Below, piece after piece: positions 1-64,000 of a stretch of DNA of 64,000 nucleotides. The stretch lies in assembly GCA_004293645.1 (NCBI GenBank), contig REAB01000053.1, forward strand, positions 1,182 through 65,181. The letters run 5' to 3'. Positions within the stretch are counted from its first letter, which is position 1. Each line of letters opens with the position of its first letter. Source of the DNA: Cytophagia bacterium. GTDB taxonomy: Bacteria; Bacteroidota; Bacteroidia; Cytophagales; Spirosomataceae. The notes below the pieces were generated by a model. That model was not told where the DNA came from. It was given only the letters and a program-made list of their open reading frames with translations, and searched no databases. The translations under genes and the position numbers were made by a program.

Positions 1-2
1 TT

Positions 3-1259
3 GGGTTGTTTGTGAGCATAGACGGCGGCCAAAAATGGTCGCAAATAAAAGGTGGTTTGCCCACCGTTGCCGTGCGCGATTTGGACATTCAAAAGCGCGA
101 AAACGACCTCGTTTTGGCCACTTTCGGTCGTGGCTTTTATGTTTTAGACGATTATAGTCCTTTGCGTACACTTCAAAACGCCCTCACAAATACGCCCCCT
201 CTGGGGGTTGGGGGGCTTGGCAAGGGGGCTTTTTTTTCCATCAAAGATGTACTTCAATACATTCCAGCGCAGCCTTTGGGCTTGCGGGGCAAGGGTTTTC
301 AGGGCGAAAGTTATTTTGCCACGCCCAATCCTGCGGTCGGTTCGGTATTTACGTATTACCTCAAAGATGATATTAAAACGCTGAAAGAGAGGCGCAAAGA
401 ACGCGAAAAAGCCCTCATCAAAGACAACAAAGACGTGCCTTATCCAAGCATTGACTCGTTGCGTTTGGAAGACAACCAACCCGCGCCGTACTTGCTCTTC
501 ACCATCACCGATGCCGAGGGCAACACCGTGCGCCGCCTCAAAGCCCCCGCCAAAAAAGGGTTGCAGCGCATGGCCTGGGATTTGCGCCACGACGCGCCCG
601 ACCCCGTGAACTTTAACGAACCCGACCCCATGAATTTCTTTTCTGGCCCCGAACAAGGACCGATGGCGTTAGCGGGAGAATACAAGGTGGCGTTGAGCAA
701 ATTTGAAGATGGGCAAATCACCGAAATTGCAGCCGCGCAGCCGTTCAAAGTGGTATCGCTCAACACCATAACGCTCCCCGCTGCCGACAAAAAAGCGTTG
801 GAAGTGTTTTCTAAAAAAGCCATGTCGCTGGCTCGTGCTATGGGCAGCGCGCAGGTTGTGTACGGAGAATTAAACAACAAAATACGTTTCCTAAAAGCAG
901 CTTGGCAAAGCACTGGGGGCGCATCGGTAGATTTACAAAAGCAAATTTTGGGCATTGAAAAACAATTGTTAGGCATCAGTACGCTGTTGTTCGGCGACCG
1001 CACGCTGTCGCGCCGCGAGTTTGAAACCCCCACTTCGATGCTCGAAAAAAGCTATCGCATTATGGGCAATCTGACGGGGACTTCGGCCGCACCCACCCAA
1101 ACCATGCAGGCAGCTTACCAAAGTTTATCCAAACAACTCACGACCGTAGTGACCGATTTAAAGAAAACCCAAACCGATATCATCATCCTCGAAACTGCCC
1201 TCGACCGCGCGGGTGCGCCTGCTACGCCTGGACGCTTGATTGATTGGAAGGAGAATTAA
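3..1259 (+). CDS. C-terminal part of a BNR/sortilin (VPS10)-like repeat protein; the 5' end lies outside the window
   Basis: The frame is open from the window edge. It has a BNR/Asp-box motif (SIDGGQKW) and a GRGFYVLDDYSPLR segment typical of this family. It carries an in-frame GC-hairpin element at 194-239. Confidence 0.6.
   Translation, partial: GLFVSIDGGQKWSQIKGGLPTVAVRDLDIQKRENDLVLATFGRGFYVLDDYSPLRTLQNALTNTPPLGVGGLGKGAFFSIKDVLQYIPAQPLGLRGKGFQGESYFATPNPAVGSVFTYYLKDDIKTLKERRKEREKALIKDNKDVPYPSIDSLRLEDNQPAPYLLFTITDAEGNTVRRLKAPAKKGLQRMAWDLRHDAPDPVNFNEPDPMNFFSGPEQGPMALAGEYKVALSKFEDGQITEIAAAQPFKVVSLNTITLPAADKKALEVFSKKAMSLARAMGSAQVVYGELNNKIRFLKAAWQSTGGASVDLQKQILGIEKQLLGISTLLFGDRTLSRREFETPTSMLEKSYRIMGNLTGTSAAPTQTMQAAYQSLSKQLTTVVTDLKKTQTDIIILETALDRAGAPATPGRLIDWKEN
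194..239 (+). repeat. GC-hairpin element inside the CDS (GCCCCC-TCT-GGGGG TTGGGGGGCTT ... GGGGGC T8)
   Basis: It matches the reverse complement of 4918-4942 (GCCCCCTTCGGGGGTTGGGGGCTTC) at about 23 of 26 positions. It is translated as PPLGVGGLGKGAFF. Confidence 0.6.
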
Positions 1260-1263
1260 ATAG

Positions 1264-1347
1264 TAGTGGCACGACTTGAGAATAGTGGTGGCACGACTTC
1301 AAGTCGTGCCACCACTGATTGAACACTCTTCAAGTCGTGCCACCACT
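1264..1347. repeat. REP-like nested palindromes (GTGGCACGACTT/AAGTCGTGCCAC units)
   Basis: A perfect 16-bp stem lies at 1284-1316 (AGTGGTGGCACGACTT-C-AAGTCGTGCCACCACT). Outer half-sites at 1264-1279 and 1328-1347 can pair around it. It lies between the BNR-gene stop and the RAYT gene. Confidence 0.75.
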
Positions 1348-1386
1348 GACCTGACCCACTACTGATAACCTTATCATCAAAAAACC

Positions 1387-1950
1387 ATGAAGCTATACCC
1401 CAATCAACTTTTTCATATCTATAACCGAGGCAATAACCGACGAAAAGTATTTTTTGAACGAGAGAATTATCTATTCTTTTTGCAAAAAATGAGAGAAATG
1501 CTTTTGCCCAAAAAAATAGAAATGTTGGCTTATTGTTTGATGCCCAATCACTTTCATTTGATGATTTCGACACAAGATGATTTTGAGCATCAAGACTTTT
1601 CCAATGCATTCAGGATATTGTTGAGTTCATACACAAGAGCTATCAATAAGCGATATGATTGGGTTGGGTCTGTTTTTCAACAAAATAGCAAAGCGAAAGC
1701 CTTAGAAAATGGTATTTATGCCCAAACGTGTTTCCATTATATTCATCAGAACCCAATGAAAGCAGACTTAGTACAAAAAATAGAAGACTGGGAATTTAGT
1801 TCTTACCGAGACTATGCGGGGTTGAGAAATGGCACACTTTGCCAACAATCAACCACCAGATTGCTCTTAGACTTACCAAATGACCCAGAGAACTTTATAA
1901 ACCTATCTCAAAAAGTAATTGACCCAGAATTATTGGAAGAGATTTGGTAA
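1387..1950 (+). CDS. REP-associated tyrosine transposase (IS200/Y1 HUH family, RAYT)
   Basis: It has the HUH motif (MPNHFHLM) and a catalytic Tyr region (FHYIHQNPMKA). Size is about 187 aa. REP palindromes lie directly upstream. Confidence 0.8.
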   Translation: MKLYPNQLFHIYNRGNNRRKVFFERENYLFFLQKMREMLLPKKIEMLAYCLMPNHFHLMISTQDDFEHQDFSNAFRILLSSYTRAINKRYDWVGSVFQQNSKAKALENGIYAQTCFHYIHQNPMKADLVQKIEDWEFSSYRDYAGLRNGTLCQQSTTRLLLDLPNDPENFINLSQKVIDPELLEEIW

Positions 1951-2007
1951 CTCTTAGCACTTTACATTTACCAATTTCATCATTTACGCATTACTACAGG
2001 CCATTCG

Positions 2008-4248
2008 TTAATTTTTGCGCATATCTTCGGGCAGTACTTTCTTTTTGGAGATGGTAATGTACGTCCCCAACATAATCATTCGGTTGGCGGCGGGTCGTAT
2101 TTCGGTGCGGGTTTTGCCGTCGGCACTATATTGGTAATTAAAGACATTGGGCGTGCCAAGTATGTTGTCTATTGAAAAATAAACGACCATAAAATTGCCT
2201 TTGATATTGGTTAAATAATTAATCCAAAGGCTGGTATTGTGCACATTGGGCGTGCGTTCGGCCAAAAAATGCGGGTTATTGGGGTTGTAATAAGGCCGCC
2301 CACTCGTAAACGAATACGTAGCCGAAACAGTCATGGTGGGCTTGGCAACGAAGTGTTTGTAAACCACATTCAAGTTGTGATTGGACACAAAAGTGGGCTG
2401 GGCTTCGGTCAAATAGTTGCCAAACAATCGCTTAGAATCGCAGTAGCTGTAATTGAGCCAAAAATCGCCGTTTTTGATGGTTTTGCTATCTCTCAAAAAC
2501 AAATCAATGCCCTGCGCGTAGCCTTGCCCCGTATTGTCGGTGAGGCCGTTGGGAAAGCGGCGCGGATTGGCATCAAAATAGCCCGCTTGACTGGGGTACT
2601 CACGCACCAAGTTATCGTATTTTTTGTAATAACTTTCTACCCGCAACGTGCGCTTGTTTTTGATGAATTGGTAATTGAAAACGGCGTGTGTAGCCGACTC
2701 AAACGACAGGTTTTTGTTGTAAAAATAATACTGATAATCAGGCGTTTGGTAAAACTTACCTCCCGCCACCGACACCTGCGAGTGTGCGCCCGTTTTGTAG
2801 GCCAACGAAAAGCGCGGAGCTACGTTGAAACCCGCCGCCAACGACGCATATTCGCCCCGCACGCCCACGCGCCCCGCCAACTTGCGGCTGATGTAAAACT
2901 CCGATTCGGCAAAAAGTGATGCGTAGTTGTCGGTTCTCGAAAACGCCGATTTCTTGCCATCTTTCAAGGCCGAATTGTCAATCGTTAAGTCATATTGGGC
3001 AACGTGGCCTTCGCCGCCAAACAAAATATTGTGATTGCCTTCAAATGAGCGCGTTAGCACGGCGCGGGCTTGGGTACGTTGCTCTTTACGGCCAAAGCGC
3101 ACGGCATCAACTTGCAGGTTGTCGAGGTTGTAAGAATAAGACGCACCCGATTTTAAGACCCACTTAGCGGCGGCATCAAGCGCGTTTTGGTAGGTGCTGG
3201 TAATGAGCAAATTGTCGTTCTGAACGCCAAACGCAACGGGTTTAGTATCGCTGTTGGGGTCGTTGAAACGCAAACTTGAGGCACTTTTGCCATACACGGC
3301 ATCAAACTTAAAGTTTTGGGCTGCCGAAGGTTTGAGGCGATAAGAAGTAGAAACGTTGAGCTGACGCGGAATTTTTATCCAGTCCAAATTTTGGGGATAT
3401 ACCGCAAACAACGGCGTGAGATTGTTATAAGCCACTGTGCCATTAACCGAATGATTATCAGCAAGATGGGTATAGCCCGCCGAGAGTTGCGCCAAATTGG
3501 CGTTTAGCACATAGCCCGACTCGGTGGCTAAATCGGTGGTGTTCATTGAAAACACCGCCGACAACGCTTGGCCGTATTGGGCCGAGTAGCCACCCGTCGA
3601 AAAAGCCGCCCCTTTAAACTGAAAAGGTGCAAACCGTGAGCGCGAGGCCACGTCGGGTGCGGGGGTATTGAAGGCGTTTTGCACGGTGAGGCCGTCAATC
3701 AAAATCTTAGATTCTTGGGCCGAGCCACCCCGCACAAACAAGCCCGTGGACTCGCCGTTGCGCTGTGCGCCTGGCGTAAGCAAAGTCATGGCTTGGGTGA
3801 TGTCGGCCCCGCCGCCCGCCGTCGTAACAATGTCAATGGGTTTGATGGTGGTCGCCTTTTTTTCGTCCGATGCCTCAAACGTGCCCGCCGTGATGGTTAC
3901 GGTGTTGAGCTCGTTGGCCGTTTCTCTGAGTTTTAAAACCAACGAAACAATGCCCCCGTTTAGCACAATCGGCTGGCTGTGTGCTTCGTAGCCAATAAAC
4001 GAACAGTTGAGCGTTTGCGCGCCTTTGTCGGTGGTTTTAAACTGAAAATTGCCTTCGGCATCGGTGCTGGCTCCGTCGTAAGAGCCTTTCAGCGAGATAT
4101 TTGCGCCTGGTAAGGCGTGGCCTTTTTCGTCGGTTACGCGACCTTTGAGGGTGGTTTGTGCGAAGCCAACTGTCGGCTGAGTGATTAAAAAGAGCAATAA
4201 CAAAAATGCTAAATACTTAATGCTCAATGTTAAATGTAAAGTTTTCAT
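2008..4248 (-). CDS. TonB-dependent receptor with CarboxypepD_reg-like N-terminal domain
   Basis: It has a signal peptide, an LKGRVTDEKGHALPGANISLKG domain, a plug and a long beta-barrel-type sequence. Confidence 0.85.
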   Translation of the reverse strand: MKTLHLTLSIKYLAFLLLLFLITQPTVGFAQTTLKGRVTDEKGHALPGANISLKGSYDGASTDAEGNFQFKTTDKGAQTLNCSFIGYEAHSQPIVLNGGIVSLVLKLRETANELNTVTITAGTFEASDEKKATTIKPIDIVTTAGGGADITQAMTLLTPGAQRNGESTGLFVRGGSAQESKILIDGLTVQNAFNTPAPDVASRSRFAPFQFKGAAFSTGGYSAQYGQALSAVFSMNTTDLATESGYVLNANLAQLSAGYTHLADNHSVNGTVAYNNLTPLFAVYPQNLDWIKIPRQLNVSTSYRLKPSAAQNFKFDAVYGKSASSLRFNDPNSDTKPVAFGVQNDNLLITSTYQNALDAAAKWVLKSGASYSYNLDNLQVDAVRFGRKEQRTQARAVLTRSFEGNHNILFGGEGHVAQYDLTIDNSALKDGKKSAFSRTDNYASLFAESEFYISRKLAGRVGVRGEYASLAAGFNVAPRFSLAYKTGAHSQVSVAGGKFYQTPDYQYYFYNKNLSFESATHAVFNYQFIKNKRTLRVESYYKKYDNLVREYPSQAGYFDANPRRFPNGLTDNTGQGYAQGIDLFLRDSKTIKNGDFWLNYSYCDSKRLFGNYLTEAQPTFVSNHNLNVVYKHFVAKPTMTVSATYSFTSGRPYYNPNNPHFLAERTPNVHNTSLWINYLTNIKGNFMVVYFSIDNILGTPNVFNYQYSADGKTRTEIRPAANRMIMLGTYITISKKKVLPEDMRKN

Positions 4249-4371
4249 GGTCGTATGTGGTTTTACAGCAATTGCGTTTGTGCGTTTTGTTGCTGTAAAA
4301 CAACCACCTTGTCTTCACAGTACGAACGTTTTTCGGACAAACCGTCGTATTTGGCAAATGAACCACCAAAA

Positions 4372-4407
4372 CAAAAAAAAACGACGCTTTTTAGCGTCGT
4401 TTTTTTT
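4372..4407. terminator. Bidirectional intrinsic terminator
   Basis: The stem ACGACGCT/AGCGTCGT has a TTTT loop and is flanked by an A-run and a T-run. It lies downstream of the minus-strand lipoprotein gene. Confidence 0.7.
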
Positions 4408-4428
4408 GTGCAGAAAATCAAATCTATT

Positions 4429-4908
4429 CTACGGATTCAATCGAATGGTGTAACCCACACGCTTGAAGTTTTCGCTGGGCAAAATGTCCGAACCGTTGCC
4501 TTCCAATAGCAACACCAAATTGACAGTACTGCTCACTTGCACGGGGACGCGCAAAATTTCAATACTGGCCGTGCCAAAGCTGGTGTTGGCAGGAATCGTT
4601 ACATCGCGGCTCACAATTCTGAAATGCGTGCCTTCTACTGCCGTGGTGGCGGCGGGGTCAATGGTCATTTTAACTTGCGAGTCAGTGGTGCGCTGTGGTC
4701 CTACCAAATTGATTTGGGTGATTTGTGCGCCTGCTCCATTGTTTACTGGAATGAGCGGAAACGTGCGCCCCGCAGCGGGAGCTGTCCTTACGGTAGCGTC
4801 AAATTCTACCACTGTGCGGCCGTCATAAACCAAGTTGGGGTTCTCAAAGCAAGAAGTCATGCTTCCAGCTATCAAAACCATTGCGAATAATTGAAATATT
4901 TTTTTCAT
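4429..4908 (-). CDS. Small lipoprotein downstream of SusC/SusD (DUF4843-like accessory protein)
   Basis: It has a signal peptide with a lipobox (LIAGSMTSC). I moved the start to MKKIF at 4908, because the longer ORF reads through the GC-hairpin element. Its position is the third gene of the Sus-like locus. Confidence 0.6.
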   Translation of the reverse strand: MKKIFQLFAMVLIAGSMTSCFENPNLVYDGRTVVEFDATVRTAPAAGRTFPLIPVNNGAGAQITQINLVGPQRTTDSQVKMTIDPAATTAVEGTHFRIVSRDVTIPANTSFGTASIEILRVPVQVSSTVNLVLLLEGNGSDILPSENFKRVGYTIRLNP

Positions 4909-4917
4909 ATTTTTTTT

Positions 4918-4942
4918 GAAGCCCCCAACCCCCGAAGGGGGC
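4918..4942 (-). repeat. GC-hairpin element, intergenic copy (CCCCC-UUCG-GGGGG on the minus strand)
   Basis: It is homologous to 194-218. It lies in the SusD/lipoprotein spacer. Confidence 0.6.
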
Positions 4943-5002
4943 ATTTTTTTATTCTCTGGCTACGATTAAAAACCGTAGGGGAGTTGAAAGTACGACAATT
5001 GA

Positions 5003-6469
5003 TTAATAACCAAAATTTTGCTTCAAGTTTGGATTTAACGAAATTTCGCCCGTTGGAATACGCGCCAAAATCAAAAAATCGGTAAATGCAATGTTGCGGG
5101 GTATTTTCACGATGTCTAAACCGCGACGCTTCAAGTCGAAGAAACGGTGTCCTTCAAACGCAAATTCAATGCGGCGTTGGTTCAAGATTTCGGCCAAAAG
5201 TGGCGCGCCCGTGGTAGTAGTAGGCAATGCCGCCAAGCCAGCGCGCGTCCGAATGAGGTTTACATCGGTGAGTGCCGCTGCAAAATTGCCCAATTCGTAG
5301 TTGGCCTCGGCGCGGTTCAAGTACATTTCCGAAATCCGAATTACGGGAGTGTTATCTTGGTTTACTTGACCACCTTTACCCAAAAATTTGGTACATTCTA
5401 CTTCGGCCGTGCCGCGACCCGCAGTGCCAAGTTCGTACAACTGGGCACGAACATCAGCACCCCGTGTTACTACGTCGCCCGTGCGAGTAATGCCCATTTG
5501 CGTCAGTAAGTCGGCGCTGGGTACCAAATCTCCAAAGCCAGCCGTTATCGTGCGCAAGCCCAACGTGCGAAGTGTAGTATAAGTAGTTTGCAACGAGAAG
5601 TTTACGCCAATATTTTCAGCCGTTTGGTAAGATAACTCAAACATAGATTCGGGGTTTTGGGCAGCGCGCCAACTTGACAAATAAGCAGCGGGCGTAGCTT
5701 GAAACACTCCCACACCACCAGCCAACGCGTCGGTAGCTTGTTTAACAACCTCTGCCCAGTTGCCTTTGTAAAGCTCTGCCCGCGACAATAATGCCTGCGC
5801 TGCTGCGCGACTCGCAAAAAACGGACGCGTAAACGTGCTGGTATTGTTGAGTTTGGCGATAGAACTGGTCAAGTCAGTAGTAATCTGCGCATAACACGCA
5901 TCAATGGTGGCACGAGATGGTAAGGTGATTTGGTCTAAACCTTCTACACCATCAAGCATCAACGGCACGCCGCCCAAGTTTTGGGCAGTTACGATGGCTC
6001 TGGGGGTATAAGCATAAGCCCGCATCAAGTCAAAGTACATCAAACCCCGCAAGAACAAACATTGGCCTTCGATGGCATCTTTGGTAGCCGGCGCCAAAGT
6101 AACTTTGGGCAGGTTTTTAAGAATTAAATTGGTACGGTTGATGGCTATGTAAGTATTAGTCCAATTACCAAGATGCGACCCAATTTGGTTTTGATACTCT
6201 GCATTTAAGCGGCCCGATTTGTTGGTAGCACGTCCATTGTCGGCCAAGGCTTCTGGAATGGCAAGGAGGTCGCGGCCATAAAGTAAATTACTTTGCAAAG
6301 CGTCATAAACACCGATGAGGGCGGCATTGAGTGCTTCGGGGCTTGTATAGGCCGAGGCCAAATCAACGGCCAAGCGCGGTTTTACCTCTAACACGTTTTC
6401 GCACGAAGCCAGCGTTAGCAAGGCTGCCAATGTGGGTGCTACGGGAATATAATTGAATATTTTTTTCAT
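5003..6469 (-). CDS. RagB/SusD family nutrient-uptake outer membrane lipoprotein
   Basis: It has a lipoprotein signal (LTLASC) and SusD-like length, and it sits immediately downstream of SusC. Confidence 0.9.
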   Translation of the reverse strand: MKKIFNYIPVAPTLAALLTLASCENVLEVKPRLAVDLASAYTSPEALNAALIGVYDALQSNLLYGRDLLAIPEALADNGRATNKSGRLNAEYQNQIGSHLGNWTNTYIAINRTNLILKNLPKVTLAPATKDAIEGQCLFLRGLMYFDLMRAYAYTPRAIVTAQNLGGVPLMLDGVEGLDQITLPSRATIDACYAQITTDLTSSIAKLNNTSTFTRPFFASRAAAQALLSRAELYKGNWAEVVKQATDALAGGVGVFQATPAAYLSSWRAAQNPESMFELSYQTAENIGVNFSLQTTYTTLRTLGLRTITAGFGDLVPSADLLTQMGITRTGDVVTRGADVRAQLYELGTAGRGTAEVECTKFLGKGGQVNQDNTPVIRISEMYLNRAEANYELGNFAAALTDVNLIRTRAGLAALPTTTTGAPLLAEILNQRRIEFAFEGHRFFDLKRRGLDIVKIPRNIAFTDFLILARIPTGEISLNPNLKQNFGY

Positions 6470-6501
6470 TTTAATGTCGTCTTAAAGTTTGTACTGATTC
6501 G

Positions 6502-9500
6502 TTAAAAACCAATTTGAACGCCGAACGTATAATTACGGGCTTGTGGAATAACCCCATTATTACCAGCTCCCAAACCTACAAATTCAGGGTCGTAGCCAGT
6601 CCAAGCCGTCCAAGTTAGTAAGTTGATACCCTGCGCGTACACCCGCGCCATCCGAACGAATTTCAGTGGTTTGAGCACGTTGGCAGGAATACTGTAGCCC
6701 ACTGAGAGCTGCTTCAAACGAATGTAAGAAGCATTTTCTAACGAACGCGAGCCGACTACGTGGTTCGCCCCTCGCACCTCCACTCCACCGTTGATGGGGC
6801 GTGGTACATCGGTGATGTCACCTGGTTTTTGCCAACGACGCTCGTACACGTCAGTCAGCGTATTGAACGTGCGGTTACCATTTTCTGATAAAAACTGCCC
6901 TTGATTATTGAAAGCCATGCGACCATATTCGTACTGAACAAGGGCCGAAAGCTCAAAACCACCCCAGGTAATGGTGTTGGTAAAACCGCCGTAGATGGGG
7001 CTAAAATCAGAGCCGAGGTATTTTAAATCGCCTGGGTTTCTGATGTTGTAAGTCAGGTTGTCGAACTCGTCGTACCACATGGGGCGGCCTGTGGCGGGGT
7101 TCACGCCTGCGTAACGCGCTGCGTATGCTGCATATACTGGCTTACCAACAATGAAGTTACTAGCTATCGTAATGTCAGCGGTATTGTTACCCAAACCTGT
7201 GTTTACTAACGCATTGAGCAGTACCAAACTGTCGCGGTTTTGTTGGGGCAAGATACCACTTGTGAGCTTCGTAACACGGTTATCAATGTAGGTAAAGTTA
7301 AAATTGGTTTCCCACTTAAAATTCTTGGTTCTGAAATTGATGGTGGTCAATTCAAATTCAAGTCCACGGTTTTGGAGTTGCCCCACGTTGTCCACAATAG
7401 AGGCAAATCCGCTCGTGATAGGCAGCGGGCGATTGAGCAACAAATCGTTGCTGGTACGGTTAAAATAGCTAATTTGTCCCGAAATTCTGCCGCCAAACAA
7501 GCCGTATTCTATCCCAATTTCGCCCGTTACGTTACGCTCCCATTTCAAATTGGGGTTCGCCATTTGGGTTGGGGCAGTGCCAGGAATGTTGTTGTAGTTG
7601 AAGCCCGCACCAGCTAAACCCAGACCAGGGAAGAAGCCTATTTGATCGTTACCAGTTACGCCGTAACTACCGCGCAGTTTCAGCTCAGTCAAAACGGTAT
7701 TGCCTTTCAAGAAAGGCTCTTCGGTAATGAGCCAGCCCGCCGATACGGCAGGAAACAAACCGTAGCGGTTGTTTACCCCAAAGCGCGATGAGCCGTCGAG
7801 GCGAGCCGTAGCCGAGAAGAAGTACTTATTTTTGTAGTCGTATTTGGCCTGTGCAAACACCGACTGCTTCCGAAAACCGTTCCAACCACCAAAAGTACCA
7901 ATGTAGTTTGTACCCGAACTGGCATATTTAAAATCAGGCGACGGAAAGCCTTCGATTGTGCCCGCGTAGCCTTCATTTACATCGCTACGGTATTCGTAGC
8001 CCACCAAAGCACTTACTTGGTGCGTTTCGCGGAAGCTTTTGTTGTAATTCAAAACTGCATTACCCAAAAAGTTTACGTTTTGGAAGTATTGAAATTGCAA
8101 ACGACCGTTCACGTTGGCACCATCAGCCGTGCGAGGGTCGGAGTAATTGTCGCCTTTATTGGTACGGTAATCAATGGAAGCCGACGGACGGAAAGTCAAA
8201 CCATTGGCAATTTTCCAAGTCATGGCCACGTTGCCAACGGCTTGGTTTTGCACGCTCTCAATTTTGTTGAGCTTGCTCACCATAATCACGTTTTGGTTCA
8301 AAGCACCAGGAATACCTCCGTCGGTAGGAGCTCCGTTAAACGAACCGTCTTCTTTGTAGATGGGTACCATGGGCAACACCAACGACGACGAAAACGACGA
8401 AGCACCCACAGAGGAGCCACCCGTTGGGCCGCCAAACTGGCCACGGCCTTTTTGGGTACTCAGTTTGATGCTATTTTCAAAAGTTATTTTGGGGCTAATT
8501 TTATGCACTACGTTCAAATTGGTAGATGCCCGCAAGAAATTAATGTTGATGAGGTTGGCATCCTGCTTCAAGTAAGAACCCGACCAGTAAAAGGTTGTTT
8601 TTTCGGTACCACCGCTGGCCGATAGTTCAAAACTCTGTGCCGTACCCGCTTTGAAGGCTTCTTTCTGCCAATCATAACTGGGTAAAGCAGCAATGGCCGC
8701 GTCGGTCAAGTCGCCTGCCAAACTCACCCCCGTCAAGGCATTGGTACGTGCTTGCGCCTCAGTGAGTGTAGGCGCAGCGTTACGCAAAGCCTCGGTACGC
8801 ATTTGAATCCACTGTTGGCTGTTGAGCACGTTCAACTTTTGGAACGGCTCTACCACACCCGTAAAATAATTGAGGTCAAACTTAGTTTTTCCTGCTTTTC
8901 CTTTTTTGGTTGTTACCAAAACCACCCCGTTGGCTGCTTGTGAGCCATAAATCGAAGCGGCAGCGGCATCTTTTAAAATCTCAATTGACTCGATGTCGTT
9001 GGGATTCAAGAAGTTGAGTGGGTTAGAACTGGTAATGGTAGAAGCGCTACGGGCGTTTATTTGCACGCCGTCCACTACATAAAGCGGGTCATTGCCACCC
9101 GAAATAGAACCCACACCCCGAATACGTATCTGCACCCCGCCGCCAGGAATACCATTGGCCGATTGCACTTGCACACCCGCTGCGCGGCCTTGCAAGGCAC
9201 GGTCGAAGCTCTGGACAGGCATGTTTTCGATGGCTTGGCCTTTTATTTTGGAGATAGAACCCGTTATTTCACGCTTATTAAGCGTGCCGCCGTAGCCCGT
9301 TACTACCACCTCAGCCAGACTGTTGTCTGATACTAAGTTTATGTCAATAGTAGAGCGAGTGCCTACCGTAACTTCTTGGGTAGTAAAACCAACAAAACTG
9401 AAAACTAACTTAGCAGTGGGGCTTGCATTGATAGAATAAGTGCCGTCGCTGTTGCTATTTACACCGCGCGAGGTGCCTTTTACCAACACGCTCACCCCAG

Positions 9501-9609
9501 GCAGGGTGCTTCCGTCGTCGCCCACTACTTTACCAGTAATGGTGCGGTCTTGTGCCCAAATTGTTCCAGAAAAAAGCAAGATGAAACACAATAGTAGTTT
9601 TTTTGTCAT
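6502..9609 (-). CDS. SusC/RagA family TonB-linked outer membrane protein
   Basis: It has a CarboxypepD_reg N-terminus (ITGKVVGDDGSTLPGVSVLVKGT), a plug domain and about 1035 aa, and it ends in ...FGVQIGF. Confidence 0.9.
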   Translation of the reverse strand: MTKKLLLCFILLFSGTIWAQDRTITGKVVGDDGSTLPGVSVLVKGTSRGVNSNSDGTYSINASPTAKLVFSFVGFTTQEVTVGTRSTIDINLVSDNSLAEVVVTGYGGTLNKREITGSISKIKGQAIENMPVQSFDRALQGRAAGVQVQSANGIPGGGVQIRIRGVGSISGGNDPLYVVDGVQINARSASTITSSNPLNFLNPNDIESIEILKDAAAASIYGSQAANGVVLVTTKKGKAGKTKFDLNYFTGVVEPFQKLNVLNSQQWIQMRTEALRNAAPTLTEAQARTNALTGVSLAGDLTDAAIAALPSYDWQKEAFKAGTAQSFELSASGGTEKTTFYWSGSYLKQDANLININFLRASTNLNVVHKISPKITFENSIKLSTQKGRGQFGGPTGGSSVGASSFSSSLVLPMVPIYKEDGSFNGAPTDGGIPGALNQNVIMVSKLNKIESVQNQAVGNVAMTWKIANGLTFRPSASIDYRTNKGDNYSDPRTADGANVNGRLQFQYFQNVNFLGNAVLNYNKSFRETHQVSALVGYEYRSDVNEGYAGTIEGFPSPDFKYASSGTNYIGTFGGWNGFRKQSVFAQAKYDYKNKYFFSATARLDGSSRFGVNNRYGLFPAVSAGWLITEEPFLKGNTVLTELKLRGSYGVTGNDQIGFFPGLGLAGAGFNYNNIPGTAPTQMANPNLKWERNVTGEIGIEYGLFGGRISGQISYFNRTSNDLLLNRPLPITSGFASIVDNVGQLQNRGLEFELTTINFRTKNFKWETNFNFTYIDNRVTKLTSGILPQQNRDSLVLLNALVNTGLGNNTADITIASNFIVGKPVYAAYAARYAGVNPATGRPMWYDEFDNLTYNIRNPGDLKYLGSDFSPIYGGFTNTITWGGFELSALVQYEYGRMAFNNQGQFLSENGNRTFNTLTDVYERRWQKPGDITDVPRPINGGVEVRGANHVVGSRSLENASYIRLKQLSVGYSIPANVLKPLKFVRMARVYAQGINLLTWTAWTGYDPEFVGLGAGNNGVIPQARNYTFGVQIGF

Positions 9610-9860
9610 TTGTGTTAAGTTATTGTGATTAATTTAGGTTATCGTTATAAAAACTAAGTCTATGCAAAAAATGTTCACTCTATGTCTATTTTGTTGAAGG
9701 TTTGAGTGATAATTGCCCCAAAAGTATAGACAAAACAGGCTTTTGTAAATATGTATCACATACGTGTCTGTTATATTTTTGGCCTAATCTACCTCTTATT
9801 CTGCTATATTTGTGTTTTGCTGGTTGTTTCGTGTATTTATTAAGAACAAGTTTTTCTACC

Positions 9861-11666
9861 ATGAAAATCAAGTTTTCTTCCCTCTTTTTGGTGTTGCTTC
9901 CCATTTTTGTTTTTTTTGTTTTTTTCTGGATTTATGCCCTCAATGTAGGCTACGCCGACGATTTCCACGGCATTGAGGGTTTTTTGGCCAGTTGGATGCA
10001 ACAAGATACTTGGCAAGACAAACTCCACCTGCTTTTTTCGCAAATGTGTGAGCACCGTATTTTGTATGGGCGTTGCAGCACGTTACTCTCGCACGCTGTT
10101 TTTGGCGAAATAAACTATAAATTTTTGATGCTGTCGGGCGTGGCATATTTGTTGGTTTTGCCCTTTGTATTTTACCGTGTCTTGCGCCAACTAAACGTCG
10201 GATTGGCCTATTTAGCACCCATTGTATTTATTGTTTTCAACATTCAGCCCATCGAAAATATCTTTTGGGCAATGACCGTTTTGCAGCCCAACATTACGCT
10301 TATTTTTGGCATTTGGGCGCTCTATTTGCTAATATTTACCACCAAACCCGTGTATTTTTATGCGGCGGCTTTTTTGTGCTTTGTTTCGATGTTTACCAAC
10401 GGGAACGGCATGTTTTCTTACTTGGCGGCCATTCCAGTGGTGCTGTACTTGCGTTCTAAAAACGAAAAAATTCAGTGGTTTTCTTTTATCATTTTTTGCT
10501 TTGTAACCTATTTTTACGATTACAAGAATCCGGGTATTCGACCAGATGTAGGCAAAAATTTTACCGAATATCCACACCTCATCATCGGCGATTTTTTTGC
10601 TTTTTTTGGTTCACCCCTCGACAGCACCGTGCAGTTTTACAATATTTTGGTCAAAAATACCACGGCTATTGTAGGAGGCGTAATGCTGGTAGGCTGGCTG
10701 GCAGTTTTGCTGTTTACGTTTGCTTATTTTCAAATCAAAAATACAACCCCAAACAACTGGTTTTATGGGCTTTATCAAAATATGATGCGCCGTTTTAAAT
10801 TCAATTTATTTTTACTTTCCAATTTTATTTTTGTGAGTTTGAGCGGGGCAGCTTTTGCGGTTTCGCGGGCGAGCCAGGGGTTAGAACAAGCTTTCATGAC
10901 TCGCTATAAAAGCGTAGCTCTCATTTTGTTTGTGCTATTTTATTTGAGTTTTTTCAACGTTATTCGCGCCCAAAACTGGAAAAAGTACTTGCGCCTGAGC
11001 ATTACGCTGGCTTTTGGGTTCAATCTGTTTTCTTACTACGCCAGTTTTGACGATGTGGCCAACTACCGAAAATCTATGGCTATCACCATGGTAAATTGGC
11101 AAAACAACGGTCGCTATTTTTATTATCGAAACGGGGCAGAATCGCGCTACCCCGACGACCACGCCCCCATTACTACTTATCAAAAACTGCCCATTCCGCC
11201 CTACAATTACGCAGGTTTTGTACCAGGCATCATGAAATACGTCAATGATATTTTATTTATTGGGCGGGTTCATTTTAAAAATTACACCCCGCCTGCCGAG
11301 TTTGCTGTCCTCAATCGAGCATTGTTTAAAGGTAAAAGTGGTACTGATAATGTAGAAACCGTAACGATAACCGAAGAACCAAACACGATTCAAATTGAAA
11401 TTTTGAACGCCCAAATACCCGTCAATCAGATTTATGGAGGTTATTATGCGGTTTTTGTGGGCGAAGGCAACAAAATGGTTTTTCCACTCAACAACCAAGC
11501 CAATAAACTCAGTACTTTTTTGAGTACGCGGCGTTATTACAACAGCATTATTGACGTAAGATTGGCGAAGCCTGAGCTACCCACTGGCCAACTTACCATG
11601 CAGATAGGCCGATTGAGTGGAGATAATTTTGTGGTATTGGGTACGCAAGATATAACAGTAAAGTAG
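9861..11666 (+). CDS. Polytopic membrane protein of unknown function with a C-terminal soluble domain
   Basis: More than 10 hydrophobic segments are followed by a soluble domain of about 150 aa. I moved the start to MKIKFSSLF at 9861. Confidence 0.55.
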   Translation: MKIKFSSLFLVLLPIFVFFVFFWIYALNVGYADDFHGIEGFLASWMQQDTWQDKLHLLFSQMCEHRILYGRCSTLLSHAVFGEINYKFLMLSGVAYLLVLPFVFYRVLRQLNVGLAYLAPIVFIVFNIQPIENIFWAMTVLQPNITLIFGIWALYLLIFTTKPVYFYAAAFLCFVSMFTNGNGMFSYLAAIPVVLYLRSKNEKIQWFSFIIFCFVTYFYDYKNPGIRPDVGKNFTEYPHLIIGDFFAFFGSPLDSTVQFYNILVKNTTAIVGGVMLVGWLAVLLFTFAYFQIKNTTPNNWFYGLYQNMMRRFKFNLFLLSNFIFVSLSGAAFAVSRASQGLEQAFMTRYKSVALILFVLFYLSFFNVIRAQNWKKYLRLSITLAFGFNLFSYYASFDDVANYRKSMAITMVNWQNNGRYFYYRNGAESRYPDDHAPITTYQKLPIPPYNYAGFVPGIMKYVNDILFIGRVHFKNYTPPAEFAVLNRALFKGKSGTDNVETVTITEEPNTIQIEILNAQIPVNQIYGGYYAVFVGEGNKMVFPLNNQANKLSTFLSTRRYYNSIIDVRLAKPELPTGQLTMQIGRLSGDNFVVLGTQDITVK

Positions 11667-11745
11667 ATTTTTAGTTTTCTGCCATGCGCCATTTTACTGA
11701 AACATTTTCGGGTTTACCGTGATTCGTGGAAGTGCGAAAACAAAC

Positions 11746-11781
11746 AAAAAACGCCCTAAAACCTAATTTAGAGCGTTTTTT
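11746..11781. terminator. Bidirectional terminator hairpin
   Basis: The sequence is A-run, AACGCCCTAAA ... TTTAGAGCGTT, T-run. It lies between the plus-strand membrane gene and the minus-strand tRNA. Confidence 0.6.
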
Positions 11782-11812
11782 GTGTCAAATCACACTATGA
11801 TAAACTATTCGT

Positions 11813-11884
11813 GTGACCCATAGGGGAATCGAACCCCTGTTTCATCCGTGAAAGGGACGTGTCCTAACCGCTAGACGAATGGGC
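11813..11884 (-). tRNA. tRNA-Glu (anticodon UUC)
   Basis: I folded the cloverleaf by hand: acceptor GGCCCAU/AUGGGUC, D arm GUCU-AGCGGUUA-GGAC, anticodon arm CGUCC-CUUUCAC-GGAUG, T arm AGGGG-UUCGAUU-CCCCU, discriminator A. Length is 72 nt and no CCA is encoded. Confidence 0.9.
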
Positions 11885-11935
11885 CGACTGGTCCTACTTT
11901 CGCTTCAGGGTGGCAGTGCCTTTCTGAATTGTGGT

Positions 11936-11965
11936 GCAAAGATACGGTATTTTTTAAAGCGAGCA
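11936..11965 (-). promoter_or_regulatory. Bacteroidota-type promoter for tRNA-Glu (TTG-N19-TATCTTTG)
   Basis: The minus strand reads TTG ctcgctttaaaaaataccg TATCTTTG. This matches the -33 TTG / -7 TAnnTTTG consensus with 19-nt spacing, about 45 nt upstream of the tRNA 5' end. Confidence 0.6.
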
Positions 11966-12010
11966 ACTTTTGTGATAAAAATATTTCACTTTTTTGTCCA
12001 TAAATATTTT

Positions 12011-12847
12011 TTAAAGTGATTCATTCTTTAAAACCGATTCAACCATTTCTTGAATCATACCGGCGCCTACCGAATTAAAATGTAGGTTGTCGAAGGTAAG
12101 CAGGTTGCCATTTTGACGGGTAATGGTGTCCCAATCAGTGCCAAATATATGGTGCGCCAGTCCCGATTTGCGAATGAGCCAGTCGGTATCTTCAAAACGT
12201 GTTTTGGAAACTACGCCCGAGGCTTTCAAGAATTCTTTCTGTTTTTCGCGCAGCGGCAAGTAAATCACGCCTTCTTGCTGCGCTATTTTTTTGACGGCCT
12301 CGTTGTAGGTATCAGCCATTTGATTGACGGGGTGGCTGAGGTCTTCGCTCAAAATTGGAAACGACATGAGGCTTATTGTGGCCGAGGTTTCGCTTTTGAG
12401 GCGTTGAACAATGGCGGTTAGATTTTGGGTATAAGTTTGAAGCGAAGGTTGGTCGTTGCGGGTTACTTTGTTTAAGTCGTAATAGTTGTTTTTGTTGCCC
12501 ATTATAAAATTTACGTCATTGCCGCCAATCAGCAAATTGATGTAATGCGGCTGAACGGCAATAACATCGTCGAGCCGTCGTAGCAGCGTAAAACTTAAAT
12601 CAGCGTTTTTGCCTGCGTTAAAAAACTGGTAATCAGGGTTTTGTTTTGCCAAATCGGACACCCAGTCGTGGCTTATGTTGCCGTGCGTGATGCTGTCGCC
12701 CGCGCACACTACTATTTTTTTATGGGCCAATACCCGTGTTTTGTCGGGGTAGTTGGGGGCAGGTTTCATCAATTTTTCGACCAATCCACGGTAAGCGTAA
12801 TAACCGTAGGCCAGTAGCCCTGCCGCAAAAAAGAATAGATAAAGCAT
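12011..12847 (-). CDS. SGNH/GDSL family hydrolase
   Basis: Block I is VVCAGDSITHGN, block III is LLIGGNDVN, and a C-terminal DNLHFN supplies DxxH. Confidence 0.8.
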   Translation of the reverse strand: MLYLFFFAAGLLAYGYYAYRGLVEKLMKPAPNYPDKTRVLAHKKIVVCAGDSITHGNISHDWVSDLAKQNPDYQFFNAGKNADLSFTLLRRLDDVIAVQPHYINLLIGGNDVNFIMGNKNNYYDLNKVTRNDQPSLQTYTQNLTAIVQRLKSETSATISLMSFPILSEDLSHPVNQMADTYNEAVKKIAQQEGVIYLPLREKQKEFLKASGVVSKTRFEDTDWLIRKSGLAHHIFGTDWDTITRQNGNLLTFDNLHFNSVGAGMIQEMVESVLKNESL

Positions 12848-12910
12848 CGTATTGTTGGTTTATGTTGTTGTAAAACACGAATGTACAGGATAATAAATGC
12901 AATTCAAGCA

Positions 12911-12939
12911 AAAAAGGCGACCGAAAGGCCGCCTTTTTT
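12911..12939 (-). terminator. Intrinsic terminator after the GMC oxidoreductase gene
   Basis: AAAAAGGCGACC-GAAA-GGCCGCCTTTTTT; a GC stem flanked by A and T runs. Confidence 0.65.
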
Positions 12940-12960
12940 AGTTGAAAATATACGGGTAGT

Positions 12961-14676
12961 TTACAAATTTTTCTTTTTCAACTCATCAACGGCAAACTTG
13001 GCCGCACGCGCGGTGAGTGCCATATACGTAAGCGATGGATTGACGCACGAGGCCGAAGTCATAGCGGCACCATCGGTCATGAAGACGTTTTTGCAGCTAT
13101 GCACCTGACTGTTGGCGTTCAACACCGACGTTTTGGGGTCTTTGCCCATGCGAGCGGTGCCCATTTCGTGGATACCGATGCCCGGATTTTTGCTGGTATC
13201 GTTGTACGTATTTACGTTTTTCAAACCTGCGGCTTCGAGCATTTCGGCGGCATCGTTCATCATGTCAATGCGCATTTTACGTTCGTTTTCGCCGTAAGCA
13301 GCGTCAAATACCACCACTGGCAAGCCCCATTTGTCTTTTTGAGTAGGGTGCAGCGTAAAGCGGTTCGACTCGTCAGGAATTACCTCTCCGAAGCCACCGA
13401 GGCCCATTGTCCAGCCGCCTGGCTCGGTGAGCGACTCTTTGAAGGCCGCTCCAAAACCTGGAATGCTAGTACCACGGCCCCAGCCGCCACGACCTGCACC
13501 ACCTTGGTAGCCAAAACCACGGAGGTAGTCGCGCTTGTCATTGCCCCAGTTGCGGTAGCGTGGCACATACACACCATTGGGGCGGCGGCCAAAGTAATAT
13601 TGATCGCCGTAGCCATCGAAAGAGCCAGAAGCACCCACGGCCAAGTGGTGGTCCATGATGTTGCGGCCCAGTTGGTCGGAGTCGTTGCCGAGGCCATTGG
13701 GGAAGCGGCTCGATTTGGAGTTCATCAAAATAGAAGCCGACGGAATGGCCGAGGCGTTCATGAAAATAATTTTGGCGTAATATTCTTTGACCTCCATTGT
13801 GTTTTGGTCAATGGTGCGTACGCCCGTGGCCTTGCCTTTTTTCTCGTCGTACATTACCTCCGTCACAATTTTGTTGGGTACGAGCGTGAGGCGGCCTGTT
13901 TTCATGGCGGCAGGCATCGTAGCCGACTGCGTACTAAAATAAGCGCCAAACGGACAACCGCGCATACACATATTGCGATATTGGCAGGCGGCACGCCCTA
14001 AAGCCGAATGCCAAGTTTGGGGTTTGGTGAGGTGCGCCACGCGACCAATGGTGATGGTGCGGCCCATTTTTTTCATTACCTCGCCTTTTACGTGTTTTTC
14101 GAGGCAGTTTAGCTCCATGGCGGGCAAAAAATCACTATCGGGCAGTACCGACAAGTTGTCTTTTGAGCCACTTACGCCCGTAAACTTCTCAACGTGGCTG
14201 TACCAAGGAGCTAAGTCTTTGTAGCGAATGGGCCAATCTACCGATATGCCGTCTTTGGCGTTGGCCATAAAATCTTCTTCGTTCCAGCGGTAAGTTTGGC
14301 GGCCCCACAGCAACGAGCGGCCACCCACGTGGTAAGCCCGAATCCAGTCGAAACCGCGCGTTTCTAAGTACGGATTTTGTTTGTCGTTTTCAAACAAGTA
14401 GCGGTGTTCTTCGTTGGCGGTGTAGCCAGTGCGCATTCCAGCCCAGTATTCTTCGGCGGCCATGTTGTCGGGGCGGCCACGGTGCTGAAATTCCCACGGG
14501 GCTTTCATGGCGGTTTCGTAACCTTCAATGTGTTTTACGTCGCGGCCTCGCTCCAAGCACACCACGCGCAAGCCGCGCTCGGTGAGTTCTTTCATGGCCC
14601 AACCACCGCTTATGCCAGAGCCTACTACAATGGCATCGTACGTTTGGTCTTTTTGAGCATCTATGTTTAAATACAT
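12961..14676 (-). CDS. GMC family FAD-dependent oxidoreductase (large subunit)
   Basis: It has an N-terminal Rossmann motif (DAIVVGSGISGG) and a GMC-type C-terminus. I moved the start to MYLNID at 14676. Confidence 0.85.
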   Translation of the reverse strand: MYLNIDAQKDQTYDAIVVGSGISGGWAMKELTERGLRVVCLERGRDVKHIEGYETAMKAPWEFQHRGRPDNMAAEEYWAGMRTGYTANEEHRYLFENDKQNPYLETRGFDWIRAYHVGGRSLLWGRQTYRWNEEDFMANAKDGISVDWPIRYKDLAPWYSHVEKFTGVSGSKDNLSVLPDSDFLPAMELNCLEKHVKGEVMKKMGRTITIGRVAHLTKPQTWHSALGRAACQYRNMCMRGCPFGAYFSTQSATMPAAMKTGRLTLVPNKIVTEVMYDEKKGKATGVRTIDQNTMEVKEYYAKIIFMNASAIPSASILMNSKSSRFPNGLGNDSDQLGRNIMDHHLAVGASGSFDGYGDQYYFGRRPNGVYVPRYRNWGNDKRDYLRGFGYQGGAGRGGWGRGTSIPGFGAAFKESLTEPGGWTMGLGGFGEVIPDESNRFTLHPTQKDKWGLPVVVFDAAYGENERKMRIDMMNDAAEMLEAAGLKNVNTYNDTSKNPGIGIHEMGTARMGKDPKTSVLNANSQVHSCKNVFMTDGAAMTSASCVNPSLTYMALTARAAKFAVDELKKKNL

Positions 14677-14690
14677 TTTTGTAATGATGA

Positions 14691-14786
14691 ATGTTGAATG
14701 TTTGAATGAGAGAATGTTGAATGTTTGAATGAGAGAATATTTGAATGAAAAATTATTCAATAACTCAAAACTCAATAACTCAAAAC
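14691..14786. repeat. Intercistronic tandem repeats (2 x 23 bp and 2 x 15 bp)
   Basis: ATGTTGAATGTTTGAATGAGAGA occurs at 14691-14713 and 14714-14736. TCAATAACTCAAAAC occurs at 14757-14771 and 14772-14786. Confidence 0.85.
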
Positions 14787-14790
14787 TAAA

Positions 14791-15417
14791 TTAAAGTGCG
14801 TAAGCCTTGTCGCCTTTTTTGTACGGAATACAACCTTCGTATTTGCCAGGAATTGGCACGTAGTTGAGGGCTTTGGTAGCGCCTTCTTCGGACGTAAAAT
14901 AGCCAAAAAGCGTCAGTTCTTTCATCAAACGCCAAAAGGGTGTTCCTTTCAGTTTTTTGCCTTCTACTACTTCTTTGTCCACGTTGTCGCCCACTTTTAC
15001 TTGCTTTACGTTGGCGTTTTTCATCAACTCCATCGTGTCTTTTTCAATTTGGGTTAGCAAGGCAGTTTGCTCGGCGGGGGTGGTTTCCAAAAACTTTTTG
15101 TTGTGGACTTTCATGGCGCGGGCATCGGCATCGGCCAAGCCTTCCACAAAATTTTGTTGCTCTTGAGCGCGGTAGCAATCTTTGAGCATCAACTCAATAA
15201 ACGGCCCCACTTTGGCATCTTTCGCCCCTGGGGTGCTGGTGCGCGGAATGATAATGTCGGCAATTTCGCTCACCAAAGCGCGTTGGGCATCGTTCAGTAC
15301 AAAATCGGCACTGGTGTTTAAGGTGGCGGGGTTGTTGCCAAAGGCCATCAAAGTGGGAGCTGAAAGCGTACCACCCATCAATAAGGCTACTCTCGATAAG
15401 GCTTCTCTGCGATTCAT
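14791..15417 (-). CDS. Gluconate 2-dehydrogenase subunit 3-like protein with Tat signal (small subunit of the GMC enzyme)
   Basis: It has a twin-arginine leader (MNRREALSRVALLMGG) and sits directly upstream of the GMC gene. I moved the start to 15417. Confidence 0.75.
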   Translation of the reverse strand: MNRREALSRVALLMGGTLSAPTLMAFGNNPATLNTSADFVLNDAQRALVSEIADIIIPRTSTPGAKDAKVGPFIELMLKDCYRAQEQQNFVEGLADADARAMKVHNKKFLETTPAEQTALLTQIEKDTMELMKNANVKQVKVGDNVDKEVVEGKKLKGTPFWRLMKELTLFGYFTSEEGATKALNYVPIPGKYEGCIPYKKGDKAYAL

Positions 15418-15603
15418 TGTAGTTAGGAAAAAGGTAAAACGGAATAAAGTGTAAAAATACGTGGTTTTTGTGCAAAACTGTGCGCAACATAGCAAGTTTT
15501 TCGACCAAGTCGAACATTTTAACGATAAATAAACCGTGCCTGTGCTTCATTGTTAGAAAAAACAATTAATTTGTGATTCTTAAACCTCTTTCTACTTGTT
15601 ACA

Positions 15604-16839
15604 ATGGTACTCAATTACCTCTGGATTGGCTTTTTTGTGGTGGCGTTTGTGGTGGCTTTGGCCAAACTCATCTTCTTGGGAGACACCGAAATTTTCAAGA
15701 TCATTGTCGAAGGAATATTCGACTCATCCAAAGTAGCCGTCATGGACATTGCCCTGCCGCTGACGGGGGTAATGACGTTTTTTTTGGGGTTGCTCAACGT
15801 GGGCGAAAAAGGCGGGGCAATCAATGTACTGGCGCGGGCCATTGGACCATTTTTCAACAAACTGTTTCCCGAAGTACCCGCCAACCACCCCGCCAACGGC
15901 CAAATGATTATGAATTTTTCGGCCAATATGCTCGGCCTCGACAACGCCGCTACGCCTTTTGGCCTCAAAGCCATGCAGAGTTTGCAAGAGCTTAATCCCA
16001 ACAAAGAGGTTGCCTCCAACGCCCAAATCATGTTTTTGGTGCTGCATACGTCGGGTCTTACCATTATTCCGCTCAATATCATGGCGCAGCGGGCTATTTT
16101 GGGGGCGCAAGACCCGTCCGATATTTTTATTCCGTGTTTGGTAGGCACGTACGTTACCACGGTGGTGAGCTTGCTGCTGGTGGCCATTTATCAGCGCATC
16201 AACCTTTGGAACCGCACCGTGGTGCTGGGTTTGGGCGGCGTAACGGCCTTTTTGGGCTTGGTGCTGTGGTATTTGTCGAGCTTGCCAAAAGAAGAGTTGG
16301 AGCAATTCTCAAAAGTAACGGGCAATTTGATTTTGATGACCATTATCCTGACTTTTCTGCTGATGGCTTGGCGCAAAGGCGTGGATATTTTTCCTACTTT
16401 TATTGAAGGAGCTAAGGGCGGCATCGAAACCTCGCTCAAAGTAATTCCGTATTTGGTGGGTATGTTGGTGGCTATCGGTGCGTTTCGCAACTCGGGGGCT
16501 ATGAACTACATCGTGGACGGCCTCAAATGGGTGATTGGCCTCACGGGCGTAAACACCGATTTTACCGACGCGCTGCCCGTGGCGTTGATGAAGCCTTTTA
16601 GCAGCGCGGGCGCACGGGCATTGATGATTGAGAGCATGAAGCAGTTTGGCCCCGACTCGTTTGTGGGGCGGTTGGTGTGCATTTTTCAAGGCTCGGCCGA
16701 TACCACGCTCTACATTGTGGCCTTGTATTTTGGCTCAGTTGGCATCAAAAAAACCCGCTACGCCATCGGGGCAGGCTTAATAGCCGACTTCGTGGGCGTA
16801 ATCGCGGGTATTTTGTTGGGCTATTTCTTTTTTCATTGA
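15604..16839 (+). CDS. Nucleoside-recognition domain membrane protein (SpmA/SpmB-like fusion)
   Basis: It is a polytopic membrane protein with an N-terminal half typical of SpmA-type proteins (LPLTGVMTFFLGLLNVGEKGG). Confidence 0.7.
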   Translation: MVLNYLWIGFFVVAFVVALAKLIFLGDTEIFKIIVEGIFDSSKVAVMDIALPLTGVMTFFLGLLNVGEKGGAINVLARAIGPFFNKLFPEVPANHPANGQMIMNFSANMLGLDNAATPFGLKAMQSLQELNPNKEVASNAQIMFLVLHTSGLTIIPLNIMAQRAILGAQDPSDIFIPCLVGTYVTTVVSLLLVAIYQRINLWNRTVVLGLGGVTAFLGLVLWYLSSLPKEELEQFSKVTGNLILMTIILTFLLMAWRKGVDIFPTFIEGAKGGIETSLKVIPYLVGMLVAIGAFRNSGAMNYIVDGLKWVIGLTGVNTDFTDALPVALMKPFSSAGARALMIESMKQFGPDSFVGRLVCIFQGSADTTLYIVALYFGSVGIKKTRYAIGAGLIADFVGVIAGILLGYFFFH

Positions 16840-18197
16840 ATCAAAATCGCCTTAACCTGCTCTAAATCAGTCTTTTGTTGCTCACCCGTTTTGAGGTTTT
16901 TGAGCGACAATTGCCCCGTTCGTATTTCTTCTGAACCAATAATCAACACAAACGGAATGTGTTTGCGGTCGGCGTATTCAAACTGTTTTTTGAGCTTGGT
17001 GGCTTCGGGATATATCTCGGCGTTGATGCCTGCTTCGCGCAGTTGGCGCAATACGTTGAGGCCGTAAGATTGGGCAACTTCATCAAAATTGGTGAGCATT
17101 ACTTGCGTACTAACTGCCTGATTTTCGGAAAATAACCCCAATTCTTCGAGTACATCATAAATGCGATCTACGCCAAACGAAATGCCCACGCCCGACAGCC
17201 CAGGCATCCCAAAAGTACCCGTGAGGTTGTCGTAGCGGCCACCCCCCGAAATGCTGCCCATTTGCACACCGTTGGCTTTTACCTCAAAAATAGCTCCTGT
17301 GTAGTAGCTGAGGCCGCGCGCCAGCGTGAGGTCAAGCTCCATTTGCGGGTTTTGGAGGCCAAACTGCGCTACCAATTGCCACACTTTTTCGAGTTCAGTT
17401 ATGCCATTTAAACCTATTTCGGAAGTAGCCAGCCAAGTGCGGAGGTCGTTGAAGAGGGTGGTGTGGTCAGCTCCTAATTTGAAAATAGGTTGCAATTTCA
17501 AGATGGTTTCGTCCGAAAACCCGCGTTCGCGCAGTTCGGCTTCTACTTTTTCTTGGCCTATTTTGTCGAGTTTGTCAATGGCTACGCAAAGGGTAGTTTC
17601 TTGGCCAAGTGCGCCAATTACCTCGGCAATGCCGCTCAATACTTTTCGATTGTTGATTTTTACGGTAAAATTTTCCAAGCCCAATCCGCGCAGCACCTCG
17701 TGGAGCATCAGCACAATTTCGGCTTCACAAATGAGCGAATCGGTGCCTACCACGTCGGCATCGCACTGGTAAAACTCGCGGTAGCGGCCTTTTTGGGGGC
17801 GGTCGGCGCGCCACACGGGCTGAATCTGGTACCGCTTGAAGGGCATGGCCAGTTCGCCACGGTTCATGACCACGTACCGCGCAAACGGCACGGTCAGGTC
17901 GTAGCGGAGGCCTTTTTCCGAGATTTTGGGAGTCAATTTTTTGTATCCCTCTTGCCAATCTGTTTCGGTGAGTTTTTCCGAAAAATTGCCCGAGTTGAGC
18001 ACTTTAAAGAGCAGTTGGTCGCCTTCATCGCCGTACTTACCCATCAGCACCGAGAGATTTTCCATGGTGGGGGTTTCGAGCGGGGCAAAGCCGTAACGTT
18101 GAAACACTTGTCGAATGGTGTCAAAAATATAATTTCGTTTGGCCATTTGCGCGGGTCCAAAGTCGCGCGTGCCGCGCACCAAAGCAGGTTTTGTCAT
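16833..18197 (-). CDS. hisS: Histidine--tRNA ligase
   Basis: It has class II motifs and HisRS signatures (ARGLSYYTGAIFE, GGGRYDNL). I moved the start to MTKPALVRGTRDF at 18197. Confidence 0.9.
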   Translation of the reverse strand: MTKPALVRGTRDFGPAQMAKRNYIFDTIRQVFQRYGFAPLETPTMENLSVLMGKYGDEGDQLLFKVLNSGNFSEKLTETDWQEGYKKLTPKISEKGLRYDLTVPFARYVVMNRGELAMPFKRYQIQPVWRADRPQKGRYREFYQCDADVVGTDSLICEAEIVLMLHEVLRGLGLENFTVKINNRKVLSGIAEVIGALGQETTLCVAIDKLDKIGQEKVEAELRERGFSDETILKLQPIFKLGADHTTLFNDLRTWLATSEIGLNGITELEKVWQLVAQFGLQNPQMELDLTLARGLSYYTGAIFEVKANGVQMGSISGGGRYDNLTGTFGMPGLSGVGISFGVDRIYDVLEELGLFSENQAVSTQVMLTNFDEVAQSYGLNVLRQLREAGINAEIYPEATKLKKQFEYADRKHIPFVLIIGSEEIRTGQLSLKNLKTGEQQKTDLEQVKAILIQ

Positions 18198-18339
18198 GTT
18201 GTTGGAATGGGTATATGAGCGGCCAATGGCCAGAATAAACCACAAAGTTAGCCCACACTATTAAAATTTAGGGGTTTGACTTCGTTTTTTTGAAAAAAAA
18301 CACTATTTTTGCGCCTCAATTTGCAAAATCAATACGACA

Positions 18340-18492
18340 ATGGCAGTAACTAAATTAGACCGCAAACTTCGCAGAACGAAGGCTGTTCCCAAAAACGCGA
18401 AAGAGCGTATCAAGCAATTGCTTTGGAAACCAGAAATTAAAAAAGTAGATATTGAAGTCTTGAAAGCAGAATTTGCTACCAAGAAGGCTTAA
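18340..18492 (+). CDS. Small, very basic hypothetical protein (50 aa), below the ORF-track size cut-off
   Basis: My translation is MAVTKLDRKLRRTKAVPKNAKERIKQLLWKPEIKKVDIEVLKAEFATKKA. It fills an otherwise empty gap and is followed by a strong terminator. Confidence 0.45.
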   Translation: MAVTKLDRKLRRTKAVPKNAKERIKQLLWKPEIKKVDIEVLKAEFATKKA

Positions 18493-18512
18493 ATTTCCAA
18501 GCAGGCTTTTTG

Positions 18513-18565
18513 AAAATGAGTAAATGAAACCGTAAGCGTTGCTGCTTTTCATTTACTCATTTTTT
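18513..18565. terminator. Bidirectional terminator with a 17-bp stem
   Basis: AAAATGAGTAAATGAAA ... TTTCATTTACTCATTTT. It lies between convergent genes and overlaps the stop codon of 18553..18927. Confidence 0.75.
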
Positions 18566-18927
18566 ATGGGCTTATTTCCCGCGTTTGGGCTGGGTTTTGT
18601 GCTTTTCTTCTTTGTGGCTTCCATTGCTTTTTCCATTTTCTTGAACTTTCGGCGCAGTTCGCGGCGATAGTGCAGCTGCACCCTAAAAATAACGGCTTGC
18701 CCCAGCAACGAAAGGCCGCCATTGATTAAAATGAGGCTGTAAGTGCCTAACAGAAACCATTTTATGAAGGGCGCACCCGTATGTTTGAGGTGTCCTGCTT
18801 CGCTAAATGTGCAGAGGCCGTAGCCAATCAAAGCCAAGCTAATTGGCGACAGCAGCATCCATTTGGTACGGGTACTCATTCGATTTACTAATTTTTGGCC
18901 CGGTGGTTTAGTGGTTTTTGGTATCAT
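18553..18927 (-). CDS. Small membrane protein with a basic C-terminal tail
   Basis: It has two or three hydrophobic helices followed by a K/R-rich tail. Confidence 0.5.
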   Translation of the reverse strand: MIPKTTKPPGQKLVNRMSTRTKWMLLSPISLALIGYGLCTFSEAGHLKHTGAPFIKWFLLGTYSLILINGGLSLLGQAVIFRVQLHYRRELRRKFKKMEKAMEATKKKSTKPSPNAGNKPIKNE

Positions 18928-19057
18928 TTTTGGGGGTATCGGTTAATTGGTGTCTGTTTAGAACGAAAAATTAACACAAAATACGTTATTTTGCCTAACT
19001 TATTCAAATAGACGCTTCGGAGCGAAGTTATTCAATTGGCAAAACAAAAAATTTAGA

Positions 19058-19828
19058 ATGAAAGAAATCATCAGTTGGGTGTTGCGGCACGTACCGCGCA
19101 AGTATTTGCAGTTGGTTAGTCATATTGGCCTAAAAGTGCTGGCGGTATTTTACAAAGGCAAAAACGTAAATTGCAACGTGTGCGGGAGCGAGTTTCGGAA
19201 ATTTTTGCCCTATGGCCGCAATCCAGGCCGCGATAACGCCCTGTGTCCCAATTGTTTGTCTTTGGAACGGCACCGCCTCATGGATTTATACTTGCGGCGC
19301 AAAACTAATTTTTTCAAAGAAAACCTCAAAGTGTTGCACGTAGCGCCTGAGTATTGTTTCATTGACCGATTTGAAAAAATGAAGAATTTGGACTACGTAA
19401 CGGCCGACATTGAGTCGCCGTTGGCGAAGGTAAAAATGGATATTCACGACGCACCTTTTGCCGACAATACGTTTGACGTGGCCTTTTGCAACCACGTAAT
19501 GGAACACGTAAACGACGACATCAAGGCCATGTCGGAGCTGCACCGCGTGCTTAAATCAGGCGGTTGGGCCATTATTCAATCGCCGCAAGATTGGAACTTG
19601 GCCACTACTTTTGAAGACGACAGCATAACCGACCCGCTGGCCCGCGAAAAGCATTTTTGGCAAGACGACCACCTGCGGCTTTTTGGCCGAGATTATGGCC
19701 GCCGACTCGAAAAAGGGGGATTTGAGGTAACAGAAGACCGTTTTGTGATGGACGAACTCACGCCCCAAGAGGTAAAACGCTACGCCTTGCCGAGCAACGA
19801 AGTGATTTATTTTTGTCGAAAAAAATAG
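19058..19828 (+). CDS. Class I SAM-dependent methyltransferase with an N-terminal zinc ribbon
   Basis: Two Cys pairs (CNVCGSEF, CPNCLS) are followed by a methyltransferase fold (FDVAFCNHVMEHV). Confidence 0.7.
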   Translation: MKEIISWVLRHVPRKYLQLVSHIGLKVLAVFYKGKNVNCNVCGSEFRKFLPYGRNPGRDNALCPNCLSLERHRLMDLYLRRKTNFFKENLKVLHVAPEYCFIDRFEKMKNLDYVTADIESPLAKVKMDIHDAPFADNTFDVAFCNHVMEHVNDDIKAMSELHRVLKSGGWAIIQSPQDWNLATTFEDDSITDPLAREKHFWQDDHLRLFGRDYGRRLEKGGFEVTEDRFVMDELTPQEVKRYALPSNEVIYFCRKK

Positions 19829-19854
19829 AAAAAAACCAGCAATCTCGTTTAAAT

Positions 19855-20346
19855 ATGCGCATTTCTCTCATTGTGGCAGCCGCTCAAAACGGAGTCATTG
19901 GCCGCAACAACCAACTCATTTGGCACCTGCCCAACGACCTCAAACAGTTTAAACGCCTCACCATGCACCACCCGATGATAATGGGGCGCAAAACCTTCGA
20001 TTCTATCGGCAAGCCGTTGCCTGGGCGTACTTCCATCGTTATCTCACGCCAAGCAGATTGGCAATTTGAAGGCTGCGTGGCGGTGCAGTCGTTGGCGGCG
20101 GCGGTAGAAGCTGCACGCCAAACCAACGCCGATGAGGTTTTTGTGATTGGCGGGGCAGAAATTTACCGTATGGCGTTGCCCGTTGCGCACAAAATTTATT
20201 TGACAGAAGTACACACAACCGTAGAAGGCGACGCTTTTTTTAAAATACCCGACCCAAAAAATTGGCAAGAAATAGCTCGAATAAGCCACCCTGCCGACGA
20301 AAAACACGCCCATTCTTTTGATTTCGTAGAACTCGTGCGGGCATGA
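19855..20346 (+). CDS. folA: Dihydrofolate reductase
   Basis: ISLIVAAAQNGVIGRNNQLIWHLPNDLKQFKRLTMHHPMIMGRKTFDSIG. I moved the start to MRISLIV at 19855. Confidence 0.9.
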   Translation: MRISLIVAAAQNGVIGRNNQLIWHLPNDLKQFKRLTMHHPMIMGRKTFDSIGKPLPGRTSIVISRQADWQFEGCVAVQSLAAAVEAARQTNADEVFVIGGAEIYRMALPVAHKIYLTEVHTTVEGDAFFKIPDPKNWQEIARISHPADEKHAHSFDFVELVRA

Positions 20347-20395
20347 GTTTCACCTTTCCGAAAGTTCAAAACTTATCGGAAAGGCGAAATATGAT

Positions 20396-23300
20396 TTACT
20401 TCTCCATTGGGTGGGCTTCCAATAGTTGTTTGGGCGAATAAAAATCCTTTTTGCTTTCTACCATTGCCCGCACCTGCTTTACTTTTTCGGGCTGAATGAC
20501 CGAGGCTTGATTTCCAAACGAATTGCGCACGTAAGTGGCTACGGCGGCTATTTCGCGGTCGTTCAGCAGGCCACCGTACGGGGTCATGGGTACTTGGCCT
20601 GGGTAAGTTTTGCCGTTTACTTCGATTTGGCCCATGATGCCTTTCAAAATAATCTTAATAAAGCGTTCCTCATTTCCAACTACCCATTTGGTGCCAGTCA
20701 GCGGCGGAAAACCCGCTGCGGGCAGCCCGCGCCCGTCGGCTTGGTGGCACGTAATGCAGTAGCCTTCTTTGGCATAAATGGCTCGTCCTTCGGTAAATAG
20801 CTCCAAATCTTTGCCTTTGATATTGGTGGTGCTATACACTTCTTTTACTTTGTTGACGGGCTTCCCACTCACGTGCGCCACGGCGGTTTTGTGCGCGTTC
20901 ACCATCCAGTCGTCTAATGGTTTCTTTTTGGCTTCGGCCAAAATGGGCAATGCTTTGGCGGGCGCAATCCACGATGTTGCCACAATGGCTTCCAAGCGCA
21001 CGCGCCCGTTGTCGTCGCGCACGGCTTGCATGAGTAGGTTGGCTTGGTCGGGAGTTTGGTGGCCTGCGTAGCGCAGCACTTTCACGGCGGCAGCCCGGGC
21101 GCGGTAGTCTTGGGCGTTGAGTAGCTGGCGCAATAGTTTTTGGTCAATTTTGTTGAGTCCCCACGTTACCCACAATCCTTCCAATAAATGGTGCTCATAT
21201 TTGGGGTCGTTTTTATCCAAACCTGCCACCCAAGCCGTTAGTTTGGGCAACACTTCGGCAACTTTGCGACCGCGCAGTTCGCGGCGGGTACGGTAGCGGG
21301 TGCGGTATTCGGGCAGTTTGAGGTTTTCTAATAATTCTTCCACGCTCGCCCCCGCTACTTTGGCGGGCGTTACGAGTGGGCGGCTGGGGTACGTAATGCG
21401 ATACACGCGCCCGTGTACGTGGTCGCGCAGCGGGTCGCGGGCGTTGTGCTGCATGTGTCCAATGAGTACGTTGTGCCAATCAATAAAATAGAGCGAACCA
21501 TCGGGCGCAAACTCCATGTCCACGGGTCTAAAATTACGGTCTGAACCCACGGTCAAATCTTGGCGGTGGCGGGTTTTGTAACCTGTGCCGTCGTCTTCAA
21601 AAACGTGTTGTTTCATTCCCAAAAAACCAATGGTGTTGTTGAGGAGTAAATCGCCCTGCATATTGTCAGGAAAATGCCGACTCGACACAAATTCCAAGCC
21701 CGACGTAGGCCGCACGCGTTGACTTTCTTCGATGAGTTGTTTTGATTTGTCGGTGGACTCGCCGTAGCGCGGCAGCACCGAGCCTGGCATCATCCAGCGC
21801 ACGTCGGGGCTGGAGGTTTCGGCAAAAATATTCTGCCCCCACTCGTCAAATGCAATGCCCCAGGGGTTGGGAATGGCCAACTGCGCCGTGCGCTCCAAGT
21901 GGCGGCGGGCGGGGTTGTAGCGGTAAAAACCACCGTTGGTAGCCCGCACCGTGCCGTAGGGGGTTTCGACGTTGGTGTGCAAAAACACCCCTTCGCCCAT
22001 GTAAATAGACCCCGATGGGTCGGCGCAAAAAGCGTGAATGTTGTGGTGGGTATCGTGGTCGTCAAAACCGCTCAGTATCACCTCTTTGGTGTCGGCTTTG
22101 TCGTCGCCATTGGTATCTTTGAGCAGCACAAAGTTTGTTCCTTGCGACACAAAAACGCCGTCGTGGGTTATTTCAAAACCAACGGGCAAATGCAGGCCGT
22201 CGGCAAATACGGTTTGCTTGTCGGCTTTGCCGTCGTTGTTGGTGTCTTCCAAAATCAAGATTTTGTCGTTGGGCTTGGAGTCGCCTGGCTTGTAGTGCGG
22301 GTAGCTGGGCATGGTAGCCACCCACAAGCGGCCCTTGTTGTCGAACGACATCTGCGCGGGGTTGGCCAAATCGGCAAATTCGGTTTCTGACGCAAACAAC
22401 TCTAATTTATAGCCAGCAGGAACTTTGATGCTATTGAGTGCATCTTGGCCGTACAAGTACCGCAGACTGCCGTTTTGGTCGGGGTTAAAATTGGTCTTAA
22501 CGGGCGACAGGAATTGGGTTTTGGCATCGGCGGCAGCGAGGTCTATTTTTTGACCCAAACTGGCCGCCGCCCACACCGCGCTGTCGCGGATGGCGGTCAT
22601 TTGTCGCACTTTTTCAATCTCGGCGGGGTAATTGTCGGGGCCAAAAGGATTGTACCGCCGCCCGTAGTTGTGTACGCCGTTGGGCATTTTGTAGTCGTTG
22701 TGCCAGAGCCAGTTTTTTTCTACCACGGCTGCTTCTACCAGTTTGCGGTTGGGTTCGGCTTTGGTGCTTACTTTGCCAAAAACTTTGTCGGCCAGCAGCA
22801 AGCCCAGTTTTTTGTAGCCTTCTTCGTTGAGCTGGCAGCCGTCTATGGTAAGTGGCGCGGCGGTGTTGGCATACCACTGCTGCGACGGCGCAAAGGCATC
22901 AATAAAAAGTACTTTATTGTCCGTTGCCACTTGTTTCATGGCGTTGGTATAAAGCAGCAAATTGACGTTTTCTTTTTTCCCGTTGGGCAAATCGTACTGC
23001 GCCGAGAGGTCTTCAAAAGCAATAGGCGACACCAACGCCAACTGCGGTGCCGCTTGGCCGTTGTAAGTTTGGCTCAATGTATGTTTCACAAAAGCATCTA
23101 ACTCCGCTTTGTAGTTGGCCAAGCCCGCTGCTCCCTGAAACGACTCACTGTACCCAAAAAAGGCCACAATTACGTCGGCTTTGAGGCGCGTTAGCCACTG
23201 GTCGTGCGTTTCAAAATGGCCTTCACTCTCCGAGTCGGTGGCATATTCGGTCTGAAAACGCTCTGCCCCTGGAAACGCCCAGGGCTTAAAACGCGCCGAA

Positions 23301-23554
23301 TGGGGCCGAAACCCAGGCGTGTCGCCACCGTCGCACAAGTTCCGAATCAGCAACCGATTGGCGGGGTAGCGCAGTTGCATTTCGGTTTCAAAAAAATCGT
23401 AGTTAATCATGCGCGAACCCAAGTTGTTGCCCACCAGCGCAATGCGCGTTCCTTGTTCAATGCGCAGCACGCTGGTCTGCGACGATTGAAACGAACTGAA
23501 CGCGACGAGTGTTAATCCAAACACAACCAGTAATTTTTTAATGCTTATTTTCAT
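20396..23554 (-). CDS. PVC-type heme-binding CxxCH protein (SGNH-like N-terminus, dehydrogenase beta-propeller, HEAT-like repeats, C-terminal cytochrome c)
   Basis: It has a signal peptide and a C-terminal CITCH heme-c motif. Domain order and length (1052 aa) are typical of this family. Confidence 0.7.
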   Translation of the reverse strand: MKISIKKLLVVFGLTLVAFSSFQSSQTSVLRIEQGTRIALVGNNLGSRMINYDFFETEMQLRYPANRLLIRNLCDGGDTPGFRPHSARFKPWAFPGAERFQTEYATDSESEGHFETHDQWLTRLKADVIVAFFGYSESFQGAAGLANYKAELDAFVKHTLSQTYNGQAAPQLALVSPIAFEDLSAQYDLPNGKKENVNLLLYTNAMKQVATDNKVLFIDAFAPSQQWYANTAAPLTIDGCQLNEEGYKKLGLLLADKVFGKVSTKAEPNRKLVEAAVVEKNWLWHNDYKMPNGVHNYGRRYNPFGPDNYPAEIEKVRQMTAIRDSAVWAAASLGQKIDLAAADAKTQFLSPVKTNFNPDQNGSLRYLYGQDALNSIKVPAGYKLELFASETEFADLANPAQMSFDNKGRLWVATMPSYPHYKPGDSKPNDKILILEDTNNDGKADKQTVFADGLHLPVGFEITHDGVFVSQGTNFVLLKDTNGDDKADTKEVILSGFDDHDTHHNIHAFCADPSGSIYMGEGVFLHTNVETPYGTVRATNGGFYRYNPARRHLERTAQLAIPNPWGIAFDEWGQNIFAETSSPDVRWMMPGSVLPRYGESTDKSKQLIEESQRVRPTSGLEFVSSRHFPDNMQGDLLLNNTIGFLGMKQHVFEDDGTGYKTRHRQDLTVGSDRNFRPVDMEFAPDGSLYFIDWHNVLIGHMQHNARDPLRDHVHGRVYRITYPSRPLVTPAKVAGASVEELLENLKLPEYRTRYRTRRELRGRKVAEVLPKLTAWVAGLDKNDPKYEHHLLEGLWVTWGLNKIDQKLLRQLLNAQDYRARAAAVKVLRYAGHQTPDQANLLMQAVRDDNGRVRLEAIVATSWIAPAKALPILAEAKKKPLDDWMVNAHKTAVAHVSGKPVNKVKEVYSTTNIKGKDLELFTEGRAIYAKEGYCITCHQADGRGLPAAGFPPLTGTKWVVGNEERFIKIILKGIMGQIEVNGKTYPGQVPMTPYGGLLNDREIAAVATYVRNSFGNQASVIQPEKVKQVRAMVESKKDFYSPKQLLEAHPMEK

Positions 23555-23643
23555 TCGTTTATTTGTTTGATTTTAAAAGACAAAAGGTTACCGTTTATAA
23601 TGCCTCAGCTCGTTTATTTTTCCGTTACCAATCTCAAATCTAA

Positions 23644-24273
23644 ATGACCGTTTGCCACATAGAACTGCATTATTTGCCCAATATAGCTTTTTTTGAGTGC
23701 TGCCTTGCCCACAACACGCTTTGCCTCGAAGCCCACGAACACTACCAAAAACAAAGTTACCGCAACCGTTGCCACATCTTAACTGCCAACGGCCCGCAGG
23801 CGCTTGTGGTGCCCGTGCTACACCACCAAAGTAAAATGAACATCAAAGACGTAAAAATAGATTACGGCCAAAAATGGGTCAATCAGCATTGGCGGGCGTT
23901 GGTGGCGGCCTACGCCAAAGCGCCTTATTTTGAGCATTTTGCCGATTATTTTGAACAAATATACCACCAAAAGCCCGCGTTTCTGTTTGACCTCAATTTA
24001 GAATTGCTGACAGTATGTCTGAAATTACTCCAAACAAACCCGACAATACGGCAGACTGAGCAATATGAACCCACTTTACAAAATGGCCACTTTGACGCGC
24101 GAAACCTCATTCACCCCAAAAAAGAGCTGAATCATAACTTTTTAGGTGCGCAGCGCGTTTATAAACAAAACTTTGGCAATGATTTTGAGGCCAATCTATC
24201 AGTTCTTGATTTATTGATGTGCCAAGGCCCAAGAGCCACTCCGTTTTTACAAAAAAAGTCGTACAACAATTAG
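23644..24273 (+). CDS. WbqC family protein
   Basis: The N-terminus (HYLPNIAFFECC ... YQKQSYRNRCHILTANG) is characteristic of WbqC-like proteins. Confidence 0.7.
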   Translation: MTVCHIELHYLPNIAFFECCLAHNTLCLEAHEHYQKQSYRNRCHILTANGPQALVVPVLHHQSKMNIKDVKIDYGQKWVNQHWRALVAAYAKAPYFEHFADYFEQIYHQKPAFLFDLNLELLTVCLKLLQTNPTIRQTEQYEPTLQNGHFDARNLIHPKKELNHNFLGAQRVYKQNFGNDFEANLSVLDLLMCQGPRATPFLQKKSYNN

Positions 24274-24287
24274 ATTTTTCCGATTCA

Positions 24288-24319
24288 TTGACTCCGAAAA
24301 GATAAAATTAGTATATTTG
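24288..24319 (+). promoter_or_regulatory. Candidate Bacteroidota promoter for clpC (TTG-N21-TATATTTG)
   Basis: TTG lies at 24288-24290 and TATATTTG at 24312-24319, about 60 nt upstream of the clpC ATG. Confidence 0.4.
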
Positions 24320-24379
24320 GAAGGTTTAGCGATAGTTGTGGGGCAAATAGAATAGTACTGACAGATTAACACTTTATAA

Positions 24380-26905
24380 ATGGAAGCAAAATTTTCAAAT
24401 CGCGTAAAGGAAGTCATTACGCTCAGCCGTGAAGAAGCCCTGCGCTTGGGCCACGACTACATCGGCACCGAGCATTTGATTTTGGGTATGATTAGAGAAG
24501 GCGAAGGCGTGGCCTTGGTCTTGTTACAAAAACTGAGCGTGTCGCTCGACGAACTGCGCACCACCATTGAGCAATTTACCAAAGGCACCGCCACCAACAA
24601 TGTTAAAAATTTAGCCAACATTCCGCTGACCCGTCAGTCGGAAAAGGTGCTAAAAATTACGTACTTGGAGGCCAAAATCTTTAAAAGTCCGCTCATTGGT
24701 ACCGAGCATTTATTACTTTCAATCTTGCGCGACCCCGACAACCTGGCTTCGCAAATAATGGCTAAATTTAACGTAAACTACGAAATCGTAAAAGAAATGT
24801 TAGAATATCAATCATCTGGCACCACTCCCCGCGCCGCCGCCGAAGCCGACGACGACGACGAGCGCAGCGGCATGTTTGGCGGCGGTGCCGCTTCGGGCAA
24901 AGACCCCAAAAGCACCGAAAAGTCGCGCACACCCGTTTTGGACAACTTTGGCCGCGACCTCACCAAAATGGCCGAAGTGGGCAAGTTAGACCCCATCGTA
25001 GGTCGTGAAAAAGAAATTGAGCGCGTAGCCCAAATATTGAGCCGCCGCAAAAAGAACAATCCCGTGCTCATTGGCGAGCCTGGCGTGGGCAAAACCGCCA
25101 TTGCCGAGGGCTTGGCATTGCGCATTGTGCAGAAAAAAGTATCGCGGGTACTGTTTGGCAAGCGCGTTGTTACGCTCGACCTGGCATCGCTCGTGGCTGG
25201 CACCAAATACCGTGGTCAATTTGAAGAGCGCATGAAAGCGGTGATGAACGAATTGGAAAAATCGCCCGAGGTGATTTTGTTCATTGACGAGCTGCACACC
25301 ATTGTGGGTGCGGGTGGCGCGTCGGGCAGCCTCGATGCTTCCAATATGTTCAAACCTGCCCTGGCGCGCGGCGATATTCAATGCATTGGTGCTACTACGC
25401 TCGACGAATACCGCCAGTACATTGAGAAAGATGGCGCGTTGGCGCGGCGGTTTCAGATTGTGATGGTGGACGCGCCAAGCGTGGAAGAAACCATTGAGAT
25501 TTTGACCAATATCAAAGACAAATACGAAGAACATCACCACGTAAACTACACCGAAGAGGCCATTGCCGATGCCGTGAAGCTGTCAGAACGCTACATTACT
25601 GACCGCTTTTTGCCCGACAAAGCCATTGATGTAATGGACGAAGTAGGGGCGCGGGTGCACATCAGCAACATCACCGTTCCCGAAGATATTTTGGTTTTGG
25701 AACAACAAATTGAAGAAGTCAAAAAGCAGAAAAATACGGTTGTAAAGAGCCAAAAATACGAAGAAGCCGCCCAACTGCGCGACAAAGAGAAGAAGCTCAT
25801 TGACCAACTCGACCGCGCCAAACAAATTTGGGAAGAAGACACCAAAAAGCGTCGCTACACCGTTACGTCCGACAATGTGGCCGAGGTGGTGGCCATGATG
25901 ACGGGCATTCCAGTAAACCGCGTGGCTCAAAAAGAAGGCGTTAAATTGCTGGGAATGGGCGACCAACTGCGGGCGCGGGTAATTGGCCAAGATTCGGCCA
26001 TTGAGAAGCTCACCAAAGCCATTCAGCGCACCCGCGTGGGTTTGAAAGACCCCAAAAAGCCCATCGGCTCGTTCATTTTCTTGGGGCCAACGGGCGTAGG
26101 AAAAACCGAATTGGCCAAAGTACTGGCTACGCATTTGTTCGACAAAGAAGACGCACTCGTTAGAATTGACATGAGCGAGTACATGGAGAAATTTAGCGTA
26201 TCGCGCCTCATTGGCGCTCCTCCTGGCTACGTGGGCTACGAAGAAGGCGGTCAATTGACCGAAAAAATTCGCCGTAAACCATACAGTGTGGTGCTACTCG
26301 ACGAAATTGAAAAAGCCCACCCCGACGTGTTCAATATTTTATTGCAAGTGCTGGACGACGGTATTTTGACCGACGGCCTGGGCCGCCGCGTTGATTTTCG
26401 CAATACCATCATTATCATGACTTCCAACATTGGCGTGCGCGACTTGAAAGATTTTGGCGCGGGTATTGGCTTTGCCACCAAGTCAAAATCTGACAACCCA
26501 GACGAGATGATGAAAGCCACCATTCAGAGCGCGTTGCGCAAGGCGTTCTCACCCGAATTTTTGAACCGTTTGGACGATGTGATTGTGTTTAACTCGCTTC
26601 AACGCGAAGACATTCACCGCATTATTGACATTGCGTTGGGCAAATTACTGACGCGCGTAACAAGCCTCGGCTACCACGTAGAACTGACCGAAAAAGCCAA
26701 AGACTTTTTGGCAGAAAAAGGCTACGACCAGCAGTACGGCGCCCGCCCGCTCAACCGCGCCATTCAAAAATATTTGGAAGACCCCGTAGCCGAAGAAATT
26801 TTGAAAGGAGATTTGCGCGAAGGCGACACCCTACTGGCCGACTACGTAGAAGGCGACGTGCTGGTGATGACGATTAAGAAAAAAGAAGAAGCCGTAATCG
26901 AATAG
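24380..26905 (+). CDS. clpC: ATP-dependent Clp protease ATP-binding subunit ClpC
   Basis: It has a Clp_N repeat, two AAA+ modules (GEPGVGKT and GPTGVGKT) and a UVR-like linker ([14 protein letters not shown]). Confidence 0.9.
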
Positions 26906-26928
26906 ATCAATAGTTGGTTACGCACTCA

Positions 26929-26970
26929 AACGCCTGCAACTTATAAAACGAAGTTGTGGGCGTTTTTTTT
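26929..26970 (+). terminator. Intrinsic terminator of clpC
   Basis: The stem ACGCCTGCAACTT/AAGTTGTGGGCGT is followed by T8. Confidence 0.8.
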
Positions 26971-27015
26971 GTAAAAGATAGATTTGTTCATTGTTAAACC
27001 CCAAACGCTAAACGT

Positions 27016-28233
27016 ATGAAAACCCTCCTTTTACTTGTATTGTACTTGCTGGCAGGCCATTTTGTTTTTGGCCAAAATCAATATGTTTTGACGCACCTAT
27101 TTGACGCTGATGCCCCAAAAATTAACTTGACCAAACCCATTACTTCGGCAGCTTTTCGGTTTAAAGAACAACCCAACTGGGCCAATCTACGACTCATAGC
27201 CGACGGCGATACGCTCGCCCTGCACCCCGACCCGCACGCCGAAATACCCCAAAGCCAATTGGTAATATTCAGACAATCAGTTGGTTCGTTGGAATTGTTG
27301 GGCGCAAAAACTACCACTACACTCACGGGCGTGTATGCCAAACCCATCATACTGCCCACCTACTATCGGCAATTTAGAGTAGCCGTCGACTGCGAAAAAC
27401 CGCCCGTTGTACCTGCTTCGGTTTGGCGGGCAGGTCTTACGCCACCCAAAGAACTCCCCACTGCTACGGCGGTCAAATTTATCATTGTTCACCACGAAGC
27501 GGGGTCAAATACGCCCAGTAATTTTACCAACGTAGTGCGCAATATTTACGTTTTTCATACCCAAACCAACGGCTGGAATGACGTGGGATACAATTTTTTG
27601 GTTGCCCAAGATGGCACTGTTTTTGAAGGCCGCGACGGGCAAGGCCGCCTTGATGGCGACAACGTGCAGGGCGCACATTTTTGTGGTTTCAACGCTGGCA
27701 CAATGGGCATCTGCCTCCTCGGCGACTACATGACCGCCCAGCCACCCGCTCCCGCGCTGGCCTCGCTCACCAAGTTGGTGGCCTGGAAAATGAAAAAAGA
27801 AAACCTTGTTGAGCCTGGCAGCCGCTCGCTGCACGCCTCGTCGGGCAAAAACTTGGCTGTACTCTCTGCCCACCGCGATGGCTGCGCTACCAGTTGCCCC
27901 GGCGACAATCTGTACGCCCGTTTGGAGCAACTTCGCACCGACGTAGCCAATTCTTGCGACGGCATAAAAGCCATCGTTACGGCGGTTTTTCCCACCGTTA
28001 GTTCGCCCGCTGTCTATCCTAATCCGTCGGACAATGGTGCTTTTACGCTCGATGTGCCGCAGCCCATTCGGAGTTTGCGCGTGGTAGATGCGCTGGGGCG
28101 CGTGGTGTTATCGAAAGAGTTTTCGAGTGCCGCGCTTCGCTTTGAATTTCGACTGGAAACGCCTGGTTTTTTCAAATTAATCACCACCAATCAGCAGCAG
28201 GTGCAGTGGTCGCAGACGGTTTTGGTGCGTTAA
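27016..28233 (+). CDS. Secreted N-acetylmuramoyl-L-alanine amidase (Amidase_2/PGRP fold) with a T9SS C-terminal sorting domain
   Basis: It has a signal peptide, amidase_2 motifs (IIVHHEAGSN, GWNDVGYNFLVAQDGTVFEGR, ATSCPG) and a C-terminal VYPNPSDNGAFTL ... sorting domain. Confidence 0.8.
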   Translation: MKTLLLLVLYLLAGHFVFGQNQYVLTHLFDADAPKINLTKPITSAAFRFKEQPNWANLRLIADGDTLALHPDPHAEIPQSQLVIFRQSVGSLELLGAKTTTTLTGVYAKPIILPTYYRQFRVAVDCEKPPVVPASVWRAGLTPPKELPTATAVKFIIVHHEAGSNTPSNFTNVVRNIYVFHTQTNGWNDVGYNFLVAQDGTVFEGRDGQGRLDGDNVQGAHFCGFNAGTMGICLLGDYMTAQPPAPALASLTKLVAWKMKKENLVEPGSRSLHASSGKNLAVLSAHRDGCATSCPGDNLYARLEQLRTDVANSCDGIKAIVTAVFPTVSSPAVYPNPSDNGAFTLDVPQPIRSLRVVDALGRVVLSKEFSSAALRFEFRLETPGFFKLITTNQQQVQWSQTVLVR

Positions 28234-28312
28234 ATTTATTTTTACATTGCGTTTTTCCTTTTTGAGAACCCGTTTTTGCATTTTTCTTTGTGTAAATGTT
28301 TGCCCATAATAG

Positions 28313-28456
28313 TTTGATTTGTAATAAAGGAAAATTTAGTAGTAATCAATTGATGAACAAGCAATTACAGGGTATTAATATAATTGCGAATAAGTACTTA
28401 CCTTGACTCATTAATAATGATGCATTTTTTCAGTACTTTTGGTAATATTTGGTTCT
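28313..28456 (+). repeat. Dispersed structured intergenic repeat, full-length copy A
   Basis: Its 5' module (28313-28400) aligns with 37285-37381. Its 3' module (AAGTACTTaCCT ... TTTTGGTAAtATTTGGTTCT) aligns with 57976-58029. Confidence 0.7.
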
Positions 28457-28767
28457 AAATAACAGGTAAGTAGGTGAACATATTTAATCGACACTTCTGA
28501 TTTATGTAAAATTCTGATAATGAGTATTTTGAATTGCTGTGGACAGTCGACTATTGACTGTGGACTACTTAAATAATAAGTTGGTCGAATTAGTTTATGG
28601 AACGCAGATAACGCGGATACAGAGTACCGCGGATTTTCGCAGATAAACAAAAAAATTAGAAGAACTTTTGTGCAATAGAAATGTTGCCAATAACCATATC
28701 TCTTTGAACAATATGAAAAGCGTATGGCTCAATGAGAAGAAGAAAATAGCTTTTAAAAAAATATACA

Positions 28768-29454
28768 ATGAAACTTTTTACGCTGCCCAATCTAATGACC
28801 TGCGGCAATTTATTGTGCGGTTGTGTGGGCATTACGGCGGCTTTTCGGGGCGATTTGCTGCTCTCCAGTATGTTGATTGGCTTGGCGGCAGTGCTTGATT
28901 TTGGCGATGGTTTTGTGGCAAGATGGCTCAAACAGCAGTCGGAACTGGGCAAGCAGCTCGACTCTCTGGCCGACGTGGTAACTTTTGGCGTATTGCCCGC
29001 TTGCATGGTGTTTCAGCTCATTGAGCGCAGCACCGACGAGCTGCCGCACTTGCCGTCTTATTTGGCCTTTGTGTTGGCTGCTTTTTCGGCCTTGCGGTTG
29101 GCCAAATTCAACATAGATACCCGCCAAAGCGATTCTTTTATTGGCGTTCCAACGCCCGCCAACGCTATTTTGGTGGCATCACTGCCTTTTATTTTGCGCC
29201 ACAATCCCACCTTCGAGCCCTGGATTATCAACGAAACAGTGCTGCTGGTGTATGTATTTGTGATGTCCTTTTTGCTGGTGTCTGAGCTGCCCCTTTTCGC
29301 GCTCAAATTCAAATCGTTTGGCTGGCGTGGCAACGAGCTACCTTTTTCTTTTTTGGCTATTTCGTTGGTTCTCTTGGTGTTACTGCATTTTGTGGCGGTG
29401 CCGCTTATCATCGCGCTTTACATTGCGCTGTCTTTGGTTTTTAGGAAAGGGTAG
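28768..29454 (+). CDS. pssA: CDP-diacylglycerol--serine O-phosphatidyltransferase
   Basis: It has the CDP-alcohol phosphatidyltransferase motif (DFGDGFVARWL ... GKQLDSLAD) and is a multi-pass membrane protein. Confidence 0.8.
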   Translation: MKLFTLPNLMTCGNLLCGCVGITAAFRGDLLLSSMLIGLAAVLDFGDGFVARWLKQQSELGKQLDSLADVVTFGVLPACMVFQLIERSTDELPHLPSYLAFVLAAFSALRLAKFNIDTRQSDSFIGVPTPANAILVASLPFILRHNPTFEPWIINETVLLVYVFVMSFLLVSELPLFALKFKSFGWRGNELPFSFLAISLVLLVLLHFVAVPLIIALYIALSLVFRKG

Positions 29455-29565
29455 AATTTGTAGTTGAATTGCCCCGAAACCTCGAAAATTGTGCCAGGCG
29501 TTATTTTGACGAAATTTTCTTGTTACCAATTTAACCGTTGCATTTGTTACTTGAATGTCGCTAAC

Positions 29566-29961
29566 TCACAACGCCACGTGCGCCCGAATTTGGCGGGCAA
29601 TGTCGGCCAATTCTTCGGGTTTCATTTGGAGTTTTTTGTTGAAATTCATGTCGGACATGCTGTTCAACGGAATGAGGTGCACGTGGGCGTGTGGCACTTC
29701 CAAACCCACCACCGCCACGCCTACGCGCTTGCACGCAATGGCTTTTTCGAGGGCAGCGGCTACTGTTTTTGAAAACCCCATTAGGCCCAAATAAAGCGCG
29801 TCGTCGAGGTCAAAAATGTAGTCGGTTTCTTGTTTTGGAACAACCAATGTGTGCCCAACGGCGCAGGGGAAAACGTCTAAAAAAGCCAAGAACTGGTCGG
29901 TTTCGGCAATCTTATGGCACGGAATCTCGCCATTGACAATGCGGGTGAAAATAGAAGGCAT
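29566..29961 (-). CDS. HIT family (histidine triad) protein
   Basis: It has the PHAHVHLIP triad. I moved the start to MPSIFTRIVNGEIP at 29961. Confidence 0.85.
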   Translation of the reverse strand: MPSIFTRIVNGEIPCHKIAETDQFLAFLDVFPCAVGHTLVVPKQETDYIFDLDDALYLGLMGFSKTVAAALEKAIACKRVGVAVVGLEVPHAHVHLIPLNSMSDMNFNKKLQMKPEELADIARQIRAHVAL

Positions 29962-30077
29962 TTTGGAAGAAATAAATAATTGACGCAGCAATTTAAGTTT
30001 TAACGAACCAGAATCGCAATTCAATTCATTTTTTTTGTAAATTAGCTTTCAAATTTCACCTTTTAGGCCGTGTTACT

Positions 30078-30812
30078 ATGAAACAACTGTACGTGCTTTT
30101 GGTGCTGTGGCTCACAATGGGGAGCGCATTTGGACAAAATAAGGTGTTTGGCGGGCATTGGTACGCTGGCAGCGAGGTGGGTATTTTTAGCAACAAAACC
30201 CGCATGATAGTGGGTGAGCTGAGTAAATATTCGGCGGGCGGTTCGGGCGTTATGCCGCTCTATGGCTTCAAAATAGGCCGCATGCTCAGCCCTTATTTGG
30301 CAGTCGAAACGGGTATTTATGCGCAACCGCTCAACATGGTGTACCAATATCAGTATGACTATCAGCGTGTTACGGGCGCAGCCCCGTTCCATTTTATAAT
30401 GTTTCCAGTGCGGCTCAATTACCGTTTGCAAGTGCTCAGTGAGCAGTTGGAAGCGCAAATTGGGGTTGGGTTGCAGTACGTTGATACGCGCAACCAACTG
30501 GCCAGGGAGTCGTTTAGTGGCAGCATTGTTACGCCGCGTCACACCAGCAAAGACAGTCTGTTTTATGTGGGCAACGTGGACATTGTGCGCAGCAGTATGA
30601 TTAATGCCGAAGTTAGTTTGGGCATCAATTGGGCGTTGTCGCGCCGCTGGACGGTGAGCGTATTTGGCCGCCAAGCAATGGGACTGGCAAACATAACCCG
30701 CGTGGAGGTGGACATTCGCCAAAACCAAGAACCCGTTGAAAAAGCCGAGTTTACGAGTCGCGGGTCGGGTTTTAACCTGGGCTTGGGCATCAGATACAAC
30801 CTACGAAAATAA
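30078..30812 (+). CDS. Outer membrane beta-barrel (porin-family) protein
   Basis: It has a signal peptide (AFGQ) and an alternating beta-strand pattern. Confidence 0.6.
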   Translation: MKQLYVLLVLWLTMGSAFGQNKVFGGHWYAGSEVGIFSNKTRMIVGELSKYSAGGSGVMPLYGFKIGRMLSPYLAVETGIYAQPLNMVYQYQYDYQRVTGAAPFHFIMFPVRLNYRLQVLSEQLEAQIGVGLQYVDTRNQLARESFSGSIVTPRHTSKDSLFYVGNVDIVRSSMINAEVSLGINWALSRRWTVSVFGRQAMGLANITRVEVDIRQNQEPVEKAEFTSRGSGFNLGLGIRYNLRK

Positions 30813-30815
30813 CCA

Positions 30816-31973
30816 ATGCCTTTCGATTATTCCTCTTTTTTGGTAAAACTTACCGCCTTTCCGCACCGGGGCGTGGGGTCGGTTTATGAGCAAGAAGCCG
30901 CTCAAAGCATTGCCCAAACTTTGCAACAAAATTACTTCCAGGTGTCGCAGCACGCTTTCAAAACGCCCGCTACCTACGTTCCGATTGTGTATTGGCTCAT
31001 CGGTAGTTTGTTGGCAGGGCTGCTGACGGTGCAGTGGGGAGGCGTTTTTTCTACGCTGCTGGTGGCAGTGGCGGCCATCAATGGCTTGCTGTATTTCGAC
31101 TGGCGACCGTCGTGGCTGCTGCACGTGCCGCCGTTGGTAAAGTCGCAAAATGTGATTGGTAAATACGCAAGAGTAGCGCCTACTGCACCCAAACTCATTC
31201 TGATGGCCCATTATGACTCTGCGCCCGTGTCGTTTCTGTACCGTCGGCAAACCAAAGACGGCTTTCGCAATTCCATTCGGGTTTCCATGTTGCTCATGGC
31301 TTTGACCGTACCCGTAGCAGGGTTGAGTTATCATTTGCCCAACAACAATTACATGCTGGTTATCAGGGTTTTATTGACTATTTATTTTTTATTGCAAGCC
31401 ATTTTAGGCACCATTGATTACTTCCGAAAGGGCTACACCAACGGAGCCAGCGACAACGCCACGGGCGTAGTAGCGGCGGTAGCAACGGCCATTAAACTAA
31501 AAAACCAACTCAAAAATTGCCAGCTTGAAGTGGTGCTGACCAGCGCCGAAGAAGCGGGCATGATTGGGGCGTACTATTATTGGAAAGAACATTGCCAAAA
31601 AATCAAACAGCCCATTTACCTCATCAATTTTGACACCTTGGGGGCTGGTTCGCTCAAAATAATTACCAAGTCGGGCAGCATGACTCCCATTACTTACGAC
31701 AACATAGTGGCACAAACTGCCCTGCAAATTGTCCAAAACGATAGCCGTTTCAGAAATGTTTTGGCCGATAGCTGGCACACCGCCGACTTCGACAGTGCGT
31801 GGTTTGCGCGGGCAGGAGTGCCTTGCCTTACGCTGGCCGCGCTCGATGCCAACGGCCTGATGCCGCACATTCACCGCCCCCAAGATACCCTCGACCACGT
31901 GGATACCCGGCCCATGCTCCAAGCCATAGATTTGGCCGAAGCCATTGGTATTCAGATAGATAAACTCTTGTAG
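30816..31973 (+). CDS. Membrane-anchored M28 family metallopeptidase
   Basis: An N-terminal M28 segment and TM helices are followed by a C-terminal M28 catalytic part (SAEEAGMIGA). Confidence 0.65.
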   Translation: MPFDYSSFLVKLTAFPHRGVGSVYEQEAAQSIAQTLQQNYFQVSQHAFKTPATYVPIVYWLIGSLLAGLLTVQWGGVFSTLLVAVAAINGLLYFDWRPSWLLHVPPLVKSQNVIGKYARVAPTAPKLILMAHYDSAPVSFLYRRQTKDGFRNSIRVSMLLMALTVPVAGLSYHLPNNNYMLVIRVLLTIYFLLQAILGTIDYFRKGYTNGASDNATGVVAAVATAIKLKNQLKNCQLEVVLTSAEEAGMIGAYYYWKEHCQKIKQPIYLINFDTLGAGSLKIITKSGSMTPITYDNIVAQTALQIVQNDSRFRNVLADSWHTADFDSAWFARAGVPCLTLAALDANGLMPHIHRPQDTLDHVDTRPMLQAIDLAEAIGIQIDKLL

Positions 31974-32620
31974 CGTTTGTATTCTTTGGTCCAATTGTAA
32001 GCTCCAAAGGCCGCAATGATGCAAAAAGTAAAGTACAGCAACGCATACAATTTTACTTCTTTGAGGTAATACATGTACGTACTGATAACGTCTATGAACA
32101 ACCACACGTACCAAGCCTCAATTTTTTTGCGAATGAGCATAAAAGTAGCAAAAATGCTCATCACGGTTGTGAACGAATCCATGTAGGGAAACGCGCTGGG
32201 CAAACTGAATAAACTCGGAAACCAGTGGTGTAAATTGCGTGAGAACGTTCCTAAAAGCACCGTTATTGCGCCGCCGCCTACTGCCAAAATCCAGTATTGC
32301 TGCGTTGATAATTTGCTGATTTTTAGCTCGTTATTTTGGTTGGCTTCGTTTTGTTTGGGGTATTTCCATTGCCACCAGCCCAGTAGGTTGGTAACAAAGA
32401 AAAACACCTGTAAAAACATATCGGGATAAAGCTGAATTTGATAAAACAACGCAAAAGCCAGCACCACGTTGAGCAGTCCTACTACCCAACTCCACACGTT
32501 TTCGCGGGCCGATAGCCACACCGCCACGCCGCCACTCACGGTAGCCCACCACTCCAAATGGCTCATTTTATAGCCAAATGCTTCAAAAAAAATGTGGTTG
32601 ATGTTAAAAAAATCGATCAT
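31952..32620 (-). CDS. pnuC: Nicotinamide riboside transporter PnuC
   Basis: It is a PnuC-type 7-TM protein (WWATVSGGVAVWLSARENVWSW ... LLGWWQW). It converges on and overlaps the M28 gene by 22 nt. Confidence 0.8.
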   Translation of the reverse strand: MIDFFNINHIFFEAFGYKMSHLEWWATVSGGVAVWLSARENVWSWVVGLLNVVLAFALFYQIQLYPDMFLQVFFFVTNLLGWWQWKYPKQNEANQNNELKISKLSTQQYWILAVGGGAITVLLGTFSRNLHHWFPSLFSLPSAFPYMDSFTTVMSIFATFMLIRKKIEAWYVWLFIDVISTYMYYLKEVKLYALLYFTFCIIAAFGAYNWTKEYKRYKSLSI

Positions 32621-32626
32621 CGTGTC

Positions 32627-32661
32627 AAAAATAAGCCACAGCTTTTTGAGGGCTGTGGCTT
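32627..32661 (-). terminator. Intrinsic terminator after the MFS gene
   Basis: A 10-bp stem (AAGCCACAGC/GCTGTGGCTT) is followed by a U-run on the minus strand. Confidence 0.7.
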
Positions 32662-32689
32662 GGTATAAAGCAATAACAAAAAGTTAAAT

Positions 32690-33901
32690 CTAAGCCTGTA
32701 CCGTTTTGCGATTTTTCATCCAAAAATACAGCACCGTGAAAGCTACAATCAAAATAGCGGGAAATACCGCAATATTGTCTAACGTGGCCTGACCAGCGGC
32801 CAGTTCCATGGCATCGCCCGTGAGTCCTTTGGCAGTTTGAGTAACGCGTTCAGCGTCAATCCAGCTACCAATAATGGGCTGAAAAATAGCCGTCGAAAAC
32901 ATACCTACGCCGCCAATTACCGACATTCCCAATGCACCGCTCAAAGGTATTTTTTCGGCCACAAAACCCACCATATTTGGCCAGAATAGAGCTACACCCA
33001 TCGCAAAAAATACAGCTGCTACGTAAATCATTGTGCCCGTTTGGGTACTGAACAAATAAATACCGATGGTTGCTAAAATTGCCGAACCCAACAGCACGCC
33101 TGTTTGGTCAAGTTTTTCAACGATTGGCCCCGCAAAATACCTTATAACGGCCATTAAGCCCGTTACCAACGCCAGAATAATCATGGGGCTGGCACCGGAT
33201 TTGCTCATAATCAAGCCCGTCCATTGCTGCGGCCCAAACTCCGAAATGGCCGTGAGGGCCATGCAAGCAAACATGAAAAGATAAAGCGGGTTCAAGAACA
33301 TTGCCTTCAAGTTTTCGCCGATCGAAGCCGAGCCTTCTACCTTAGGCTTGGGAAATGCCTGACCCCAAAATAAATAGGCATAAATAAAAGTTGGAACCAA
33401 AATAAGCCAAATTTGGGCCTGCCAGCCTAAATTGGCATCGGTCATAAATTTGGACAATAAACTTCCAACTACAATGCCGCCTGGAAACCACATGTGGAAA
33501 CGATTCAGCATTTTGTTCATTTGCGAGCCTGAATACGTGTCGGCAATCATGGGATTGCAAGCTGCTTCGGTGCAACCGTTGCCGATTCCAATCAAAAAAG
33601 TAGAAAGCAACAAACCCGTGTAGCCGCCCGAATAAATGGTCAGTAAAATACCGACAGCATGACACACAAACGCTACTTGCATAATAATTTTTGGCCCAAC
33701 GGTGTAATAAACCAGCCCGCCGATAATCATGGCCAAAGGGAAACCCAAAAACCACATGGAGTTGATAAAACCGAGTTGCTCGGCAGTGAGACTGAACTCT
33801 GTGCCGAGCTGCGCCAATATTCCCGCTCGAATACTAAACGAGAAGGCCGTGGTGATGAGCGCGAAGCAGCTACCCAAAAATAATCTGTCTTTGTTAATCA
33901 T
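32690..33901 (-). CDS. MFS transporter (sugar/fucose-permease-like)
   Basis: It has a 12-TM MFS topology. Confidence 0.75.
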   Translation of the reverse strand: MINKDRLFLGSCFALITTAFSFSIRAGILAQLGTEFSLTAEQLGFINSMWFLGFPLAMIIGGLVYYTVGPKIIMQVAFVCHAVGILLTIYSGGYTGLLLSTFLIGIGNGCTEAACNPMIADTYSGSQMNKMLNRFHMWFPGGIVVGSLLSKFMTDANLGWQAQIWLILVPTFIYAYLFWGQAFPKPKVEGSASIGENLKAMFLNPLYLFMFACMALTAISEFGPQQWTGLIMSKSGASPMIILALVTGLMAVIRYFAGPIVEKLDQTGVLLGSAILATIGIYLFSTQTGTMIYVAAVFFAMGVALFWPNMVGFVAEKIPLSGALGMSVIGGVGMFSTAIFQPIIGSWIDAERVTQTAKGLTGDAMELAAGQATLDNIAVFPAILIVAFTVLYFWMKNRKTVQA

Positions 33902-34038
33902 TGTTTGAAAGGGTTTAGTTGAAGGTTAGAAATTAAGAGGGTACAAAACTTGAAAGCGTTTTTTAGTTTTTTTTTACCCAATTTTTGTGATAAAAAGCAT
34001 TTTTAAGTTTGAAGTATATTTACCCACCCATTCAAACG

Positions 34039-36180
34039 CTACGTTTTCTCGCCAATAGCCAACGCCAGCCGAATGATGCCGTAGTCGTAGTGCTGGTTGA
34101 GGTAATCGAAAATGGGGGCAACGGCGGTGTTGGGCTGATAATCTACGGCGCGGGCGGCCTCCATGATGGCCTCGTATTCTTGTTTTCTGATAAACCGCCA
34201 AAAATCAATGTCGTGGCCTTCGGTTTTTAGTTTTACCAGATGCCCCACAATGGTCCCCGAATTGAGGTTGCGGGTTTCGGCAATAGACTGCAAATCGAGC
34301 CCTTGTTCGTAGAGTTCGAGGGTGTCTAAATATGTTAAGCCTTTAACGGCCACGCGCGTACCTGTCTGGTTGTTTTCGCGGGCAAAGGCTACAATTTCGT
34401 CAATAAATGCCTTGCCGTAGCGTTTGTATTTTTCGTCGCCAACGCCCGATATGGCTTTCATTTGGGCTTCGGAGATGGGGCGGCGTTGGGCCATTTCAGA
34501 AAGCGTGGCATCGCTAAATATCACAAAAGGTGGCAAGTCGAGTTTATCCGAAATCTGCTTGCGGAGCGTTCGGAGGCGTTCAAACATGGCATCTTTAATG
34601 ACCTCTTTCTTGGTTTTTTCTTTGGGGGCCAGTTCTTCTTGCCGCGCTTTGCGTTCCTCTCCCGACACAAACTGCACCAAATCCACTTTTAGGCCATTTT
34701 TGAGTACGTCCCAACTTTTATCGTTGAGTTTAAAAGCGTGGCCTTCGTCGTAGGCAATGTCTATGATGCCCGAGTTGAGCAATTGGCTCAGGTAGTCGGC
34801 CCACTGTTCGCCGCGCAGGTCTTTGCCCACCCCAAAAGTAGGGAGCTTGTCGTAGCCTTGTCGGAGAATATTTTGATTGCGGCTGCCCCGTAAAATATCA
34901 ATGAGCATTCCCATGGCCACGTTTTGGCGGGTGCGGGCAATGCCCGACAGGGCTTTTTGGGCAATGAGCGTAGCATCAAATTTAGAGCGCGGATTGCGGC
35001 ATACGTCGCAGTTGCCGCAGTCTTTTTCGACGTTTTCGTTAAAATAACTCAGTAAAATGCGGCGGCGGCAAATGTCGGCTTCGGCATATTGCTTGATGCG
35101 GTTGAGTTTGGCTTCGAGCACTTCTTTTTGTTCCTGCGGCGACTCCGACTTCGTAATCATTTCTTGGCGCATCATAAAGTCGCTGAAACTATAAAACAGC
35201 ACTGTGTCGGCGGGGAGGCCGTCGCGGCCCGCGCGGCCTATTTCTTGGTAAAAACTCTCGACGTTGGAGGGCAAATTGTAGTGAATTACCCAGCGAATGT
35301 TCGATTTGTCAATGCCCATACCAAAAGCTACGGTAGCCACCATGACTTGCACGTCGTCGCGCAAAAAACGCTCTTGCGCCCGCGAACGCTCATCGCTGCT
35401 CATGCCCGCGTGGTAATATGCCGCCGAAATACCCGCTTTCTGCAAGCCCTCACACACCGACTCTGTACCCTTGCGGCTCAGGCAATACACAATACCTGGC
35501 TGCTTGGGTCGCTCGCTCACAAAGCGTTTGATTTGTTCGGTGCGCCGCAGTCCTGGCAGCACTGTGAGGCTCAAATTGGGGCGGTCGAAGCTGGCCAGAA
35601 ACACGGGCGCATCAACAATGCCGAGTTGTTTCAAAATATCGCGGCGCGTTACGCGGTCGGCGGTGGCGGTGAGTGCCACAATGGGTACTTGCGGAAATTC
35701 GCGCTTTAAGATGCTCAGTTGGCGGTATTCTGGCCTAAAATCGTGGCCCCAAGCCGAGATGCAATGCGACTCGTCAATGGCAAACAAACTGATTTGTAAA
35801 TCTTGCAAAAACCGCAACGTATTTTGCGAAAAAAGCCGCTCAGGAGCTACGTAGAGCAGTTTTAGTTCGCCCAATTTACATTTCCACAACACCGAGTCTT
35901 GCTCTTGTTGGCTCAAACTCGAATTGAGATAAGCTGCTCCTACGCCGTTGCCGCGCAATGCTTCTACTTGGTCTTTCATAAGGGCAATAAGCGGCGACAG
36001 CACCACGGTCAAGCCTTCTTTGAGCAGCGCGGGTACCTGAAAACAAAGCGATTTTCCACCGCCCGTGGGCATTAGCACCATGCAATCTTCGTTGCGGAGA
36101 ATGGTGTCAATAATGTCGGCTTGCAAGGGCCGAAAAGTGTCGTAGCCAAAATATTGTTTAAGGACTTGTTCTTTGGTCAT
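34039..36180 (-). CDS. recQ: ATP-dependent DNA helicase RecQ
   Basis: It has the DEAH-box variant FAIDESHCISAWGHDFRPEY, RQC Cys cluster and a C-terminal HRDC. I moved the start to MTKEQVLKQYFGYDTFRPLQ at 36180. Confidence 0.9.
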   Translation of the reverse strand: MTKEQVLKQYFGYDTFRPLQADIIDTILRNEDCMVLMPTGGGKSLCFQVPALLKEGLTVVLSPLIALMKDQVEALRGNGVGAAYLNSSLSQQEQDSVLWKCKLGELKLLYVAPERLFSQNTLRFLQDLQISLFAIDESHCISAWGHDFRPEYRQLSILKREFPQVPIVALTATADRVTRRDILKQLGIVDAPVFLASFDRPNLSLTVLPGLRRTEQIKRFVSERPKQPGIVYCLSRKGTESVCEGLQKAGISAAYYHAGMSSDERSRAQERFLRDDVQVMVATVAFGMGIDKSNIRWVIHYNLPSNVESFYQEIGRAGRDGLPADTVLFYSFSDFMMRQEMITKSESPQEQKEVLEAKLNRIKQYAEADICRRRILLSYFNENVEKDCGNCDVCRNPRSKFDATLIAQKALSGIARTRQNVAMGMLIDILRGSRNQNILRQGYDKLPTFGVGKDLRGEQWADYLSQLLNSGIIDIAYDEGHAFKLNDKSWDVLKNGLKVDLVQFVSGEERKARQEELAPKEKTKKEVIKDAMFERLRTLRKQISDKLDLPPFVIFSDATLSEMAQRRPISEAQMKAISGVGDEKYKRYGKAFIDEIVAFARENNQTGTRVAVKGLTYLDTLELYEQGLDLQSIAETRNLNSGTIVGHLVKLKTEGHDIDFWRFIRKQEYEAIMEAARAVDYQPNTAVAPIFDYLNQHYDYGIIRLALAIGEKT

Positions 36181-36222
36181 TGAGTTGATTTCTACACAAT
36201 GGTTCAATTGTGATTTACACGA

Positions 36223-36250
36223 AAATCGTCCGTGAAGACACGGACAATGG
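36223..36250 (+). repeat. Conserved hairpin-ATGG motif, copy 1 (AAATCGTC CGTG AAGA CACG GACAATGG)
   Basis: It matches 46877-46904 at 26 of 28 positions. The two differences form a compensatory C-G to A-T change in the 7-bp stem. Confidence 0.7.
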
Positions 36251-36282
36251 CACTTGTTGGCCACACAAACTTTACAGCATTC

Positions 36283-36780
36283 TTAAACGCGCTGCTTTAC
36301 AAAAAAACGTTTGAGCCAAGTATCTTCGGCACGCACTTTCCAGCGCGACATCCACTGCGCTTTGGTGGCTACTAAATTGTCGAAAACGGTGGTTTCGGGC
36401 AAAATGCGTTCTTCAAGCACGGCGGCTTTGGCTTGACTGATGGCAATGGTTTGAACGTGGCCGCTTTGGTCTAAATAAGCCACCGAGCGGTCGAAGAAAT
36501 CAATGCCCATTTGCGCGCCAATTTCGCGGAGCCAGTGGGTTGATTTGTCAATGGAGCAGCCGCTTGGGGAGGCTTGCGCTTCGTCCACGGCCACTACCAC
36601 AAAGCGGTTTAAGAAAATTTTGGCCGATGCCAACAACGGCTCGCCGTGGGCAGCCCAACCTTCCACGGCCGCTTTGAGGGTTTGGGTAATGGTGCTTACT
36701 TCGGCGGCGGTCAGGTCGCGGTTGGCCTGATATACCCACACGCGGGCTTCAAAGGCTATTTCGTCAAAAGATACGTACAT
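36283..36780 (-). CDS. Conserved hypothetical protein
   Basis: It is a 165-aa ORF with coding-like composition. Its start lies 1 nt from the stop of the upstream coiled-coil gene. Confidence 0.6.
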   Translation of the reverse strand: MYVSFDEIAFEARVWVYQANRDLTAAEVSTITQTLKAAVEGWAAHGEPLLASAKIFLNRFVVVAVDEAQASPSGCSIDKSTHWLREIGAQMGIDFFDRSVAYLDQSGHVQTIAISQAKAAVLEERILPETTVFDNLVATKAQWMSRWKVRAEDTWLKRFFVKQRV

Positions 36781-36781
36781 C

Positions 36782-37216
36782 TTATTTGTGTAATTTTTGA
36801 ATTTCTTGAAACATCATCGCAAAGCCTTTTTCCATCTTCAATTCCAAATTATCCACTTTGGCTTCCAACTTATCAAACCTTACTTCCAAGTTATCAAACC
36901 TTACTTCCAAGTTATCAACCTTGGCTTCCAAGTTATCCAATTTGGTCTCGACTCGCTGAATGTCAGTATCATGCTTGCGCGACGATTTGCGTAAATCGGT
37001 AAGTTCAGATAGGCGGTCTAATAGCGCGTTGATGACGTGGTCAAAAGCATCGTGGGTAAGTGTTTTATCCAAGCGAATTTTTATCTCCACCAACTCTGAC
37101 TCAATTTTTTCAATTCTGAGCCTCATTTTTGACTGGTCGCGCATCAATTCAGATACGGAACTTTCCATGTCAATAATATACAGTTCAATTTGGTCTAAAC
37201 GCTCGCGGTCGCTCAT
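36782..37216 (-). CDS. Coiled-coil protein with five tandem heptads
   Basis: LDNLEAK VDNLEVR FDNLEVR FDKLEAK VDNLELK is encoded by 21-bp tandem repeats at 36842-36947. Confidence 0.6.
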   Translation of the reverse strand: MSDRERLDQIELYIIDMESSVSELMRDQSKMRLRIEKIESELVEIKIRLDKTLTHDAFDHVINALLDRLSELTDLRKSSRKHDTDIQRVETKLDNLEAKVDNLEVRFDNLEVRFDKLEAKVDNLELKMEKGFAMMFQEIQKLHK

Positions 37217-37284
37217 AATTCATTGATTTTGTGTGTTAAGTAGTTGGGTAGAAATAGGCGGTTCGCCGCTGCGATTATATTATT

Positions 37285-37381
37285 TTTGATTTGTAATAAG
37301 AGGTAATTTGGTAGTAATAAATTGACAAACAGGCAATTACAACGAATTGCTATAATTACAAATAATTCCGATAAGTACTTA
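37285..37381 (+). repeat. Dispersed structured intergenic repeat, copy B (5' module only)
   Basis: It aligns with 28313-28400 (TTTGATTTGTAATAA ... GCAATTACA ... AAGTACTTA). Its 3' end overlaps the stop codon of the Fe-S gene. Confidence 0.7.
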
Positions 37382-38170
37382 TAAACCTTGTTGTTGGGCA
37401 ATCAGTTCGGCCAAATCATAGACCTTCACGGTGTCTTCGCGTTCTTTATTCTTCACGCCGTCGGTCATCATGGTCATACAAAATGGGCAACCTACCGCAA
37501 TGGTATCAGCTCCCGTGGCGAGTGCTTCTTCGATGCGTTCGATATTAATTTCTTTTTTGCCCGCTTCGGCATCTTTAAACATTTGCGCGCCGCCCGCGCC
37601 GCAGCAAAGGCCGTTGGTGCGGCAGCGTTTCATTTCTACCAACTCGGCATCTAAGGCTTCCAACACCGCTCGTGGGGCTTCGTAAACATCGTTGGCGCGG
37701 CCCAAATAGCAAGAATCATGAAAAGTTATTTTACGACCTTTGAAAACCCCACCACCTTCTATTTTGACGCGGCCTTCGTTGATGAGTTGTTGCAAATACT
37801 GCGAATGGTGAATGACCTCGTAGTTGCCTCCCAAAGCAGGATATTCGTTTTTGAGGGTATTAAAACAATGCGGACAAGCGGTAACTATTTTTTTAACGCC
37901 GTACATTTCAAGCACTTGTATGTTCGACATGGCCATCATTTGAAACGTAAACTCATTGCCAGCGCGGCGGGCGGGGTCGCCCGTGCAGCCTTCTTCGGTG
38001 CCCAAAACGGCAAACTTTACGCCTACTTGATTGAGAATTTTAACAAATGCCACGGTTACTTTTTTGTAACGGTCGTCGAACGAACCCGCACAGCCTACCC
38101 AAAATAATACTTCGGGAGTTTGACCATTGGCAGCCATTTCGGCCATAGTAGGGACTTTTACTGCATTCAT
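37379..38170 (-). CDS. (Fe-S)-binding protein with two cysteine-rich CCG domains (GlcF/GlpC/HdrD-like)
   Basis: It has Cys clusters (FWVGCAGSF, TACPHCFNTL, CCGAGG, VGCPFC). I moved the start to MNAVKV at 38170. Confidence 0.75.
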   Translation of the reverse strand: MNAVKVPTMAEMAANGQTPEVLFWVGCAGSFDDRYKKVTVAFVKILNQVGVKFAVLGTEEGCTGDPARRAGNEFTFQMMAMSNIQVLEMYGVKKIVTACPHCFNTLKNEYPALGGNYEVIHHSQYLQQLINEGRVKIEGGGVFKGRKITFHDSCYLGRANDVYEAPRAVLEALDAELVEMKRCRTNGLCCGAGGAQMFKDAEAGKKEINIERIEEALATGADTIAVGCPFCMTMMTDGVKNKEREDTVKVYDLAELIAQQQGL

Positions 38171-38271
38171 TGAGATTGGTAATATTGAGTTGATGAACAA
38201 AGTACAAACATAGACAAATTAAGCGTAATTTGCACGTAAAAATAGCAGTTGCCAATTTACCACTAAACACC

Positions 38272-39876
38272 ATGAAACCATTTTTTTTGTTCGTAAATTG
38301 CTTAACTGCCTGCCTATTATTGGGTTCGGTTTGGGCGCAACGCCCCAATATTGTGTGGCTCAACGTCGAAGACATGAGTCCACGATTGGGTTGCTACGGC
38401 GATTTTACGGTGCCTACTCCCCACATTGACCGTTTGGCGCGCGAGGGGACATTGTACACCAACGTATTTACAACGGCGGGTGTGTGCGCACCCAGCCGCA
38501 ATGCCATAGCCACGGGGCGCGTTCAAACCAGTAATGGTGGTCATAATATGCGCACACTTTCTAACACTTATCCCGAAAAAACAGGGCTACCCAAGCAATA
38601 TTCGGTCGTGATGCCCGTGGGCGTAAAGCACTTCGCCGAATACCTTCGCGCGGCGGGTTATTACTGCACCAACAACGCCAAAACCGATTATCAGTTTGAA
38701 GAAACCCTCGCTATTTGGGACGAAAACGGCCCGCAAGCGCATTATAAAAATCGGGCAAATAACCAGCCATTTTTTGCCATGATTAACTGCGGCATTACGC
38801 ACGAAAGCCAAGTATGGGCCAGAAAAAATAACCCACTGCGGGTTAGCCCAGACAAAGTAAAACTGCCACCTTATTACCCCGATACCGACTCAGTGCGCCT
38901 CGATGTGGCGCGTTTTTACAGCAATATCTACGAAATGGACGAATGGGTAGGTGAGCAAATAAAAGAACTCGAAGAAGCGGGACTACTCGAAAATACGATT
39001 GTGATGTTTTGGTCAGACCACGGCGACGGTTTGCCTTACGTAAAACGCGAAATTACGCATCGGGGGCTGCGCGTGCCGTTTATTGTCCGAAATCCAACGG
39101 GTAGTAAAGGCAACAAAAATACCGACCTCATTTCGGCCATTGATTGGGCTCCCACGGTGCTTTCGCTGGCGGGCATAAAACCTCCTAACTTCATGCAGGG
39201 AAGGGCTTTTTTGGGTAAATATGCCAATAAAAAGCCTCACTCGTACGTATTTGGAGCCGCCGACCGCTTCGATAGCGAGTACGACCGCGTGCGTTCAGTA
39301 TCTGATGGGCGTTTTCAGTATGTGTATAGTTTTTATCCAAACAAACCCCGCTACATGGACGTAGAATACCGCAAACAGCAAGCTTCCATGCGCGACATAC
39401 TGCGGCTCAAAGAAGCAGGAAAACTCAACGAAGTACAAATGCAATGGTTTTTGCCCACCAAGCCCCAAGAAGCTCTTTTTGACACCCAAACCGACCCACA
39501 CCAGCTTGTCAATTTAATAGATAACCCAAAGTATAACAACGAGTTAGCTCGTTTTCGGAAGGTGTTTCAAAGTTGGCAAAAGTCGGTGATGGATTATGGT
39601 GCTATTCCCGAAAAAGAACTGGTAGCGCAGATGTGGAACGGCGACAAACAGCCGCCAATTACGGCGCAACCTACCGTAACAATACAAGGCACGTACGCGG
39701 CCATTAATTGTGCTACGGCGGGGGCTTCTGTTGTCTATAAAATTTTACTGCCCAACACCCCCGACCCCAAACGCTGGGAAGTATATACACAACCTGTGCT
39801 GCTAAAAAACGGTGCGCATATCAAAACAATAGCACAACGCATTGGCTACAAACCCAGTATAGAAGTTATGAATTAA
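38272..39876 (+). CDS. Secreted sulfatase (Cys-type, formylglycine-dependent)
   Basis: It has a signal peptide and the active-site motif GVCAPSRNAIATGR. I moved the start to MKPFFLF at 38272. Confidence 0.85.
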   Translation: MKPFFLFVNCLTACLLLGSVWAQRPNIVWLNVEDMSPRLGCYGDFTVPTPHIDRLAREGTLYTNVFTTAGVCAPSRNAIATGRVQTSNGGHNMRTLSNTYPEKTGLPKQYSVVMPVGVKHFAEYLRAAGYYCTNNAKTDYQFEETLAIWDENGPQAHYKNRANNQPFFAMINCGITHESQVWARKNNPLRVSPDKVKLPPYYPDTDSVRLDVARFYSNIYEMDEWVGEQIKELEEAGLLENTIVMFWSDHGDGLPYVKREITHRGLRVPFIVRNPTGSKGNKNTDLISAIDWAPTVLSLAGIKPPNFMQGRAFLGKYANKKPHSYVFGAADRFDSEYDRVRSVSDGRFQYVYSFYPNKPRYMDVEYRKQQASMRDILRLKEAGKLNEVQMQWFLPTKPQEALFDTQTDPHQLVNLIDNPKYNNELARFRKVFQSWQKSVMDYGAIPEKELVAQMWNGDKQPPITAQPTVTIQGTYAAINCATAGASVVYKILLPNTPDPKRWEVYTQPVLLKNGAHIKTIAQRIGYKPSIEVMN

Positions 39877-39886
39877 GTGCTGATAA

Positions 39887-41062
39887 TCAGACCTTTTTAC
39901 ATACCAAAATGCGTTTGTCGCCGTTGGCGAGCGTGGTAGCAAACAAATACACGTCGCCGCCGTCTTTGAGTTTGAGCTTTTTGCGGAGTTCGTCGGTCGT
40001 ACTCGGAAAATTGCGTAGCGTGAGATTGGCCTTGCCGTTGGGCAGGTACGAAGCCAACGCCTTCGTGTCGGCTTTTACAGTAGCTTGACATTTAAAAATG
40101 CGCCCTGGGAAATTAGACACCAATATTTCTGACGTGTAAAGATGACTGTGAGGAGCTATTTTGTACAAATCGAACTGCCCTGCCACCGACTTAAACGCGC
40201 CCGCTTTCAAAATAGCCGCGTTTGGTTCGTATAAATATGGCAATGGATTGTGCAGTTTCACGGCCAAGTTTGTTTCGTCATCAATCAAATGGGTAAATGT
40301 CTGAATGGGCAAATAAGGCGGTGTGTCGCTCAGATTGACCGAATGTATTTTAATTACTTGATTATCAGTGTTTTTCAATAAAAACAGAACTTCTTTTACC
40401 TCATTTTGCAACGCTACTACTTGCACTTCATTTACTTTTTGGAGTGTGGAAATGGCTTGCTTGAGGTCTAAAAGCGGCGAAGTTTTGAGCAAAATCTGGC
40501 CTGATTTTTGAAGCAATAGCGGCAAATTTTGAACCACATCGGGTTGGCAGTCTTGCAACAAATGCACCCGCCCCGCCGCTACCGAACGCCGCGCGGGGTC
40601 GGCATAAATCCAGTCGGCTTTTTGGGAGAATTGCGCCAAAAAATGAAGCGAATCGGCGCAAATGCAGTCTATGTTTTTGATGCCCAGCACCTCAAAATTG
40701 TGCTTGGCTTGGGCTACGAGCGTTTCGTTTTGTTCTACGTAAATAACGCGCTCAAAGCGTGAAGCAAAATAAGAAGTATCAACGCCCATGCCGCCCGTGA
40801 GGTCAATCAGCAGCTTTCCCGCCACCAAACTGGCCTTGTATTGTGCCGTGGCTTCGGACGAACTTTGCTCTAAGGACACCACGGCTGGCAGCACCAAATC
40901 AAGGTTTTCGTACCAACTGTGTAGCTTGTAACGAATTTTCTGCCGCGCTTCTATTTGCGCAATGAGCGGTTGTTTCGCGCTGCCGTATTTGAGCAGCAGT
41001 TGTTTAGTGTCATCAGTAAAGTGCTGCACTATAAAGGCGCGGTCAAGGTCGGAGAGGGTCAT
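39887..41062 (-). CDS. Class I SAM-dependent methyltransferase with a THUMP-like C-terminal domain
   Basis: It has the SAM motif LIDLTGGMGVD and matches the family in size and layout. Confidence 0.65.
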   Translation of the reverse strand: MTLSDLDRAFIVQHFTDDTKQLLLKYGSAKQPLIAQIEARQKIRYKLHSWYENLDLVLPAVVSLEQSSSEATAQYKASLVAGKLLIDLTGGMGVDTSYFASRFERVIYVEQNETLVAQAKHNFEVLGIKNIDCICADSLHFLAQFSQKADWIYADPARRSVAAGRVHLLQDCQPDVVQNLPLLLQKSGQILLKTSPLLDLKQAISTLQKVNEVQVVALQNEVKEVLFLLKNTDNQVIKIHSVNLSDTPPYLPIQTFTHLIDDETNLAVKLHNPLPYLYEPNAAILKAGAFKSVAGQFDLYKIAPHSHLYTSEILVSNFPGRIFKCQATVKADTKALASYLPNGKANLTLRNFPSTTDELRKKLKLKDGGDVYLFATTLANGDKRILVCKKV

Positions 41063-41152
41063 GAGTGGAGGTTGTATTTCAACCGCGTCGGTAATCTGAA
41101 ATTTTATTGGTAGTTAACCCTCTTATTTTCTGGTATCCAATTCTATTTACAG

Positions 41153-41296
41153 TCAAATAAGCATCAAATAAGATTTAGTAATTATCACATAATCATCACA
41201 TAAAAAAGATTTGATTATGAGCACTTTACGGTTTTATAGTGAATAAATTATCACATAACCATCACATAAGAATCCGTCATTTATCAAATAAGATTT
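41153..41296. repeat. Iteron-like direct repeats
   Basis: TCAAATAAG occurs three times (41153, 41164, 41284). AATTATCACATAA[T/C]CATCACATAA occurs twice (41180-41203, 41246-41269; 23/24 identical), giving four TTATCACATAA units. Confidence 0.8.
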
Positions 41297-42741
41297 TACA
41301 CCCAAAATGGCACATAGCTGGCATATTTTCTTGAATTACTTTCGGGGTCATCTTCTTTAATAATATCTTCCTCTAAGGTATCACGTATAATTCTGGACGC
41401 AATAGAATAGTTATGACCTTCAATCTTGAATCTATCTCGGAGAGTTTGATTAGTCATTTTTTCGTTCGATACATATTTTAGACAAGCGTGTTGATAACAG
41501 GCTTGTATTTTTTCTTTTTTGTCTAAGTCATTGAGTTTCTTGTAGCTGTATATCGTTACGCGGGTTCGTCTCTCGGCTACAATTACATTAATGGGAGGCA
41601 GTTGGTAGAGTTCGTTATAGAAGATAACTTTGTCTAAGCCACTGCCTTTTTCTTCACAAAAACCCATTCTACGCATCAAATCTGCCAATTTATCGTTTCT
41701 GGACTGGTAAGCATCAATAAATCTTTCGGGAGCGACTAATGGTATGCCAGCATTGGAAATTTCGATACGGTCTGCAAATATTTCAACCATCGGGAACCCC
41801 TTTTCGTTAAGGTCTTGATGAATTAGTGCATTGGCTACCAGTTCTCTAATGGCAATTTGAGGATACATGGTAGTGTCTTGGCGCATGGCTTTGCCTATTT
41901 CTTCGTTGGCAGGTAGTTGGCTGTTTATCCAGTCTATCATGCCAATAAAACCCACTGCATAACCTTTCCCTCCAATTTGTTCGCGCTCAGTTTCTACTTT
42001 GTTTTTTCCTTTATAAACGATAACTCGTACCGATTTGCGTTCAAGATATTCAAAATCTCTGAGGTTCTTGGCAAAGAGTAAAGCACCTAACTTGGTGATA
42101 CTGTAAGTACTATTTTTTAATATCAACCCCTCGTTCAACAATTTCTCAATAACGCCTTGTTGACTGTTTGGATAAGGCAGTTTCATCAAATCAAAATACG
42201 TTTCAGTACTTAGATACTTGGTAACATCGGCTGCGGTTAGACCGTCTTTGGCTATTTGTTTTTCAAAAGGCGTAACGTCTTTCTTCCATATTTTAGCTTG
42301 TTTTTGTGGAAAATCGTTGAGTTTTCGAGTATTGCTCCCCACCCGAATATAGGAATAATGCAAAAATTCAACGGGCTGATTTTGAGCAGCAGGAATCTCA
42401 AATAACGATATATGTCGTTTTTCATCATAGTCAAATTCGTGTACTATGAAATCAATACGAGGATTTAGACGAGTGGCTAACCAATGTTCCAAATTTTCGT
42501 TTCCTTTTTTTGCAGATTTAGCCATAAAAGTAGTGCCTTTGATGACATGTGTTTCATCTTCTATTCCAAAAACTAAGTAACCAAGTGGCTGATTATGAAT
42601 GCAAGCACTATTTGCAATTGCCGATATGCGTTCTCCTATTTCGTCTGGTGAATGAAAGTTGAGTTTAAATTCTACCCATTCATTCTCACTAGGCAGCTTT
42701 ACTAAGTCCTTGATTAATTCTTTAAGTTTTTCCTCCGTCAT
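41296..42741 (-). CDS. AlbA_2 (Schlafen-like) / HATPase_c_4 putative DNA-binding regulator (COG2865-type)
   Basis: The N-terminus (SENEWVEFKLNF ... ISAIANS ... GYLVFGIED) and the central motif (IRELVANALIHQD ... DRIEISNAGIPL) fit the family. The gene is visibly more AT-rich than its neighbours. Confidence 0.7.
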   Translation of the reverse strand: MTEEKLKELIKDLVKLPSENEWVEFKLNFHSPDEIGERISAIANSACIHNQPLGYLVFGIEDETHVIKGTTFMAKSAKKGNENLEHWLATRLNPRIDFIVHEFDYDEKRHISLFEIPAAQNQPVEFLHYSYIRVGSNTRKLNDFPQKQAKIWKKDVTPFEKQIAKDGLTAADVTKYLSTETYFDLMKLPYPNSQQGVIEKLLNEGLILKNSTYSITKLGALLFAKNLRDFEYLERKSVRVIVYKGKNKVETEREQIGGKGYAVGFIGMIDWINSQLPANEEIGKAMRQDTTMYPQIAIRELVANALIHQDLNEKGFPMVEIFADRIEISNAGIPLVAPERFIDAYQSRNDKLADLMRRMGFCEEKGSGLDKVIFYNELYQLPPINVIVAERRTRVTIYSYKKLNDLDKKEKIQACYQHACLKYVSNEKMTNQTLRDRFKIEGHNYSIASRIIRDTLEEDIIKEDDPESNSRKYASYVPFWV

Positions 42742-42794
42742 TATGCTCTAAAAGTTTTACAAACATCAGTAAATAACTTCAACTCATTTTAATA

Positions 42795-45700
42795 TCACTT
42801 CTCTCCCGTTTTCTTAAAATATGCATCGGCTTCGCGCTTGTAAAAAGGCGCGAAACTGGGCGGAACGGTGCGCAACAATTCGGTTTGTTTTTGTTTGTCT
42901 TTCACGTATTGTTCAAACGCGGGCGGTGGCGTGCGTTGAATGGGCTTGGCCGTTTCAGACTTCCGCTTGTTGTCTTCTTCTTGTTGGCGCAGGGCTTTTT
43001 CGGACTCCAAAAGCCGCGTTACAATGTCCTGTTGGCGTTTTTGAAGCTCTGGGGTTACGCGCTTGTTCACCAAGTCGGTTTCGGTTTCGTCCATTTTTTT
43101 CATTAAATCCTTTACCTCATTGCCCACTTTTTTCTCGGCATCAGTTCCCTTCTGCGACTCCATCAGTTGCTGCAACATTTGTCGAATCTGTGCCTGTTCG
43201 GCGGCCATCTTGGCCACTTGTTCCGACATTTGGCGACCGCCCATGCCGCCTTTACCATCTTTTTTCATTTTGCCAATCTGCTCGTTGAGTTTCTTTTGCA
43301 TCTCGCCCAAATCTGGCGACGGCGTTTCCCCTTTTTTGCCCTTTTTACCCTTGCCTTTGCCTTTACCAGGCATGGCCATCATCTGCGCCTGCATTTGGGC
43401 TAAAGTTTGGCTCAACATCAGCGACAGATTATTGATGGAAGTCATGGCAAATTGCTGCTTGCTGGTGGCCATGTTGAGGCGGCGTTCTTTGATGTAACGC
43501 GAGCTTTCGGTCATGTGAAACTTCATGTCGTTGAGTTCGCGGGTTACAAAAGTTTCGATTTGGCGCATCCGCTTGGCCAGCGCGTAAAGGCTGTCTTCTA
43601 TCACTTTGGCATCGTCTTGCAGTTTGAGTTGGTCTTGCGCCAGTTTCACAAAACGCGGGTCTTGCTGGCCTACGCCCCTAAAATCTTTCATCAATCGTTC
43701 TTGGTCGAACGACAATTTGAGGAGGTTTTCTAAAACTGCCCGCAACTCGTCTATATTTTCTTCCATTTCTTTGCTTTCCATCGCTTCCATCATGTCTTTC
43801 ATTTTCTTGGCCATCATTTTCATAGATTTGCCAGCCTTCTTTTGGGCTTGCGCGGCTTTTTTATTGTCCTTTTTTTCAAGCTCTTCCGAGCTTTTGTCTT
43901 GCTCTTTGTCTATTTCTTCTTGCTCTTCTTTTTCGGTGTCGAGTTCTTCGGGTTTTTCGAGTTCCTCGTTCATTTTTTCCATTTCTTTGAGGTCTTTTTT
44001 GGTGTCCTCAAATTCTTTTTTCAGCTCTTCTTGCTGCTTTTTGAGTTCTTCTTGCTGTTTTTCTTTGTCGTTGGCATCTTTATTTTCGGTGTTTTTCTCG
44101 GTTTCTTCGGCCAGTTTTTCTTGTTTTTCGGCTTGTTCTTCCAAATCTTTCTGAATTTGGTCGGCTTTTTGTTCCAATTGCATTTTCTTGAACATTTCGA
44201 GGGCGCGTTCTATCTCTTTTTGCATATTGAATTCCTTGTTTTTCAACTTGTTCATCAATTCTTGCATTTTATCGTCGGGCTGTTTTTGTTCCAGCATTTT
44301 TTCGAGTTGCTCGTACAGTTTCTTGGTTTCGGGGTCGAGCAGTTGGTTCATCAGCTTTTGTAGCTGTTCCAATTTTTGTTTCAATTCAGGATTTTGCTCC
44401 GCAAAACGCTGCTGTTTTTCTTGGGCGGCTTTATTTTGGTCTTGCAAACTCTTGATTTCGTTCATGAGTTCTTCCCGTTTTTTGAGCAGGTCTTCAATCT
44501 GTTTTTTTTCTTGAAAATCCAGCTCTTTTTGGCTTTTCAAACGCTCGTCGAGTTTTTCCAATTCTTTCTGCAAATTTTTGGCTTTGGCGAGGGTTTTTTC
44601 CATTTGCGCCTCCGTTTTTTGCGACGATTTCTCAATTTCTTGCCGTACTTCTTCTTTAGATGGCACCGCAAAATTGATAGTCCGAGATTTGGCCGATTTG
44701 GGGCCGTTCACACCGTCGTTGTCCCACACTTGCACAAAATACTCAATGCGGTCGCCTGGGGCGAGGCGTAGGCTGTCGGTGTACCACTGAAAATAGAAAG
44801 TTTGGTTGGTAGCCGATTTATTGAAAGGCACATTAAAACCTTTATAAACCAGCTTCTTGGCATCGGTTTTGTCGTCTTTGCGGCGGAGGTTATAAAACAC
44901 TTTGAGGTTAGAAAAACCGTAATCGTCGGCAATGCTACCACCGAGCATAAAATAATTGTAGAGCGTGGTATCTTGGTAATTTTCGAGGTTGAGGGCAGGG
45001 TATTTATCGGCAACTACGTTCAAAAAATAGCTAATTTTCTCGCGGTTGGGTGCTTCGTCGTTTTTTAAATTGATTTGATAGCTACCCGACTTGCGCACTT
45101 TTCGTTCAAAATCGAAACCGCCCGTGAGTTTACTTTCGGCGGCGGTGGGCTGCTCGCCCTCAAACTGCAACGACATTTCTTCGGTGGCGGCGGTGTTAAA
45201 ATCCCAAGCCACGAGCGTTCCTTCTGGCACGGTGAGGTTGCCCACGTTGCTGAGTTGCTCGGCAGGCTTGCCCAAATAAGCTGGGTAGGTGAGCGTTACA
45301 TCAAAAGAAAGCAAATTGGGACGCTCGGCAAGGCTGATTTTGTAGTCTTCCGACTCGTAGCCCGCTGCTTCAAAATGAAATGCTGTGGTGCGCTGCACGT
45401 TTTTGAAAGTATAACTAAAATGGCGGGCATCAACAACGTCGAGTTTGTATTTTACTTTGTTTTGAACCACGTAAACTGCTTCGGGGAGGGCATCGCCCAG
45501 CAGGGCTAAATTGAGCGTAAAGTCCTCATTACGAAAGGCTTTGAGGTCTTTGTTTTCTAATTTGAAAGTAAAAGGGGCGTAATTGTAATTGTTTCTAAAA
45601 TGAATAATTCGGTCGGAGCTACTGGCAAAAAACTGCGGATTGAGCAACAAAATAGCCACAATGGCCGCCAGCGGATAAGCCGCGTATTTGAGGTAGCGGC

Positions 45701-46184
45701 GGTTTTCGTTGATTTTGATGGCATCAGAAAAACGCACGATGAGCAACTGCTTCGATTTTTGGCGAATACTGGCTTCTATCAAGTCGGTTTGTGTGCCAGA
45801 GAGCCGACCTAACTGCAAGGTATTAAGGAGTTTATCGCCAATTTGTGGAAAATATTGGCCAATCTGCGTGGCCGCCATCTCGTCCGAAAGTGGCTTGCGG
45901 AGGCCGTACATTCCGATGAGCGGTTGGGCCACCCACTGCCACAAAGCATAGGCCAATGCCCCCACAAAGCTAAACAGCAACGCCCCCCGCACGGCGGTAT
46001 TGAAGCGTCCGAAATATTCGAGGGTATTCACAAAAAGATAGGCCGTAAAAATCAAGGCTATTGAAAAAATAATGCCCTTGACCAACTGATTTTGGTAATA
46101 TTTGCGCTTGTAGTTGGCAATTTGAGCCAACAAACCCGATATGGTGTTTTCTGCCATGATAGCTTGTGTGTTCTTTGATTTCAA
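42795..46184 (-). CDS. DUF4175-like large membrane-anchored protein with a long E/K-rich coiled-coil region
   Basis: It has N-terminal TM helices, a central beta-rich region and a K/E/Q low-complexity segment of more than 300 aa. An alternative start (MAENT) lies at 46157. Confidence 0.65.
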   Translation of the reverse strand: MKSKNTQAIMAENTISGLLAQIANYKRKYYQNQLVKGIIFSIALIFTAYLFVNTLEYFGRFNTAVRGALLFSFVGALAYALWQWVAQPLIGMYGLRKPLSDEMAATQIGQYFPQIGDKLLNTLQLGRLSGTQTDLIEASIRQKSKQLLIVRFSDAIKINENRRYLKYAAYPLAAIVAILLLNPQFFASSSDRIIHFRNNYNYAPFTFKLENKDLKAFRNEDFTLNLALLGDALPEAVYVVQNKVKYKLDVVDARHFSYTFKNVQRTTAFHFEAAGYESEDYKISLAERPNLLSFDVTLTYPAYLGKPAEQLSNVGNLTVPEGTLVAWDFNTAATEEMSLQFEGEQPTAAESKLTGGFDFERKVRKSGSYQINLKNDEAPNREKISYFLNVVADKYPALNLENYQDTTLYNYFMLGGSIADDYGFSNLKVFYNLRRKDDKTDAKKLVYKGFNVPFNKSATNQTFYFQWYTDSLRLAPGDRIEYFVQVWDNDGVNGPKSAKSRTINFAVPSKEEVRQEIEKSSQKTEAQMEKTLAKAKNLQKELEKLDERLKSQKELDFQEKKQIEDLLKKREELMNEIKSLQDQNKAAQEKQQRFAEQNPELKQKLEQLQKLMNQLLDPETKKLYEQLEKMLEQKQPDDKMQELMNKLKNKEFNMQKEIERALEMFKKMQLEQKADQIQKDLEEQAEKQEKLAEETEKNTENKDANDKEKQQEELKKQQEELKKEFEDTKKDLKEMEKMNEELEKPEELDTEKEEQEEIDKEQDKSSEELEKKDNKKAAQAQKKAGKSMKMMAKKMKDMMEAMESKEMEENIDELRAVLENLLKLSFDQERLMKDFRGVGQQDPRFVKLAQDQLKLQDDAKVIEDSLYALAKRMRQIETFVTRELNDMKFHMTESSRYIKERRLNMATSKQQFAMTSINNLSLMLSQTLAQMQAQMMAMPGKGKGKGKKGKKGETPSPDLGEMQKKLNEQIGKMKKDGKGGMGGRQMSEQVAKMAAEQAQIRQMLQQLMESQKGTDAEKKVGNEVKDLMKKMDETETDLVNKRVTPELQKRQQDIVTRLLESEKALRQQEEDNKRKSETAKPIQRTPPPAFEQYVKDKQKQTELLRTVPPSFAPFYKREADAYFKKTGEK

Positions 46185-46362
46185 ATGTACGCAAAAATCA
46201 GTACAAAAATTGTGCTGAAATGATAAATCAGTCGCATAAAAAAAGGAATAATTTGGCTAACGCGCTCTGGCGCTGATTGAATTGGGGAAAACCACGGGTT
46301 ATTGGTCAGATTGGCAGATAATGTAGTATATTTGTTTCTTAAATTATAGCACCCCCAAAACC

Positions 46363-46866
46363 ATGCCCCAGCCCAACTTACAAAACTTAGACGCGGCCAA
46401 GCGCATCTTGACGGCTTATCTGGAGCGGAAAAGCCTACGCAAAACGCCCGAGCGTTTTGCCATTTTGGAAGAGATTTACTCGCGCAGCGACCATTTTGAC
46501 GTGGACGAGCTGTATATTTCCATGAAAAACAAAAAATACCGCGTGAGCCGCGCCACGGTTTATAATACCCTCGACGTGCTGGTGGACTGCGACTTGGTAA
46601 CGAAACATCAGTTTGGTAAAAACTTGGCGCAGTACGAAAAATCGTACGGTTACAAACAACACGACCACATTATTTGTTTGGACTGCCACCAAGTGCGGGA
46701 GTTTTGCGACCCGCGCGTACAAAATATTCAAACCATGGTGGGCGATATGCTCCAGTTTAATGTGGTGCATCATTCGCTCATTTTTTATGGCAGTTGCCAA
46801 CGCGAAAAATGCGAAAACCGTGTTCAAAACGTAAACCAGCTTGAAAATCGGGCAGTGGCCGAGTAA
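46363..46866 (+). CDS. fur: Fur family transcriptional regulator
   Basis: It has a winged-helix N-terminus and metal-site Cys pairs (ICLDCHQV ... GSCQREKC). Confidence 0.8.
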   Translation: MPQPNLQNLDAAKRILTAYLERKSLRKTPERFAILEEIYSRSDHFDVDELYISMKNKKYRVSRATVYNTLDVLVDCDLVTKHQFGKNLAQYEKSYGYKQHDHIICLDCHQVREFCDPRVQNIQTMVGDMLQFNVVHHSLIFYGSCQREKCENRVQNVNQLENRAVAE

Positions 46867-46876
46867 AAAAATATCT

Positions 46877-46904
46877 AAATCGTCAGTGAAGACACTGACA
46901 ATGG
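46877..46904 (+). repeat. Conserved hairpin-ATGG motif, copy 2, abutting the Rpn start codon
   Basis: The sequence is AAATCGTC AGTG AAGA CACT GACAATGG. The ATG at 46901 is the Rpn gene start. Confidence 0.7.
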
Positions 46905-48073
46905 GCGAAATGAAAGCAAAATACATCAATCCTTTTACAGACTACGGATTTAAAAAAATCTTTGGTGAAGAAGCCAGCAAGCCACTTTTGCTCGACTTCT
47001 TGAACGCGCTGTTGCCATTAGAAAGTAAAATCAAGGATTTATCATTTAAAAACAATGAACAGCTTGGTCAAATTGAAGCCGACAGAAAAGCCATTTATGA
47101 CATTTACTGCGAAAGCGAGAACGGCGAACGATTCATTGTAGAATTGCAAAAAGCAAAGCAAAATTACTTCATTGAGCGCACCATTTATTATTCTACTTTC
47201 CCCATTCAAGAGCAAGCCGACAAAGGACACTGGAATTTTAATTTGAAAGCTGTCTATTGTATTGGGGTCTTGGATTTTACTTTCGATGATTACGAAAATG
47301 AGGTTGAAAAAAGCGAATGGGTACACGAAATAAAGCTGAAAAATCAGAATGGCAAGGTTTTTTATGATAAACTGACCTACATTTACCTCGAAATGCCTAA
47401 TTTTAAAAAAACAGAAAGTGAGCTTGAAACCCGTTTAGACCAATGGTTGTATTTCATCAAAAACTTAGAGGACTTTCAGAATATTCCGCACATTTTAAAA
47501 GACGAAGTTGTATTTAACCAAGCATTTGAGAAAGCTGAGTTGGCTAATTTTAATCAATCTGAATGGAGTAGCTATCAGTACAGCCTAAAAATATTTCGTG
47601 ACCTAAACAACACCTATCAGTATGCAGTTGAAACTGCCCGTGAAGAAGGATTGGCGGAAGGATTGGCGGAAGGAATAGAGAAAGGATTGGCGGAAGGAAT
47701 AGAGAAAGGATTGGCCGAAGGAATAGAAAAAGGAATAGAGAAAGGATTGGCCGAAGGAATAGAAAAAGGAATAGAAAAAGGAATAGAAAAAGGAATAGAA
47801 AAAGGATTGGCCGAAGGAATAGAGAAAGGAATAGAAAAAGGATTGGCCGAAGGAATAGAGAAAGGAATAGAAAAAGGATTGGCCGAAGGAATAGAGAAAG
47901 GATTGGCCGAAGGAATAGAAAAAGGAATAGAAAAAGGATTGGCCGAAGGAATAGAGAAAGGCGAAGAAAAAGCGAAAATAGAAATGGCAAAAACTGCCAA
48001 AAGTATGAACATGAATAAAAGCGACATTGCCAAATTGACGGGATTGTCGGAAGAAGAAATTGATAAATTGTAG
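46901..48073 (+). CDS. Rpn family recombination-promoting nuclease / putative PD-(D/E)XK transposase with an expanded C-terminal tetrapeptide repeat
   Basis: It has the N-terminal hallmark KYINPFTDYGFKKIFGEE ... LLDFLNALL and a D ... E-x-K core (DIYCESENGERFIVELQKAKQ). I moved the start to MGEMKAKY at 46901. Confidence 0.75.
   Translation: MGEMKAKYINPFTDYGFKKIFGEEASKPLLLDFLNALLPLESKIKDLSFKNNEQLGQIEADRKAIYDIYCESENGERFIVELQKAKQNYFIERTIYYSTFPIQEQADKGHWNFNLKAVYCIGVLDFTFDDYENEVEKSEWVHEIKLKNQNGKVFYDKLTYIYLEMPNFKKTESELETRLDQWLYFIKNLEDFQNIPHILKDEVVFNQAFEKAELANFNQSEWSSYQYSLKIFRDLNNTYQYAVETAREEGLAEGLAEGIEKGLAEGIEKGLAEGIEKGIEKGLAEGIEKGIEKGIEKGIEKGLAEGIEKGIEKGLAEGIEKGIEKGLAEGIEKGLAEGIEKGIEKGLAEGIEKGEEKAKIEMAKTAKSMNMNKSDIAKLTGLSEEEIDKL
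47648..47971 (+). repeat. 27 tandem 12-bp units encoding GLAE/GIEK
   Basis: I counted GGATTGGC(G/C)GAA and GGAATAGA(G/A)AAA units directly. They are in frame within the Rpn gene. Confidence 0.9.
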
Positions 48074-48090
48074 CACAAAATCTAAATTGA

Positions 48091-49380
48091 ATGAAAGTTG
48101 ATGTATTGCTCGGCCTCCAATGGGGCGACGAAGGAAAAGGAAAAATAGTAGATGTATTGGCTCCCCAATACCAAGTAGTAGCTCGCTTTCAGGGTGGCCC
48201 AAATGCAGGACACACGCTCGAATTTGACGGCATCAAGCATGTTTTGCACCAAATTCCGTCGGGAATTTTTCGTCCCGAAATCAAAAATATCATTGGCAAT
48301 GGCCTCGTACTTGACCCCATTGTGATGAAACGCGAGATAGACGGTCTTGCCCCTTTTAACATTGATTTCAAGCGCAACCTGTTTATATCCAAAAAGGCTT
48401 CTTTGATACTGCCCACCCACAGTTTGCTTGATGCAGCCTACGAAAAATCGAAGGGAGAATCGAAGATTGGTTCTACCTTACGTGGCATTGGGCCTACTTA
48501 CCAAGACAAAGTGGCGCGGCAAGGTTTGCGCGTGGGGGATATTATCCTGGAAAGTTTTGAAGACAAATACCATCAATTGGTATCCCAGCACAAAACTGTC
48601 TTAGATTTTTATGAGTTTGACTACGCCGCCACGTTGCCCCAAAAAGAGCAAGCTTTTTTTGAAGCCATTGCGTTTTTAAAACAATTTAATTTTGTAGATA
48701 GTGAGTATTTCATCAACCAAGCCTTGAACGACAATTTGAGTGTCTTGGCCGAGGGTGCCCAGGGTTCAATGCTCGACATTGACTTTGGGTCTTATCCTTT
48801 CGTAACGAGTTCAAGTACCGTAACGGCGGGTGCTTGTACGGGTCTGGGTATTTCGCCACGGCACATTGGCGAGGTGTTTGGCATTTTTAAAGCCTATTGC
48901 ACGCGGGTAGGAAGTGGGCCATTTCCAACCGAACTACTCGACGAAATGGGGGAGAAGATGCGCCAAGAAGGGCGCGAGTTTGGCTCTACTACGGGGCGGC
49001 CACGCCGCTGCGGCTGGCTCGATTTGCCCGCCCTCAAATATGCCATCATGATAAACGGCGTAACCCAGCTCATTATGATGAAAGTAGATGTGTTGAATAT
49101 TTTTGACACCATCAATATTTGTACCCACTACCAGTTTCCTGACGGCAGTACTACCGACCAGATTCCCTACGACTTGTGCGATACCGACCTCAAACCTGTT
49201 TATAAAGTAATGCAAGGTTGGGCAACATCGCTCGAAAACTTGCACACTTATGATGAACTCCCTGAGCCGCTGGCTGCGTACATTGACTTCCTGGAAGCGG
49301 AGTTGGGTTTGCCTATTCGTTTTATCTCTACTGGCCCCGACCGCGAAGCCATCATTCACCGCGAAGCTCAGGTAGCATGA
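48091..49380 (+). CDS. purA: Adenylosuccinate synthase
   Basis: QWGDEGKGKIVD P-loop, GGPNAGHT, and full length of 429 aa. Confidence 0.95.
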   Translation: MKVDVLLGLQWGDEGKGKIVDVLAPQYQVVARFQGGPNAGHTLEFDGIKHVLHQIPSGIFRPEIKNIIGNGLVLDPIVMKREIDGLAPFNIDFKRNLFISKKASLILPTHSLLDAAYEKSKGESKIGSTLRGIGPTYQDKVARQGLRVGDIILESFEDKYHQLVSQHKTVLDFYEFDYAATLPQKEQAFFEAIAFLKQFNFVDSEYFINQALNDNLSVLAEGAQGSMLDIDFGSYPFVTSSSTVTAGACTGLGISPRHIGEVFGIFKAYCTRVGSGPFPTELLDEMGEKMRQEGREFGSTTGRPRRCGWLDLPALKYAIMINGVTQLIMMKVDVLNIFDTINICTHYQFPDGSTTDQIPYDLCDTDLKPVYKVMQGWATSLENLHTYDELPEPLAAYIDFLEAELGLPIRFISTGPDREAIIHREAQVA

Positions 49381-50333
49381 ACAAAAACTGTTTGGTAATA
49401 GGTGCGGGCATGGCGGGTTTGACTGCCGCTCGTACTTTGCAACAAAATGGCTGGCAAACCACCGTTTTGGACAAAGGGCGCGGCTTGGGCGGCAGGCTGG
49501 CCACCCGCCGCATAGAAGCTGGCAAGGCCGACCACGGAGCGCAGTATTTTACGGTCAGAACACCCGAATTTGAAAAATTGGTGGCTACCATGCAGCAAGT
49601 AGGCGTGGTGAAACCGTGGGATTTGCGCACGAGCCAACACCCGCTTTTCGTGGGCGTGGAGGGCATGAACGCAGTGGCTAAGTTTTTGGCCAATGGCCTC
49701 GATGTACGCACCAACGAACGAGTAGTGAGTATTGCCCAAAACGACACTGACTGCACGGCCACCACCGAAACAGGCAACCGCTTTACGGCCTCCCACGTCA
49801 TCATTACGGCTCCTGCACCGCAAGTTATTTCTTTATTGAAAGACAGTGGTATTGCGTTGCCCGAACAACAAGTAAACGACTTACAATCAATTGTTTATGC
49901 ACCCTGTTTGGCTGTAATGGTTGTCTTAAATCAACCCAGCCAAATTCCTGTACCGGGCAGTTTGAAGTTTGACAATGGCCCCGTAGCTTGGGTAGCCGAC
50001 AACCAGCAAAAAGGCATATCGCCCCAGTTGCCCACCCTCACCATTCACGCCAGTCCCGCTTTTAGCAGAGCGCATTTAGAAAGTAATCTTGACCAAACGG
50101 GCGCGCAGCTTATTGAAGCACTCAGGGAGTGGATTCCTGCCGACACGGTGGTGAGTTATCAGGTGCATCGTTGGCGGTACAGCTTGGCCGAACGCACGCA
50201 ACCCGACCCATTCTTGGTTGCCCAAACGCCCTTTTCGTTGCTTATTGGCGGCGATGGTTTTGGAATGGGCAATGTAGAAGGTGCTTTTTTGTCGGGTTGG
50301 AACATGGCCCAGCATTTATTGCAATACCCGTAA
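49377..50333 (+). CDS. NAD(P)/FAD-dependent oxidoreductase (renalase/COG3380-like)
   Basis: It has the dinucleotide motif VIGAGMAGL. Its start overlaps the purA stop (ATGA). Confidence 0.7.
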   Translation: MNKNCLVIGAGMAGLTAARTLQQNGWQTTVLDKGRGLGGRLATRRIEAGKADHGAQYFTVRTPEFEKLVATMQQVGVVKPWDLRTSQHPLFVGVEGMNAVAKFLANGLDVRTNERVVSIAQNDTDCTATTETGNRFTASHVIITAPAPQVISLLKDSGIALPEQQVNDLQSIVYAPCLAVMVVLNQPSQIPVPGSLKFDNGPVAWVADNQQKGISPQLPTLTIHASPAFSRAHLESNLDQTGAQLIEALREWIPADTVVSYQVHRWRYSLAERTQPDPFLVAQTPFSLLIGGDGFGMGNVEGAFLSGWNMAQHLLQYP

Positions 50334-50394
50334 AGTGATTTTGTTGCTTCATTGCCAAAAAAAGTGATAGATTTGAAAAAATCTCTGCGTTGCA

Positions 50395-52236
50395 ATGAAA
50401 AACCGTTATCCATCAACCGTCTTTTTGGTTTTGTTGGCCTCATTTTTTGCGCCCTGTTTTGCCCAAAATAAAATGTTGGACAGCCTGCGCCGATGGTTGG
50501 TAGAACACCCAACCTTGGACAGTGTGCGTGTAGTAAACCTGCACCGTTTGGCGTATCGGCTTTCAGAAATTGACCAAACGTCGGCTTGGCGTTATGCCAA
50601 CGAGGCCAATAATTTGGCAAAAAAACTCAACAACAATACCAATTTAGGCCAGAGTTATATCAATTATGCCATTCTCGAATCGTTGGAAGGCAATTATGCC
50701 AAAGGACAAGAACATTACCTTACGGCACTTCGGTTGTTTGAAAAAACGGGCTGGGAACGCGGTAAAGCCATCTGTCTCAACAACTTGGCCGAAAATTACG
50801 AAAGTATGAATCAACCCAATAAAGCCCTTGAATACACTTTTCGGGCTTTGGAGTTGAACAAAAAAACTGGCCAAAAACGCGGAATGGCGGTTAATCATGA
50901 GTTGATTGGCGATTTATACCGCCAAATGGGACAGTACGAAGAGTCGCTCAGGTACCTCAAACAAGGCGTGGAATTGGCCAAACAAGCCGACCAAAATTAC
51001 CAAATTCTGCCCCAACTGTTGCTGGCCATTGGTCGAAATTACAACGCCCGCCGCGAATTTTCGACCGCCCTTTCCTATCTGCAACAAGCCACGGCGCAAA
51101 GCGAATTGCACGGCGAAAAACTACTGCAAATTCAGTGTTATCAAGAAATAGCCAATACCTACAAGCTGCAGCAAAACTACCAAAAAGCACAAATGTATTT
51201 GCAAAAAGCCCTCAAAACAGCCCAGCAATACGGCTCAATTGTAGAACGAGCGCAAATCAGCAAAGAAATGTCGCATTTGGCCGAATTGCAACGGCAATAT
51301 TCCGAAGCGTTTAGTTATTTTAAATCTTACAAAATTCTGAGTGACTCAATAGAACGTAAAAAAAATGTGGTGCGCGCCGAACTCGTAGAATTGAAATACG
51401 AAGCCTTTGAAAAAGACCGCGAAAATCAAAGCCTCAAACAAATTAAAACTGCTCAGGAAGCCGAACTCAAACGGCAAACGGGCTGGATTATATCTTTGGC
51501 GGCATTGGTGGTTTTGCTGCTGGCCATGGCTGGCTACGCGGCCTATCGCTACCGCATCAAACAAGCGCAAGACCATCAAAAAGCACAGGCCGAAATAATC
51601 AAGCAGATGCAAAGTTCGGACAAAATTAGGAGCCAAATAGCCCGCGATTTGCACGACGACTTGGGGGCTACTTTGAGCGGTGTGGCCATGTTGAGCCAAG
51701 CCGCCAAACGCCAAATGACCGACGCATCGCCGCAGGTAAACGAACTACTCGACCTCATTAGCGTTAATTCGCAGCGCACCGTGGCCACCATCAGAGATAT
51801 TATTTGGACTACGCGCCCCATGAACGATAACTTGGAAATTATTGTAGCCAAAATGAAAATATTTGCCTCTGAAATGTTTGATAATGAGCAGATAAAGTAT
51901 TTTTTTGAAGTAGCTCCCTCACTCAAAAATTACAAGCTCCCCGCCAATCAGCAGTACAATTTTTACTTGATTTTTAAGGAGGCCATCAATAACATAGCCA
52001 AATATGCCCACGCCACATCGGTAGAAATTGAGATTTTTAGCCAAGACCAACAACTCCACCTGCGCATTATAGACAACGGCGTGGGCTTTGAACTTGGATC
52101 GGTGCAAGGAACTGGCAATGGGCTCATCAACATGGAAAAGCGCGTGGAAGAACTTGGCGGGCTTTTTTTGGTTCAATCTACGCCCACCAAAGGTACAACC
52201 ATTGCACTGTCGCTTCCTTTGGCTACCCAAACGTAG
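50395..52236 (+). CDS. TPR-repeat sensor histidine kinase (HisKA_3/NarL-partner type)
   Basis: It has a signal peptide, TPR repeats, one TM helix, an H-box (ARDLHDDLGATLSG) and HATPase motifs (DNGVGF, GNGLINMEKR). Confidence 0.8.
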   Translation: MKNRYPSTVFLVLLASFFAPCFAQNKMLDSLRRWLVEHPTLDSVRVVNLHRLAYRLSEIDQTSAWRYANEANNLAKKLNNNTNLGQSYINYAILESLEGNYAKGQEHYLTALRLFEKTGWERGKAICLNNLAENYESMNQPNKALEYTFRALELNKKTGQKRGMAVNHELIGDLYRQMGQYEESLRYLKQGVELAKQADQNYQILPQLLLAIGRNYNARREFSTALSYLQQATAQSELHGEKLLQIQCYQEIANTYKLQQNYQKAQMYLQKALKTAQQYGSIVERAQISKEMSHLAELQRQYSEAFSYFKSYKILSDSIERKKNVVRAELVELKYEAFEKDRENQSLKQIKTAQEAELKRQTGWIISLAALVVLLLAMAGYAAYRYRIKQAQDHQKAQAEIIKQMQSSDKIRSQIARDLHDDLGATLSGVAMLSQAAKRQMTDASPQVNELLDLISVNSQRTVATIRDIIWTTRPMNDNLEIIVAKMKIFASEMFDNEQIKYFFEVAPSLKNYKLPANQQYNFYLIFKEAINNIAKYAHATSVEIEIFSQDQQLHLRIIDNGVGFELGSVQGTGNGLINMEKRVEELGGLFLVQSTPTKGTTIALSLPLATQT

Positions 52237-52260
52237 CAACGCCACGCTTGGCGTTGCTAC
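52233..52260. terminator. Hairpin between convergent genes
   Basis: A 12-bp stem (GTAGCAACGCCA/TGGCGTTGCTAC) with loop CGCT. It contains the kinase stop codon. Confidence 0.6.
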
Positions 52261-52289
52261 TTGAAATTTTCTATCAACGCCTGGCATTG

Positions 52290-53444
52290 CTATTTGAATT
52301 TGCTCAAAACACTCAAAACAGCCAACAAAAAAACCACAAAAAATAGCCCAAAACGCAAGTCTTGCCAGTCGGCTAAAAAACCAATGATGGGCGGTCCCAC
52401 CAAAAAGCCCAAATAACCCAGCGTAGTTACCATGGCCAGCCCAATGCCTGGCGGCAAGTTTTTGTTGTTTCCTGCTTGACTAAAAACAATGGGTACAACC
52501 GTAGCCAAGCCAAGCCCAACTGCCGAAATACCCACAAAAAATAGCCAATAAGAATTAAAAGCAAGCGCGAAAAATAGACCAACGGTAGCCATTAAACTAC
52601 TCATTATCAGTAGTTTATTGTCTCCAAAATAAGCCCGTGCTTTGTCGCCCAAAAACCTGCCGATGGTCATAGTACCCGAAAAAATAGACAAGCCGATGGG
52701 AGCAATGTAAGCGTGCGTTTTTAGGGAGTTTTCAAGGTAATTGGTACTCCAATCGGCGATAGAACCCTCGGCGAGCATGGCGCAAAAAGCGATGATACCC
52801 AGCCACACCATTGATTTGTTGGGCAATAAAAAATGCGAACCTTCGCTGCTTTGGGCCGCGTCGGAGTCGTCAATAAGGAGCGGAATGACCACCAACGACA
52901 AACCCACGCAAAGCAGCGAAACAATGACAAAATGAGCTTGGAGCGTGTCGAGATATTTGGCAAAAAAAGAGCTGCTCAATGCTCCTATCATTACGCCAAC
53001 GCTAAAAAAAGCGTGAAACGACGACAAGATGGGTTTTTGGTAACGTTGCTCCACCAAAACCGCCTGCGCGTTCATGGACACATCTAAGCTGCCCATAAAA
53101 AAACCTAACCAATAAAACGCCACCACCAATTGCCAAGTAACGTCCAAAAAAGGAATAACGATTAAAATGAGGCTGAACGAGACCAGCGAAATGACTGCGG
53201 TCAATTTGCTGCCTTTTTTGCTGATGAGCCAGCCCGTGAGGGGCATGGCGCACAACGAACCAACCGCAACGCACAGCAGAACCAGCCCCAAATGACTGTT
53301 TGAGAGCGCAAACGTATCTTGAATACGGGGCAAACGAGTGCTCCAATTGGCATAAATAAACCCGCAAATAAAAAAGGTAAGGCTAACAGAAAAGCGGTTT
53401 CTGCGCATCGTGGGCGCGTCGGGAAAGGTCATTTTTTGAGCCAT
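52290..53444 (-). CDS. MFS transporter
   Basis: It has 12 predicted TM segments. Confidence 0.75.
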   Translation of the reverse strand: MAQKMTFPDAPTMRRNRFSVSLTFFICGFIYANWSTRLPRIQDTFALSNSHLGLVLLCVAVGSLCAMPLTGWLISKKGSKLTAVISLVSFSLILIVIPFLDVTWQLVVAFYWLGFFMGSLDVSMNAQAVLVEQRYQKPILSSFHAFFSVGVMIGALSSSFFAKYLDTLQAHFVIVSLLCVGLSLVVIPLLIDDSDAAQSSEGSHFLLPNKSMVWLGIIAFCAMLAEGSIADWSTNYLENSLKTHAYIAPIGLSIFSGTMTIGRFLGDKARAYFGDNKLLIMSSLMATVGLFFALAFNSYWLFFVGISAVGLGLATVVPIVFSQAGNNKNLPPGIGLAMVTTLGYLGFLVGPPIIGFLADWQDLRFGLFFVVFLLAVLSVLSKFK

Positions 53445-54862
53445 TTCTCAATGCCATTTACGTCAAATGGACTGAGCCGCTCCACAAATTGCCCTTTATC
53501 GTTGAAAAGTAACAGCAACGGGCGTTTTTTTTCAAATATTCCTTCCAAAACGGGTGCTTCGGGGTAATCGGCGTAAAAATGGGAGGCTTTTGGGGCATTG
53601 GGCCACTGCTGCTTTAGTACTTCTTGCCAACTATCAAAACGATTTCTGACGCATATTGTCTTAAAGCAAACGCTACTTTTGGGGTATTTTATGGCCAACT
53701 TTGCCACTGATTTCAATGCAATTTGGCAGCTATCTTCCCACGTATTCCAAAGTAAAACCAACGTGGACGACGCGCCCGCCGACAAAGCCGATAACGTAGT
53801 TTGGGTGCTGTCTTGCGTGAGCAGTGGCACGGGCGGCAAGGCTGCACCCAACTGTATTTTTTGGTTTGCCCAGCCATTGTAGCGCAAGCCTTTGAGGCGG
53901 GGCGAGTGGGGGAAATCGCGTTCAAAACGTGCCAAAAAGGCTTGCGAATCGGTAGATGTTCCGTTTATAACAAAACTGACGATGTACGAAGCCAAATTTT
54001 CGCGGGTTTTGGATAGGTTGGACAGGCGGCTATCTATTTTGTCATAAAACTGCTTCATTTGTTCACTCATATCGTCTCGTTCGTCCAAATACAGATTTCC
54101 TCCCAAATACCTAAACAGCGAAGACCAATAATCTCTCGAAAGAATGGCTTCTTCGTGCGGTATGATGCGCAACTGCAAGTCGTGGCCAACGTCGTCGTTT
54201 GGAAAAAAAACAGCACCTTTGTTCATTCCGTCAAACATTTCATCGGTCCACTCTTTGGTTGCCAAAAAGTACTGCGACCGCAGGTATTGCTGGGCTTCCA
54301 GGGCAGCTTTTACAAAGACATTTTGGGTGGCATCGGTGGTATCTTGCGTGGTTTGGTAGCGGTGCCATGTTTCGTCGGCCATGTTTTGCATCAAACTGGC
54401 GTACATGGCTTCGTTGGCATTGCGCATAAGCGGTTTTTGGCGCAATGTATCATCGCCAAAAATACCCGTTTCTATCAAAAAATGATTGATTTGAACAGCC
54501 TTACTTTGTCCCTCAAAAACAAACTTTCCCTTTTGCTCTTTGCATTTGAGGGTGTCGCCTTTTGGTAAAAAAAACTGATGAATGTGAATGACATTGGCCG
54601 TATCCGAGTAATTGACGTAAACCACCTGCGACCTTTCGAGCGGCACCGAAACCCGCCAATAACCGTTGGCCTCAATGTTTTGTTTGCGCTCGGTGCGTTC
54701 GTAATTTTCCCAATCTATGAGGGGCGTGTAGGCCAAATTGGGGGCTTCAAATTTGATTTCCAAATACGCATTTTTTACTTGGCCGTAAGCACCAATTGCC
54801 CCACCCCAAAGTGCAGCTAATAGCGCAATTTTTTGCCAAATAGATTGTTTTTTTTTGTTCAT
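53429..54862 (-). CDS. Secreted hypothetical protein with a C-terminal thioredoxin-like region lacking CxxC
   Basis: It has a signal peptide (LLAALWGGAIGAYGQ). The C-terminus resembles the TlpA/AhpC fold (LVLLWNTWEDSC), but only one Cys is at the motif. I moved the start to MNKKKQ at 54862. Confidence 0.5.
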   Translation of the reverse strand: MNKKKQSIWQKIALLAALWGGAIGAYGQVKNAYLEIKFEAPNLAYTPLIDWENYERTERKQNIEANGYWRVSVPLERSQVVYVNYSDTANVIHIHQFFLPKGDTLKCKEQKGKFVFEGQSKAVQINHFLIETGIFGDDTLRQKPLMRNANEAMYASLMQNMADETWHRYQTTQDTTDATQNVFVKAALEAQQYLRSQYFLATKEWTDEMFDGMNKGAVFFPNDDVGHDLQLRIIPHEEAILSRDYWSSLFRYLGGNLYLDERDDMSEQMKQFYDKIDSRLSNLSKTRENLASYIVSFVINGTSTDSQAFLARFERDFPHSPRLKGLRYNGWANQKIQLGAALPPVPLLTQDSTQTTLSALSAGASSTLVLLWNTWEDSCQIALKSVAKLAIKYPKSSVCFKTICVRNRFDSWQEVLKQQWPNAPKASHFYADYPEAPVLEGIFEKKRPLLLLFNDKGQFVERLSPFDVNGIEKWLKK

Positions 54863-54867
54863 AGATT

Positions 54868-56100
54868 TTAAATTCCCGCTATCATGTCGGCTACGGCGCG
54901 GCCCGTGGCCATGGCCGCATTTAAAGACGGATACGACACGTGGTCGCCACATTCGTACAAGTTTTTGCTTATTTGCAAGTTTTCGGGCGGGGCATCGGCG
55001 CGATATTGGTTGAGGGCTTGTGGCAAATGATAAGTGCGCAGGTGCTGCCAAGTTTTCACTTCTTCGCCAAACCAGTCGGTTAGTTCGGCAATAATTTTGT
55101 GCGTCAATTTTTGTTCATCAAATAAATCAAGTCCTTGCGTGCTAACTGAGATAAGTGACTGACCCTCTGGCGCGTACGAGGGTGCAATGTCGCTTGGTAC
55201 GCACATATTATGCACCACCGACAGTCGGTTGGCGTTGAGTGCCAGCATTTTTTCGGTTAGAGGCGAGCGGCTGGCCGCAAAATACGTGCAAGTAGTGGTG
55301 TTGAACGCCCGTTCAAGTTGTCGGCCAAGCAGCGCATCGGCATTTTGTGCGTCGGTAGCTATTACAATGTGTTTGGCCGTCAAGATTTCTCCACTCATCA
55401 ACTGCACCGAATTTCCTTCTATTTTGCGCACTTTGCTATTCAGTTTAAGGCTGTTGGCGGGCAGTTTGGCGGCTATTTGGCGCGGAATAGCCCCAATGCC
55501 CTCAGCGGGCAAAACGGCATCGCCGCTGTAAAATTGCTTAAACACAAACCGAAAAAAATTGCTTGACGTAGCCAATTCATTTTCTAAAAATACTCCCCCA
55601 AAAAAAGGTTTAAAAAAGTTAGCAATCATGGTTTCGCTCCAGCCGTAGGCACGGAGGTAGCTGAGGGTGTCGGTGGCGTGGTCGTCAAAAAAAGCCTGCG
55701 TTGGCTCGGCGGCTATTTGGTTGGAGAGTTGCAGCACCTTTATTTTATCAGAAAGCGACCCCACGGGTGAAAACAGTGTTTTGAACACCTGCGTTGGCTC
55801 TTTGAATGGATTGCTCATGACCGAAAACGCCCCGTTGAGTCGAATTAAAGCCCCCGACCGAAACGCCTGCAAATGCAGTAAATTGTAGTTGAGCAACCGT
55901 TCGGCTTCGGGGTAGGCCGTCAGCAAAATCTGAAATCCACGGTCGAGCTTAAAACCCGCCACTTCGTCGGTGCGAACCCGCCCGCCCACTTCGTCGGCGG
56001 CTTCAATCAGTATGTTCTTGATTCCGTAGTCGTTGAGGTATTTGGCACAAGTAAGGCCCGACACGCCCGCTCCAATAATAATGACATCGTGGTGCTGCAT
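54868..56100 (-). CDS. NAD(P)/FAD-dependent oxidoreductase (amine-oxidase/phytoene-desaturase-like)
   Basis: It has DVIIIGAGVSGL and a GGRV motif. I moved the start to MQHHD at 56100. Confidence 0.75.
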   Translation of the reverse strand: MQHHDVIIIGAGVSGLTCAKYLNDYGIKNILIEAADEVGGRVRTDEVAGFKLDRGFQILLTAYPEAERLLNYNLLHLQAFRSGALIRLNGAFSVMSNPFKEPTQVFKTLFSPVGSLSDKIKVLQLSNQIAAEPTQAFFDDHATDTLSYLRAYGWSETMIANFFKPFFGGVFLENELATSSNFFRFVFKQFYSGDAVLPAEGIGAIPRQIAAKLPANSLKLNSKVRKIEGNSVQLMSGEILTAKHIVIATDAQNADALLGRQLERAFNTTTCTYFAASRSPLTEKMLALNANRLSVVHNMCVPSDIAPSYAPEGQSLISVSTQGLDLFDEQKLTHKIIAELTDWFGEEVKTWQHLRTYHLPQALNQYRADAPPENLQISKNLYECGDHVSYPSLNAAMATGRAVADMIAGI

Positions 56101-56381
56101 ACAAACAAAATGAGTAGTGAAACACAAAAATAATCCGAAATTACCAACTCCCGCTGTTTATGATTAAGTGGCAGATTGTAATATTGTAAAAATACAATTT
56201 TTATTGGCTTTGTACTATTTGCTAAAAGCTGCTCAATTGGTTTATAACCACAAAGTTGCTGGTAGAATAGAAACCTTATTTTTATGCAGAGATAACAATT
56301 TATTTACAAAACTATTTAAAAAATAAAATTTACCTTTGTGTTCGTCAATCGTTCCAAAATCATTACGCTAACTTAATTTGT

Positions 56382-57152
56382 ATGAATTTTTCGTTAAAGC
56401 AGCGAGACAACTTTAAATTTATTGACGAAGGTCAAGGTGAGGTCATACTTTTGTTGCACGGGCTATTTGGTGCTTTGAGCAACTGGGACGGTGTGATTGA
56501 AAATTTCAAAGACCGCTACCGGGTTATCATTCCGATGTTACCCATTTACGATATGTCGCCGCGCGAAGCTGGGTTGGAAGCACTGGTTCTATTTTTGGAA
56601 AAATTTATTGAATCGGCTGACTTAAAGGGTTTTACGCTCGTTGGAAATTCGCTGGGCGGTCATATTGCTACGCTTTATACCCTCAAACATCCCGCGCCCG
56701 TGAAGCGTCTGGTATTGACGGGTAGCTCTGGTTTGTTTGAAAACGGCATGGGTGGCTCGTACCCCAAGCGCGGTAGTTATGAGTACATTTCTGAGCGCGT
56801 AGCCTATACTTTTTATGACCCCCAAATAGCCACCAAAGAACTGATTGACGAGGTGTTTGCTACCATGGCGAGCATTACCAAGTGCATGAGTATTGTGGCG
56901 GTGGCCAAGTCGGCGCAGCGCAACAATATGTCCAAAGAATTGCACCAAATTACCATTCCGACGCTGCTCATTTGGGGCCTTAATGATACCATTACACCAC
57001 CTACGGTGGCGCACGAGTTCAATAGACTTATTGCCAATTCGGAGCTTTATTTTGTTGATAAATGTTGCCACGCTCCCATGATGGAACGCCCCGAACGCTT
57101 CAACGAAATAATGGAAGCGTTTCTGGAAAAATACGCCTTTGTGGAAATCTAA
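56382..57152 (+). CDS. Alpha/beta hydrolase
   Basis: It has an HG oxyanion motif (LLHGLFG) and a nucleophile elbow (GNSLGG). Confidence 0.8.
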   Translation: MNFSLKQRDNFKFIDEGQGEVILLLHGLFGALSNWDGVIENFKDRYRVIIPMLPIYDMSPREAGLEALVLFLEKFIESADLKGFTLVGNSLGGHIATLYTLKHPAPVKRLVLTGSSGLFENGMGGSYPKRGSYEYISERVAYTFYDPQIATKELIDEVFATMASITKCMSIVAVAKSAQRNNMSKELHQITIPTLLIWGLNDTITPPTVAHEFNRLIANSELYFVDKCCHAPMMERPERFNEIMEAFLEKYAFVEI

Positions 57153-57165
57153 AACTTTACGTTTC

Positions 57166-57891
57166 CTATTTTTCGTCTTTTATTTCTTCAAAATCGGTAA
57201 ACCCTTCGTCGTCATCTTCGTTTTCATCGTCCTCATCTTCTTCCCAATCATCGTCGTCGTCATCGTCGTCAAAATCAAGGTCGTTAAAATCAATACCGCT
57301 TAAATCAAAGCCACCCACGTGCGACAGATAGTGATAGTTTCCTGGACCAACGGCGGTATCAAGTTTTTGGATAATTTGCTTCACGTTGTCGTACGGTCCT
57401 GAGTTGTAAAAAGGCATTCCGTCTTTGCCAAATTCTAAATCCAGCAATTCTACCTCATCGGTGTCGGCAGCCAGCACGTATTGCGAAACAGCCCAATCTT
57501 TGTCTAATGGACTGATGTCCAAGTCTTCGGCATAAGCAATGCCGCCATAAACCACGTTATGAACGAGCGTGTAGTCGGCTATTTCTAATTCTTGCATCTC
57601 CGAAATTTGTTCCAACATTTCTTCGTATTCGTCTATTTCTACATTAAATAGGTAGTGGGTCTGTTTCAGTCCTACACAAAATACGTCAATCAAATAGGTA
57701 GCCCAGGTAATACTGCCGCCCGCGTGGCTGCGCGCCACTACCACCGTTGCCAGTCCTGTTTCGCGCCAGTCGGGATTGAGCCTGCACTCATAGATGGGTA
57801 AGTTGCGTGCTTTACCGCTCTTTAAGTAGGTTTGGGGGCTTTGCAAAGGGGCTTTGGCCACCGATTTTTTGTTTTTAGATTTCTTGCTCAT
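57166..57891 (-). CDS. Hypothetical protein with a poly-acidic C-terminal tail
   Basis: It is a 241-aa ORF ending in DFDDDDDDDDWEEDEDDENEDDDEGFTDFEEIKDEK. Confidence 0.55.
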   Translation of the reverse strand: MSKKSKNKKSVAKAPLQSPQTYLKSGKARNLPIYECRLNPDWRETGLATVVVARSHAGGSITWATYLIDVFCVGLKQTHYLFNVEIDEYEEMLEQISEMQELEIADYTLVHNVVYGGIAYAEDLDISPLDKDWAVSQYVLAADTDEVELLDLEFGKDGMPFYNSGPYDNVKQIIQKLDTAVGPGNYHYLSHVGGFDLSGIDFNDLDFDDDDDDDDWEEDEDDENEDDDEGFTDFEEIKDEK

Positions 57892-57913
57892 TTTTTTAGT
57901 GGATTATTTGTCA

Positions 57914-58089
57914 TTTGTCAGTGGTCATTGGTTATTGGTCATTAGTCAGTGGTCATTTGTCAATAGTTATTTGTTAAGTACTTGCCTGTAAGTAATCGCC
58001 ATTTTATATTTTGGTAAACATTTGGTTCTGCCCGCGCAGACCAATGACTATTGACCAATGACTATTGACCAATGACTACTTTGTCAGTG
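57914..58089. mobile_element. MITE-like element: degenerate GTCATTGGTCAATA-type inverted arrays flanking repeat-family copy C, bounded by a 10-bp direct repeat
   Basis: TTTGTCAGTG occurs at 57914-57923 and 58080-58089. The left arm (57924-57966) is an imperfect reverse complement of the right arm (58039-58079). The core (57976-58029) matches the 3' module of copy A. Confidence 0.5.
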
Positions 58090-58096
58090 CCTTGGC

Positions 58097-60271
58097 TCAT
58101 TTAAGTATCAGGGCGTAAACATCATTTTTGAGGGTGTAATCGGTAATTTTGCCCATGCCTTGATAATTGACTTTAAAGCCGTGGTTTTCGAGCAAATATA
58201 GCGCGTCGCGCAGCGACATTCCGCGTAAATTTGGAATTTTGTTGGGGTTTGTGTCGGTATTGGTCCATTGTTTTTTTGTGTTTGGGGCCGACATTACCCA
58301 GCCGTTTACGTTCACGGGTGCGTCGGTATTCAGTGCTTCGGCAATGGTGCGGAGGTCGTCGGCTTGGCCAGCGCGCAATTGCTTATTGGTTTCTTTGACA
58401 TTGTTTTTTTTGTTGGGTACGGGCGGGTGCATTTTTACGTCGTAGCCCACTATACGGTCGGCTACTTCTTTGAATACGGGTGCGGCCACGCTGCCCGCGT
58501 AGAGGTTGTCGCCACGGCCACCTTTGGGATGGCTCACAAACACAATGCAACTGTATTTGGGGCTTTTGGCAGGAAAATAACCCGCAAAAGACACGTTATA
58601 TTTACCCACTTTGCTGTACGTATTGTTGATAATGAGCTGCGCCGTACCCGTCTTTCCTGCTATTTGGTACTGGTCGTTGTGAATAATGTGTCCCGTGCCT
58701 TGCTTGTCGGCTACTGCGCCTTCGAGCATTTTTTGTACCCGCCTGATGGTCTGTTCGGAGGCAATCCGTTGCTCCAAAACTTGGGGTTTGATGGCCTGAA
58801 TGACCTCGTTGGCGTTGCGTACTTCTTGCACAATCATGGGGCGCACCCAATAACCATTGTTGGCAATGGCATTGTAAAAACTCAATGTTTGCAACGGCGT
58901 AATTTCCCACACGTATCCGTACGACAGGCGCGTGGCCGAGGTGCCGTCCCAGCCCGTAGTTTTGGGTTGCGGGGCCAGCGGCGGGGCTTCGCCCAGCATG
59001 GCTACGCCCGTGGGTTGGGTCAAATGAAACTTTTTGAGGTATTCCATGTATTTGTAGGGGTTGGTATAAAACCCGCTTCGTTGCATAATCAGGTGCGTTC
59101 CTACGTTCGACGATTGCTCCAATACCTGCTGCACCGTAATTGTGCCGTGGGCTTTGGTGTCGGTAATGGTAACTCTACCGTAAGTAGTGCTGCCATTGCC
59201 AGTCTGAATGGACGTGGCAGGCGAAACCTTGCCTTCTTCGAGGGCGGCTACCATAGTGGCAAGTTTGAAAGTAGAGCCTGGGTTGGTGGGTTGGGCCAGG
59301 GCGTAATTGAAGGTTTCGGCGTAGCCCGTGTCTTTTTTGCTGAGGGCTAAATTAACCATCGCTTTGATGGCTCCCGTTTGCACTTCCATTACAATAACGG
59401 TGCCGTAGTCGGCTTGGTAGCGGTTTAGAGTTTTGCGCAACGACGACTCGGCAATGTCCTGAAAATTAACGTCGAGCGTAGTGTAGAGGTCGTAGCCGTT
59501 GGCGGGTTGTAGTTTTTCGCTTTCTTCAAAGGGCATAAAAGTTTTGTCGTCGAGTACCCTAAACAAGCCTATTCCGGGCGTTCCCGACAGTTTTCTGTCA
59601 AAACTTGCCTCCAAACCCACCAGTCCACGGTAGGTGGCGCGGTCGAGGTAGCCAATGGTGCGGGCGGCCAAATTGCCAAAAGGCAGGTAGCGGCGATAAA
59701 AAACGGGGAGCTTGCCACCGCGCGTTTCGCCGTTGTTAAATTGCCTAAAAAACGGCCAACCGCGCGTTGCCTTCGCACTGGGCTGTATTTGCTGCGTGGT
59801 TATCATCTGGTATTCTCGAAAAGTAATCTGCCGATTGAGCAGCCGCACGTTGCGGTTACCTTTCTTTTTGTTTACTTCAAACTCATGGCGGGCAAATTTT
59901 AACTCGCGCAGGTAGTCTTCTTTGGTGCGTTGCCCAAACGTATTGGCAAAAAGCGTAGCCAACGAGTCTATGCGGCTATAAAAGTACTTTTCTTTGCTGG
60001 CGGCGGGGTCTATCGAAACCTCATAATAGGGCAAAGAAGTAGCCAAGAGGCTGCCATCGCTCGAATAAATATTGCCGCGCATGGCCGGAATGGTGTCAAT
60101 CCGAACGGTGTTGGCCATGTATTTTACCCACGGTTTGCCTTTGTACTTGGCATAGTGCTGCACATAGACAATGCGCCATATCACGAGTATGGCCACAATG
60201 ATAAGCAGCGAAGACACCACCCAAGAGCGTCGTGCAATGTCTGCCCGAATGTTGTTGGTTTTGGAAATCAT
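58097..60271 (-). CDS. ftsI: Penicillin-binding protein 2 / FtsI-type peptidoglycan D,D-transpeptidase with a C-terminal PASTA domain
   Basis: It has SxxK (GSTFKLA), SxN (SSNVG), KTG (GKTGTA) and an N-terminal TM anchor, and it follows ftsL. Confidence 0.9.
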   Translation of the reverse strand: MISKTNNIRADIARRSWVVSSLLIIVAILVIWRIVYVQHYAKYKGKPWVKYMANTVRIDTIPAMRGNIYSSDGSLLATSLPYYEVSIDPAASKEKYFYSRIDSLATLFANTFGQRTKEDYLRELKFARHEFEVNKKKGNRNVRLLNRQITFREYQMITTQQIQPSAKATRGWPFFRQFNNGETRGGKLPVFYRRYLPFGNLAARTIGYLDRATYRGLVGLEASFDRKLSGTPGIGLFRVLDDKTFMPFEESEKLQPANGYDLYTTLDVNFQDIAESSLRKTLNRYQADYGTVIVMEVQTGAIKAMVNLALSKKDTGYAETFNYALAQPTNPGSTFKLATMVAALEEGKVSPATSIQTGNGSTTYGRVTITDTKAHGTITVQQVLEQSSNVGTHLIMQRSGFYTNPYKYMEYLKKFHLTQPTGVAMLGEAPPLAPQPKTTGWDGTSATRLSYGYVWEITPLQTLSFYNAIANNGYWVRPMIVQEVRNANEVIQAIKPQVLEQRIASEQTIRRVQKMLEGAVADKQGTGHIIHNDQYQIAGKTGTAQLIINNTYSKVGKYNVSFAGYFPAKSPKYSCIVFVSHPKGGRGDNLYAGSVAAPVFKEVADRIVGYDVKMHPPVPNKKNNVKETNKQLRAGQADDLRTIAEALNTDAPVNVNGWVMSAPNTKKQWTNTDTNPNKIPNLRGMSLRDALYLLENHGFKVNYQGMGKITDYTLKNDVYALILK

Positions 60272-60295
60272 GGGTTAGAATGGTTAAAGTGGGTA

Positions 60296-60685
60296 CTATT
60301 TTTCAACGGGTTTTATGACAATTCGATAAGGGGCTTGCTTGCTTTCTATCAGCCCCAACGCTTGGAGTTTAGGGGCCAATTCCGACTGCTTGCCGCTCTT
60401 CATGTAGTGGGCTTTTCTGATGGTATAAGTGGCTTGCAACTGATGAATTTCGTCGGTGAGTTTGCGCATTTGGCGCATCTGACGCTCGGCGTTGAGCCTA
60501 AAACCAATCAAAATAAGCCCCAAAAGCAGCAAAAACCCCGCCCTGTCAATGTAACGCACGGGAAATTCTTTGCCAATTGCTTTTTCTAAGTTCAACCTGT
60601 TGCCTATCCAATTCATGGTTCTGCTCTCGGTTTTAGCTTTTTTAGGAATCGACTTTTTGGTGCCTTTAACAACGTTCTGAGCCAT
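60296..60685 (-). CDS. ftsL: FtsL-like cell division protein (Bacteroidota type)
   Basis: It is a small bitopic protein (one TM, then a coiled coil) located between rsmH and ftsI. Confidence 0.7.
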   Translation of the reverse strand: MAQNVVKGTKKSIPKKAKTESRTMNWIGNRLNLEKAIGKEFPVRYIDRAGFLLLLGLILIGFRLNAERQMRQMRKLTDEIHQLQATYTIRKAHYMKSGKQSELAPKLQALGLIESKQAPYRIVIKPVEK

Positions 60686-60731
60686 TTTTATGCCTTATTT
60701 TTGGTTAATTTATGCAGATTAAGGACTATAC

Positions 60732-60789
60732 CTATTTAGGTCGGAGACCTAATGACACCCGTGCGTAGTTTCAAACTACGCACAACGAA
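60732..60789 (+). repeat. 58-bp double-hairpin repeat, copy 1
   Basis: It is identical (58/58) to 61483-61540. Its hairpins are TTAGGTC-GGA-GACCTAA and GTGCGTAGTTT-C-AAACTACGCAC. Confidence 0.9.
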
Positions 60790-60830
60790 CGCGTCTTTTT
60801 GGTGCCTTTAACAACGTTCTGAGCTCCCAT
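60771..60830 (-). pseudogene. Truncated duplicate of the ftsL 5' end (19 codons: MGAQNVVKGTKKTRSLCVV*)
   Basis: The 30 nt at 60795-60824 are identical to the ftsL start region at 60653-60682. The frame then runs into the 58-bp repeat and stops. Confidence 0.7.
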
Positions 60831-60855
60831 TTTGCCAAACCCCTGTTGGTGGTCG

Positions 60856-61425
60856 TTATTTTTTTTCGTTTATATATTCGTTCGTAAAATGTTGTTTATG
60901 TTTCGGTTTCGCAAATTTGTCAGCGTTGTATTCTTTTGAATTTCCTTTAGGAATTGAAAGTGAAGCCCAATTTTCGCCACACAATAGTTTTCCAATAAAC
61001 ACAATTTGTCCAACGTGATATGGATAATGTGCAAGTTGTCTGTTTATTGCTTCTGCTATAGTGTGTCCTTGATTTCGGATAAATATTTCCTTCGTCAAAT
61101 CTTTTTCTGTCAACGGACTGATTGCGTTAAATAAACAAGTCCAACCTTCATTCCATTTTGCCAAAAGTTCTGTTCGGTCTGCAATGTCGTTGTCAAATTC
61201 AGCATCTCTTTGTCGCCATTCTTTTTCTCCGTCTGTTGTCAAAAAATCTGTCCAACGTGAAAGCATATTTCCCCACAAATGTTTTACAATTGTCGCAATA
61301 CTATTACTTTCTTCATTTAATTGTCTGAAAAGTTGTTCGTCTGTTAGTTGCGAAAATGTTTTTTCTCCAAGCATTTTGTAATACTCAAATTGTTTTTTCG
61401 CACTGTCTAAAAAGTCGTTTGTCAT
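60856..61425 (-). CDS. DinB-superfamily (DUF1572-like) protein
   Basis: It has a four-helix DinB-like sequence with conserved His residues (VKHLWGN, LAHYPYHVGQ). It is AT-rich relative to the flanking dcw genes. Confidence 0.7.
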   Translation of the reverse strand: MTNDFLDSAKKQFEYYKMLGEKTFSQLTDEQLFRQLNEESNSIATIVKHLWGNMLSRWTDFLTTDGEKEWRQRDAEFDNDIADRTELLAKWNEGWTCLFNAISPLTEKDLTKEIFIRNQGHTIAEAINRQLAHYPYHVGQIVFIGKLLCGENWASLSIPKGNSKEYNADKFAKPKHKQHFTNEYINEKK

Positions 61426-61482
61426 ATCATTTCAATGTCGTTAAATTTCTTTCGGTTTCGGGTTTTATATAATTGCCACCAA

Positions 61483-61540
61483 CTATTTAGGTCGGAGACC
61501 TAATGACACCCGTGCGTAGTTTCAAACTACGCACAACGAA
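61483..61540 (+). repeat. 58-bp double-hairpin repeat, copy 2
   Basis: It is identical to 60732-60789. Confidence 0.9.
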
Positions 61541-61550
61541 TATCAAATAT

Positions 61551-61715
61551 CAAATTTCCTGACACTAACGGATTTGGTGGGGCAAATAATATAGATACTG
61601 ACTATTAGGTAGTTACAAAATTAGGGAACTGTTGTTTTGCTACTTGGTGGGCAGGAAACAAGTTACATATCGTTATTTTATACCCCCACCAAATTAGTTA
61701 GTGTCAGCAAATTTC
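61551..61715. mobile_element. 149-bp MITE (61559-61707) with 24-bp terminal inverted repeats and an 8-bp target-site duplication
   Basis: The left TIR is CTGACACTAACGGATTTGGTGGGG. The reverse complement of the right TIR is CTGACACTAACTAATTTGGTGGGG (22/24). The TSD CAAATTTC lies at 61551-61558 and 61708-61715. There is no internal ORF. Confidence 0.75.
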
Positions 61716-61727
61716 AAATACCAAATA

Positions 61728-62630
61728 TCAAACTTTTTCCGCTATTCGGAGCTTGGCACTGCGGGCGCGGGGGTTTTCGGCGGTTTCGGTGGCCGATGGC
61801 TCAATGGCTTTTCGTACTACCGCGCTGAGCGGTTTCAAATCGTTGCCAAAGAGGTCTTTTTCTACGTCGCCGTGAAACTTTCCTTTGTTGATAAAATTCT
61901 TCACCAAACGGTCTTCCAACGAGTGGTAAGACATCACTACGAGGCGGCCATTGGGTTTGAGCATTTCGGCGGTTTGGGTCAAAAACTCTTGTAAAGCCGT
62001 CATTTCGTCGTTTACTTCGATGCGCAACGCCTGAAAAATCTGGGCAAAATACTTGTTTTCTTTGCCGCGCGGGGCGTAGCGTTGCAACACACCTTTGAGG
62101 TCGTTTACGGTTTCGATGGGTTGGTTGAGGCGGGCTGTAAACACGGCCTGGGCGGCGGTTTTTGCGTTTTGCACTTCGCCATACATTCCAAAAATACGGT
62201 GCAGCTCGGCACTCGAATAGCCGTTAATGACCTCGCCAGCGGTTTGGCCTGCGCGTTGGTTCATGCGCATATCGAGGTTGGCCTCAAAGCGCGTCGAAAA
62301 GCCCCGCTCGGCGGTGTCAAACTGGTGCGACGAAACCCCCAAATCGGCCAGAATCCCATCTACTTCGGTGGCACCGTAGAGCCGGGCATATTTTTTCAAA
62401 TGTCTAAAATTGGCATCAATAAAAGTAAACTGTTTGTCGGCCACAAAACGCGCATTTTGGTTGGCATCGGGGTCTTGGTCAAACGAAAAAAGCCGTCCCT
62501 TGTCGCCCAAACGCGCCAAAATAGCCCGCGAATGGCCGCCTCCGCCAAAAGTGGCATCAATATAAACGCCGTCGGGCTTTAAGTTTAAACCTTCTAAGCA
62601 CTCGGCCAGCATAACAGGGTTGTGGTACAT
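61728..62630 (-). CDS. rsmH: 16S rRNA (cytosine1402-N4)-methyltransferase
   Basis: MYHNPVMLAECLEGL ... DATFGGGGHSRAIL; full length of 300 aa. Confidence 0.9.
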   Translation of the reverse strand: MYHNPVMLAECLEGLNLKPDGVYIDATFGGGGHSRAILARLGDKGRLFSFDQDPDANQNARFVADKQFTFIDANFRHLKKYARLYGATEVDGILADLGVSSHQFDTAERGFSTRFEANLDMRMNQRAGQTAGEVINGYSSAELHRIFGMYGEVQNAKTAAQAVFTARLNQPIETVNDLKGVLQRYAPRGKENKYFAQIFQALRIEVNDEMTALQEFLTQTAEMLKPNGRLVVMSYHSLEDRLVKNFINKGKFHGDVEKDLFGNDLKPLSAVVRKAIEPSATETAENPRARSAKLRIAEKV

Positions 62631-63043
62631 AATTTAGTAGCGAGTGAGTGGGCGTTTTGATGAACCAAAAATAATGAAATCACGCCACAAAGTTGCGACG
62701 CTTGCTCACTTGTCAAGAATGATGGGGTAAAAAAACCAAGGAAAGAAGCTGCCGAAGCCGCTTAAATTTTAACGCAACAAAGATAAAGAAAGCAACGCAA
62801 ATAAGGAACTGTAAAATTTGGTATTTTTAAATATTAATTTTTAAGATACTGAAAATCAGTAGTTTGTGTTGGAAATATATTTTGATTTGAAACCAGCCCA
62901 CTAACCGCGAGCTTGACTGCTGGCACCATAGCCAAATACTGAAATAAAAATGCGGCCAAACTTCTGGACACTTGGCGGTTGGTATGTAGGTTGAAGATGA
63001 CACTTTCTTTTTGTATCATTGCAAGCTCAATAACAACCTTTTT

Positions 63044-64000
63044 ATGACCTTATTTTCCGACAAAAATGTCTATAACCTCCACAAATGGTTTGGACTCATT
63101 GGTGGCCTTTTTATGCTGATGTTGAGCCTAACGGGCGTGCTTTTATTGTACAGCGAACCCCTCGACCGCGCCCTCAACCCCGCACTCACGCAGGTAATGC
63201 CCGCAGGCCAGCGGCTGTCGGTTGATTCGCTGCTGAACATAGTCAAAAAACAATATCCAGAAGCCGAAATCGGCAATATTTTGCTCCAAACCGAAGCCCC
63301 CGACTTAGCGATTGTTACGGAGGCTTCGGTTGATAAAAAACGGATTTTGGTGCATCAAAACCCCTACACGGGCTTGGTGTTGGGGAGCCGCGAGCGCAAC
63401 CAAACGTTGCACCGCAAGATTTTGGTCATTCACGAGCACCTCACCATTGGCGATTGGGGGCATTTCATTTTGTTCATCGTGGGCGTTTGCTTGTTGGGTT
63501 TGGTTGTTACGGGTCTTTGGTATTATCGCCGCTCGTTGTTGGGCGTGTTCAAAGTGGGCGTACGTCAGCGCAATACTTACCTCAAAAATTCTGATTTGCA
63601 CAAGTTGGTAGGTTTTTGTGGGTTTTTGTTTCTGCTCGCCATGGGCGGCACGGGCACTTTTATGCACTGGGAAAAAGTAGAAAAAATGTTTGACGATGAA
63701 CAAAAACGCCCCGAGTCATCCGCCGCAATTCCCCCAACGGCCAATGCGCCGCTCGAAATGCTTATTCAAAAAGCAACAGCCAGCGTGCCTGGTTTTGTGG
63801 CGCAGCAAATAGTTTTTGCCCGCCACGCACAGCAGCCCACCGCCGTGCGTGGCACGCGCCCCCAAAGCAACCGACTGCTGGGAAAGTTTACAACCGAGGT
63901 GTTGTTTGATGTCCAAAGTGGTGAGCAGCAAGGTATTGTACACAAAGAAGACCAAGATTTGGAGGCCAACTTAGAAGCCAGTATGGAGCAAATTCACTTT
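63044..64000 (+). CDS. PepSY-associated TM-helix protein; the 3' end lies outside the window. It is absent from the ORF track because it has no stop.
   Basis: I translated it by hand from ATG 63044: 319 codons with no stop to the window edge. The N-terminus (HKWFGLIGGLFMLMLSLTGVLLLY) and later TM segments are typical of the PepSY_TM family. Confidence 0.65.
   Translation, partial: MTLFSDKNVYNLHKWFGLIGGLFMLMLSLTGVLLLYSEPLDRALNPALTQVMPAGQRLSVDSLLNIVKKQYPEAEIGNILLQTEAPDLAIVTEASVDKKRILVHQNPYTGLVLGSRERNQTLHRKILVIHEHLTIGDWGHFILFIVGVCLLGLVVTGLWYYRRSLLGVFKVGVRQRNTYLKNSDLHKLVGFCGFLFLLAMGGTGTFMHWEKVEKMFDDEQKRPESSAAIPPTANAPLEMLIQKATASVPGFVAQQIVFARHAQQPTAVRGTRPQSNRLLGKFTTEVLFDVQSGEQQGIVHKEDQDLEANLEASMEQIHF

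Follow-up and report, generated by a model that had tools for sequence, protein, structure and literature searches.

A preliminary description of the window (by which we mean the whole analysed stretch of DNA, 64,000 nucleotides long) had reported three copies of an intergenic repeat, here called A, B, and C, and we found that all three sites do lie between open reading frames. Copy A is housed in a gap of 534 bp (28234-28767), which is bordered on its left by an Amidase_2-domain gene (27016-28233, plus strand) and is located upstream of a CDP-alcohol phosphatidyltransferase (pssA-like) gene (28768-29454, plus strand). According to ORF and Pfam analysis, copy B has a coiled-coil gene (36782-37216) to its left and a CCG-domain gene (37379-38200) to its right, both on the minus strand. 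Copy C is flanked by a 241-aa ORF (57166-57891) and by an FtsI-type PBP gene (58097-60271), which are also encoded on the minus strand. Elsewhere in the window, the plus strand carries a 187-aa IS200-like Y1 transposase gene (1387-1950; Y1_Tnp, E = 6e-10), and no cognate repeat was identified near this gene. The repeat features of the three regions are summarized in Table 1.

Table 1. Repeat elements and element parts located in the window, with the evidence on which each assignment is based
Feature	Position in the window	Strand	Evidence
Copy A, decayed A/B-family element, 108 nt	28293-28400	+	MAFFT end-to-end alignment with 21 other copies
Diverged C-type relic	28391-28456	+	A and C regions aligned locally, comparison with C-type copies
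105-nt element of a third family, ends TAAGTAGGTG ... GGACTACTTA	28467-28571	+	
Dispersed repeat of about 51 nt, CGCAGATAA / CGCGGAT type, unrelated	28570-28620		
Copy B, full-length A/B-family element, 145 nt	37237-37381	+	Profile match, model positions 1-146, E = 5e-39
GC-hairpin leader module GGCGGTTCGCCGCTGCGA in copy B	37257-37274	+	
Central long imperfect hairpin of copy B, three nested helices	37289-37363	+	Fold
Copy C, C-type family member, 108 nt	57975-58082	+	nhmmer with the C core, flank comparison

Copies A, B, and C

The family profile covers copy B from end to end, and over model positions 49-133 this copy is 89% identical to the family consensus. A TA dinucleotide is present at both of its ends, namely at 37237-38 and at 37380-81. 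The second of these lies within the TAA stop codon (37379-37381) of the minus-strand CCG-domain gene, a codon that is retained with or without the insert. Copy B inserted there fairly recently and hit the stop codon exactly. Its central hairpin represents the inner part of the palindromic arms of the element, and the helices of this hairpin are built from repeated GTAAT and ATTAC words. The GC-hairpin module is found almost exclusively inside family members (114 of 120 genomic occurrences), and some copies, including A, do not carry it. At 37258-37272, copy B gave a weak terminator-like match. A terminator role for the GC hairpin was considered and dropped, with this weak consensus match as its single pointer and with an unbiased orientation of the elements.

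Homology of A and B in the same orientation was confirmed. The two copies are 79% identical over 108 aligned positions, and the family profile recognizes copy A with an E-value of 2.5e-11, over model positions 49-133 only. The true extents of both copies are those given in Table 1, and similarity within the family reaches about 48 nt further in the 5' direction than had been noticed. With 80% identity to the consensus, copy A ranks 12th lowest among 93 copies. Its 5' terminus has degenerated to TAAATGTTTG and its 3' terminus is kept, and it lacks about 10 nt near the 3' end in addition to the GC-hairpin module.

Copy A is adjoined, via the common palindromic terminus TAAGTACTTA, by a diverged C-type relic. 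This relic carries the box TTTTGGTAA-N-ATTTGGTTCT, which had correctly been reported as common to A and C and which occurs at these two sites and nowhere else in the genome. The box is shared because the C-type relic abuts copy A through the palindromic terminus. Further downstream, the gap contains an element of a 105-nt family. Genomic copies of this family number at least 15 (92-98% identity), and clustering grouped 17 elements whose ends are intact; the element upstream of the pssA-like gene is a young copy. The dispersed repeat of about 51 nt is represented by at least 10 genomic copies (88-100% identity). The 534-bp gap is a pile-up of at least three elements of a shared terminus class plus the unrelated 51-nt repeat, and copy A is one of its old remnants.

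Copy C had been interpreted as copy A from which the whole stem-loop is deleted. This interpretation was rejected, and C belongs to a different family, which has only the termini (TAAGTA.../...TACTTA) in common with the A/B family. In an alignment of the three sites, A and B were clearly similar and C aligned poorly. When the genome was searched with the A/B-family profile, copy C gave no match, and a forced search recovered the 3' terminus alone, in inverted orientation and with 5 bits. An nhmmer search with the C core retrieved about five significant homologues. The C-type family involves elements of about 105 nt, is present in about 4-6 copies, and includes a cluster of four elements with intact ends. 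Copy C begins with TAAGTACTTG and ends with a CCAATGA/CTATTGA heptamer array, which is followed by GACTACTT. Heptamer arrays of the TGGTCAT / TTGGTCA type were observed at 57908-57966, 58039-58079, C227:39700-39940, and C13:33660-33830, and such arrays flank C-type elements or form part of them. The right-hand array belongs to the 3' part of the C-type element, and the left-hand inverted array was seen at some loci only. These arrays resemble the STRR repeats of cyanobacteria.

Size, architecture, and mobility of the A/B family

The genome from which the window derives is available as a draft assembly of 4.63 Mb, which is 90.8% complete, consists of 242 contigs, and has a GC content of 45.7%. 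Family members were collected by BLAST and iterated nhmmer. The core given in the preliminary description retrieved 121 matches, and with the full model 203 matches were obtained across the genome, so that the supposed three-copy family turned out to be far larger. Seventy-one of the 203 matches are full length, 18 reach contig ends, and partial copies as well as solo halves are present. Identity to the consensus, quantified for 93 copies, has a median of 93% with a tail of old copies, one of which is copy A. The placement of 182 of the 203 matches is intergenic, as judged from crude longest-ORF gene calls with a floor of 90 aa that cover about 88% of the genome. The element itself is presumably non-coding, and with about 146 nt it falls below the ORF floor of these gene calls.

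The consensus of the A/B family comprises about 146 nt, and full copies vary between 110 and 211 nt. By our own count, its GC content is 30%, compared with 45.7% for the genome. When 18 canonical copies were aligned together with their flanks, a sharp break of similarity was seen at both termini, which read TAAGTAGTTG and AAGTACTTA. The terminal inverted repeats (TIRs) of the A/B subfamily (TAAGTAGTT vs TAAGTACTT) match at 8 of 9 positions. A sister subfamily with about 37 matches carries the same 5' leader as A/B, together with an unrelated 14-bp central stem and a perfect 12-bp TIR pair (TAAGTAGTTGCG). If the GC-hairpin module is disregarded, each subfamily amounts to a long imperfect palindrome, which is the classical build of a MITE (miniature transposon). 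Since the whole A/B element is such an imperfect palindrome, a hairpin can be folded from either strand. The terminus class TAAGTA(G/C)...(G/C)TACTTA is common to at least four families in the genome: the A/B family, the sister subfamily, the 105-nt family, and the C-type family.

Most of the full copies inspected (62 of 67) carry TA at both ends, and no duplication longer than TA was detected at the flanks of full copies. More direct information was obtained from a nested insertion at C153:2688-2998, where an outer copy is interrupted at a single TA by an inner element (2834-2974). The family consensus has this TA once, and two are found around the insert. When the empty site was rebuilt from the left flank, one TA, and the right flank, the result was 100% identical to many uninterrupted copies over 49-51 nt. 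This one clean nested event directly shows insertion with TA duplication.

Bacterial MITEs are smaller than 200 bp, are A+T-rich, carry TIRs and a terminal 5'-TA-3', and are accompanied by target duplications (Delihas, 2008; PMC2229807). The A/B element exhibits the corresponding size, TIRs, and TA target duplication upon insertion, and its many A+T-rich copies are dispersed over mainly intergenic sites. In our view, A and B very probably belong to a bacterial MITE family, whose members are non-autonomous transposable elements. The element inserts at TA, and the TA is duplicated in the process. The shared termini suggest that all four families may be moved in trans by one transposase that recognizes these termini, and a TA-duplicating DDE enzyme of the IS630/Tc1-like or a similar type would be a candidate for the mobilisation. 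Effects on adjacent genes, such as hairpins in read-through transcripts, would then be incidental.

Hairpin folding and alternative explanations

In the preliminary description, the repeats had been proposed to be functional plus-strand structured RNAs (small RNAs or cis-regulatory hairpins) with pairing under selection. Several observations are in line with this proposal. The 5' segment AUUUGUAAU can pair with AUUACAAAU in copy B and with AUUGCGAAU in copy A, where the outer helix contains two G-U pairs. A good fold is obtained for the plus strand of copy B (-32.6 kcal/mol, z = -2.62, compared with z = -0.92 for the minus strand) and also for that of the consensus (z of about -3.1). Across 22 copies, 97% of the cells are paired, compared with 24-68% when the partners were slid, and paired columns are slightly less variable than unpaired ones (0.070 vs 0.108). 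Moreover, long hairpins of unrelated sequence are present in two subfamilies, and the leader is nearly invariant between genera. However, a hairpin is what a palindromic MITE predicts without any selection on RNA, and copy A folds on its plus strand no better than shuffled sequences (-13.0 kcal/mol, z = +0.22; minus strand -15.2 kcal/mol, z = -2.49). The structure was judged from the consensus fold and from a MAFFT alignment of 22 copies. Here, covariation did not exceed that of shuffled alignments: two pairs had changed on both sides compared with 1.1 in the shuffles, 117 of 500 shuffles reached this value, and copies within one genome are not independent of each other for such a comparison. 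The covariation term calculated by RNAalifold from the same alignment was -0.22 kcal/mol, and no structure was returned when 84 profile-aligned copies were used. Double changes at the most variable pairs were also close to chance, as at pair 58/122 (4 observed vs 2.6 expected by our own calculation).

The argument that pairing is kept only if the plus strand is the RNA did not withstand a larger sample. Among 69 distinct hairpins, 64 G-U cells, which correspond to plus-strand wobble, were counted against 77 A-C cells, which correspond to minus-strand wobble, and the middle helix of copy A contains two broken pairs. With respect to co-directional neighbour genes, the orientation of the elements is unbiased (69 vs 57, based on the same crude gene calls); convergent gaps hold 21 elements and divergent gaps 19, and copies A and B face opposite ways relative to local transcription. 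The plus strand folds better by about 6 kcal/mol in 43 of 47 and in 19 of 21 copies, but this advantage is a consequence of the (G+T) composition, since shuffles give the same gap. Rfam was searched with the whole window at the gathering score and with the A and B regions at E-values up to 10, and only a tRNA and chance microRNA-type matches were found. Thus, the hairpin is real and stems from the inverted-repeat build of the element, and there is no sign of a conserved RNA structure. With covariation within the range of shuffles, the RNA proposal fails on a refuting condition that the preliminary description had itself named. What stands of it is that the repeats form an intergenic family of modular build that can fold into hairpins, and we consider a functional plus-strand RNA very unlikely.

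Two further explanations invoke other types of mobile DNA. The elements might be REP/REPIN/BIME-type repeats, for whose dissemination a RAYT-type Y1 (IS200-like) transposase that acts on single-stranded hairpins would be responsible. The genome contains seven Y1_Tnp matches, one of them in the window, and GC-rich hairpins as well as nested GC-rich units occur in the elements. However, no GC hairpin, GC unit, or terminus was seen within 900 bp of any of the seven Y1 genes, and in four related genomes that are rich in the GC unit, this unit is likewise absent from 16 of 17 Y1 loci. Y1 transposition (IS200/IS605) yields neither TIRs nor a TA duplication, and the presence of both in our elements argues against it. 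A length of 146 nt and a GC content of 30% are also unlike REPs, and taken together a REP-type origin is hardly to be expected. The partial copies and solo halves could alternatively indicate that, instead of forming a non-autonomous family in their own right, the repeats are solo ends, or fragments, of a single known insertion sequence, an outcome which the preliminary description had also envisaged. Against this stand the 71 full-length copies, which possess both ends and a fixed internal architecture, an assembly without any long element bearing these ends, and searches of plasmid and phage collections, in which no record showed similarity. We regard this explanation as extremely improbable.

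Transposase search, relatives, and nested units

For the A/B MITE, a matching transposase or parental IS was not found in the 90.8%-complete draft assembly with its 242 contigs, from which a repeated IS could be missing. DDE_3/IS630 (PF13358) gave no match in the genome, nor did the mariner-type model (PF01359), which was also silent in 14 of 14 control genomes. The termini are absent from four DDE_Tnp_1 loci and from one weak DDE_Tnp_1_2 locus. Inverted pairs of termini at distances of 400-5000 bp showed no recurrent length in the assembly, and stray terminus matches outside the family were not followed by a transposase ORF. The TA duplication fits the IS630/Tc1-mariner family, but it does not define it. 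Assignment as an IS630/Tc1-mariner-derived MITE is not supported, with no resident IS630-family element with DDE_3 found in the draft assembly. For many accepted bacterial MITEs, a parental IS with matching ends is not known either (PMC2229807).

The full element was not found in the 400 other genomes searched from the same bacterial family, in seven of which the 5' leader alone was matched. No orthologous empty site was recovered from this collection, in which the best conserved-gene identity is 77% and the genus is represented by a single genome. Two metagenome scans, one with the rebuilt empty site of copy B and one with the hairpin core, yielded no match in records from which the own lineage may be left out. 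Related elements were found in Arcicella and in another genus (Cytophagales MAGs), and these elements share the leader, have TAAGTACCC / GGGTACTTA ends, and possess central hairpins of their own. Exact matches of the 22-nt GC-hairpin leader were obtained in Arcicella rosea, in A. aquatica, and in Cytophagales MAGs. We also observed that this leader (AGGCGGTTCGCCGCTGCGATTA) is identical in several distinct repeat families of other genera, and that it does not differ between genera in which the DNA identity of conserved genes is only about 75%. In genome G011, the leader motif sits exactly at the break of an IS4-like transposase frame (ORFs 1217-1522 and 1488-2123 of locus L008).

A separate observation concerns a GC-rich unit of 18 nt (ACCGCA plus CGGGCGGCCCCG), which forms a small hairpin and occurs about 136 times in the genome, for example at C105:31037, C219:14924, C40:9491, and C153:2783-2808; neither A nor B contains it. 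Seventy-five copies of this unit reside in members of the MITE family, where they occupy model positions 22, 41, and 95 and may point in either direction. In the hairpin loop (position 95), one to five copies follow each other in tandem with a 16-nt period (inserts of 16, 32, 48, 64, and 80 nt). The other 61 copies occupy unrelated AT-rich contexts without target duplication, often inside heptamer arrays. The 12-nt core of the unit is patchily amplified in other genera of the family, for instance to 101, 98, and 63 copies compared with 0-6 for a reversed-pattern control. In Arcicella rosea, some copies of a repeat contain short GC-rich inserts of about 11-15 nt that other copies lack. A Y1_Tnp match at G215:C323:115-429 ends early (model positions 1-105 of 121), exactly at a copy of the GC-unit core, and the gene may have been interrupted here by an insertion.

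Small dispersed repeats (SDR) of Nostoc were reportedly described by Elhai et al. in 2008 under the title 'Very small mobile repeated elements in cyanobacterial genomes'. The 18-nt unit, but not the MITE that carries it, resembles them as a tiny hairpin-forming unit that is found within MITEs as well as within heptamer arrays and can face either way. It differs from them in phylum and sequence, and in the 16-nt tandem arrays that occur here. The only pointer to mobility of the unit is its presence in some copies and its absence from others, so that it would be a candidate mobile unit. Taken together, the nested unit and the leader that is identical across genera could mean, although we hold this only tentatively, that Spirosomaceae carry 'very small mobile elements' as so far described in cyanobacteria.

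Among known systems, the A/B element is most conveniently compared with three. RUP is a 107-bp pneumococcal MITE, which is thought to be moved by IS630-Spn1 and the ends of which match a resident IS630-family element (PMC2229807). Both RUP and the A/B element are short, non-coding, and AT-rich, carry TIRs, insert at TA, are present in about 100 or more intergenic copies, and have inserted into other mobile elements. In contrast to RUP, neither an IS630/DDE_3 gene nor a matching IS end was found here; the sequences are not similar, and the host here belongs to Bacteroidota and not to Firmicutes. Like the A/B element, the Correia / NEMIS elements of Neisseria (100-155 bp) have TIRs, TA ends, and module-based size variants; no transposase is known for them, and their transcripts form long hairpins that can be cleaved by RNase III (PMC2229807). 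Their sequence and TIRs are unrelated to those of the A/B element, and the organisms belong to different phyla. MITECca01 of the Cardinium endosymbiont, a member of the Cytophagales, is an abundant, lineage-restricted MITE of about 240 bp, which is derived from an IS982-family element and the ends of which match the resident parental IS, ISCca4 (PMC9769881). It originates from the same order as the A/B element, but the sequences are unrelated, and a parent was not found for A/B. The A/B family works like RUP or Correia but belongs to neither of them, since the sequences are unrelated and an IS630 partner was not found.

To our knowledge, MITEs have been little described in free-living Cytophagales. 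For the reading of such loci, our data indicate that G-U "compensation" in two copies of a palindromic repeat is no evidence for an RNA. For annotation, this means that a supposed novel RNA becomes a defined superfamily of mobile elements. This superfamily accounts for many intergenic repeats of the genome, for some of the contig breaks, and for the pile-up upstream of the pssA-like gene, and its signature, TAAGTA(G/C).../...(G/C)TACTTA together with the TA duplication, is usable for masking and for strain typing.

Follow-up and report, generated by a model that had tools for sequence, protein, structure and literature searches.

A second copy of the ftsL 5' end beside a putative integron-type cassette in the rsmH-ftsL spacer of a Runella-like Cytophagia lineage

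Direct repeats that flank an insert are characteristic of target-site duplications and of att cores, the latter also rebuilding the end of the gene that has been entered. Microhomology-mediated template switching and short-patch illegitimate recombination near hairpins are likewise known processes, and REP or BIME-type intergenic repeats are mobilised in Proteobacteria by RAYT (IS200-like Y1) enzymes. Outside integrons, integron integrases are able to place cassettes at GWT sites in the genome (Loot et al., bioRxiv 10.1101/2022.09.11.507474). Host promoters drive the expression of these genomic cassettes, and the chromosome is altered by imprecise events in their surroundings (10.1101/2022.09.11.507474).

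The locus described here lies in the window, the whole 64-kb stretch of DNA that was analysed, where the gene order on the minus strand is rsmH, a 189-aa ORF, ftsL and ftsI. The features on which the comparison turns are as follows.

61728..62630, minus strand: rsmH (mraW), the gene directly upstream of ftsL in relatives.
61483..61540, minus strand: 58-mer copy A, identical to copy B and co-oriented with it, 751 nt upstream of B.
60856..61425, minus strand: DUF1572 / DinB_2 gene, 189 aa, cargo of the putative cassette (Pfam E=1e-74; GC 34%).
60771..60830, minus strand: chimeric upstream ORF of 19 codons, MGAQNVVKGTKKTRSLCVV*, with its stop codon in the 58-mer hairpin loop.
60792..60824, minus strand: ectopic copy of ftsL nt 4-36, GCTCAG...AAAAAGACG (30/30 in the window, 33/33 in L209).
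60732..60789, minus strand: 58-mer copy B, REP-like, with two hairpins, GTGCGTAGTTTGAAACTACGCAC and TTAGGTCTCCGACCTAA (exact repeat; DNA fold z = -4.5).
60686..60731, minus strand: 46-nt leader S, between the downstream 58-mer and the ftsL ATG, unique in the window.
60650..60682, minus strand: native copy of the repeated block, ftsL nt 4-36, codons 2-12.
60296..60685, minus strand: functional ftsL, 129 aa, MAQNVVKGTKKSIP..., with the native start (Pfam FtsL_2 E=7e-17; N-terminus as in all orthologues).
58097-60271, minus strand: ftsI.

Positions 60653-60682 and 60795-60824 form an exact 30-nt direct repeat in the 64-kb window, for which the chance expectation is about 2e-9 (some 2e9 position pairs times 4^-30). 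Extension by the repeat finder reached 33 nt, with codon 12 holding the single mismatch (TCG versus ACG); in the sister strains L209-L211 the functional gene itself carries ACG (AAAAAG ACG ATT), giving a repeat of 33/33. Only 109 nt, without an ORF, separate the two copies. A sequence-only reading of this stretch had reported the 30-nt recurrence of the ftsL 5' end, an ATG at 60830 opening a 19-codon frame that ends in the 58-mer hairpin, and a functional ftsL start 145 nt downstream of it, and all three were confirmed, with the upstream ATG at 60828-60830 and the functional ATG at 60685. The extent it gave to the repeat holds for codons 2-11, while at codon 12 only two of three bases match in the window, and its remark that such a repeat by far exceeds a classical target-site duplication in length stands for both the 30 nt of the window and the 33/33 of L209.

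The same layout is present in at least seven independent assemblies from different samples, and it was independently assembled in L001, L002, L003, L006, L209 and L210. The assemblies were obtained by exact FtsL, FtsL-variant and RsmH look-ups and comprise Logan contigs, one JGI metagenome and MAGs from NCBI that carry the label Cytophagia or Runella. MAGs of the lineage are GCA_013299025.1, GCA_004293585.1, GCA_004292915.1 and GCA_004293785.1, and its source samples include SRR9948921, SRR9948927, SRR12360574 and JGI 3300079869. No cassette-free or intermediate strain was found by these look-ups, every long-enough contig carrying the cassette, and the short contigs break in the 58-mer or in a MITE-like insertion. 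The two copies are distinguished by copy-specific polymorphisms, namely AAA/GAA in the upstream copy (L001 and L210) and ACG/TCG at codon 12 in the gene. An assembly artefact, such as a collapsed or chimeric repeat, had been the caveat of the sequence-only reading itself, and the breaking of short-k Logan contigs within the 58-mer could be taken in its favour; however, a two-copy repeat should stop such contigs 30 nt (k-1) into the 58-mer, which is exactly where they end, and seven independent assemblies together with polymorphisms that separate the two copies therefore exclude it for all practical purposes. The window's ftsL allele later changed by T12S, H14P and R15K, with the upstream copy retaining the ancestral ACG, and the layout is common to strains with since-diverged ftsL tails.

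Comparison with relatives identifies the native start of ftsL. In L009, L010 and L013, rsmH is directly followed by ftsL (ATGGCNCARAAYGT), without DUF1572 and without the 58-mer, and the rsmH-ftsL gaps in the three nearest relatives measure 147, 14 and 73 nt. The nearest FtsL relatives outside the lineage are 79, 73 and 70% identical. Each of the 16 aligned orthologues has the MAxNV start of the downstream copy and lacks the extra Gly, and no MGAQNV variant was found among the members of the FtsL cluster. With the uniform N-terminus of the orthologues and rsmH directly before ftsL in relatives, the downstream start is therefore the canonical one, and by sequence comparison FtsL is predicted to use it, with the upstream ATG neither an alternative nor an ancestral ftsL start. 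Two proposals of the sequence-only reading fall here: that the upstream ATG is the older start, since the orthologues match the downstream copy and have no Gly, and that an insertion of about 140 nt truncated this older start and supplied a new one, since relatives keep rsmH directly before ftsL.

All sequence between rsmH and the downstream ftsL start is open to the suspicion of being inserted material. On the minus strand, rsmH is followed by a 32-nt spacer, which also accommodates a strain-variable MITE, and then by 58-mer A.

61559..61715, no strand assigned: palindromic MITE-like insertion, 157 nt, strain-polymorphic and outside the duplication.

An Rfam scan of 60200-62000 gave sub-threshold miRNA noise on the palindromic MITE only. 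No significant similarity links leader S to relatives' spacers (p = 0.18-0.41), and the 25 nt after the DUF1572 stop codon show no similarity to the 46-nt leader.

The gene between the two 58-mers stands apart from its neighbours, with a GC content of 34% versus 45-52% in rsmH, ftsL and ftsI. Its protein shares 90-94% amino acid identity with copies from Flavobacterium, Flavobacteriaceae and Chitinophagaceae MAGs but only 72-77% with those of Cytophagales and Spirosomataceae, and its DNA is 86-90% identical to the best Flavobacterium and Chitinophagaceae loci. The low GC, the cross-class protein relatives and this DNA identity together show that the DUF1572 gene is foreign. The acquired unit extends beyond the gene at both ends.

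60853..61482, minus strand: body of the acquired cassette, with the left end TTGGTGGCAATT, from 61482, directly after the G of 58-mer A.

DNA homology with the six closest, unrelated loci starts exactly at TTGGTGG (61482/61483). Upstream of this border the six loci, whose flanks were covered over 2.5 kb, all differ from one another, and the preceding base is G in 5 of 7 loci, so that the border shows the TT of a G|TT crossover in varied genomic contexts, as a cassette 5' border does. A literature search for DUF1572 or DinB as a described cassette returned nothing specific.

The other end of the cassette consists of a truncated recombination site and the bases that follow it.

60825..60852, minus strand: attC-like remnant, comprising the R'' box CCACCAAC and the L'' box AGGGGTTTGGCAAAATGGGA, and holding the upstream ATG (60828-60830).
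60790..60791, minus strand: CG dinucleotide before TT, read as the last two conserved attC bases, or as junction filler in a rival account discussed below.

A complete attC was taken to have inverse core sites (..AAC / GTT..), an imperfect palindrome of 57-141 nt and one bulged hairpin. Locus L131 carries a complete 128-nt CCACCAAC...AACG|TTGGTGG element upstream of the cassette, between the preceding ORF and DUF1572, which has inverse-complement ends and folds as one long imperfect bulged hairpin (z = -4.9), and L129 carries an element of the L131 type, 94% identical, downstream of DUF1572. Inverse cores and a bulged hairpin are present in L131 and L129 and missing from the window, which retains only the first ~28 nt of the attC-like site, with 88% identity to the first 26 nt of the complete L131 site; CGACCACCAACAGGGGTTTGGCAAAATGG after the DUF1572 stop codon of the window matches CTGCAACCAACATCGGTTTGGCATTATGG of L129. 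The attC type of the lineage's cassette is denoted CCACCAAC/GTTGGTGG. The chimeric stretch at 60783-60855 does not fold (z = +1.4), and with an attC remnant unable to fold the cassette is therefore locked in place.

Related sites extend this picture to other contexts. Before DUF1572, L146, L157 and L159 read ..ACCG|TTAGTGG, ..AACG|TTAGCCG and ..AACG|TTGGCTG, with matching sites in L132 and L143; L129 and L159 contain co-oriented 100-300-aa ORFs with attC-like sites between them, in what look like arrays, and related sites and co-oriented ORF arrays are seen across L132, L143, L146, L157 and L159. Seven of the eight related attC-like ends finish in CG|, like the junction in the window. Beyond the AAC/GTT triplets, the class-1 consensus RYYYAAC/GTTRRRY is not followed by the core boxes (CACCAAC/GTTGGTG), a point against the integron-type reading. 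The crude attC scanner, which gives many false positives in coding DNA, was used only for the strong L131 and L137 matches. Judged by its borders, the attC-like sites and the arrays, the DUF1572 unit is classed as a putative horizontally acquired integron-type cassette in a degraded state. A reading of the 58-mer, or of everything from CCACCAAC to the end of 58-mer B, as a single attC was rejected on account of two separate perfect hairpins, no complementarity with the L'' box and a different sequence upstream of copy A.

The L'' boxes of the related sites, the corresponding stretch of the window and the native ftsL start compare as follows.

L129 and L131, L'' box: TTTGGCA(A/T)TATGG-CGG-CTGA
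L132, L'' box: TTTGGCAAAAGTGG-CGG-TTCAG
L159, L'' box: TTTGGCAATAGTAG-AG-CTGA
Window, L'' box: TTTGGCAAAATGG-GAG-CTCAGAACG
Native ftsL start: AAGGCATAAAAATGG-CTCAGAACG

The extra codon of the upstream ORF (ATGG-GAG-CT) aligns with ATGG-CGG-CT or GTAG-AG-CT of the related attC sites, and the switch from attC to ftsL sequence falls at a shared GCT. Since the extra codon sits at the attC CGG/AG position, the upstream ATG is taken to be cassette-derived, with only ftsL nt 4-36 copied. The view of the upstream start as native is not upheld, as what immediately precedes the upstream copy is no ftsL leader but the 5' part of a foreign cassette's attC-like site. We therefore consider it likely that the upstream copy is secondary, lying inside the scar of the cassette, and that the native ftsL start is the downstream one.

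The 58-mers A and B bracket the 189-aa ORF together with the upstream ftsL fragment. The earlier suggestion that the 58-mer belongs to a ~140-nt insert was right about the existence of the element but missed the second, bracketing copy 751 nt upstream. Its presence twice, around a foreign gene, points to a cassette inserted upstream of ftsL plus an ectopic ftsL patch, and not to an insertion into ftsL. In the latter account, a segment of about 140 nt (58-mer, new leader and start) would have entered ftsL after codon 11/12, with 30 nt duplicated as a long target duplication or att core and the upstream ATG being the older one, consistent with the repeat-insert-repeat layout at 142-nt spacing and with an upstream ORF that is in frame with the fragment. 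However, the extra codon and the ATG before it match attC L'' boxes instead of ftsL leaders, the orthologues have no extra Gly, and no recombinase gene lies between the repeats. The account also requires a former cassette-ftsL fusion in which the native leader was lost, offers no source for the leader that reappears, and leaves the 58-mer 751 nt upstream unexplained, making it very improbable.

The 58-mer is confined to two copies in the 64-kb window, both at the rsmH-ftsL locus. A scan of 185,579 representative genomes with the hairpin plus TAGGTC gave no 58-mer match, and a metagenome scan with the 19-nt hairpin core gave 111 stretches, none with the window's 58-mer. The 19-nt core scan revealed a related two-hairpin repeat family, with GGTC-N3/4-GACC, 13 nt and GCGTAGTTT[G/C]AAACTACGC, and the window 58-mer and 15 metagenomic copies share the same hairpin-13 nt-hairpin layout with compensatory differences in the stems. 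Members of the family stand alone, lie at gene-sized distances from one another, and form head-to-tail tandems of 63-64-nt period (L076, L088 and L116), the tandem unit borders lying 9 nt outside the large hairpin versus 8 nt in the window's 58-mer. The element is a short palindromic unit with a conserved hairpin architecture, as REP sequences are, and it is classed as REP-like by analogy, on architecture only. In L088 an 87-aa IS200-like fragment with an HIH motif adjoins the related repeats, its Y1_Tnp match reaching 17.5 bits versus the 23-bit Pfam cut-off; no Y1 transposase candidate was found near the related repeats of L040, L073 and L076.

These repeats bear on a Campbell-type origin, in which a 751-nt circle of 58-mer, cassette and ftsL fragment integrated at a resident 58-mer through homologous or site-specific recombination, or in which the 58-mers are the ends of an IS200-like (Y1/RAYT) unit. 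It would yield exactly the observed order, with the 58-mers as direct repeats resembling the two hairpin ends of IS200/IS605 elements, and the IS200-like fragment beside the related repeats in L088 agrees with it; yet the circle presupposes a donor genome where cassette and ftsL had been joined beforehand, the Y1_Tnp match stays below the Pfam cut-off, no intact Y1-type gene lies near the related repeats, and the 58-mer ends share no common target sequence. We regard such an origin as improbable to a high degree.

Three junctions define the scar. J1 (..AAATAG|TTGGTGG) joins the end of 58-mer A to the start of the cassette, J2 joins the attC L'' box to ftsL nt 4 at an ATGG..GCT microhomology, and J3 leads from ftsL nt 36 into CG|TTCGTTG, the start of 58-mer B, with both J1 and J3 reading G|TT. 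In the path that we prefer, the rsmH-ftsL spacer would at first have held two tandem REP-like 58-mers, an ancestral state that we infer from the present arrangement. Recombination of the integron-integrase type would then have placed a circular cassette into the GTT at the 58-mer junction (..AAATAG|TTCGTTG..). A single insertion at this tandem junction would account at once for J1 and J3, the bracketing 58-mers, the exact borders and the CG. Finally, a replication template switch may have replaced ~95 nt of the central and 3' part of the attC with 33 nt from ftsL, ~110 nt downstream, acting at short homologies, one shared by GGCAAAATGG-GAG-CT of the L'' box and GGCATAAAAATGG-CT of the ftsL start and the other near ..AAAA.ACG/CG. 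Equally, this last step may have combined a duplication of 142 nt, spanning attC-CG to ftsL nt 36, with a subsequent deletion at microhomology. Two points weigh against such a patch: its right-hand microhomology is weak, and plain tandem duplications are commoner events than double template switches. This particular path, from tandem 58-mers through cassette insertion at GTT to a templated ftsL patch, is put forward tentatively, at somewhat less than an even chance.

A serious competitor is an account in which duplication came before the cassette. A 142-nt tandem duplication (58-mer, 46-nt leader, ATG and 33 nt of ftsL, with CG as a 2-nt filler) would have been followed by insertion of the cassette at the 58-mer/leader border of the upstream, expendable copy. 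The rest of the attC, together with the upstream leader, would then have been lost in a deletion that joined the attC L'' box to the duplicated ATGGCT. Tandem duplications and microhomology deletions beside hairpins are common events. The copies are collinear (58-mer, x, ftsL fragment, twice) and the repeat pairs equally undiverged, at 58/58 and 33/33 in L209; the left junction of the ftsL fragment lies at the ATGG..GCT microhomology, and a prior duplication makes an insertion beside an essential start harmless. Against this, the insertion would have to occur at G|GT (AAATAG|GTATAG) and not at the GWT/GTT used by integron integrases, and the CG filler would match the conserved attC terminus by chance, at about 1 in 16. 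The 58-mer borders would be arbitrary, yet they frame the two-hairpin unit almost exactly as in the related family, and no trace of the upstream leader is seen (X versus S, p = 0.66). We hold this order of events possible but rather unlikely, and less probable than the preferred path.

Taken as a whole, an ectopic ftsL nt 4-36 within the wrecked attC of an integron-type cassette, in the rsmH-ftsL spacer of a Runella-like Cytophagia lineage, is the best explanation of the locus, with roughly even chances of being correct. The sequence-only reading had looked to an att core or a template switch: a site-specific recombination site and a template-switch-like event were probably both involved, while the att core of an integrative element finds no place.

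The locus presents an integron-type cassette, as here classified, that has become fixed in a Cytophagia lineage within the essential dcw operon of cell division, and the same cassette is common to three Bacteroidota classes at ~87-90% DNA identity. At 60500-61800 no terminator-like site was found and promoter-like matches did not exceed those of shuffled sequence; with no terminator-like site between rsmH and ftsL, DUF1572 is therefore probably transcribed as part of the dcw operon. The ftsL gene retains its own start, behind two hairpin units, with the 19-codon upstream ORF as a by-product; annotation should not take the upstream ATG for an ftsL start. The scar offers a base-by-base view of a cassette losing its recombination site, and the locus is a candidate natural example of off-integron cassette insertion and immobilisation in Bacteroidota. 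The cassette-scar finding raises no new question by itself. More speculatively, and with little probability in our estimate, such an ftsL patch may be a typical by-product of integrase recombination at genomic sites, arising because the recombination products have to be resolved by replication through the folded attC, which may induce template switching into adjacent DNA, so that the attC is overwritten and the cassette domesticated for good within a host operon; tandem REP-like junctions would perhaps be preferred as entry points. If that were general, many cassette acquisitions hidden in the core operons of Bacteroidota would be betrayed by a truncated attC with a neighbour-gene patch.

Set against known systems, the locus represents a known kind of event with an unusual scar, involving no new mechanism on present evidence. 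As with a target-site duplication or att core, direct repeats flank an insert and the essential gene is intact. Unlike target-site duplications, which span 2-14 bp, the repeat here is 33 nt long and its left copy adjoins the cassette attC instead of a native leader; unlike a phage or ICE att core, the repeats enclose 109 nt without an ORF and no recombinase-encoding element. Template switching is matched by a short tract from a nearby template, 3-7-nt homologies at the junctions and a position beside a hairpin-forming attC, whereas here the process would be read from a single scar with weak right-hand microhomology. REP and BIME sequences are resembled in the ~60-nt unit, the stable hairpins, the intergenic position, the single or tandem occurrence in related metagenomic contigs and the compensatory stem changes; in contrast to them, the 58-mer has only two copies in 64 kb, at one locus, and none in the representative genomes, and its link to a Y1 transposase is weak. 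The SALIN, isolated cassettes at attG sites (10.1101/2022.09.11.507474), are comparable in their single promoterless ORF with an attC-type 3' site, located outside an integron and inside a host operon able to express it, in both junctions reading G|TT and fitting the GWT consensus, and in the occurrence of the same cassette in many unrelated contexts. The present locus differs from them in its host, a Cytophagia (Bacteroidota) lineage, in its target, which would be the junction of two REP-like units, and in its attC, which is cut to 28 nt with the remainder replaced by 33 nt of the neighbouring essential gene.

One DUF1572 cassette lineage is common to Flavobacterium, Chitinophagaceae and the Cytophagia lineage of the window, in which this foreign integron-type cassette lies between rsmH and ftsL, with DNA identity of 86-90% (L127, L128 and L129-L133; window 60853-61482). 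The cassette sits in differing genomic contexts. At three of the compared loci (L130-L132) a glyoxalase-like ORF comes after it, and both lie inside one conserved block.

Near rsmH, the window also carries a palindromic MITE-like element:

61559-61715, palindromic MITE-like element of 157 nt, with ends CTGACACTAAC...GTTAGTGTCAG, flanked on each side by GAAATTTG

This element is shared by L003 and L006, two assemblies with the same rsmH-DUF1572-ftsL layout, and by the compared locus L215, while four further assemblies of that layout (L001, L002, L209 and L210) display a clean empty site at the corresponding position. No second copy was found within the 64-kb window, and several contigs end within the element.

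The FtsL tail occurs as two alleles, KKTIHRK versus KKSIPKK, distinguished by three substitutions in 11 nt immediately past the duplicated block of ftsL (60641-60652; L209-L211). All three substitutions shift towards TCAATTCCTAAA (SIPK), located within the DUF1572 gene about 300 nt upstream (60946-60957), and could represent a second small templated patch or coincidence.

The 19-nt hairpin core GCGTAGTTT[G/C]AAACTACGC was observed in 111 metagenome stretches (L016-L126) with many, unrelated flanks, and longer perfect palindromes are often centred on it. REP-like repeats, the two-hairpin family found through this core, are densely clustered at L088 (1-2650, seven copies), together with a second repeat type (441-788) and an adjoining 87-aa IS200-like fragment. 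Directly behind one repeat copy starts what seems to be the 3' portion of a gene for RNase E/G, and this gene reaches farther upstream in L073; the observation also covers L031.

Among other repeats, the exact-repeat listing revealed a tandem block with a 12/36-nt period at 47645-47960 of the window. In L009, the closest relative outside the lineage, the rsmH-ftsL spacer (3850-3990) is filled by tandem repeats of the type GTGTAGAG/GTGTAAAG. This spacer seems to be a place of repeated sequence turnover in these bacteria.

Follow-up and report, generated by a model that had tools for sequence, protein, structure and literature searches.

How did a single DinB-superfamily gene, flanked by two identical hairpin-forming repeats, come to lie between rsmH and ftsL in a division gene cluster, and do these repeats mark the ends of a mobile cassette? 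The locus belongs to a 64,000-nt stretch of a Cytophagia bacterium genome (contig REAB01000053.1), which we refer to as the window. A first-pass annotation of the window had placed about 1 kb between the rsmH stop (61728) and the ftsL start (60685), in agreement with the 1042 nt that we measured (60686-61727). The features of the region are collected in Table 1.

Table 1. Features of the rsmH-ftsL region, with positions in the 64-kb window.
Feature	Position	Strand	Remarks
rsmH (MraW methyltransferase), upstream native gene	61728..62630	-	Pfam Methyltransf_5 4e-95; GC3 0.59
P, native rsmH-proximal spacer, 30 nt, here with the MITE-like element inside it	61541..61727	-	TATTTGGTATTTGAAATCTGTTATTTGATA in strains without the element
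MITE-like element (miniature inverted-repeat transposable element), 149 nt	61559-61707		terminal inverted repeats CTGACACTAAC.../...GTTAGTGTCAG
A2, 58-mer copy, double hairpin, upstream copy of the ftsL-leader module	61483..61540	-	3' edge (gene strand) is junction J1
Horizontally acquired segment, ~650 nt	60834..61482	-	57-nt upstream region (TTGGTGGCAATTAT motif), DUF1572 ORF, donor-type 3' intergenic repeat
DUF1572/DinB-superfamily gene, 189 aa, intact	60856..61425	-	Pfam DUF1572 1e-74, DinB_2 4e-09
Donor-type REP-like (repetitive extragenic) 3' element	60815..60852	-	CCACCAACAGGGGTTTGGCAAAATGGGAGC then CAGAACG; holds right junction J2
Vestigial hybrid ftsL start, 19-codon upstream ORF (MGAQNVVKGTKKTRSLCVV*)	60771..60830	-	includes B1
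A1, 58-mer copy, downstream	60732..60789	-	presumed native position before the ftsL leader
x, presumed native ftsL leader, 46 nt, AT-rich	60686..60731	-	downstream copy only; GC 26%
ftsL (FtsL_2), intact, ancestral-type start MAQNVVK	60296..60685	-	Pfam FtsL_2 7e-17; GC3 0.55
ftsI (PBP3), downstream native gene	58097..60271	-	Pfam Transpeptidase, PBP_dimer, PASTA; GC3 0.60

Provenance of the DUF1572 gene

Comparison of the rsmH-ftsL spacer across relatives revealed lengths of 147, 14 and 73 nt in L023, L024 and L026, respectively, with neither the DinB gene nor the 58-nt repeat (58-mer) in any of them. In relatives with 70-79% FtsL identity, rsmH is directly followed by ftsL, and FtsL starts with MAQNV(V/S)K, like the intact ftsL of the window (segment B2, below); the nearest relative compared (79% FtsL identity) is without the 58-mer. 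The short, DinB-free spacers of relatives support the earlier proposal that a contiguous rsmH-ftsL pair was split by a recently inserted gene.

The insert is also compositionally distinct. GC content is 0.34 for both the foreign segment and the DUF1572 gene versus 0.47 for the window, and in 200-nt windows it ranges over 0.32-0.39 in the insert and 0.46-0.58 in the flanks. The GC3 of the gene (0.258; 0.26 versus 0.54 for the host) lies below that of all 37 long ORFs in the window (minimum 0.337), and the values of 0.55-0.60 in its neighbours bear out the earlier description of the gene as more AT-rich than its surroundings.

Positions 61482 to 60834 share 85-87% nucleotide identity with the DUF1572 loci L019, L022, L028 and L029, located on contigs of 29-42% GC. 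Homology to L028 starts at 61482, the first base past A2 (left junction J1), and homology to the DUF1572 loci stops 4 nt before the vestigial ATG. Algoriella, Chryseobacterium, Fluviicola, Pedobacter and Ignavibacteria carry homologs of the gene (79-91% amino acid and 78-87% nucleotide identity) within unrelated gene neighbourhoods, and the GC of the DUF1572 gene agrees with that of its host in contigs of 29-33% GC. Searches with the whole spacer returned DUF1572 genes at only ~70% identity from plasmids and no match from phages. Odd composition, absence from the locus in relatives and nearest homologs in other lineages together identify horizontal acquisition, and they support a recent foreign insertion, from a distant low-GC relative, into an otherwise conserved rsmH-ftsL junction.

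The REP-like element at the 3' end of the segment aligns collinearly with an L019 intergenic repeat found behind each of three consecutive genes (score 35, 0/300 shuffles), and its foreign-only part scores 22 (0/1000 shuffles). The collinear match runs on into ftsL codons 3-7, where host ftsL (CAGAACGTTGTTA) and the L019 repeat (CAGGACGTTGTTA) agree at 12/13 positions (p 0.007), a microhomology deduced from one repeat copy in one MAG of 33% GC. The right foreign boundary (J2) falls inside this microhomology, between 60834 and ~60812. Direct repeats around DUF1572 in L019 were considered as cassette ends and rejected: the same motif also stands behind both preceding genes and reappears inside intergenic regions, and is therefore a genome-wide intergenic repeat of that lineage. 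In L022, DUF1572 is surrounded by a direct-repeat pair of 56 nt with 71% identity.

The encoded protein matches the DUF1572 profile along its full length (250 bits versus a cutoff of 23, positions 3-163 of 163) and the DinB_2 profile with 37.4 bits (cutoff 24.8). Foldseek searches with an AF2 model (pLDDT 76, pTM 0.71) gave 8F5V, 6IZ2, 1RXQ and 3DKA as best matches (prob 1.00, TM 0.52-0.65), the best PDB folds being mycothiol S-transferase, YfiT, DinB and BstA. Residues H49, H121, H133 and H137 are invariant among 16 homologs. The protein is thus predicted to combine the four-helix-bundle DinB/YfiT fold with conserved, putatively metal-binding histidines, and it is probably a metalloenzyme of this fold acting as a thiol-dependent transferase or hydrolase. 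It shares the bundle and the conserved histidines with DinB/YfiT enzymes (mycothiol S-transferase 8F5V, YfiT 1RXQ, bacillithiol transferase BstA 5WK0) but only 12-18% identity with the solved structures. Bacteroidota are not known to produce mycothiol or bacillithiol. Sequence searches of NCBIfam and PDB with the protein returned nothing, and a literature search found DUF1572 mentioned only in one general survey of DUFs.

The foreign gene is presumably co-transcribed with rsmH-ftsL-ftsI, since it has the same orientation and no canonical terminator lies on either side. A scan for sigma-70-type promoters and intrinsic terminators yielded nothing above shuffle expectation, with no terminator-like site on the gene strand, and the sole gene-strand match to the Bacteroidetes -7 box pattern TAnnTTTG lies inside the MITE-like element, at chance-level frequency.

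The 58-nt repeats and the duplicated ftsL start

The direct repeats A1 and A2 flank the DUF1572 gene and are identical at 58/58 positions, as first described; they are the only 2 matches in the window, and 0/100 shuffles contained any match. The reported double-hairpin structure also holds. Hairpin 1 (TTAGGTC-GGA-GACCTAA) has a perfect stem of 7 bp, and hairpin 2 (GTGCGTAGTT-TCA-AACTACGCAC) a perfect stem of 10 bp, with 11-nt palindromic arms about one central base. Folding z-scores range from -4.4 to -5.1, and the hairpins remain in longer contexts. The 58-mer has a host-like GC content (46.6%), and its edges lie 4 and 6 nt from the hairpin feet. Unlike MITE termini, its ends are not inverted repeats of each other, and the neighbouring 33-nt repeat (below) is present on one side only and consists of ftsL coding sequence.

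No further 58-mer was found in the 64-kb window, blastn-short included, and ~84 kb of this species (the window plus ~20 kb of strain loci) contains only the two copies at this locus. Among genome contigs, the 23-mer of hairpin 2 had 5 matches, none with hairpin 1 and none from this species (possibly masked). All five are in two Saprospiraceae MAGs, where each forms the tip of a longer, perfect palindrome that separates convergent housekeeping genes, and hairpin 2 may belong to a wider palindrome family. A 189-aa ORF beside one Saprospiraceae copy (L015), examined as a link to DUF1572, is an unrelated AlgH/DUF179 gene. Metagenome contigs, a collection seemingly without this species, gave 0 matches each for the composite 58-mer pattern and the hairpin-1 22-mer, and viral contigs gave 0 for the hairpin-2 23-mer. 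With no copy elsewhere in the ~84 kb of species sequence and no whole unit in the contig collections, local tandem duplication probably explains the repeats, the outcome that the first-pass annotation had itself set as counting against its claim. The perfect identity had been attributed to either recent duplication or an actively spreading element; the former is supported, in that the repeats are young, whereas the latter is not, the unit having been found nowhere else searched.

The assembly record follows the same structure. Logan unitigs on the ftsL side begin exactly 30 nt inside A1, the break expected for a k=31 assembly at a repeat, and each contig of the species either contains the whole structure or ends exactly 30 nt into a 58-mer.

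Separate from the 58-mers is the MITE-like element, which the first-pass annotation had overlooked. It contains an inverted repeat of 36 nt and folds into a long hairpin (folding z -5.8), and it is flanked by 8-bp target duplications (GAAATTTG) at 61708-61715 and 61551-61558. The element is missing from strain loci L001-L004 and found in L005, and MAG contigs end inside it. When positions 60200-62000 were compared with Rfam at the E-value threshold, the only matches were chance ones to miRNA precursors on its long hairpin, and the 58-mer had none.

Another feature that had escaped notice is a second copy, 33 nt long, of the beginning of ftsL. Segment B1 (60792-60824) duplicates ftsL codons 2-12, present within ftsL as B2 (60650-60682), with 32/33 identity in this window and 33/33 in strain locus L003. 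B1 is preceded by its own in-frame ATG at 60830, and the stop of the resulting vestigial ORF sits in the hairpin 2 loop of A1. Both direct repeats share one register, A with 58 nt at a spacing of 751 and B with 33 nt at a spacing of 142, and the duplication unit of 142 nt equals 2 + 58 + 46 + 3 + 33. At the joint, J3, a 2-nt filler CG occupies 60790-60791 (GACG/CG/TTCG across 60789-60794). Repeats in one register with a single novel joint identify a local tandem duplication. Leader x resembles neither the foreign segment nor any other part of the window, which rules it out as a deletion remnant of that segment.

Origin of the composite allele

We consider it reasonably probable that the region represents a recent horizontal acquisition stabilised by local duplication, and not a self-contained mobile cassette. 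The native locus would have run from rsmH through P (30 nt), the 58-mer A with its two hairpins and leader x (46 nt) to ATG-ftsL; because exact look-ups with RsmH and FtsL did not find such an empty allele (rsmH-P-A-x-ftsL), we infer the native status of A and x. A tandem duplication of 140 nt, beginning with the first base of A and reaching ftsL codon 12, would have left the joint J3 (...AAAAAGACG/CG/TTCGTTG...), and in the upstream copy ~650 nt of foreign DNA would have replaced the piece from the end of A to the ftsL start. This incoming DNA would have carried the DUF1572/DinB gene, its own 57-nt upstream region and a bit of a donor-genome intergenic repeat. J1 would have arisen through illegitimate joining 4 nt beyond hairpin 1, and J2 through a crossover where the donor-type repeat (...GGGGCAGGACGTTGTTA) and ftsL codons 3-7 (ATGGCTCAGAACGTTGTTA) agree at 12/13 nt, which would explain the extra GGA in the vestigial start. 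Since only the middle of the upstream copy would have been replaced, an untouched leader and ftsL were kept downstream. The events may have proceeded in two steps, as one complex template-switching event or through restorative recombination with a wild-type allele, and the perfect hairpins may have acted as stall or break sites, which would account for J1 and J3 lying within 4-6 nt of the hairpin feet.

Several observations weigh against this duplication model. Besides the missing empty allele and the lack of the 58-mer in the nearest relative compared, it needs three junctions, of which J3 has a 2-nt filler and not a clean microhomology; boundaries that hug the double hairpin (4 and 6 nt) would be expected of recognised element ends too; and hairpin 2 recurs exactly in Saprospiraceae.

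Illegitimate or microhomology-mediated integration with tandem duplication has been described for natural transformation and for enteric duplication join points. Here, too, the foreign fragment is minimal and without mobility genes, the joined sequences share short or imperfect matches (12/13 nt at J2; 0-2 nt at J1 and J3), and host sequence is duplicated around the insert while the essential downstream gene is intact. Unlike in those systems, one copy of the duplication contains the insert, which is thus not at the joint, the outer junctions abut perfect hairpins, and the site hit is the boundary of rsmH and ftsL in the division cluster.

All sampled strains of the species carry the cassette with 0-1 SNPs, at a flank divergence of 0.3-2.8%. 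Compared with four strains, its 809 nt differ by 0, 1, 1 and 1 SNPs and the flanks by 19-55 SNPs in 4369 nt, whereas 3.5-10.2 cassette SNPs would be expected (Poisson P 4e-5 to 0.14 per strain). This low diversity points to a recent sweep of the species, in which the composite allele would have spread via homologous recombination.

Cassette diversity so far below that of the flanks, as a sign of recombinational spread, would also fit a Campbell-type variant, in which a 751-nt circle or tandem intermediate (A, the foreign gene and the piece from the start of ftsL), derived from an earlier allele rsmH-P-A-DinB-ATGGGAGCTCAG-ftsL without A1-x, recombined into the 58-mer of a wild-type allele. In an equivalent form, the wild-type leader of another cell would have been joined illegitimately behind the vestigial ftsL start, restoring the native leader. 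The order A2-foreign-B1-CG-A1-x-B2 is the exact product of a single crossover at A, and B1 has the GACG allele seen at B2 in L002 and L003, which indicates that alleles have been reshuffled at the locus. We nevertheless regard this variant as unlikely: it requires an extra, unobserved intermediate, 58 bp is short for RecA-dependent integration, and its end product is indistinguishable from that of tandem duplication plus insertion.

It is distinctly unlikely that the 58-mer is a dispersed host repeat of REP/BIME or MITE type, brought in by two independent insertions or serving as pre-existing copies for recombination. Like REP/BIME, REPIN and MITE repeats, it forms short stable extragenic hairpins, and the exact recurrence of its hairpin 2 (23 nt) at 5 Saprospiraceae loci indicates that palindromes with such a core form families; hairpin 1, however, is missing from all Saprospiraceae copies and was seen at no other site. 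In the donor-like genome L019, successive genes are followed by a repeat family particular to that genome. Assembly breaks at the 58-mer would also fit a dispersed repeat, but they are fully accounted for by the pair of copies here, the only ones in ~84 kb. The 58-mer was moreover duplicated together with coding sequence, and independent insertion leaves both the co-duplicated 33 nt of ftsL and the 142-nt register unexplained. Its genuine MITE-like neighbour, in contrast, has terminal inverted repeats and an 8-bp target duplication.

The mobile single-gene cassette of the first-pass annotation, taken here to have the 58-mers as ends for a trans-acting recombinase of integron/attC-like or IS200/IS605/PATE type, appears very unlikely. 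A PATE is a palindrome-associated transposable element, a non-autonomous IS200/IS605 derivative. A2 and A1 each carry two subterminal hairpins on the same strand, and these identical, directly oriented structures may recall IS200/IS605-type ends, as a resemblance only. Repeat boundaries 4-6 nt from the hairpin feet, a DUF1572 gene that clearly moves between Bacteroidota as an almost minimal unit, and an allele that has swept the species are also compatible with such a cassette. Against these points, DUF1572 homologs occur in five other contexts without the 58-mer, the unit is in no other sequence searched, its GC is host-like whereas that of the cargo is not, and the cassette would have to include 12 codons of the gene adjoining its insertion site. 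The edges of the 58-mer fall on recombination junctions and not on intrinsic element ends, one being where foreign homology starts (J1) and the other the joint J3 of the 142-nt duplication, which takes in 12 ftsL codons as well; the proposed reading as a structured-repeat cassette is therefore not supported.

No tyrosine or serine recombinase was seen within ~20 kb (~6 kb each side in strain loci; 39.9-64 kb in the window), which bears out the earlier remark that no integrase is nearby, and no Y1 transposase (TnpA) was present among the ORFs scanned. The sole candidate mobility gene is a PDDEXK_2 'transposase' 13 kb away.

The locus resembles an integron cassette in having a single promoterless-looking ORF, surrounded by structured repeats and in operon orientation, whose cargo occurs in many genomes and contexts. 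In an attC site, a single imperfect hairpin pairs box R'' with R' (RYYYAAC...GTTRRRY) and L'' with L' and has extrahelical bases. The 58-mer was rejected as attC-like on folding: DNA folds of both strands (10-nt flanks) gave two independent perfect hairpins with unpaired ends, no bulges or extrahelical bases and no R''/R' pairing. Unlike the repeats of integron cassettes, where attC sites differ between cassettes, these are identical, host-like and missing from other DUF1572 loci. No IntI with a nearby attI was seen, nor an array of several attC sites, the repeats numbering only two.

Least probable of all, and very unlikely, is that the 58-mer is a functional recombination end or target at which a hairpin-recognising enzyme from elsewhere in the genome captures and moves single genes like DUF1572, placing the gene, with an ftsL fragment gained by read-through, before an essential division gene; if true, Bacteroidota would have a previously undescribed type of single-gene cassette with hairpins at its ends.

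Implications for the division operon

Under the favoured reading of acquisition stabilised by duplication, the event is an ordinary mechanism in an unusual place. It offers a clean, datable case of a mobility-free foreign gene that entered an essential operon for cell division and did not kill its host: the short duplicated stretch, comprising the leader and the start of ftsL, would have spared one intact copy of the gene, and a chance 12/13-nt similarity would have set the landing site.

Homologs with 79-91% protein identity in several classes of Bacteroidota and in Ignavibacteria, each in an unrelated context, mark the DUF1572 gene as frequently exchanged. Because the allele has swept a natural population, the DUF1572/DinB enzyme, or its transcription from the division operon, may be advantageous. 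The locus also carries a caution for the reading of similar arrangements, namely that recombination at hairpins can leave identical structured repeats around a gene as a by-product, without their being the ends of a mobile element.

Layout of the rsmH–ftsL junction

In the window, rsmH and ftsL are separated by a spacer of 1,042 nt that contains a 189-aa open reading frame matching DUF1572 and DinB_2. On the gene strand, the rsmH stop is followed by a 30-nt segment (P) with a MITE-like element, the 58-mer copy A2, 57 nt, the DinB gene, 25 nt, ATGGGA and a 33-nt repeat (B1), CG, the 58-mer copy A1, a 46-nt ftsL leader (x), and the ATG of ftsL with the second 33-nt copy (B2). In the three nearest relatives in the protein database (FtsL identity 79, 73, and 70%), ftsL directly follows rsmH, with spacers of 147, 14, and 73 nt, FtsL starts with MAQNV(V/S)K, and both the DinB gene and the 58-mer are absent from the junction. 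This comparison bears out the first-pass annotation, which had a DinB-superfamily gene splitting a normally contiguous pair by about 1 kb.

Exact-protein look-ups placed the locus in several Cytophagia bacterium MAGs, one JGI metagenome, and several Logan assemblies. The complete A2-DinB-B1-A1-ftsL structure was present in conspecific loci L001–L006; all other contigs of the species end within the MITE-like element or exactly 30 nt into a 58-mer, the latter as expected where k=31 unitigs break at a repeat. No empty allele was found among the contigs of this species recovered by these look-ups.

The MITE-like element (miniature inverted-repeat transposable element; 149 nt), which had gone unnoticed, is unrelated to the 58-mers. 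Its terminal inverted repeats are ~25 nt long (CTGACACTAACTAATTTGGTGGGG...), its target duplication is 8 bp, GAAATTTG, and its presence varies among strains: the window, L005, L006, and L009 carry it, and L001–L004 lack it and show a clean empty site. The genome probably has several copies of the element, since MAG contigs break inside it. A TAnnTTTG (-7-like) box at 61623..61616 lies within the element and is the one such box that the spacer has on the gene strand.

This lineage has a broken-up division cluster (window 57166–64000; relatives' loci L023, L024, L026), in which the rsmH–ftsL pairing is the sole conserved part. In the window, mraZ is absent upstream of rsmH, where a divergent PepSY_TM gene stands in its place, and ftsI is followed not by murE but by a 241-aa protein with a poly-Asp/Glu tail and then a convergent hydrolase; in L023 and L026, ftsI does not even adjoin ftsL. 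The spacer of the closest relative (L023:3854–4000) consists of tandem copies of a ~17–20-nt motif (AGTGTAAAGAATAAAGG...), so the repeats that build up at this junction differ from lineage to lineage. Strains also vary at a site ~3 kb upstream of rsmH, where one MAG has a 385-aa AAA_14/DUF4143 ATPase gene (L001:1722–2879) and the others a 135-aa ORF (L002:1757–2164, L003:1669–2076).

Features of the locus and exact copies of the hairpin-2 core (window coordinates unless a locus is named)
Feature	Position	Strand	Remarks
fur	46363-46866		
PDDEXK_2 PD-(D/E)XK 'transposase'	46841-48073	+	4e-68
purA	48091-49380		
241-aa protein	57166-57891		
ftsI	60271..58097	-	
ftsL	60685..60296	-	FtsL_2, 7e-17
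B2	60650-60682		ftsL codons 2-12
A1	60732-60789		58-mer
B1	60792-60824		preceded by in-frame ATGGGA at 60830
DUF1572/DinB ORF, 189 aa	61425..60856	-	Pfam DUF1572 1e-74, DinB_2 4e-09
Combined DUF1572-locus homology	61482..60834		
A2	61483-61540		58-mer
MITE-like element	61559-61707		61551-61715 with target duplications
rsmH	62630..61728	-	Methyltransf_5, 4e-95
Hairpin-2 core	L014:5592, L015:5041, L016:6379, L017:962		uncultured Lewinella MAG CAJXPD01
Hairpin-2 core	L018:1822		Saprospiraceae MAG DASRXQ01

Origin of the DUF1572 segment

The visible AT-richness of the DinB gene was confirmed quantitatively: its GC3 is 0.258 versus 0.55–0.60 in its neighbours, below all 37 long ORFs of the window, and GC in 200-nt windows is 0.32–0.39 in the insert versus 0.46–0.58 in the flanks. 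Protein homologs number in the thousands, the best 120 being 78–91% identical and spread over Algoriella, Chryseobacterium, Fluviicola, Pedobacter, Flavobacteriales, and Ignavibacteria. Five homolog loci inspected gave five unrelated neighbourhoods, with nucleotide identities to the window of 78% (L021) and 85–87% (L019, L022, L028, L029). Homology starts at the first base past A2 in L028 and stops at GGGTTTGGC, 4 nt ahead of the vestigial ATG, in L029. The gene matches host GC in the 29–33% GC contigs (L019, L022); in the window, L028, and L029 its AT content is well above that of the flanking DNA. By homology and GC pattern together, the segment is a recent import whose source was a low-GC Bacteroidota lineage; its left limit is A2 and its right limit the duplicated ftsL start.

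Among these homologs, protein identity of 78–91% extends over Flavobacteriales, Sphingobacteriales, Cytophagia, and Ignavibacteria (nucleotide identity 78–87% in the five loci, with unrelated neighbours). Because this conservation far exceeds prediction from host divergence, the gene appears to be often exchanged with little DNA besides itself, a conserved motif lying upstream of it, (A)TTGGTGGC(A/C)ATTAT. On the 29% GC contig L022, a diverged 56-nt direct repeat (875–930 and 1632–1687; 71% identity) also brackets the homolog, with a spacing of 757 nt, close to the 751 nt of the window, and no further copy within the 5.6-kb locus; it may reflect a parallel insertion with duplication or a lineage-specific intergenic motif.

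The AlphaFold model (pLDDT 76) is a DinB/YfiT four-helix bundle, closest in fold among PDB structures to mycothiol S-transferase, DR0053, YfiT, YjoA, and BstA (12–18% identity); sequence-level PDB and NCBIfam searches returned nothing. The predicted protein is probably a metal-dependent thiol transferase or hydrolase.

Direct repeats and their junctions

A1 and A2 are identical at 58/58 positions, a match seen in no shuffle, and each forms two separate perfect hairpins with computed stems of 7 and 10 bp (11-nt palindromic arms), as RNA or DNA, on both strands and in longer context (folding z −4.4 to −5.1). The identity and paired hairpins described in the first-pass annotation therefore hold. 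A second direct repeat had escaped it, the 33-nt GCTCAGAACGTTGTTAAAGGCACCAAAAAG(A/T)CG of B1 and B2. The spacing is 751 nt for the A pair and 142 nt for the B pair, and because 142 = 2 + 58 + 46 + 3 + 33, A and B form one duplicated unit. Since the relatives' FtsL begins like B2, B2 is the native ftsL start and B1 (MGAQNVVKGTKKTRSLCVV*) a vestige. The gene-strand 5′ edge of the 58-mer is the duplication joint J3, where B1 and CG meet A1, and its 3′ edge is J1, where A2 meets foreign DNA; these edges are not intrinsic.

At the right junction, J2, the stretch following the foreign gene on its 3′ side, CCACCAACAGGGGTTTGGCAAAATGGGAGC, can be aligned with an intergenic repeat of L019 (GCA_043726715.1, a 33% GC MAG), where the repeat comes after three consecutive genes (beta-lactamase family, thioredoxin-like, and DUF1572); the foreign-only part scores 22, reached by 0/1000 shuffles. 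One L019 copy runs on as ...GGGGCAGGACGTTGTTA, which matches ftsL codons 3–7 (CAGAACGTTGTTA) collinearly at 12 of 13 positions (p 0.007), and the whole alignment scores 35 (0/300 shuffles). The crossover may have fallen inside this chance similarity, read here from a related repeat copy, which would account for the landing site of the fragment and for B1 reading ATGGGAGCTCAG and not ATGGCTCAG. The repeat family, ...CAACATRGGGTTTKGNG...GGGCWGGACGTT..., lies at L019 2470–2660, 3760–3930, and 4575–4611 and recurs inside intergenic regions; a piece of this type entered the window together with the DUF1572 gene.

Neither the window nor the strain loci hold a further 58-mer, exact or diverged, and the DUF1572 loci of other genomes lack it. 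JGI metagenome contigs contained no match to the composite 58-mer pattern or hairpin 1, viral contigs none to hairpin 2, and Rfam nothing for the 58-mer. In the sequences searched, the suggestion that the 58-mer is actively spreading finds no support. A scan of one genome per species (185,579 species), which returned zero contigs of this species, perhaps through sequence masking, located the hairpin-2 23-mer at just 5 sites, all in two MAGs of Saprospiraceae (another Bacteroidota class), never with hairpin 1. Each of these cores forms the tip of a perfect palindrome of 33–59 nt; the outer stems differ, and the palindromes lie where housekeeping genes converge (AlgH/M23 peptidase, amidohydrolase/Leu-Phe transferase, SmpB/DPP-IV). 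Possible readings are a family of REP-like terminators, common descent with the window hairpin, or coincidental matching of one 11-nt arm. The 58-mer was also considered as an attC site and rejected, as it folds into two separate hairpins. No integrase lies within ~20 kb, in line with the first-pass annotation; apart from the PDDEXK_2 'transposase' between fur and purA (~13 kb from the insert; Rpn/YhgA-like recombination-promoting nuclease family), no mobility-type gene was seen.

Proposed assembly and spread of the composite allele

The A2..A1 block (809 nt) differs from four strains by 0, 1, 1, and 1 SNPs, versus 3.5–10.2 expected from flank rates (Poisson P per strain 4e-5, 0.002, 0.011, 0.14; rsmH 3–8/903 nt, ftsL 0–11/390 nt, ftsI 10–34/2175 nt, upstream PepSY gene 1–13/901 nt). 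B1 has a GACG variant found at B2 only in L002 and L003. By these patterns, the composite allele is younger than strain divergence and has been carried between backgrounds by homologous recombination.

The best explanation, which we hold to be probable, combines a local 142-nt duplication of the ftsL leader with horizontal insertion into one of the two copies, guided by microhomology, and a subsequent population sweep. From a native leader P-A-x-ATG, 140 nt, from A through ftsL codon 12, would have been duplicated in tandem, and in the upstream copy x and the start codon region would have been swapped for ~650 nt of foreign DNA. Duplication and replacement may have occurred in either order, or in one multi-switch replication event, or the wild-type leader may have been restored later by recombination. 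Because J1 and J3 both lie 4–6 nt from hairpin feet, the perfect palindromes are suggested to have acted as stall or break sites. The outcome would leave the ftsL leader and start untouched. The foreign gene points the same way as rsmH and follows both rsmH and the upstream copy of the hairpin module; no canonical terminator was found on the gene strand around it.

A Campbell-type variant of this explanation is distinctly less likely. That the 58-mer hairpins are recognised recombination ends is highly improbable. Of the original proposal of a recently inserted cassette or spreading element, insertion and recency gain support; the cassette or spreading-element reading does not, the 58-mer unit being seen only at this locus in the sequences searched. 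The event is of a kind already known, and the rsmH–ftsL junction provides a new instance in an unusual and essential location.
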